In this document: positions 1-23,288 of the stretch, one piece after another
Position numbering within the stretch: position 1 is the first letter of the stretch
Layout of the letters: every line of letters starts with the position of its first letter
NCBI GenBank assembly: GCA_027001995.1
Contig: JALTLO010000084.1
Span: forward strand, 1-23,288
From: Planctomycetota bacterium
GTDB lineage: Bacteria; Planctomycetota; GCA-002687715; DRQF01
DNA: 23,288 nt
Direction of reading: 5' to 3'
Made by a program: the position numbers and the translations under genes
Notes under the pieces: model-generated
Seen by the model: only the letters and a program-made list of their open reading frames with translations
The model's database searches: none
Told to the model about the DNA's origin: nothing

Positions 1-99
1 GATGAGCTCCATATCTCGGAAGGCGCAACCAAAATTCATTTTCAACGAGGTATCACTTCGTTGCGTCGGCGACTCGCCGGGAAATTGGGAGGACTTTGA
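1..99 (+). CDS. ECF RNA polymerase sigma factor, C-terminal region 4 (5' end outside window)
   Basis: Frame 1 reads DELHISEGATKIHFQRGITSLRRRLAGKLGGL*, matching the region 4.2 HTH pattern (IS.GTVK..L.R....LR). Stop TGA 97-99 overlaps the ATG of the anti-sigma gene. Confidence 0.8.
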   Translation, partial: DELHISEGATKIHFQRGITSLRRRLAGKLGGL

Positions 100-563
100 T
101 GCCGATCGAGCACTACGACACAGAAGAAATAGCCTTGTTTATTTGCGGTGATCTCGATGACCACCAACTCCTGAAAATCGGAACTCACTTGGAAACATGC
201 CCTCAGTGCCAGGAGAACCTCAGAAAAACGAGTCTCCTTTTGGCGAAGATTAGCGATACTGCCTTAGAAGAGCCATACAATATTCCTAGTGGTCAGCCGG
301 TCAGGTCAAATCGGTTCGATCTTCGACCATGGATCCGAGCCGCGGCAGTCATTCTTATCTTCTTGTCAGGAATGTTATTCCAGCGGACAATTTCGCCCCC
401 TTTGGCTGCCACAACAAGTTCAGAATCGCTTGAGCCAAATAAGGAGGCCATAGATCCATCATTGGAAGACATAATGCAATTGATCGCCAAAGCTGAGCTG
501 CAAGACCGCGGTTCGAATGGCTTGGCAAGAGGGCTCTTCGCGATTCGAGCGGCTTCCAGGTAG
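99..563 (+). CDS. Membrane-anchored zinc-binding anti-sigma factor (zf-HC2/ZAS)
   Basis: N-terminal H...HLETCPQC (HxxxCxxC) motif and one hydrophobic segment (WIRAAAVILIFLSGMLF). GGAGG RBS and TGATG overlap with the sigma gene. Confidence 0.85.
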   Translation: MPIEHYDTEEIALFICGDLDDHQLLKIGTHLETCPQCQENLRKTSLLLAKISDTALEEPYNIPSGQPVRSNRFDLRPWIRAAAVILIFLSGMLFQRTISPPLAATTSSESLEPNKEAIDPSLEDIMQLIAKAELQDRGSNGLARGLFAIRAASR

Positions 564-678
564 TGGCATTGCCACAAGTAAGCGCGATCACTGCTTCCTT
601 GACGCTGAAGGCTGCATAGAAGGCCGAACTCGCACCGCAGGCGCCGACATCACAGAGGAAAGATCGATCCGGCTTTCT

Positions 679-1674
679 TCAATTGGGATTTTGAGAAGCA
701 CGGCCTTTGGTCCCAAAGATCGTACTTCCCAAACCCAAGTAGGGATCGTCTAGGTCGGCATTGAGAACTTCTCGGTAGAGCCACTTCGTCAGCTTGGCTG
801 GGGTGGCGAGAGGATACTGCAACAAACGACTGTGAATCAATCGACGCCGATGCCTCTCATTCAACTTGGTGTCCTCTTTGATTGCGTCAGCCAAGGTCTT
901 CGAATCATCTAAACGTATCACTGTTTCTTTCTTGGATTCAGAATCACCTTTAATCTTGGTTCGCGTCTGATAGAAGTTCCTCAGTATTCGAATCTGGTCT
1001 TTCTCCAGAAGTTGATTTCCCACGAGAAGATTGAGCCTGACAAGGTCTTGCAACGAAGTCATGTAAGCGGAGGGCTCGTAGAGTCCGGGTAGAATATCCA
1101 AGATCTTGCCTTCTGGACTGCAAACAAAACTGGCAATGTTTCCGTGGAGCGTTCGCCTCACTATCTTTCCGTTTCCAAAGTCGATGGTGACCAAGGGGAC
1201 AGGGCGCAAAGAGATCCATACGGGTTCAAAGTTGTCTTGGATGAACTTCGCTACCTTCTTATTGGAGAACAACACGGTTCTCGCCAGGGCCGCGTTGGTT
1301 CAGGTGAATTTTTCGTTGAGTTGCCCTAAGAGGTAGAAGATAAATATCGGCTTATTTGACTTCAGGCTGGTTCTTTGAGCTTGCTCGAAGGAATCATGCC
1401 AGCGAATATGCCCAGGTCGCACCGCAGGATTTTTGAAGGCCGATACTTCTTGGCCAATCTTTGTATTCCTACCAGACTTGAGTTTCTTCGGACCAAAGTT
1501 CACTGAAGACGAAGCCGAACTGATCCGCTTGATCAGGGGCAACTCGACCGTCATTTTGCCAATATCAAGTTTTCGATGCTTGGCTCCTTTGTCACGCTTC
1601 TCTTGAGCAAACATAGCTCCAATTTGCAGAGACACCAACAAAACCAAGAACCACAAACTTCGCTTTCTCATCAT
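679..1674 (-). CDS. Exported thioredoxin-fold/SelN-like protein with in-frame UGA (candidate selenoprotein)
   Basis: ORFs 1300..1698 and 679..1275 are in the same frame, separated only by TGA at 1302-1300: KPIFIFYLLGQLNEKFT*TNAALARTVLFSNKKVAKFIQDNFEPVW. Signal peptide MMRKRSLWFLVLLVSLQIGAMFA follows a GGAGG RBS. Confidence 0.75.
1263..1299 (-). promoter_or_regulatory. Candidate bacterial SECIS hairpin directly 3' of the UGA
   Basis: mRNA UGA-ACCAACGCGGCCCUGGCGAGAACCGUGUUGUUCUCCA can form CAACGCGG/CCGUGUUG (8 bp, one G-U), or GAGAAC/GUUCUC with loop CGUGUU 23 nt after the UGA. Confidence 0.55.
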
Positions 1675-1739
1675 CTCATCCTCCAACCGTTTTCTCATAT
1701 GTCACGCCTACAAGAATACGCCGCATTCCGATAGTCCTA

Positions 1740-1757
1740 GGTAACAGGCTGGTAACA
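1740..1757 (-). promoter_or_regulatory. TGTTACC direct repeat with 11-bp period upstream of the candidate selenoprotein gene
   Basis: GGTAACA at 1740-1746 and 1751-1757 on the + strand. One-helical-turn spacing is typical of tandem regulator sites. Confidence 0.35.
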
Positions 1758-2004
1758 TTCGATATCACACTCTTACGCCGATTGCTTAGCGAAAAGGTGG
1801 CCCACGTGGGCCTCTCTTGCTTCAATCGTGAGACAGCGTCGTTCGACCATGCCCGATGTTAAAGGTTGGTGGCAAAGGGAGTCGATTCGTGAACAGCCAG
1901 TGCTCTTCCATCTTCTGGGATCATTCACGGCCTGTTAATAATAACGCGACGCCATATCCGGGTCATCGGTGGACAATCGCGAGTAGAGATTCCAATTTGC
2001 CATC

Positions 2005-2831
2005 ATGGAAACGCCGAAGAACGCAAGACTCGTCATCGCAACGGCACAGTTTCCGACGAGCCACATTATCAGTGACAACGCCCAACACATCCTTCGGCAG
2101 ATGAAACATGCCCGAGAGCTGGGCGCCGACGTGATTCATTTCTGCGAAGGAGCTCTATCGGGTTACGCCGGGGTCGATTTTGCCTCATTCGAGCATTTTG
2201 ATTGGGATGAGTTGAAAGAAAAAACGCAAACGGCCAAATTCATTCTCGTTATGATAAGCGATTCTGCTATTCCCCTGATGAATCGCTCAGGGGTGAGTTG
2301 GCCCATTTTTCGCCGGGGAATCATCTCACGACTTTTACTCTCAAAGGAATACTCTGTGGCATCTTGATTTGCCATGAGTATCGCTATCCAGAACTTTATC
2401 GTGAGCTCAAGAAGAACGGTGTCCTACTCGTTTTTCATTCATTCCATGCCGGCAATGTCAACACAGAGCGCCTCGAGGCTATGGAGTCACAGGTGGGCAA
2501 GAAATTTCACGCACTCAACCACGGGAAAACACTTCCCGAGATCACCATGCATGCGGCGATGACAACCCGTGCCTCTAGCAATCATTTGTGGATCAGTGCC
2601 GCCAACACCTCGGCCCCTGAGAGCCAGTGGAGTTCATTTGTTGTGCGCCCGGATGGCGTGACCGTTGGGCGGCTCCCCAAAAATACCGAAGGTATCCTGA
2701 TTACCAGAATTGACGTCAGGAAAGAATTCTATGATTCAACATCGGCTTGGAGAGGCCGCGCCATGGAAGGTCTCTTCTTTTCTTGACAACTTGTGGAAGA
2801 TCCTAGATCTGAAAACCTTACCGAACTGTGA
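2005..2831 (+). pseudogene. Carbon-nitrogen hydrolase (nitrilase superfamily), disrupted
   Basis: Catalytic triad pieces: FCEG (Glu) in one frame; RYDKRF (Lys) and ICHEYRYPE (Cys) in another. Frame switch at ~2228 with an apparent internal deletion. TGA at 2784-2786 is followed by an in-frame tail QLVEDPRSENLTEL*. Confidence 0.8.
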
Positions 2832-2959
2832 CCAGCGACTCTCAGCGCCCATAGAGTCATCGAAGAATCACTCGGCCCTAAGTGCCCGCCAACCCTGAAT
2901 CAAGCAACGTCGATATGTTGAAATAGCCTGAAACGACCCACAGATTCTTCCGAGGATCC

Positions 2960-3290
2960 GTTTCTTAATATATCTCGTTCCTACCGAACCTGAGCAAGCT
3001 CGCGTTTCAGCTTTCGGATTTCTTCGTCGTCGGGCTTCAGCCGGCCATGGCCTGGAATAGCAGCTGCCCCGTCAGCAACGTACTTTTTCTTCCAGGCGTG
3101 TAGGACACTTGAGCACACGCCAAGGCTCTTGGCGACATCTGCCACCGATCGGCCCTGGTCAACCACCAGGGCCATCGCCTCAAGTTCGAATTCGCGATCG
3201 TACTGTTCTCTCTGGCTGGACAGTGAGTGGTCCACCTTTCAAGAGCATCATATGCTCCTATTTCGGTGTCCACTATTTCGGGCAAGATCA
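2960..3290 (-). mobile_element. IS3-family remnant: left IR plus OrfA with premature stop, no OrfB
   Basis: IR-like TGATCTTGCCCGAAATAGTGGACACC starts at 3290 on the - strand and resembles the IS3 IRL. OrfA-type HTH YDREFELEAMALVVDQGRSVADVAKSLGV...WKKKY...EIRKLKRELAQVR*ERDILR. Confidence 0.85.
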
Positions 3291-3452
3291 CCACAACATT
3301 CATGCCAAAACCATCAACATGCCGCTCGCCGACAGTCATACCTGCCAGTTTAACAGCACGAGGACTATCTTGCATTCTCTCACCTGAGTTGACGGTCGAA
3401 TCAAAGAGAAACAGTAAAAGACATTACTCGACAAGCTCACGCCGCGAGCCGC

Positions 3453-3545
3453 GTGCAACAAAATAGTGAGCCTGTAGAAATCCCTGCGGTCGCTGCCCAA
3501 CTTCTGATCAAACTCCTCGAAGAGATGTCTCAGAGACGTTCAGGA
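3453..3545 (+). pseudogene. Possible fragment of an excisionase-family DNA-binding protein N-terminus
   Basis: EPVEIPAVAAQLLIKLLEEMSQ resembles the N-terminal segment preceding HTH_17 in xis-like antitoxins. No HTH follows. Confidence 0.35.
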
Positions 3546-3677
3546 GATGAGCTTGGATGTTTGGTGGACGGTCTTAGTTCGGCGCCAATGTTGTCATGGT
3601 TGAGTCATCATTGGCATGAACTTGGCCGCGCGCTAATCGTTGACACCATTGGTCATTGTGGAACTGCCTGGGCACAG

Positions 3678-3706
3678 AAAAAACCCGCGTTGTTGGGCGC
3701 GGGCTT
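3678..3706 (-). terminator. Rho-independent terminator
   Basis: - strand AAG CCCGCG CCCAACAA CGCGGG TTTTTT: GC stem followed by a U6 tail. Confidence 0.7.
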
Positions 3707-3734
3707 CATCGTATTTTTGTCTTTGGACGGTGGA

Positions 3735-3756
3735 GCTCCCTGAGTTGGACTCTCAG
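3735..3756 (-). other. Candidate att site resembling a tRNA 3' end (Asn-like, or Ala/tmRNA-like)
   Basis: - strand GAGTCCAACTCAGGGAGC reads as part of a T-loop, T-stem, acceptor strand and discriminator G, followed by TCCACC. It contains CTGAG-N7-CTCAG dyad symmetry and lies just 5' of the terminator. Confidence 0.5.
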
Positions 3757-3888
3757 TCGAACTTTTCGAAAGAAACTCCACATCGACAGAATCACGCCAA
3801 AATTATCCGTACGATGTTTATTCACAGTTACTTATAGCAAGTACAATCGCTTAGAACGGGTCAACCAGGAAAACGAGACCTTACTATC

Positions 3889-6309
3889 TCAGAGGTATCC
3901 CATGGCACGATAGCCCCGCAGTCTTCTTTGATACATCTTTGCCAAGGAAGGCACATTCTCATCGACATAGTCAACCACCCGCACATGGGTCTTCGAGTCA
4001 TGAACGCGATGCAGTCGGCCGACATATTGAACAATCGTTCCCTTCCAGGAAACAGGCATCGTCAAAAAGAGAGTATCTAAACGGGCGACGTCGAACCCTT
4101 CGCCGGCAAAAGGACCAGTGGCAAGAATCAAGAGTTCCTCTTCTATAGAGGCATTCGCAACCGTCGCCATCGCTAGCTCACGTTTCTTCACGGTCATGCC
4201 CCCGTGAAACACGACGACATTTTTGGTGAGAGGTCGCAGTAATTCTGATAGTACATTCAAATGATCTCGACGCTCCGTCAGAACGATGGGTGTCCGCCCC
4301 TCTTCCAACGCCAACCCAATGTCATCGACGATCATTGTGTTCCTTGTTTCGTCGTGAGCGAGAGAGCGTCCCAGATCTGATTTAGAGTAACTCGAATCGC
4401 CACCGATCATCCCAAAATCAGTCTGGCGAATAATAAGCTCTCGACTCAATCCAGCACCCCCTGCCGCCTTGGCTGGCATCTCAAACCTTATTGGCCCTAG
4501 CTGAAATCGGATAATCGGGTGTAGACCATCCCGGCGAATCGGAGTCGCTGTCAGGCCAGTCGTAAAACAAGAATTGGAATTCGCCAGGAGCCTTTCAAAG
4601 GAGATCGCCGGAACGTGGTGGCATTCGTCAACCACAACATGCCCATACTGGGCCGTGAAGGAGGCTGCGTCCTTACGCCGAACCACACTCTGGATCATCG
4701 CCACATCCAAATCGCCATTCGCGCTATTCTTCCCCCCACCAATCTGACCAATTTCCTGAGAATCCCAACCGAGAAATACCGAAAGCTGTGCCACCCATTG
4801 CTGCAAGATTTGGGAACGATGAACCAATACGAGAGTCGCCACGTTCCTCTCAGCAATGAGCGCCGCAGCGATCACAGTCTTACCGGCCCCAGGAGGCGCA
4901 ACAACCATACCCGTCTCTTCACCAACCAATCGCGCCACCGCTTCTTCTTGATAGTCTGTAAGACGACCTCGAAATTCCAAAGATAGAGACTTTCCCCGGT
5001 GGCGAACATCCTCTACGTCCATCGTCAATCCATGCTCCACAGCCAAGGACCGCAGAGAATCAAAACAGCCCCGTGGGATACGAAGTAAGTCCCCTGAGGA
5101 TTCACAACAGTCGATGATACGAGGAGTCCGAGCGGTTGACAGCCTGAGAGCCTGTCTCTTGTAGAATTCCGGGTTGTGAAAAACGGCAAGGCTTTTGAAC
5201 TCATGGATAAGCGCCGACGGCAAGCCTTTCGTCTGAATCTCGACCTGACTCCCGAGAACAACATTCAAATCGATATTGAGATCAAGACCTTTACCATGAT
5301 GAAAGCCTCTCTTTTTCTTCTCAATTAAAGGATGCTGGTCACTCTTCTCTTCTCGAGCCAACAACTTATCCAGCTCAGAAGCACTCATCCTTTCTACTGA
5401 TTCAAGATAGCGCCATTGATCGTCAAAGGGAGCGCCAGCATCGTCAATAAAAACAGAGTTGCCTTTTAGCCTAGGCTCACCTTGGAATGGGAGTGCAATC
5501 AAATTTCCCAAGCCACCCTTCGGCATGGTGTCTTGATTCGGAAACAGACGGTCATAGGAGTCAAAAGAAATCTGATGCCGCTTTGACATAGCCGCTTTCA
5601 GGAGCCCGGTGCCCAAGCGTCGCGCATCCCGAGCTTGAACGGCCTCGGCAAAGAACACCCAAACGTGGGCCCCATTCCCAGACCGAGAACGCTCAATAGC
5701 ACAAGGAACATTGTTCTCGCCACAGCTCTCGACAAATGCTCCTACGTCTTCTCGCCAGCCCCCCTTGTCAAAATCAACCGCCAAGAAGAAACAAGTGTCG
5801 TCTGGCAGCAGAGGATAGACCCCAATAACCCGCCGCCCCAAGAGATGCTCTTGTAAGATTCGATCCGTTACAGGCACGTACTTTTGATTCGAACAATCAC
5901 TGCACTTGACTCTTGGCTTATCACACAAGCCGCTCTTCCACTCATTGTCACAGACGGGGGAATAGCCAGACCGATTGGTCTTTCGATTCTTCCAACGCTG
6001 AGGAAAAACATCTTGGCGACCACGAAAGAGACTCTTAAACAGGGCGATCTTCTCTTGAGAACTGAGACTCCCATCCACCCCACAAGCTGCGGAGGACGAT
6101 CCATCGCCAACAAAACCCGCGCTGGTCAATCGTTTCATTTCACCTTGAATCAACAGAATTCGCTTACGCAGATCTTTGGTCTTGGCCTCTTGCTCGCGAA
6201 ATTTCCTCTCAAGCTCCTCAAGCTCAAGAGCCAACGCCCGAATCTCCGAGCCATCACTGTCATCAAGATCTTGAGACATCATTATCCCGCTCGCTCTATC
6301 CCGCCGCAA
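3889..6309 (-). CDS. AEP-type primase (TOTE-associated domain) fused to a DEAD/DEAH SF2 (ResIII-like) helicase
   Basis: FRGRQDVF, GVYPLLPDDTCFFLAVDFD, ERSRSGNGAHVW and YDRLFPNQD...GNLIALP (AEP motifs). APPGAGKT, DECHH, GLTATP and QYVGRLHR (SF2 motifs). N-terminal coiled coil. Confidence 0.88.
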   Translation of the reverse strand: MRRDRASGIMMSQDLDDSDGSEIRALALELEELERKFREQEAKTKDLRKRILLIQGEMKRLTSAGFVGDGSSSAACGVDGSLSSQEKIALFKSLFRGRQDVFPQRWKNRKTNRSGYSPVCDNEWKSGLCDKPRVKCSDCSNQKYVPVTDRILQEHLLGRRVIGVYPLLPDDTCFFLAVDFDKGGWREDVGAFVESCGENNVPCAIERSRSGNGAHVWVFFAEAVQARDARRLGTGLLKAAMSKRHQISFDSYDRLFPNQDTMPKGGLGNLIALPFQGEPRLKGNSVFIDDAGAPFDDQWRYLESVERMSASELDKLLAREEKSDQHPLIEKKKRGFHHGKGLDLNIDLNVVLGSQVEIQTKGLPSALIHEFKSLAVFHNPEFYKRQALRLSTARTPRIIDCCESSGDLLRIPRGCFDSLRSLAVEHGLTMDVEDVRHRGKSLSLEFRGRLTDYQEEAVARLVGEETGMVVAPPGAGKTVIAAALIAERNVATLVLVHRSQILQQWVAQLSVFLGWDSQEIGQIGGGKNSANGDLDVAMIQSVVRRKDAASFTAQYGHVVVDECHHVPAISFERLLANSNSCFTTGLTATPIRRDGLHPIIRFQLGPIRFEMPAKAAGGAGLSRELIIRQTDFGMIGGDSSYSKSDLGRSLAHDETRNTMIVDDIGLALEEGRTPIVLTERRDHLNVLSELLRPLTKNVVVFHGGMTVKKRELAMATVANASIEEELLILATGPFAGEGFDVARLDTLFLTMPVSWKGTIVQYVGRLHRVHDSKTHVRVVDYVDENVPSLAKMYQRRLRGYRAMGYL

Positions 6310-6693
6310 TTATGGGATCACCACGACCTTCCGCAAAACAGCCCCCAGTTTTTTTCCTATTCTTTCTGCGACCCCTTCCGTGGACCTTGCCCATAACCAA
6401 CAAGCTGCTCAGAACCGACGACTGCCGGTGGTTCCTTCGCCATTTTGAATAGAAAAATCACGAAACTCCGGATGACCACGATATGCCCCCAAGTCCCATT
6501 GACAGAGCTGTTGGCCCAGATGAGCAACGAATGGCAATGGGCTCACCGGCCGCATCCTTCGCACTCCAATCAACCACGCAGCCGCGGTAAGGGACTGAGC
6601 TTTTCTTGGCCAAACGGACTTCGGCCCCAACAGCCGCAGCTGAGCCTCCGGGCAGGTGACCCGAAGTCTCGGTCTGACTACAACTTATACAAG

Positions 6694-6735
6694 TAGGCAA
6701 TACAAGACTTGAACTTGTGACCTCGTCGGTGTGAA
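6694..6735 (-). other. att site: 3' half of tRNA-Val(CAC)
   Basis: - strand TTCACAC CGACG AGGTC ACAAG-TTCAAGT-CTTGT ATTGCCT A = anticodon loop (CAC), anticodon stem 3' strand, variable loop, perfect T arm, acceptor 3' strand and discriminator. No D arm or 5' half upstream. Confidence 0.88.
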
Positions 6736-6857
6736 GCCACTAGAAAACCCATTGCAAAAGTCATCCAAGACAATTACCGAAAGCAACTTACAACGGGTTT
6801 ACCGGCTTGCCAAGCCCCTTTGACTCGTGCGCGTAAGTGCTTGGTAATGCGTCACAG

Positions 6858-6876
6858 TCCGGTAGTAATCCGGTAG
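6858..6876. repeat. TCCGGTAG direct repeat with 11-bp period, probable integrase arm-type sites
   Basis: TCCGGTAG at 6858-6865 and 6869-6876, about 120 bp inside the tRNA-Val att site. Confidence 0.5.
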
Positions 6877-7316
6877 CATACCGTGATTCGATCTCACGCT
6901 ATGAGCGACGCGAGAAAAGCGTCTAATTTCCAGTCGACTACTGGTCCTAGGAAACTCATAGGACTGAAGCGATTTTGGCGTGCCATGTCCTGATTAAGGT
7001 TTTGGCAGCAGGTCGACCAAGTCATGCAAGATCGCAAGCTGAATCTGGGCAGTTGGAGCAACTACTTTGGCTTCAGTTTGATTCATGTACAAACACCCCA
7101 TTGTGAGCTGATTCGACCTCCTGAAAACGCCCCTGTGAGATCTTCATGGTCGCCTCTCTTCTTGTGCTCAGAGTGGCTGGTATTGATCCGACTTTGGGTG
7201 ACCTGTCATGAGTGACCCCTGACATCACTGATTTGGCAGTTTGAGATTTTGGGACCCTCAGAATCCGAATTTCGATTTCGAAGTTGACAGAGACCGAAAG
7301 TAGCGGGACTTATCGT

Positions 7317-7582
7317 TGAATCGGCCTGTGTCCCCCGGAGTCTCCAATACTTGAGAGAATGGAATCATGAACAGGCGAAGAAGATTTCCCAAAGAGCCAA
7401 CAGAGCGTGAGGTCCGGATGGTCATGGACCACGAGGAAGACTATCCATTAGACTGGCAGCCATTCGCTCGATTGCTGATGAAAAGATTGGCTGTGCCCCT
7501 GAGTCTCTGCAAAACTGGATGTGCCAGAAGAATGTGGATGATGGCAGTCGTCGCGGAGTCACGACAGCCGAATGTGAAAGAC
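7317..7582 (+). mobile_element. Degenerate IS3-family (IS51-group-like) remnant
   Basis: IR-like TGAATCGGCCTGTGTCCCCCGGAG at 7317. Frameshifted OrfA: RFPKEPTEREVRMVMDHEEDY / AAIRSIAD / KIGCAPESLQNW...GVTTAECER. Confidence 0.75.
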
Positions 7583-7761
7583 ACTCGCAGCAACGTTCTT
7601 CAACTTCACGGCTTTCGTGTGCAACCACCCGCTCACGCGTCAGAAATCACTCGAGGCTCTGTCGCATTTGAATTCTGGATTTCCAGAAAATGGACAGGCT
7701 TACTGTGAATTCGGTTACAGCCATTTGTACTTGGGACCATCCAGCGACAGGCTGAGACAGT

Positions 7762-8405
7762 CTATTCCGATTCGGTTCCCCGAATCACGAAGTCGCCGAC
7801 CTGAACTTTCGTCTGCTTCTTGTCGTATTCTTCCCAATGTCCGCCCGACTGGAAGTCTGCGATCGTCAGCGATAGCCGACTCGAGGATGAACCTGGAACC
7901 CATCTCTTGCCAACTAGTTTGAAGTGACCAACGCTCTGATGCACATGTCGAAGCTCCGCCGTTGCTATCCAAACCTCGGGGGCGACCTCAGCATTCAGAC
8001 TTGGGACTTTTAGAGCCTTGCCCTTCCGGACCACGGTATATTCTTCAAATGTGTCGGGTTCATCCGACCTGACGTCTGCAAAGAAACCACCGCCGATAGG
8101 GTCTAACCTAAGGATCTCGTATCCTCGTTGCTCGGTGGCGCGGTATTCAATCTCTCGCCTGATGTAGGCAGATTGCCCGCCCTTCTGAAGAACTTCGCGA
8201 ATCTCATCCAAGCTCGGCCGACGACCGCGTTCACGATGTAAACAACCTTCCACCAGGATCTTCATGGTTGACGGAATGTTGTCTCTGAGTCGCCCAAGCT
8301 TGGGTGGAGATCTGGGTACTTCAATTGGCAAGACAGGCTTCCGGTCGACCTCGGCATACGGCCGCTCACCAGTGAATTGCTCTTAAGAAGGACAACGACC
8401 AATTT
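7762..8405 (-). pseudogene. Truncated Ser/Thr kinase (C-lobe only) fused to an unknown C-terminal domain
   Basis: LVVVL/*EQFTGERPY (subdomain IX-like, frameshifted) and LVEGCLHRERGRRPSLDEIREVL (subdomain XI). No N-lobe, HRD or DFG seen upstream. Confidence 0.6.
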
Positions 8406-8689
8406 GACGGCATGGGGGAGGCAACAAGCTGCTCCTATGCGCCTTTCAAGTGTGATCGGAGGCAATTAGAGGAGGAACTTGGAGCATAGCAACCACCCGA
8501 CCAAGCTCCCTTGGTCTGTGAGCAAGGGTGTCTGGCATTCAGCCAATGTTCGATTCCACATCGGTAGCCTTCAGGAATTGATCTGAGCGTTCTTGCTTGG
8601 AGAAGTTTGACCGCCTGTCTTGGCCCCGACAAGGCGAGATCGTCGTTGGCCAATCAGTGGTGACGGCTTCTTGTCAGGTCATCGTTCCG

Positions 8690-10086
8690 TCAATCATCAT
8701 CAAATCGCCCAACCATCTGTTCGAAGAATTCATCGACAAGATCTTCATCTCGAACAATCGTCCCCCACTCCTCGCGGAATGTACGATTCGGATCGCCCCG
8801 AAATGAGAGCCAATTGAAGCTTGAGATAACGAAGAACTCATCATCCTTAATCAGAATCTTCGCGTGAGTATCGCCCAATCGCCGCAAAACAAATGAGTTG
8901 TAGTCTTGTCCAATTGCTTCGAGTTGGAGTCGCGCACGTCGATCCTCAGGCTTCTCATGATCACGTCCGAGTCCATACCCAACAAAGATGCGGACGTTTC
9001 GCTCCGCCGCTTCGCGAACACTTCGCAAGAAGTCATTCCCAACGACAGCCTCTCGAATCCATGGAGAAATTATCATCACCCGTTTAGCCGCCGATTCAAG
9101 TGACTCACGTAAGAGGGGAGCATGTTCATACACCGCCAATGGCCTTACCATTGGTAGTTTCGTTTTCGAAGCGGCGTCCGGTTGAGATCCGCCGTCAACT
9201 TCGCACGTTGCACTTGCTGCTGTTTCTTGGATTGCAGCAGCATAGTCTCGTTCCGCCACGTCCACCTTTCGTGAGAGTTCAGTTCCAAGGACGTCGCTTC
9301 GGGAGGTCTGCTCTTGCCGTTCCTTCAACCGCGTGAATAAGCGACTTTGATCAACCCCATTTTTCCGCGCGAAAGCAGCCTCGTGTTCTTTAGATAATCG
9401 GCCATCAATTGCAAAAGCGACTTGCAGGTCCCTTTCAATGTGGGCGCGATAGACAACTGAGACGGAAGGAGTGAACATCCGTTCACGACGCTCAAGCGAC
9501 CGAATGGAGAGGATCTCAACCTTAGCATCTACTCTTGCATGGTAGCTTGCCAGTGCGTTTCGAACATCGTCCAGTTCTATCTCCTCCAACACCGGCGGTC
9601 TCGCAGGGAATGCGCGAATCTCACCCATCGCGGCATTCTTGAGGTCTCGGGGCCGCAGGAGTCGCTCTGCCGCAATGTGGATAGGCTTCCTCGTGAGTCC
9701 GTCATAATAGAAGACTACTGTACTTTCAGTTGGCCTCTCCAATTCGCCTTCACGCGCAACCTCTCGCCCCTTCTCTGTCAGCTTAACGAAGACCTCCTCC
9801 CCCCCCGCGTCCTTGAACTTCGTACACAATCGTCCCTAACCAAGTCGGCGAGAGTGGAGTCGACCATACTGTCTGATAAACCCAAGAGGCCTGCTATTAC
9901 CGACGTGTCGCGTGCACCAGAATGCATAGCCCGCAAAACGAATTCGGCGACAGGATCGATCTTTCGGCGCGTCACGCATAGAACGATCGCGGTAATTCGA
10001 TAGATCGGCAGCCCAACTTCGCCGTAGGCGACAACCTCATAACCGACACGATTATCTAATTGCCTGGCAACTTCTTCGGACTCCAT
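8690..10086 (-). CDS. mkoB: PLD-family nuclease with N-terminal wHTH-like region (Mokosh type I MkoB-like), split by a frameshift near G8 at 9799-9806
   Basis: C-terminal IISPWI...HAKILIKDDEFFVISSFNWLS (HKD motif). ORFs 9778..10086 and 8690..9829 overlap across the G8 run; one extra G gives a single 465-aa ORF. Starts 2 nt after the kinase-helicase stop. Confidence 0.75.
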
Positions 10087-10088
10087 AG

Positions 10089-13000
10089 TTAGGCCTCCAC
10101 AATCGAGCAGTCATCGGGATGAACATCGATGTATTCAAGGACATTGCGCCACGGATTTTCGCCCGATGCTAACCGTGCGAATTCGGCATCGCCGACAATC
10201 ACAAGTCCGAATCGAGCCCGAGAAAGTGCAACGTTCGCACGTCGTCGTTCGCGCAAGAATCCAAGGTCGCCAACCTTATTACTACGGGTAAGCGAGTAAA
10301 TCGCGATGTCCACTTCCCGTCCTTGAAAGGCATCGACCGTGTTGCATTCAATCTCCAAGTTCTTGGTGGACCTGTGGACACTGTCGATTACTCGGTCAAG
10401 AGCATCTCGCTGCGATGCGTAACCCGTCAGTACCCCGACGCTGAAGAAACGATTTCTTGCAGCCGCAATCAGATCCAGTGACTCGAGAAACTGTGCAATG
10501 AACTTCGTCTCCGCGATGTTTCGGTAGCTGGACGCATCGCTGTGTTCCCGCCGATTGGCACTTGACGAAGTATCGAGCCAAGTAACAGGGTTGCAAATCA
10601 GAGGATCCAGCAAGCCTCGCTCGCTCTTCCTCATGCTCTTAAGTTTTCCGTCATAAAAACACGTGCTAATTAGGTCACCAATCTCCCGTACCATTCGATG
10701 CTGCTCTGTCAGTTGGGATACACACTCTGATGGCAGTGCATCGCAGAGGTGATCAAGAAGCGAACTGCGAAGCTCTTGCCTCCCAATGCCCAGATTCTGC
10801 AAAGTTTCATCGTCATCGAGATCGCCGTCCGCGTGAGGAGGAAGTTGTTTGCGATCACCAATAACAATCCATGACTTTGCCTTCGACATGGGAATCAGCA
10901 ATTCCGTTGCGGTTGCCTTAGACGCTTCGTCGACGATGCAAAGATCGAACTCGGCTTCTTGCATCGCGTGGATGCCACCGATTCCAACACAAGTGCCTGC
11001 TACAATCTCTGCATCGGCGATCAATCCAGCCAAAAAGTCGCTCGCCCCGCCAAGCCGCAAATGCCAGTCTTCAACCAGCTGAAAATACCGATGCACGCGC
11101 TCAATATCGGGATTTCCTTTCAGAAGTTCGTTCTCCCATTCCAACAACTCGTCGTCGGACAAGGCGACCAATTCAGCACCGATGTCAAAGTCGCCGACCA
11201 GATTCTCTTCGACTTCATCCTGCTGCGCCCTTGCTCTCTTCAGCCGAATTGTCAGGTCCTCTCGAGTTTCGGTTTCGACTTCGATGCGTTCGTTGTTTTC
11301 ATCGAACCCATCATTCAAACCGGCAATGGCACGGCTCGATTCGATCGCCATCAACTCTGTCACAGAGGCCGATACTCGCTCAGACCTAGCTTGGAGCCTC
11401 AAGCGTCGAGCCCTGATGGATCGAAGCTTCGCAACCGCCATTCCCAAGTTGATGTTCTCAATATCAACTCCCTCTTGCTCAGCGAATTCCTGCACGTACG
11501 CGTGAGACGACTTTCGAATTTTTCGCTGCCAGACCCTGAGTCGGTTCTCAACCATCAAGTCTTCAACTCTTGAGGAGATCCGCGGATCTCCCTTTCGCCC
11601 AATCCTGAGCATTCTTCGAGCCGAATCAGCTTCTCTAATTCGCTCCAACGCATTGTCCAAGGCTACATGAGTCTGCGACACCAAGAGGATGCGAATTCTG
11701 GGATTCCTTCGAATCGCCTGTAGGACGACTTCTGTGATGAACCGCGTCTTTCCCGTTCCTGGCGGTCCTTCTACAAGAGTAAGGGCATCACTCCCCATTG
11801 AAGCACGCACTGCACTGCGTTTGCTTTCGTCGAGCCCTTTGTCGACGAAGCTCAATCCGTCTGCCACGCGGGGAGTTCTTGCCTTTTCTGGCGCAATCAG
11901 TATTTCACGTAGTTGAGGGGCCGCCGCACGTCGAAACCGGACGCGATCCAGAGCCCTCATCTGACGATCGATAGATCTCTGTTCTGCCCGAAAATCAACT
12001 TCCAGAATTCCTCGCGCCGGAACCTTCTCGACATCGCCAGATTCAATCCAGAACCCGATCTTTCCATCGCGGATTGACTCGACTTCTCCAGCGAGAAATG
12101 AATACTGTGAGAGTCGAATCAATCGTGATTGGCCGACAAGTTCTTCAGGTAACGACCGATTGCATTTCAATGTCGCACGGCTGCCTTGCCTTCCGATTAG
12201 CTCATATCTTATGGATTCGTCATTCGCTTTGCCCCGATTGCGCTTCGCGTGAAGTACGGCCAGCCACTTTTTGAAAATTAGATCGTCATCAATTTCCCGA
12301 GACGCGACGTCCTGGCAATACTCGTGCTCGGCAATTCGACCAATCAAATCGCGGATTACTTCGGCACCGTCTTTCTCGACCGCTCCTCGAACGCAGATTT
12401 GAAGTGCAACATCAATGTCAAAAGATCCTTCGCGCAGAAGATCCAGAACATGGGGAGGTCTCGGGGAAGCATAGTGAACAACCAAAAACGAACGTGTGTC
12501 TGCGTCTACGAACGCTCCGTACATGAACTCTGCACCGAAGATTGTGAGCGCCACTTGTTCTTTTTCGTGAGAATCTTTGGGTTGCTTGATCTTGACAGCC
12601 GCATCGTGTAGATCAACGGCTAATATGTCGTCAATCTGCCCTTCAGGGACACCGAGTTCAGAACTCAAGGTCTCGTAGGCCGCCCTGGTTAGACAGAGTG
12701 TGCAGGTCGGCTTGGTCTGCGAGCGGCGATGATGTTGTTCTCTCGGTAACTGGAGGGAGTCGATCTCTGTAAGGAGCTCTGCGACATTTGAGATTCGGTC
12801 ACGCGGGTCTCGCTCCATTGCGCGTTGCAAGACCAGCCCCACTTCTTCGTTGTCGAATTCGTTGAGTGATTCTTCAACTTCGTCATAAGTTCTGAGCCTC
12901 CGTTCAGCCATGCACTCAACCAGAAGCACTGCGAAGCCATAAACATCCCTTTGATCCACGTACCGAGAGTCTTCAGGTTCAGGAGGTGCGTAGGGCGGCG

Positions 13001-13514
13001 TGCGGAAATCTGCCATGGTGCGACCTATTCCAACCTGAGAGACAATTTTTGCGATCCCAAAATCAGTGATGCGCGGAGTGCCATCGGCGGTCATCATGAT
13101 GTTGTCGGGCTTGATGTCGCGATGCCGAATCCCCTGGGAAAAAGCATAAACGAGTCCAAGCAAGATCGGTCGTCCGATCTGTTGATAGAACGAGTCCCAT
13201 CCCGCGAGAGGGTTCTCTTTCAGATACGCCACCAGACTCGATTCCAACCATTCCAAAACAAGGAATCGCCGTTTCGATTCCGAATCGCGGCCACCATCGA
13301 GGAGCTTTACGACATTGGGATGCGCCAACTTCTGAAGGCTCTGCAATTCTCGGTCAAACGCAATTTCATCATGTGGAGTCGGGAAGGCAGGAAAGATCTT
13401 AACAGCAGCGCATCCTCCATTTACGCCGTCAATGGCCCTCCGTACCTCAGCCATTCCGCCTTGCCGAGGGGGTTCCTGATCTTGAATAACCCATCTATCA
13501 TTGAGTATGCGCAT
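10089..13514 (-). CDS. mkoA: Ser/Thr kinase - SF1 (Upf1/DNA2-like) helicase fusion (Mokosh type I MkoA-like)
   Basis: Kinase motifs GGMAEV, AVKIF, HRDIKPDN, DFG, PYAPPE. Helicase motifs GPPGTGKT, SQTHVALDN, DEASKA, GDRKQLPP, QHRM, TVDAFQGRE, NVALSRAR. GGAGAG RBS before ATG 13514 (1141 aa). Confidence 0.85.
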   Translation of the reverse strand: MRILNDRWVIQDQEPPRQGGMAEVRRAIDGVNGGCAAVKIFPAFPTPHDEIAFDRELQSLQKLAHPNVVKLLDGGRDSESKRRFLVLEWLESSLVAYLKENPLAGWDSFYQQIGRPILLGLVYAFSQGIRHRDIKPDNIMMTADGTPRITDFGIAKIVSQVGIGRTMADFRTPPYAPPEPEDSRYVDQRDVYGFAVLLVECMAERRLRTYDEVEESLNEFDNEEVGLVLQRAMERDPRDRISNVAELLTEIDSLQLPREQHHRRSQTKPTCTLCLTRAAYETLSSELGVPEGQIDDILAVDLHDAAVKIKQPKDSHEKEQVALTIFGAEFMYGAFVDADTRSFLVVHYASPRPPHVLDLLREGSFDIDVALQICVRGAVEKDGAEVIRDLIGRIAEHEYCQDVASREIDDDLIFKKWLAVLHAKRNRGKANDESIRYELIGRQGSRATLKCNRSLPEELVGQSRLIRLSQYSFLAGEVESIRDGKIGFWIESGDVEKVPARGILEVDFRAEQRSIDRQMRALDRVRFRRAAAPQLREILIAPEKARTPRVADGLSFVDKGLDESKRSAVRASMGSDALTLVEGPPGTGKTRFITEVVLQAIRRNPRIRILLVSQTHVALDNALERIREADSARRMLRIGRKGDPRISSRVEDLMVENRLRVWQRKIRKSSHAYVQEFAEQEGVDIENINLGMAVAKLRSIRARRLRLQARSERVSASVTELMAIESSRAIAGLNDGFDENNERIEVETETREDLTIRLKRARAQQDEVEENLVGDFDIGAELVALSDDELLEWENELLKGNPDIERVHRYFQLVEDWHLRLGGASDFLAGLIADAEIVAGTCVGIGGIHAMQEAEFDLCIVDEASKATATELLIPMSKAKSWIVIGDRKQLPPHADGDLDDDETLQNLGIGRQELRSSLLDHLCDALPSECVSQLTEQHRMVREIGDLISTCFYDGKLKSMRKSERGLLDPLICNPVTWLDTSSSANRREHSDASSYRNIAETKFIAQFLESLDLIAAARNRFFSVGVLTGYASQRDALDRVIDSVHRSTKNLEIECNTVDAFQGREVDIAIYSLTRSNKVGDLGFLRERRRANVALSRARFGLVIVGDAEFARLASGENPWRNVLEYIDVHPDDCSIVEA

Positions 13515-13531
13515 GTCTCTCTCCGCCCGTA

Positions 13532-13568
13532 CTGACACCAAGTCTATTGGTGTCAGCGAGAATGTCAA
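13532..13568 (-). promoter_or_regulatory. Sigma70-type promoter of mkoAB overlapped by a perfect 10-bp inverted-repeat operator
   Basis: - strand TTGACA (13568-13563), N16, TAGACT (13546-13541). CTGACACCAA-N5-TTGGTGTCAG at 13532-13556 is centred on the -10. Confidence 0.7.
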
Positions 13569-13691
13569 GACGGCCGAGTCTCGCTCTTGTAGCGAGCCGC
13601 GAAGAGTCGAATGCAACCACCGCCTCGAGTCCATTCGTCAATCGCTTCACGGCCACAACCAAGCATGTCAAGATTCCAACCGGAGAACGTG

Positions 13692-14111
13692 ATGCGCGAC
13701 AAGGGCACCCCATCCAGCCTGATGCGATTCCTCAAGAAGCGTGAGGAAACCGACGCAATCTCACTGAATGAACTCCAGAAGGACTTGACCGAACTGGTGA
13801 GAAAGGTCCGCGCCATCGTCGGCAATGAGCCGGAGGTCAATGGAGCCCTCCGGTTGCTCATGCTCCAACCGCTGTGGCAGGTCGCGGAAGAATTGGAGTC
13901 CATCAGGCGCATGGGGGTACGTGAGGCCGGGAGGCAGAGGATCCCCAACAACAAGCTCGGAACGACCGGCGTTGGTTGGTCACGCCAAACTTCCGCCTCA
14001 AGAGCTGCAGAACAACCAAGCGCATCCGGGCCTGGTATCCAACAGGCTCGGGAAAAGAGCCTGAATCGCTGGTTCGTCTTGAGCCTCCATGGAACGGTTG
14101 TGACTCCATGA
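13692..14111 (+). CDS. Hypothetical protein, divergent from mkoA
   Basis: GGAG RBS then ATG 13692. Helical N-terminal half. Stop overlaps the next ATG (ATGA at 14108-14111). Confidence 0.5.
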   Translation: MRDKGTPSSLMRFLKKREETDAISLNELQKDLTELVRKVRAIVGNEPEVNGALRLLMLQPLWQVAEELESIRRMGVREAGRQRIPNNKLGTTGVGWSRQTSASRAAEQPSASGPGIQQAREKSLNRWFVLSLHGTVVTP

Positions 14112-14584
14112 TTTACAACGAGCACCTCGCCACCTTCCGGGCATGGCCGGCAAAGATCTACGAACCAAAGCGCCGAGATGTCTACGAAATGGCGGAGGAT
14201 TTCCGAGCGGACCTCGACGCGATGAAACTACCCGACCACGAACACAGCACAACACTACTTAGGATCTCCTTGGGCACAGGCCACCGCCGCGAATCAAATG
14301 GATGGATCGAAATCGGAGGTCCGATACGAAACCGTTGGGACTCCGACGGTCAATTTGGACTGGGCATCCCTATCCCTCAGAACTATGCCGTTGTCGCAAT
14401 CCAACACCTGGGATCGACGTTCGGGGTCAGCGCTGAGCGGCTGGGAGACGAGCTTAGGGTCACTTGGAACGGCGCATTCATAATCCAAGAAAGAGTCCGT
14501 CTAATCGTTTGGGTCACCTCCAAGAAACAGCCTAACATTGTCATCTTAGTGTGCCCCGGATCTTGGCATACCTTCTGGGTCTGA
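14108..14584 (+). CDS. Hypothetical protein, 'TWNGAF' family paralog A
   Basis: ATGA-coupled start and clear similarity to the frame at ~21190-21630. Confidence 0.65.
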   Translation: MIYNEHLATFRAWPAKIYEPKRRDVYEMAEDFRADLDAMKLPDHEHSTTLLRISLGTGHRRESNGWIEIGGPIRNRWDSDGQFGLGIPIPQNYAVVAIQHLGSTFGVSAERLGDELRVTWNGAFIIQERVRLIVWVTSKKQPNIVILVCPGSWHTFWV

Positions 14585-14644
14585 GCTTGGATTCCCAAGA
14601 ATCCTCGACTCCTCCTTACACTGAATTTGAAGTGACCAAGAAAT

Positions 14645-14680
14645 GCCCGATCCCTTGGCGGCAACCATCAGGGACCGGGC
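14645..14680 (+). promoter_or_regulatory. Long GC-rich hairpin directly upstream of the Rep-like gene RBS
   Basis: GCCCG-A-TCCCT-TGG-[CGGCAA]-CCA-TC-AGGGA-C-CGGGC, followed by GAAAGGT and ATG 14695. Confidence 0.55.
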
Positions 14681-14694
14681 GGAAAGGTAATCAT

Positions 14695-16533
14695 ATGCAG
14701 GATACGTCCCATTCGGCGTCTGAACATTCCGCCGCTCAGTATTATCTCGACCAGTTATCGTGGGTCAAAATCCCCCCGCACCTCGTTTATTCCCAAATTC
14801 TGAGCGCGAAAGTCCGGGCGCTTCGAATCAAGCTCGAGTGCTTTGCAACAATGATCAGCAAAGGTTCTGAGTTCGCACCTCTGTTGAGTCCACAGTTCCT
14901 GTCCAAGGTTTTCGGTTTCGGAGAAAAAGCCGCCCGATCACAACTCAAGAAACTTCGAGAGAATGGTCTTCTGAAAGGAGAGACTCCTGTGTGGCCTCGT
15001 CTTCCAGGACTGCGCGCTCTCAAGCCTCTACATAAATACCTTCCCCCAAAAGTCAAAACTAACTGGTTTCATCGCGCTCCTCGACTTCTCGTAGGACACT
15101 TGGGCACGGCCGCTTTGCTGATCTACTTTCACCTCAAGCACAAAGAACTCAACTACTGGGTAGAGGTGCGCAAAGAAAGGAAGAGTAGCTGGTCCGAGTT
15201 GTCAACAGATCTACGACTCAGCAAGCGCGATGTTGGCGTGGGCCTGGAAGAGCTTAGACGTCTTTGTGTCGTGGACTGGACCAAAGGGAACTTCAAGTTG
15301 CTCGGTCTTCATGCTGAGAACGTCAACTTGTTCCGCTCTCACTTCTTCGTCACCGACGCCGACGTTTGTTGGCTAAGGCACCTCGGCTATCGGTGGCACT
15401 CAATGGACGTGGCCGCCCAAGAATGGTGCCAGGAGTTTGCACCTAACGATGAGATTGCTTGGGCATCCGATTCTGTCGGGACGTCGTTTTGGTACCGCTC
15501 TGCGATGGGACGAGTGCCTGATTTGGTACCGCCGAGCCCACCCCCATGGGACGCCATTGGCGTCCATCCCGTATGGGGTTACGGCCCTTCCGGCCTCCAC
15601 CCCTCTGGGGGAAACGAAGAGAAGAAAACCAAGATGAGCCCGCCCGCCATCTTCGACGGCCGGCAGGTTGCGCTGGAGACTTTGGAATTCAACAAGATCT
15701 GGATCGAGCTTGTACCTCCATTCATGTCGGTTCCATTCCTCGAACATGCCCTGGAGTCTCTTGATGCGGCCCGATGGATCGCCCTGTGGTTCGATGGTCT
15801 CAATGCCGTAGGCAATCTTGATTCCGAGGTCTTGGACAGTGCAGAGATTCGGCCACGAATCGTTACCGAATGGATCTCGGGTACTGCTCTTGCTCAGCTG
15901 CTGCTACAGATCACCAACGAGATCAGCCTATCCGACGCCGCAGATGTCAAAACGGCTGTGGCGGCTGTGGCTCACATCATGTCGAGGAAACCAGACGAGT
16001 ATGTCGCCCCGATGACGGTTGCCTATGAGGCGGCCAAGGACGGTCTGCCGCTCTTCAAGTACTTTGTAGCGGCGGCCCGTGGCGCGACCGGACGATTCAA
16101 AGAAGGAACCGGTCACCTTGAGGAGGCGATAGCTGAAGTCTATTCGGGAGACTCGTCGTGCCTTCGCGACTGGCGTTTCAGCGTTGCAGACGTGATCGGC
16201 CCAGCGATGAGCGCTTTTCCGCTCAACATCTTGCAGGGAGCCGCAATCGAGAAGTCTCTCGAGATTCTCAGTCATGATTTTCACCCTGTGACGTTCCTCT
16301 GGGAGAGACTACGGCGGGTTCGTCGAAAAAGAAGCCTCAAGGATCATGCAGCTTACGTTGACGAAATCTGGGAAGATCGTGCGACGAGAGTTCCGCAGGA
16401 CGTTGCTCGATACTGCAAGAAATGGTGCCAGGATCTTGCCGACTGGCGTGGTGATACTGCAATGATGATTATCCCGCTGTTCATCTATCCACACCTGGAA
16501 ACGCTGAGGCAATGGGCAAAGACGGCCTTATGA
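14695..16533 (+). CDS. Putative replication initiator-like protein with two N-terminal winged-HTH domains
   Basis: WVKIPPHLV...LSAKVRAL...FLSKVFGFGEKAARSQLKKLRENGLL and WFHRAPRLL...ALLIYFHL...SWSELSTDLRLSKRDVGVGLEELRRL are two HTH_36-like units. Pro-rich linker and helical C-terminal half. Confidence 0.55.
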   Translation: MQDTSHSASEHSAAQYYLDQLSWVKIPPHLVYSQILSAKVRALRIKLECFATMISKGSEFAPLLSPQFLSKVFGFGEKAARSQLKKLRENGLLKGETPVWPRLPGLRALKPLHKYLPPKVKTNWFHRAPRLLVGHLGTAALLIYFHLKHKELNYWVEVRKERKSSWSELSTDLRLSKRDVGVGLEELRRLCVVDWTKGNFKLLGLHAENVNLFRSHFFVTDADVCWLRHLGYRWHSMDVAAQEWCQEFAPNDEIAWASDSVGTSFWYRSAMGRVPDLVPPSPPPWDAIGVHPVWGYGPSGLHPSGGNEEKKTKMSPPAIFDGRQVALETLEFNKIWIELVPPFMSVPFLEHALESLDAARWIALWFDGLNAVGNLDSEVLDSAEIRPRIVTEWISGTALAQLLLQITNEISLSDAADVKTAVAAVAHIMSRKPDEYVAPMTVAYEAAKDGLPLFKYFVAAARGATGRFKEGTGHLEEAIAEVYSGDSSCLRDWRFSVADVIGPAMSAFPLNILQGAAIEKSLEILSHDFHPVTFLWERLRRVRRKRSLKDHAAYVDEIWEDRATRVPQDVARYCKKWCQDLADWRGDTAMMIIPLFIYPHLETLRQWAKTAL

Positions 16534-16665
16534 GCAACTGAATGACAGCAGTCGAACCAGAATTGGCAAGTGCCATTCGAGGGGGTGACATGGCGATTCG
16601 ATGCAACCAGGCCATACTGACAACAGTAGTGGTCGGTAGTGTCGAACGCACCTCAAGGAACCTGT

Positions 16666-17739
16666 ATGGCGAAACAACTTAAGAGTCAGTCGCAAGTCGC
16701 GGAAACATGTGCCGGAAAAGCGAAGAACGGGCGTTGCAGGGCTCGACCAATGGGAGGACGGAGATTCAGCTTCTTCCACGATCCGGAACTGGGAGATGAA
16801 TGCACAAGAGCACGTAGGAGAGGAGCGGCTGTGACAAACGGTCTCGCAATCACACCGCTTGCATTCAAGATCCCCTCGAACTTGCGATCAATCGCCGATC
16901 TCATGGAGTTGGTTGAGACCATTCTGCGAGCCACGATCGGCAACGATGTTGACCACAAGGTCGCCAATGCTCTTGGGAATCTGGTCAAGTTGCAAGTGAG
17001 TCTCCTGGATGATTTCCGATTGGAGGAACGCCTCGTAGCACTTGAAACCGCTTTCGTGGAAGGTGGACACCAAATGCGTAGGAAGAACCTCGCTGACCGA
17101 CTCGCGGCCCTGGAATCGCGTAACATTCCACCAACGGCGCTCTCATTTGAGGAGGCAGGCAGACATACCATTGGGCCCCGCGCGCAGGGCAACAGCGAGC
17201 GAGAGGTCTGCGATGCTCTGGACGAACAAGATCCAAGTCTCATGCGAAGCGGCTTCTTCGTTCCATCCGAATACGCCAGCTACGACCAAACCACTATCCG
17301 ATTCCCGGGCGAATGGGCCGCAAGACATGTAAACCCCTACGTAGCCATTGTCGGTCGCCTCAACGACGGAGGGTTCTCAGTATTGATGCCAGGTGGTGAG
17401 CGCTTTCCCCTTCGATCGCCTGAAGGTTTCGACTCGCGAGTGCTAGATCACCTGGCGGTGTTCTGGCTCGGCCTCCTGGCTCAAATCACGGAGACCTGGT
17501 CGACGTTCTGGTCACGGAGCGCTGGAGTCAGGGGCAGGATAGGACTGGCCTCATTCTGTATCGAGAGTGCCAAGAAACGAGCCAAGACGATGGAAGCTGA
17601 GGAGGATGCAGAAGAGCTTGCAGACTATCGGGCGGCCCTCGGTGTGCGAATCGAGTGGATCCTTGGGCACCACAAAGAACCTGACTCCATTCCGTGGGTG
17701 GTCGAGAGCACCGAAGCACAGATGGAGACGTCATCATGA
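16666..17739 (+). CDS. Satellite-type protein with N-terminal C-C-(S)-H zinc-knuckle-like motif (HGGxSTG/DUF5763-like), fused in frame to a second module
   Basis: CAGKAKNGRCRARPMGGRRFSFFHDP...RARRRG, then LEERLVALE. Internal RBS and ATG at 17074 (MRRKNLADRLAALE). Confidence 0.55.
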   Translation: MAKQLKSQSQVAETCAGKAKNGRCRARPMGGRRFSFFHDPELGDECTRARRRGAAVTNGLAITPLAFKIPSNLRSIADLMELVETILRATIGNDVDHKVANALGNLVKLQVSLLDDFRLEERLVALETAFVEGGHQMRRKNLADRLAALESRNIPPTALSFEEAGRHTIGPRAQGNSEREVCDALDEQDPSLMRSGFFVPSEYASYDQTTIRFPGEWAARHVNPYVAIVGRLNDGGFSVLMPGGERFPLRSPEGFDSRVLDHLAVFWLGLLAQITETWSTFWSRSAGVRGRIGLASFCIESAKKRAKTMEAEEDAEELADYRAALGVRIEWILGHHKEPDSIPWVVESTEAQMETSS

Positions 17740-18185
17740 TCGAATCCAATCCCCAAGACGTCCTTCTTGCTCAGTGCCAAGACCTGGCACGAAACTGGGG
17801 TACCGGTCGCTATTGCCGCTCCGGTTGGAAGCGCCGCCTGTTCATCGTCTTGTGTACGCTTTTCATGGGGCGACTTTGGTTCGGTGAGGGCACCGACAGC
17901 TTCAGGAGTGTAGGAACCCCCTATTTCGACCGGCCCGAAGATCTTGACCCTGAGTTCCTCCTCGTGCTCGCCGTTCTTACGAACACTTCCGAGGTCGTGA
18001 GCCAGTGCCTCAACTGGCCGCAGACGCTTGAACTGACGGAACGCTTGACTGGTGAGCTTGTCAGAACAATGTCGGAGGAAGAGACCCAAGGCATGCAGGT
18101 GTTGATCCGGTCAATTGCAGTGCGAGAGATGCGGTACGTTCGCAGATTCCCAGAAATCGAACCTGAGGAGAAGCCCCATGCGTGA
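17736..18185 (+). CDS. Hypothetical protein
   Basis: ATGA overlap with the previous stop; overlaps the next gene's start. Confidence 0.6.
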   Translation: MIESNPQDVLLAQCQDLARNWGTGRYCRSGWKRRLFIVLCTLFMGRLWFGEGTDSFRSVGTPYFDRPEDLDPEFLLVLAVLTNTSEVVSQCLNWPQTLELTERLTGELVRTMSEEETQGMQVLIRSIAVREMRYVRRFPEIEPEEKPHA

Positions 18186-18671
18186 TCTCGACTGTTCGAA
18201 ACTGACGGGGACGAGACGTGAGCGCCGCGACCCTGATTCGGAAGCTCGACTGGCGGTCATGGTTCGCAACCTGAGATGCCCGGCCCGAGATGAAGCCGGG
18301 TGGATCAAGGAAGCCCAAGATCTCTATGATGGATTGAGCCGAGAGTGCGAGAGTGACAATGACGAGCCTTGCAGTTTGACTCCTGAGTTCTCGGAGTTCG
18401 TCCTGGAGCTGAGAGCCGAGCGCTTTAAGCCGGCTTCTAATAACCCCCGCCCCTACACAGCGAATATCGAGGATGCTTCCCTAACTCGGATCGACCTTGT
18501 TGCCTATGGGCGCTCAAGAAGAACATGTGGGTGTGGTACGCCTGGTCGAATGAGCGGGGATGGGACGAAGGGGCACGCGCTTGGAAGTGGTATGTCGAGA
18601 AGGCCAAAGCACTTTCGTACGATCTAAGAACCGCCCGGCCGGTTGCTGGCAAAAACGAGGCCGAGGCATGA
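18178..18671 (+). CDS. Hypothetical protein, probably frameshifted at ~18510 (or followed by a separate 48-aa ORF 18525..18671)
   Basis: GGAG RBS and ATG 18178. The alternative frame ALKKNMWVWYAWSNERGWDEGARAWKWYVEKAKALSYDLRTARPVAGKNEAEA* ends in an ATGA overlap at 18668-18671. Confidence 0.45.
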
Positions 18672-18787
18672 AAGTTGTAAGGCAGCCGCGACGCTTCGTA
18701 CCTTGGGGACAAGGCTGTTGTTACCGCGATGAGCCAACCGATCCCAAGAACAAGAATGGTCCAGATTTGGCGACCTTGGCGCAGTGA
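18668..18787 (+). CDS. Small hypothetical protein (39 aa)
   Basis: GAGG RBS and ATGA overlap; MKVVRQPRRFVPWGQGCCYRDEPTDPKNKNGPDLATLAQ. Confidence 0.3.
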   Translation: MKVVRQPRRFVPWGQGCCYRDEPTDPKNKNGPDLATLAQ

Positions 18788-18815
18788 GACGTCTGAAAGA
18801 GGAGTGATACCGAAT

Positions 18816-19271
18816 ATGAAGAGGCTACCCAGAATTCATCGGCCGCTTACGGAGGTTGAGCATGCAGTGCTTTGGGACCGCATTGTCAGCTCCATCCTCT
18901 ACTCCAAAGAGATCGCCGAGGCCTTTCAGCGATTCAATCGACGGTTGCGGTCCAGGAACGTTACTCTTGACAGCTGCGCAGGTGGAGTCGTCTCTTGCGC
19001 GAAGGCAGATGAAGGGCCATTGATCCGGCAACTGATCATCATGGACATGATGCGACACAAGCCAACACGAAGTTACTACTTTGAGATTCAGGACGACAGC
19101 AACGGCACCCTCAGAGCTTGGAATGAACTGTATGGAGAAGCGAGATGGTGGGAGAGTGAGGTGATTGTGCGTTTCCGGAAGGACACTCTGGTGCGGGTTC
19201 GTAATCAATTAGCAAAGGCCATCGGGAGGATCTCAAAGGTACGAAGGAAGCGCTCGGCCTTTGAATATTGA
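18816..19271 (+). CDS. Hypothetical basic protein
   Basis: AGAGGAG RBS before ATG 18816; last gene of the co-oriented cluster. Confidence 0.6.
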   Translation: MKRLPRIHRPLTEVEHAVLWDRIVSSILYSKEIAEAFQRFNRRLRSRNVTLDSCAGGVVSCAKADEGPLIRQLIIMDMMRHKPTRSYYFEIQDDSNGTLRAWNELYGEARWWESEVIVRFRKDTLVRVRNQLAKAIGRISKVRRKRSAFEY

Positions 19272-19337
19272 GCCTCCCAGAATGATCTCGCAATGCTGAT
19301 TATCGTGCGCCAGGAGTGGTTGGTGCATTTACGACGA

Positions 19338-19727
19338 TCAGAGTCGCGTCAAAAACGTGTAGCAGAGAAAGGCGTGGGCGGAAAGAAGCGCGCCCATTTT
19401 CCCGCAATACATCGCAAAAGCAGGCCTGTCAAGCGTCTCGGGTTTCGTGTACTCGCCCTCGATCGTGTCATTCATCTTGAGAAGTTCGTCTTGTCGCCCT
19501 TCAACCCACCGTCGCAAGACAAAAGCTGCAACCACGTATTGCAGCACATCGAGCAAAAAGAACGTTGCAAGCAAGAGGAACGCAACTGATACGGCAGTTG
19601 GCATCTGGTTATTCGGCAATCGGAATGCCCACCCCATAGCGATCCCTGCGAAAGCCAAATTCCTGCAATTCGACGACGCGGCCTGGGTGTAGTCAACGTA
19701 TGGCTTCCAGGCCTCCGTGTTGTTCAT
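19338..19727 (-). CDS. Small three-TM membrane protein
   Basis: YTQAASSNCRNLAFAGIAMGWAF / AFLLLATFFLLDVLQYVVAAF / KMGALLSAHAFLCYTF hydrophobic segments; ATGA-coupled start. Confidence 0.75.
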   Translation of the reverse strand: MNNTEAWKPYVDYTQAASSNCRNLAFAGIAMGWAFRLPNNQMPTAVSVAFLLLATFFLLDVLQYVVAAFVLRRWVEGRQDELLKMNDTIEGEYTKPETLDRPAFAMYCGKMGALLSAHAFLCYTFLTRL

Positions 19728-19828
19728 TTCGACTTCTCCGTCGCTGGCGGATTGCCTCTTGTCCCTGGGTTTCCCGTCGGCTTGGGTTGCGGTCTTGGGT
19801 CTGGATTCTTGGGGCTTGGTTTCTTCAT
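19724..19828 (-). CDS. 34-aa Pro/Lys-rich peptide (absent from the ORF track)
   Basis: MKKPSPKNPDPRPQPKPTGNPGTRGNPPATEKSK*. ATGA overlaps at both ends (19828-19825 and 19727-19724); purine-rich RBS. Confidence 0.65.
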   Translation of the reverse strand: MKKPSPKNPDPRPQPKPTGNPGTRGNPPATEKSK

Positions 19829-20826
19829 TTCTCTTCTACTCCGAATTCAGTTTTCTGCGCTTCTGTTTGATAAGCCCTCATTATCTCGTCCTTCGAGAAT
19901 GGGACCACATCCCCTTCTTTGATCGCAGGACCGATGGAGAAATCCAACGTGCCGACCGAACGCTCCCATGGAGCAGCGAAGAATGATTCGTCGCCTGTTA
20001 TTCTCAGATTCTGTTCTTCAGCATCACCGCCAATGCAGCGCAGGAAGCTGACGACATTGCGAATCGATGCGGCCAGAAGACGGAGTCCTGCTGCGACATT
20101 CTGCGGGTCCCAATTGACCGATGTACGGGAAACCGAGAAATTGTGTTTTCCAAGCCGATGAGATTTGAGGAAGGAAGATCCGAACGCACTTCCGCCGAGC
20201 GACACCATGTTCTCTCGTGGTGCAGGTTCGTCGATTGACTCCTGCTTTCCGATTGCAAGCTGAAACCCTCCAGATCGGATTCTCAATCCATGTTTGATTG
20301 AATTGTACTCAGAGTCCAGTCGGCCTTGGGTGAACTCCGTTGCGCACCTCGTCCACGCGATGCCGAAGTGCTTCTTGCAAGTCAACAATTCGGGGGGTGA
20401 AGTCAAGTTCTTGCCATGAATCAGTGACGAAAGGCCTGACCAACTGACAAAGTTGGGGTCCAATTTGGTATCAACGGGTTCGCCTTGAGAGATTTTCTTG
20501 ACCACCGCCTTGAGCTCAGAAACCTTGTAGTTCAACATCCAACCGACAGGGAAGCTCGGTGATTGGACGCAAGACGCGAGAAGCGCAAACATGGTCTCCA
20601 TCGCTTGCGAGTAGGAAATGCGCAACGCAATGCCCGCGTGATGAGCGCCCTTCCCTTCCTCAACGACTCTTGGTTCAAGCACATCCGCCAGGAATTCGAA
20701 ATATGAAGGGTCAATTGACTTCAGAAATTCCAGGTTCACAGCCTGATGGTCCCTGTCGCAGAATGCCTGGGGCCTGGTGTCGATGGCGAAGCAGATGCCA
20801 GCAATCTTGGTCATTCTCTCATTCAC
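19825..20826 (-). CDS. Hypothetical protein with HEPN-like motif
   Basis: Helical N-terminal region and SEYNSIKHG, a variant of the HEPN R/N-x4-H signature. Start is GTG 20826 or ATG 20814. Confidence 0.6.
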   Translation of the reverse strand: MNERMTKIAGICFAIDTRPQAFCDRDHQAVNLEFLKSIDPSYFEFLADVLEPRVVEEGKGAHHAGIALRISYSQAMETMFALLASCVQSPSFPVGWMLNYKVSELKAVVKKISQGEPVDTKLDPNFVSWSGLSSLIHGKNLTSPPELLTCKKHFGIAWTRCATEFTQGRLDSEYNSIKHGLRIRSGGFQLAIGKQESIDEPAPRENMVSLGGSAFGSSFLKSHRLGKHNFSVSRTSVNWDPQNVAAGLRLLAASIRNVVSFLRCIGGDAEEQNLRITGDESFFAAPWERSVGTLDFSIGPAIKEGDVVPFSKDEIMRAYQTEAQKTEFGVEEK

Positions 20827-21189
20827 TCATTCACTCCATTGTCAAGTCGCTTTGGACTTCTCTCCCTGATCGTCTGATTCAATCAGCGGGAAGTCGATGG
20901 TGCTACTCTTGTCGAGCAACCCGAGAGGATATCATCCTTTGGGGACAGAATTCGCCTAATCCCCCGACAGCCAATTCTGGATTGACGAGGATGTCGGTTC
21001 GACAACTACTGCCCTACGGTTACGAACCAAAACGAAGCCTCCCACTAAACCTCAATCAAGCGACCTCCCTTCCCTCAGTCGATCGAACGCCTTCAATCGC
21101 TCTCTTGTTGGGAAAGTAATGCCGACTTTCTCGCGATTTCGCCTGTCGCGACTGTTCTTCGACGTCCCACATGTATTCATTGCCGAGAT

Positions 21190-21630
21190 TTCGTCATCTG
21201 GAATCGAACCAGTCGTGCGACGCAATTCCGCGCGTGGTCACGTCGGTTGCACGAACCATTGGTGGCTGCCCGGGTACCAGCGCCAGGTCGCGTTGTCGAA
21301 GAGCTCAAGCACCTCTTGGTGCCCCCTCGCGCAACCTTGACTGCGCCGCTGCGCCTTTGCCTTGCGTACGGGCAAAACAGGACAATTCATCCCTGGATTT
21401 ATGTCGGACGTGGAAATTCCTTCAAATGGATGAGCAATTCAATGCGAGACGAACTCATCCAAAAGGACAAGGAACGAGAACTTGCACGAACAATCCCGCA
21501 ATCGGTGCTCGCAGGGACAATCCCACTTCTTGGACCGAAATTTGGCCTCCATGTCGGATCCTCCTCCGAATCGAAACTGAAACTAACCTGGAATGGTGCA
21601 TTCCTCATCCGCGAGGTCTACGACCTTTGA
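21190..21630 (+). CDS. Hypothetical protein, 'TWNGAF' family paralog B (start uncertain, possibly degenerate)
   Basis: Frame open from 21049. Similarity to paralog A begins upstream of the TTG at 21247 (IWN...FRAW..LHEP). Confidence 0.55.
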   Translation, partial: FVIWNRTSRATQFRAWSRRLHEPLVAARVPAPGRVVEELKHLLVPPRATLTAPLRLCLAYGQNRTIHPWIYVGRGNSFKWMSNSMRDELIQKDKERELARTIPQSVLAGTIPLLGPKFGLHVGSSSESKLKLTWNGAFLIREVYDL

Positions 21631-21722
21631 CACTCAATGACCGCGTCACACTGTTCAGGGGCGTTCACGAAAATTTACCTTTGTTCACTGTTATTGATCG
21701 CGAATGTCCCCATCCTAGGGGC

Positions 21723-21935
21723 ATGAACAAGAAAACTGATCAACACCTCCTAACCGTCGAGCAAGTCGCGGAGATCTGTGCGATTTCGCCACAGACCGTC
21801 CGTCGTTGGCTCCGCCTCGGCCACCTCCGCGCCGTCAAGTTGAGTCCTGGCCGACGCAATGGGTGCGTTCGCGTACGCGAAGCCGATCTCGCCACATTCA
21901 TCGAACGTGGAATTCGGGAGAACTGCGATGACTAA
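21723..21935 (+). CDS. Excisionase-like HTH_17 (MerR-type wHTH) DNA-binding protein
   Basis: LLTVEQVAEICAISPQTVRRWLRLGHLRAVKL...VRVREADLATFI, 70 aa. Confidence 0.9.
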   Translation: MNKKTDQHLLTVEQVAEICAISPQTVRRWLRLGHLRAVKLSPGRRNGCVRVREADLATFIERGIRENCDD

Positions 21936-22059
21936 GTGTGTCGAGACCCTCGACACATCACTGCTGGGATTGGGGTCCGGGCGTCGACTTACCATCGTCG
22001 CCACGTCTAAGCGGCCTCATCGAGGCAAAACGAAACTCTTGCACGAGGTCACACAATGA
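21928..22059 (+). CDS. Small hypothetical protein (43 aa)
   Basis: GGAG RBS; overlaps the xis stop; its TGA overlaps the ATG at 22056. Confidence 0.45.
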   Translation: MTKCVETLDTSLLGLGSGRRLTIVATSKRPHRGKTKLLHEVTQ

Positions 22060-23288
22060 GCTGGGAATCCGAGATTGAAACAACTGAGCTCCCATTCGGT
22101 CCTCCAAATCCGAATTCGGCGTCACGTGGGCCATGGCTGATCGATCTGGCCGATTACGACGATTGGGCCGAACTTGGTCATAGGGTCCATTGGGACTCAA
22201 ACACCACTGCGGCGATTCGGATGTTAGACGAAAAACTCATCGACGCCGGAGGCATTGCCTTCTCCGAGTACCTTCATCTCATCGACAGGTACACGGACCA
22301 TGACTTCCAGGGCACGGGCCGCGACCGTGTGGTACTTCAGTGCGAACTCACGCCTGCTGTCGCCGAAGCGCTCCGAAAGTTCCTTCAGCCCGAGTCGCTC
22401 GATGCCCTTGTTCCCTGGAGCCTCCCGAAAGGTTTCAGACCTCAGCTCTCGGCTGTTCGCCACGCGGACCCAAGATGCACGGCCGGCCCCGACGGAGATT
22501 CGGCCCTTGCCATTATCTCATTCAACGCCAGCCTCGTTGCGAGCGGCCACGCTCGGCCGACCAGCGTCATCCGATCCGCCCTGCGACGCCTTCGCATCGG
22601 TGGAACACTCGCTGTCTTTGAGCCAAGAGGCGTCTCGTGCACGGCTCTGGAGCGGTACGGCCACATCATTGAGTCACGGAAGGTCGGCGATGGGACTCTC
22701 ACCATCGTGCGCAAGTTCGGCGCGGAAGGGACAGTCGGTCTCGTAAACCCGGACAGCCTGGAGACTGCCATCCGGCACTGGCTTCGACGGAAGCCGAGAC
22801 AGCGGGTCGGCCAACTCCTACGTGAACTCCACCAGCTCGGTGGGAGCATTCCCGAACCAACGGCGGATGCTCTCCGCGCCTCAGCGAAAATCCTGGAATA
22901 TCGCCGGAGCGAGAGCGAACGACTCCCGCTCAGTGAGCGATTGGCAGGGCTCGTCTTCGAGGCCGTCGCCGATCGGGGTCGCCAGTTCTGTATTGCTGAG
23001 TATCGCCCTGCTGCACCTCGGCTTTTCTTCCAGTCGAAGGACCTGCCCGATCACTGGATCGACGAGAATGCCTGGCGGAACAGGCCAGCCGAAGTACAAA
23101 CTCGGTATCGCCGGATCGCGGTCTACGCGCCGCTGGACCGTCTCTTCCTCGGCATCCTGACTCAAAGGCTGACCCGGCGCGTTGATCCCCGTCTGCATCC
23201 GTCGCTCGTCGGCGGCCGACCGGAAAGGAGCATCGGTGACGTCGCCCGTCTCATCATGAAGGCTCTCCGAGGCGACGCGGTCCATCAG
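22056..23288 (+). CDS. Reverse transcriptase-like protein with long N-terminal extension (runs off the window, at least 411 aa)
   Basis: Stop-free frame from ATG 22056 (GAGG RBS). RT0-like LVNPDSLETAIRHWLRRKP, RT1-like EYRPAAPRLFFQSK, RT2-like YRRIAVYAPLDRLFLGILTQRL, RT2a-like DPRLHPSLVGGRPERSIGDVARLIMKALRG. Confidence 0.75.
   Translation, partial: MSWESEIETTELPFGPPNPNSASRGPWLIDLADYDDWAELGHRVHWDSNTTAAIRMLDEKLIDAGGIAFSEYLHLIDRYTDHDFQGTGRDRVVLQCELTPAVAEALRKFLQPESLDALVPWSLPKGFRPQLSAVRHADPRCTAGPDGDSALAIISFNASLVASGHARPTSVIRSALRRLRIGGTLAVFEPRGVSCTALERYGHIIESRKVGDGTLTIVRKFGAEGTVGLVNPDSLETAIRHWLRRKPRQRVGQLLRELHQLGGSIPEPTADALRASAKILEYRRSESERLPLSERLAGLVFEAVADRGRQFCIAEYRPAAPRLFFQSKDLPDHWIDENAWRNRPAEVQTRYRRIAVYAPLDRLFLGILTQRLTRRVDPRLHPSLVGGRPERSIGDVARLIMKALRGDAVHQ

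Follow-up and report, generated by a model that had tools for sequence, protein, structure and literature searches.

Introduction

Does the open frame that runs off the right-hand edge of a stretch of planctomycete DNA encode a reverse transcriptase (RT), and what would such an enzyme do next to the gene of an excisionase-type protein? The window analyzed here, 23,288 nucleotides in length, comprises positions 1-23288 of the 59,535-bp contig C84 (JALTLO010000084.1; G000:C84). Its first-pass annotation described a stop-free frame, which was found to be real: on the plus strand, positions 22056-23288 hold 411 codons, open from an ATG to the edge of the window.

The RT Gene Continues across a Scaffold Gap

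The 411-codon frame ends at position 23288 because the window stops at a scaffold gap. The edge falls exactly at the only N-run of the contig, which consists of 10 Ns (23289-23298). Beyond the gap, the RT frame continues for 628 further codons (C84:23299-25185). The RT ORF of the window is the 5′ 40% of one gene of ~1,043 codons, located at C84:22056-25185. In the intact relative P0011 (1,040 aa), residues 1-409 map to the pre-gap side and residues 414-1040 to the post-gap side, with an identity of 70.6% over 411 residues before the gap and 64.3% after it. Across the gap this protein reads ...AAHQ-GTDI-TKFHDS..., and, judging by P0011, the gap probably hides about four codons (G-T-D-I), including the RT3 aspartate. 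The contig pieces break on codon boundaries, which is consistent with an in-frame 12-nt gap. Two independent assemblies break at the same two positions, stopping at exactly 23288 and resuming at 23299; among the independent contigs of the probable source run, neither a bridging piece nor loose ends were found. Two proteins of other origin, 1,242 and 1,250 aa long, also align with the window part (E = 4e-16 and 1e-9, respectively). Together with the 70.6% identity to P0011, these alignments indicate that the RT reading of the window frame is more than chance. The coordinates of all features are collected in Table 1.

Table 1. Features of the RT locus and of the paralogous cassette, in the numbering of contig C84, which is also that of the window.
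Feature	Position	Strand	Remarks
Module A, paralogous cassette	13976..19271	+	X_A, p660, Y_A, Z_A, ORF170, ORF180
X_A	13976-14584	+	module A
p660 (660 aa)	14551-16533	+	module A; fills the slot of HTH+orf43+RT in module B
Y_A	16639-17739	+	module A; fused Y1-Y2
Z_A	17694-18185	+	module A
53-bp imperfect direct repeat, left copy	20997..21049		right copy at C84:27049-27100, past the window
X_B (stop-to-stop ORF)	21049..21630	+	homologue of X_A; no Pfam or PHROG match
HTH_17 protein (excisionase/AlpA/MerR-type), 70 aa	21723..21935	+	Pfam E = 7.1e-13, 49.1 bits
orf43, 43 codons, putative	21928..22059	+	overlaps HTH gene by 8 nt and RT ATG by 4 nt (ATGA)
RT gene, N-terminal domain	22056..22760	+	residues 1-235; class-I SAM-methyltransferase fold predicted
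RT gene, linker helices and RT fingers	22740..23288	+	from motif coordinates and family alignments; continues after the gap at C84:23299-25185
Putative RT0	22740-22781	+	LVNPDSLETAIRHW; no significant alignment covers the segment
RT1	23001-23039	+	YRPAAPRLFFQSK; fits the family alignment
RT2	23106-23144	+	YRRIAVYAPLDRL
RT2a	23208-23231	+	VGGRPERS
RT3	from 23302	+	KYHDSLRHD, past the gap
RT4	from 23419	+	IPNGCPIAA
RT5	23521-23532 (FIDD)	+	FIDDMVVVG
RT6	from 23620	+	HPKKS
RT7	from 23665	+	FLGLL
RT thumb	near C84:23776	+	after RT7, before the C-terminal region

The Core Carries the Motifs of a Divergent RT

The motif strings read earlier as RT0, RT1, RT2 and RT2a are present at exactly the positions given for them, RT0 as a putative label. 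RT3, RT4 and RT5, expected beyond position 23288, were found there together with RT6 and RT7, all within 23302-23679, just past the gap. The RVT_1 profile matches the post-gap part of the protein (E = 4.2e-5), and a six-frame match covers C84:23395-23676 with 26.3 bits. The RT of the window locus scores 23.8-26.3 bits against an RVT_1 gathering score of 29.6, and P0011 is also below gathering. The relatives P0006, P0007 and P0008 pass the Pfam RVT_1 cut-off (51.3, 44.1 and 80.8 bits). Motifs RT2, RT2a, RT3 and RT4 were confirmed residue by residue in an alignment of residues 349-471 of P0011 with residues 74-206 of the GsI-IIC RT chain (E = 7.6e-5). When solved structures were searched with the family profile, the GsI-IIC RT (E = 1.8e-15) was matched along with a further 17 polymerase chains, which comprise RTs, telomerases and one chain named only 'Polymerase', in each case over the core only; G2L4 gave E = 1.3e-10.

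The unusual insertion between RT1 and RT2 is real, measures ~20 residues and is common to the relatives. The active site FIDD of RT5 is present, the RT3 aspartate falls in the 10-N gap, as judged from the G-T-D-I of P0011, and RT4 reads IPNG, with N where Q is usual. The claim of a divergent RT was borne out by the RVT_1 match, the GsI-IIC alignment and the order of the motifs. By its sequence, the gene product is a genuine, highly divergent RT with RT1-RT7 in order plus a thumb.

The N-Terminal and C-Terminal Regions

An AlphaFold2 model of the N-terminal domain was obtained with a pLDDT of 68 and a pTM of 0.72. A Foldseek comparison with the PDB gave 165 matches at E <= 1e-3; among the matches listed, nearly all are class I methyltransferases, with TM values of 0.32-0.47. 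In the VIA-align analysis, Z reached 12.7, the rmsd against Trm11 was 3.1 over 154 residues, and the best 50 rows were essentially all of the methyltransferase fold. These models suggest that about residues 25-225 of the RT protein adopt a class-I methyltransferase fold. The domain has no Pfam, PADLOC or NCBIfam match, and its resemblance to methylases is at the fold level only. In the family alignment, motif I is degenerate, with ELTPA (22344-22358) in place of GxGxG, and a conserved region 'NASL...LRIGGTLAVF' lies at 22524-22619.

The ~440 C-terminal residues are conserved in the family and have no recognised fold. Their AlphaFold model is poor (pLDDT 48), and the best VIA-align Z of 7.9, to periplasmic-binding-type alpha/beta folds, lies within the noise band of the tool. 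The protein atlas gave no usable match for this region. From reading the alignment we had the impression that its conserved 'WR..L..I..G...VVV.DL ... RPT..W' presumably recalls a degenerate RecA-like core. No separate copy of the extra C-terminal module of P0007 and P0008 was found in the source genome.

The RT Gene Lies in a Repeat-Flanked Cassette

The RT gene is part of a ~6-kb same-strand cassette (module B) with the gene order X, HTH_17, orf43, RT, Y1, Y2, Z, ORF163. The two 53-bp repeats at its ends are 79% identical (E = 7.7e-5) and form the only pair in a self-blastn of C84:12000-36000. They share an identical 11-bp core, AAAACGAAGCC, and have no other copy in the genome. The right repeat overlaps the 5′ half of a terminator hairpin, which is on the minus strand and belongs to the neighbouring operon. 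It also coincides with a synteny breakpoint, as similarity to G385:C152 and C134 begins at C84:27075-27081. No empty site was recovered, since the left cassette flank is conserved in none of 20 relatives.

In a tblastn comparison, X_B matches X_A at 21139-21615 (28% identity over 159 aa, E = 4e-12); at the DNA level the two are not similar. The first canonical start codon of X_B (21247) is downstream of the start of homology (21139). The HTH gene extends from an ATG at 21723 to a TAA at 21933-35, and its product matches phrog_66, 'excisionase and transcriptional regulator' (E = 1.8e-9). The chain of overlapping xis, 43-aa ORF and RT genes noted previously is real: an 8-nt overlap is followed by the RT ATG (22056), which overlaps the TGA of the ORF. 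No homologue of orf43 was found in the source genome. The RNA of 21930-22060 folds with -44.7 kcal/mol (z = -2.19; 5 of 200 shuffles fold as well) and contains a 10-bp perfect hairpin; no unusual structure was seen in the xis leader (21600-21725; z = -0.57) or in the left repeat (z = +0.78). The promoter and terminator scans gave counts within shuffle expectation, and their one informative item was the minus-strand terminator at the right boundary.

The domain scans of the cassette took in X, HTH_17, Y1, Y2 and ORF163. In the window protein, Y1 and Y2, no effector domain was detected by Pfam, PHROG or PADLOC. The order RT, Y1, Y2 is kept in a second species, the congener G385, where Y1-Y2 are immediately preceded by a homologue of the RT C-terminus (42.6% identity, E = 2e-44). 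As a separate observation, Y resembles small, often viral hypothetical proteins (protein atlas score 0.93, a lead only).

Paralogous Cassettes Hold Another Protein in the RT Slot

Module A (Table 1) is related to module B in Y (tblastn identity 36-43%, E = 9e-64), X (E = 4e-12) and Z (E = 1e-6). A third copy of the cassette is present on contig C188, with a p660 homologue that shows weak tandem winged-helix signals (MarR_2 at 2e-5, HTH_24, HTH_36), all below Pfam cut-offs. This copy is located within a ~9.85-kb insertion absent from the congeners G287 and G385, and direct repeats were not found at the ends of the insertion (best 11 bp, E = 0.05). In the genome G226, Y1-Y2 adjoin a 682-aa SF3/D5-type primase-helicase (PDB 7ola 'DNA primase', E = 2e-9), which is encoded on the opposite strand, outside the operon slot. 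There is no similarity between p660 and the RT family, and PDB sequence searches with p660 and the 406-aa ORF of C188 gave no matches.

The RT Family Has Few Relatives

The family search among 1.84e9 (1.84 billion) representatives gave six matches, of which five are related clusters and one is a generic Cas6-RT-Cas1. A word search of 5.8e9 clusters with P0002, the post-gap part, returned the query's own cluster only, and the same was true of p660. Among 400 other genomes of the phylum, searched with P0001, no true relative was found; the single non-self match (G184, E = 4.7e-5) is a TPR-CHAT protein and was rejected as a low-complexity artefact. The pattern matches from the GTDB representatives (39, alignment A2), a JGI metagenome scan (77, alignment A3) and viral contigs (7, P0011) yielded no confirmed relative. 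A second JGI metagenome scan (A2) gave 199 'relatives'. The 80 loci kept from these match the RT core only (best 74.7 bits), none matches the N- or C-terminal regions or carries cassette genes, and they were therefore dropped as generic RTs. The RT is absent from the congener G287. Across these searches, the family appears extremely rare and patchily spread.

Comparison with Described RT Classes

In the core, the best similarity is to group II and G2L RTs (GsI-IIC, PDB 6ar1), with which RT2, RT2a (GxRPxxS), RT3 and RT4 align. In contrast to them, the RT described here has extra N- and C-terminal domains and the ~20-aa RT1-RT2 insertion and lacks a maturase or endonuclease. The earlier exclusion of a group II intron was confirmed: the score was 25.6 against 300 bits for TIGR04416, Rfam 15 at gathering thresholds gave no intron RNA on either strand of 41 kb (window plus L002), and no maturase or HNH Pfam domain was present in P0002, P0011 or P0006-P0008. 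The retron RT models gave E values of 1e-3 to 0.012 on P0002 and up to 2.5e-10 on P0007, in the core only. For msr/msd there was no match in Rfam, which covers few retron RNAs, and no typical inverted repeats were seen. DGR template/variable repeats were absent from C84:12000-36000, where the sole pair is the intergenic 53-bp boundary repeat, and no neighbour had an Avd-like Pfam match. Cas1, Cas2 and Cas6 were not found in 74 Pfam queries (73 neighbour ORFs or ORF pieces plus P0002), the sole Cas-named match, 6.6 kb downstream of the RT, being a Cas4-like PD-(D/E)XK domain. No tandem repeats of a CRISPR array were detected in C84:21799-26682, and the CRISPR RT model gave 27.3 bits, in the core only. 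The RT is not a group II intron, DGR or CRISPR RT.

In the case of PADLOC, the best models on P0011 were the generic RT (40.3 bits) and UG17 (37.7 bits), both in the core only. The highest class-specific scores came from the Class 2 UG RTs (UG17, UG4, UG26, UG27) and DRT9, with 32.6-60.9 bits for UG17 and up to 65.9 bits for UG26. However, these matches cover the RT core only, at low scores, and no SLATT or other typical partner is present here. The Class 2 RTs are also far shorter (model lengths 307-488) and, in the excerpts describing them, without extra known domains. RT_UG25 and RT_UG35 gave no match at E <= 10 for P0001, P0002 or P0011; UG35 on P0008 scored 34.4 bits and UG25 on P0006 scored 23.4 bits, in the core only.

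UG25 and UG35 are described as methylase-RT fusions of Class 1 UG/Abi RTs. This class includes multi-gene systems as well as methylase fusions, and a role of UG25 and UG35 in defence is called 'inconclusive' (Mestre et al. 2022, excerpts of PMC9226505). Since such fusions are already described, the architecture found here is less unprecedented than first assumed. As in the excerpted accounts of UG25 and UG35, a large single chain combines an N-terminal methylase-type domain, an RT and a long C-terminal extension within a multi-gene system, and the distance between the N-terminus and the RT core in the PADLOC UG35/UG25 models is similar to that in P0008/P0006. On the other hand, the N-terminal domain here has no Pfam methylase signature and no GxGxG, and the partners are HTH_17, orf43 and Y1/Y2, whereas those excerpts give a UvrD helicase for UG35 and DUF1848 for UG25. 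Neither a UvrD-like helicase nor DUF1848 was found in X, HTH_17, Y1, Y2 or ORF163 by Pfam and PHROG, and the closest helicase, a kinase-SF1 fusion, is encoded on the opposite strand at a distance of ~7.4 kb from the cassette. The alpha-Rep C-terminus, a feature of UG25/UG35, is not evident in our poor C-terminal model (pLDDT 48). The idea of a possibly undescribed RT class was upheld insofar as no PADLOC class model claims the protein beyond the core, but its novelty is reduced by the known methylase-RT fusions. On profile scores, the RT probably represents a lineage unaffiliated with described RT classes, with an architecture analogous to that of UG25/UG35.

The Neighbourhood and the Role of the RT

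By its gene content, the 59.5-kb contig C84 is a dense defence island. It encodes a TOTE AEP-helicase, a PLD nuclease, a kinase-helicase, two ThsB-type TIR genes, GmrSD, an AAA_15/21 ATPase and an HTH_17 gene followed by a full type-1 BREX. Since this second HTH_17 precedes BREX, the HTH_17 next to the RT need not mean excision and may be a regulator-type neighbour. Of the 11 matches to the tyrosine integrase profile (PF00589) in the genome, none lies on C84. No other recombinases were found among the Pfam-scanned ORFs of C84, no recombinase or integrase on C188:1-20000, no tRNA in 41 kb, and no packaging or origin features for the cassette.

We consider the chances about even that the RT supplies the catalytic subunit of an RT-based conflict (anti-phage) module, for which a small cassette that moves horizontally serves as the carrier; a defence role is the most likely one, judged from the neighbourhood only. 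According to excerpts of PMC9122126, mobile-element hotspots carry anti-phage systems, and RTs in the variable slots of mobile elements are usually defence cargo. In such a module, the operon, whose genes are translationally coupled, would be under the transcriptional control of the HTH_17 protein. Once triggered, the RT would synthesise DNA, either on an RNA template or without a template in the manner of Abi/Class 1 DRTs. Its methyltransferase-fold domain may be a nucleic-acid- or nucleotide-binding module (sensor or primer-holding) and is probably not an active methylase, and the C-terminal region and Y1/Y2 would deliver or regulate the output. Several results argue against a conflict module. 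No ncRNA template was found at Rfam gathering scores, with the xis-RT spacer mildly structured (z = -2.2), and no effector domain was recognised by the three domain searches. The RT3 aspartate is outside the assembled sequence, RT4 reads IPNG, and the window protein and P0011 score below Pfam gathering. Furthermore, two paralogous cassettes have a winged-helix protein in the RT slot, and the backbone genes in G226 adjoin a primase-helicase; this pattern is no less compatible with a replication/initiator slot than with one for cargo.

A doubtful but possible alternative is that the RT serves the ~6-kb cassette as its replication or lifecycle enzyme, in place of p660 and the D5-type primase-helicase. 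The HTH_17 protein would then be an AlpA/Xis-like switch, and the RT would either copy a transcript of the cassette or prime DNA synthesis. AlpA/Xis-led replication modules with a primase or Rep are known from satellites and integrative islands (PICI, P4-like). The cassette resembles them in its small HTH_17/excisionase gene before a large polymerase-type gene and in its flanking repeats, but it has no integrase, tRNA/attB logic, capsid or packaging genes, and an RT stands instead of primase/Rep. In favour of a replicase, RT, HTH_17 and orf43 together hold the position of p660 in module A and C188, and the tandem winged-helix signals of the p660 homologue, although below cut-offs, point the same way. 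The Y1-Y2 pair adjoins a primase-helicase in G226, but the latter is on the opposite strand. The direct repeats bracket module B, with the right copy at a synteny breakpoint; however, they are only 79% identical and the right copy is partly the terminator of the neighbouring operon. The C188 cassette lies in an insertion missing from two congeners, which is, however, without terminal direct repeats. The match of the HTH protein to excisionase-type PHROGs is consistent with a replicase, as is the likeness of Y to often viral small proteins (0.93, a lead only). Against it stand the lack of an integrase or recombinase on C84 and C188:1-20000 and of tRNA, packaging and origin features. To our knowledge, no bacterial island or satellite is replicated by an RT, and our literature search found none. 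The first-pass annotation had proposed that the RT belongs to the core replication or lifecycle genes of an integrative element; the mobile setting in this proposal is supported by the repeat-bracketed cassette, the synteny breakpoint, the C188 insertion and the winged-helix and primase-helicase partners elsewhere, while the integrative element itself is called into question by the missing integrase, recombinase and tRNA and by the defence setting. We regard it as unlikely that the cassette is a bacterial 'retro-cassette', integrase-less and with an HTH_17 switch, for which the RT would serve as replicase or initiator and be functionally interchangeable with p660 and the D5-type primase-helicase.

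It is improbable that the RT is a domesticated group-II-intron-like enzyme of cellular nucleic-acid maintenance (DNA repair or damage tolerance) that has no link with defence or mobility. G2L4 and PrimPol-RT proteins reportedly have roles in DNA repair or damage tolerance, and by profile the closest solved cores are those of group II intron and group-II-like RTs (GsI-IIC 1.8e-15, G2L4 1.3e-10). A PrimPol-RT-CTD multi-domain protein is described in the oxidative DNA-damage response and in defence (excerpts of PMC12439943). However, a family with five related clusters in 1.84e9, absent from G287 and found within an inserted cassette in a defence island, is unlike a housekeeping function in its patchy spread and insertion. 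A decaying or non-functional remnant, whether a pseudoenzyme derived from an RT or a gene that is interrupted at the gap, is highly improbable: the low RVT_1 scores (23.8-26.3 against 29.6 bits), the Q to N change in RT4, the unassembled RT3 aspartate, the stop of both assemblies at the same two positions and the degenerate SAM motifs of the N-terminal domain would fit it, but about 1,040 codons are open across both gap sides with 64-71% identity to the intact P0011 (which has T-D-I), the motifs FIDD, HPKKS and FLGL are preserved, G385 has a 43%-identical homologue that precedes the same genes, and the codon-boundary contig ends are consistent with an in-frame 12-nt gap.

Implications

Bacterial RTs outside introns, retrons and DGRs have repeatedly been mechanistically surprising immune enzymes and useful tools. 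The lineage described here appears to be among the rarest measurable, with 5 related clusters among 1.84 billion representatives, and its pairing of an RT with a predicted methyltransferase-fold domain without canonical SAM motifs is notable. It travels in a repeat-flanked cassette, the backbone genes of which pair elsewhere with replication-type proteins. As a defence module, the lineage would represent a new architecture beside UG25/UG35. If it is a cassette replicase, it would, if true, be a new kind of RT-dependent mobile element and a mode of prokaryotic propagation outside group II introns, retrons and DGRs. On either reading, the RT locus is a compact, testable ~6-kb unit.

Sequence and completeness of the RT gene

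The gene at the end of the window codes for a real and very rare multi-domain reverse transcriptase (RT), which is probably intact and has conserved downstream partners. Its cassette is horizontally acquired, flanked by repeats and located inside a defence island. The source genome (5.2 Mb, 204 contigs, 92% complete) contains no second copy of the RT. As the first-pass annotation had proposed, the frame is open for 411 codons from its ATG and runs off the window, the HTH gene, a 43-codon ORF and the RT gene form an overlapping chain, and the motif strings of the putative RT0 and of RT1, RT2 and RT2a lie exactly where it had placed them. The window makes up the first 23,288 bases of the 59,535-bp contig C84 and ends at 10 Ns, the sole N-run of that contig. 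Directly after the Ns, the frame resumes on a codon boundary and continues for 628 open codons. The motifs RT3, RT4 and RT5, anticipated past the window end, were found there by alignment, together with RT6 and RT7.

P0011, an intact relative of 1,040 aa, was recovered by looking up the cluster of a matching C-terminal fragment. Its residues 1-409 are 70.6% identical to the window part of the RT, residues 414-1040 are 64.3% identical to the product of C84:23299-25182, and across the gap position it reads ...AAHQ-GTDI-TKFHDS.... Because P0011 maps to both sides and reads GTDI across, four codons most likely lie hidden in the gap, among them that of the RT3 aspartate, and the full gene most likely has ~1,043 codons. 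The independently built contigs of the single run containing this DNA, probably the source sample, stop at 23288 and resume at 23299, and no bridging piece was found among them. The same data, assembled twice independently, break at identical positions within RT motif 3, even though probably no more than ~12 nt are missing. Possible causes of the shared break are microdiversity among strains and a problem with coverage over the active-site codons.

Coordinates of the RT gene, its cassette and neighbouring features (contig C84 unless another contig is named)
Feature	Position	Strand	Remark
162-aa ORF	2298-2786	+	
TOTE-conflict-system AEP primase domain fused to ResIII/DEAD helicase, 806 aa	3889-6309	-	E 9e-103 (AEP domain)
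PLD-family nuclease gene (379 aa), then protein kinase-SF1 (AAA_11/AAA_12) helicase fusion (1,181 aa)	8690-13634	-	
Module A: X, p660, Y, Z, small ORFs	13976-19271	+	no family annotation
53-bp direct repeat, left copy	20997-21049		
Module B, X_B to ORF163	~21.05-27.02 kb	+	every gene on this strand
HTH gene	21723-21935	+	sequence read
43-codon ORF	21928-22059	+	TGA overlapped by RT ATG at 22056
xis-RT spacer	21930-22060	+	
RT frame, window part	22056-23288	+	
Assembly gap (Ns)	23289-23298		
RT3 KYHDSLRHD	23302	+	alignment
RT4 IPNGCPIAA	23419	+	alignment
RT5 FIDDMVVVG	23521	+	alignment
RT6 HPKKS	23620	+	alignment
RT7 FLGLL	23665	+	alignment
RT stop codon	25183-25185	+	
53-bp direct repeat, right copy	27049-27100		
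Start of similarity to relatives	27075-27081		within right repeat
DUF1232-AAA ATPase-DUF3150 block	27081-30466		
Second copy of this block	C134:31326-34581		
Two ThsB-type TIR, HTH_17, BREX, GmrSD, AAA_15/21 ATPase, in order	33153-48651		past the window
C188 cassette: X, p660, Y, Z, small ORFs	C188:4.6-8.7 kb	-	no family annotation

Identification and classification of the RT

The window part alone gave zero matches in Pfam, PADLOC and NCBIfam. In agreement with the original assignment, the post-gap part matches RVT_1 (E 4.2e-5; 23.8 bits, below the 29.6-bit cut-off). It also matches PADLOC RT models weakly (UG17 9.3e-9, UG4 2.7e-7, CRISPR RT 8.6e-7) and scores 25.6 bits with group_II_RT_mat, for which the cut-off is 300 bits. 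When 1.84 billion representatives were searched exhaustively with HMMER, six proteins reached E<=1e-3: a pair of close fragments, the more distant relatives P0006 (644 aa), P0007 (1,242 aa) and P0008 (1,250 aa), and a generic Cas6-RT-Cas1 protein. The window part matches P0007 with E 4e-16 (residues 91-389 versus 84-399) and P0008 with E 1e-9. The RVT_1 cut-off is exceeded by P0006 (51.3 bits), P0007 (44.1) and P0008 (80.8); P0011 gave nothing in Pfam even at E<=1. The P0006-P0008 profile matches 18 solved polymerase chains over the core only; they are RTs and telomerases, plus one chain with no name beyond 'Polymerase'. GsI-IIC scores best (1.8e-15), and after it come further group II and G2L RTs, retron-type RTs, Cas6-RT-Cas1 and DRT2/DRT3. 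The alignment of P0011 with GsI-IIC spans RT2, RT2a, RT3 and RT4. Since these relatives match RVT_1 or solved RTs, membership of the window protein among the RTs is judged firm by sequence comparison.

Several known classes were rejected. A group II intron with flanking ribozyme, which the first-pass annotation had named as an example of an outcome that would overturn a new class, was not encountered: no intron or ribozyme RNA was detected in 41 kb at Rfam gathering scores, and there is no maturase domain. DGR repeats are absent, as are Cas1 and a CRISPR array, which excludes a DGR and a CRISPR-associated RT. The protein could still be a retron RT, although retron RT models score poorly on it and its relatives. 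The class-specific profile scores are all low and mutually similar (<=66 bits on the distant relatives and <=40 bits on P0011); therefore, the lineage is unaffiliated as judged by profile.

Domain architecture

The N-terminal 235 residues yielded a usable fold model from a 6-row alignment (pLDDT 68, pTM 0.72). Foldseek gave 165 matches at E<=1e-3 (TM 0.32-0.47), VIA-align gave Z up to 12.7, and in both independent structure searches almost all matches were class I SAM-dependent methyltransferases. In the family alignment, x-(T/C)-P-A stands in place of the glycine-rich motif I and the acidic residue after strand 2 is not conserved, which makes canonical SAM binding unlikely. P0006 is without this domain. 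The C-terminal region, which follows the thumb, consists of a low-complexity linker and ~370 family-conserved residues; its model is poor (pLDDT 48), and no convincing fold or protein-atlas match was obtained. P0007 and P0008 carry ~200 additional C-terminal residues, absent from the window protein and from its genome, in which Pfam detected nothing. They contain G-D-L...R-[IV]-E-V-[QK], which by eye we take to recall the PD-(D/E)XK nuclease motif.

In a survey of UG/Abi RTs (PMC9226505), UG25 and UG35 are reported to carry methylase domains at the N-terminus, so a methylase-RT fusion is not unprecedented. However, neither the window protein nor P0011 is among the matches of the UG25/UG35 PADLOC models at E<=10; these models match the distant relatives over the RT core only (23-34 bits), and the partner genes that the survey gives for UG25/UG35 are absent near this RT.

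The cassette and its copies

Module B, the cassette carrying the RT, has diverged paralogous gene sets in module A (13.9-19.3 kb) and on contig C188 of the same genome. In both of these, the slot of HTH_17, the 43-codon ORF and the RT is filled by a protein of 660-678 aa in which tandem winged helices are weakly indicated. Y is a single ORF in module A and two overlapping frames in module B, C188 and the congener G385; since the split lies at the same junction in all three, Y1 and Y2 are probably separate genes. A stretch of ~9.85 kb that contains the C188 cassette is missing from G385 and from a second congener, G287, where the flanks are ~50 bp apart. This insertion adjoins the dnaA region. 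The spacer ahead of the RT, which can also be read as the 43-codon ORF, contains a hairpin of 10 perfectly paired bp, and most shuffled versions fold less well than it does (z -2.2). Instead of coding, it may act as an attenuator or belong to an RNA partner.

In a 24-kb self-comparison, the only repeat pair was the 53-bp direct repeat (79% identical) bracketing module B. Similarity to G385:C152 (94%) and to a paralogous region on C134 starts within the right copy, where a terminator hairpin cluster is situated. No empty site was recovered, because no homologue of the gene on the left flank exists in 20 relatives. The DUF1232-AAA ATPase-DUF3150 block is duplicated in the genome (73-83% DNA identity) and also occurs in G385 (94%) and a third relative, G226 (~70% DNA; ATPase protein 79% identical). 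Differing variable genes abut the same terminator beside this block, which thus looks like a recombination hotspot anchor.

Of 401 sampled genomes of the phylum, only three match the Y2 profile, and all three belong to the family of the window. A G385 contig starts with a homologue of the RT C-terminus (197 aa aligned, 42.6% identical, E 2e-44), and Y1-Y2 and an ORF170-like gene follow immediately downstream; on this sequence evidence, the order RT, Y1, Y2 is conserved across two species. In G226, a D5/SF3-type primase-helicase adjoins Y1-Y2 in divergent orientation.

Defence island and role of the RT

Contig C84 is a defence island. Its Pfam matches comprise a TOTE-type AEP with helicase, PLD nuclease, kinase-SF1 helicase, AAA ATPase with DUF1232, DUF3150, RadC and PD-(D/E)XK; it also carries two ThsB-type TIR genes, a complete type-1 BREX, GmrSD and an AAA_15/21 ATPase. 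The PLD nuclease and kinase-SF1 helicase pair probably forms a further conflict system. Immediately ahead of BREX (BrxA, BrxB, BrxC, PglX, PglZ, BrxL) lies an HTH_17 gene of 102 aa. The profile search also returned P0017, an 816-aa metagenomic protein in which an RT is fused to the AEP-TOTE domain that the 806-aa protein of the window likewise contains. The match of the 162-aa ORF to the carbon-nitrogen hydrolase family is confined to the C-terminal half (profile 128-248 of 256); the ORF may be a truncated gene or have a mis-called start. No tyrosine integrase was found on C84 (the 11 matches in the genome are all on other contigs) and no tRNA in 41 kb.

The first-pass annotation proposed that the RT may serve as a core replication or lifecycle gene of an integrative element; on this reading it would be the replicase of the cassette. 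The exchange of the RT slot with winged-helix and primase-helicase proteins strengthens this reading, but there is no recombinase, att logic or precedent, and we consider it rather unlikely. In the literature searched, neither this architecture nor an RT serving as an island replicase was described. A housekeeping role is improbable and a decaying RT gene even more so, both being less likely than a replicase or a conflict module.

We favour, at about even confidence, an RT-based conflict module that would travel as cargo of the cassette. The reasons are the defence-island context, the HTH_17 gene that stands before BREX in a parallel arrangement, and the known occurrence of such genes among multi-domain UG/Abi-type RTs and in mobile-element hotspots.
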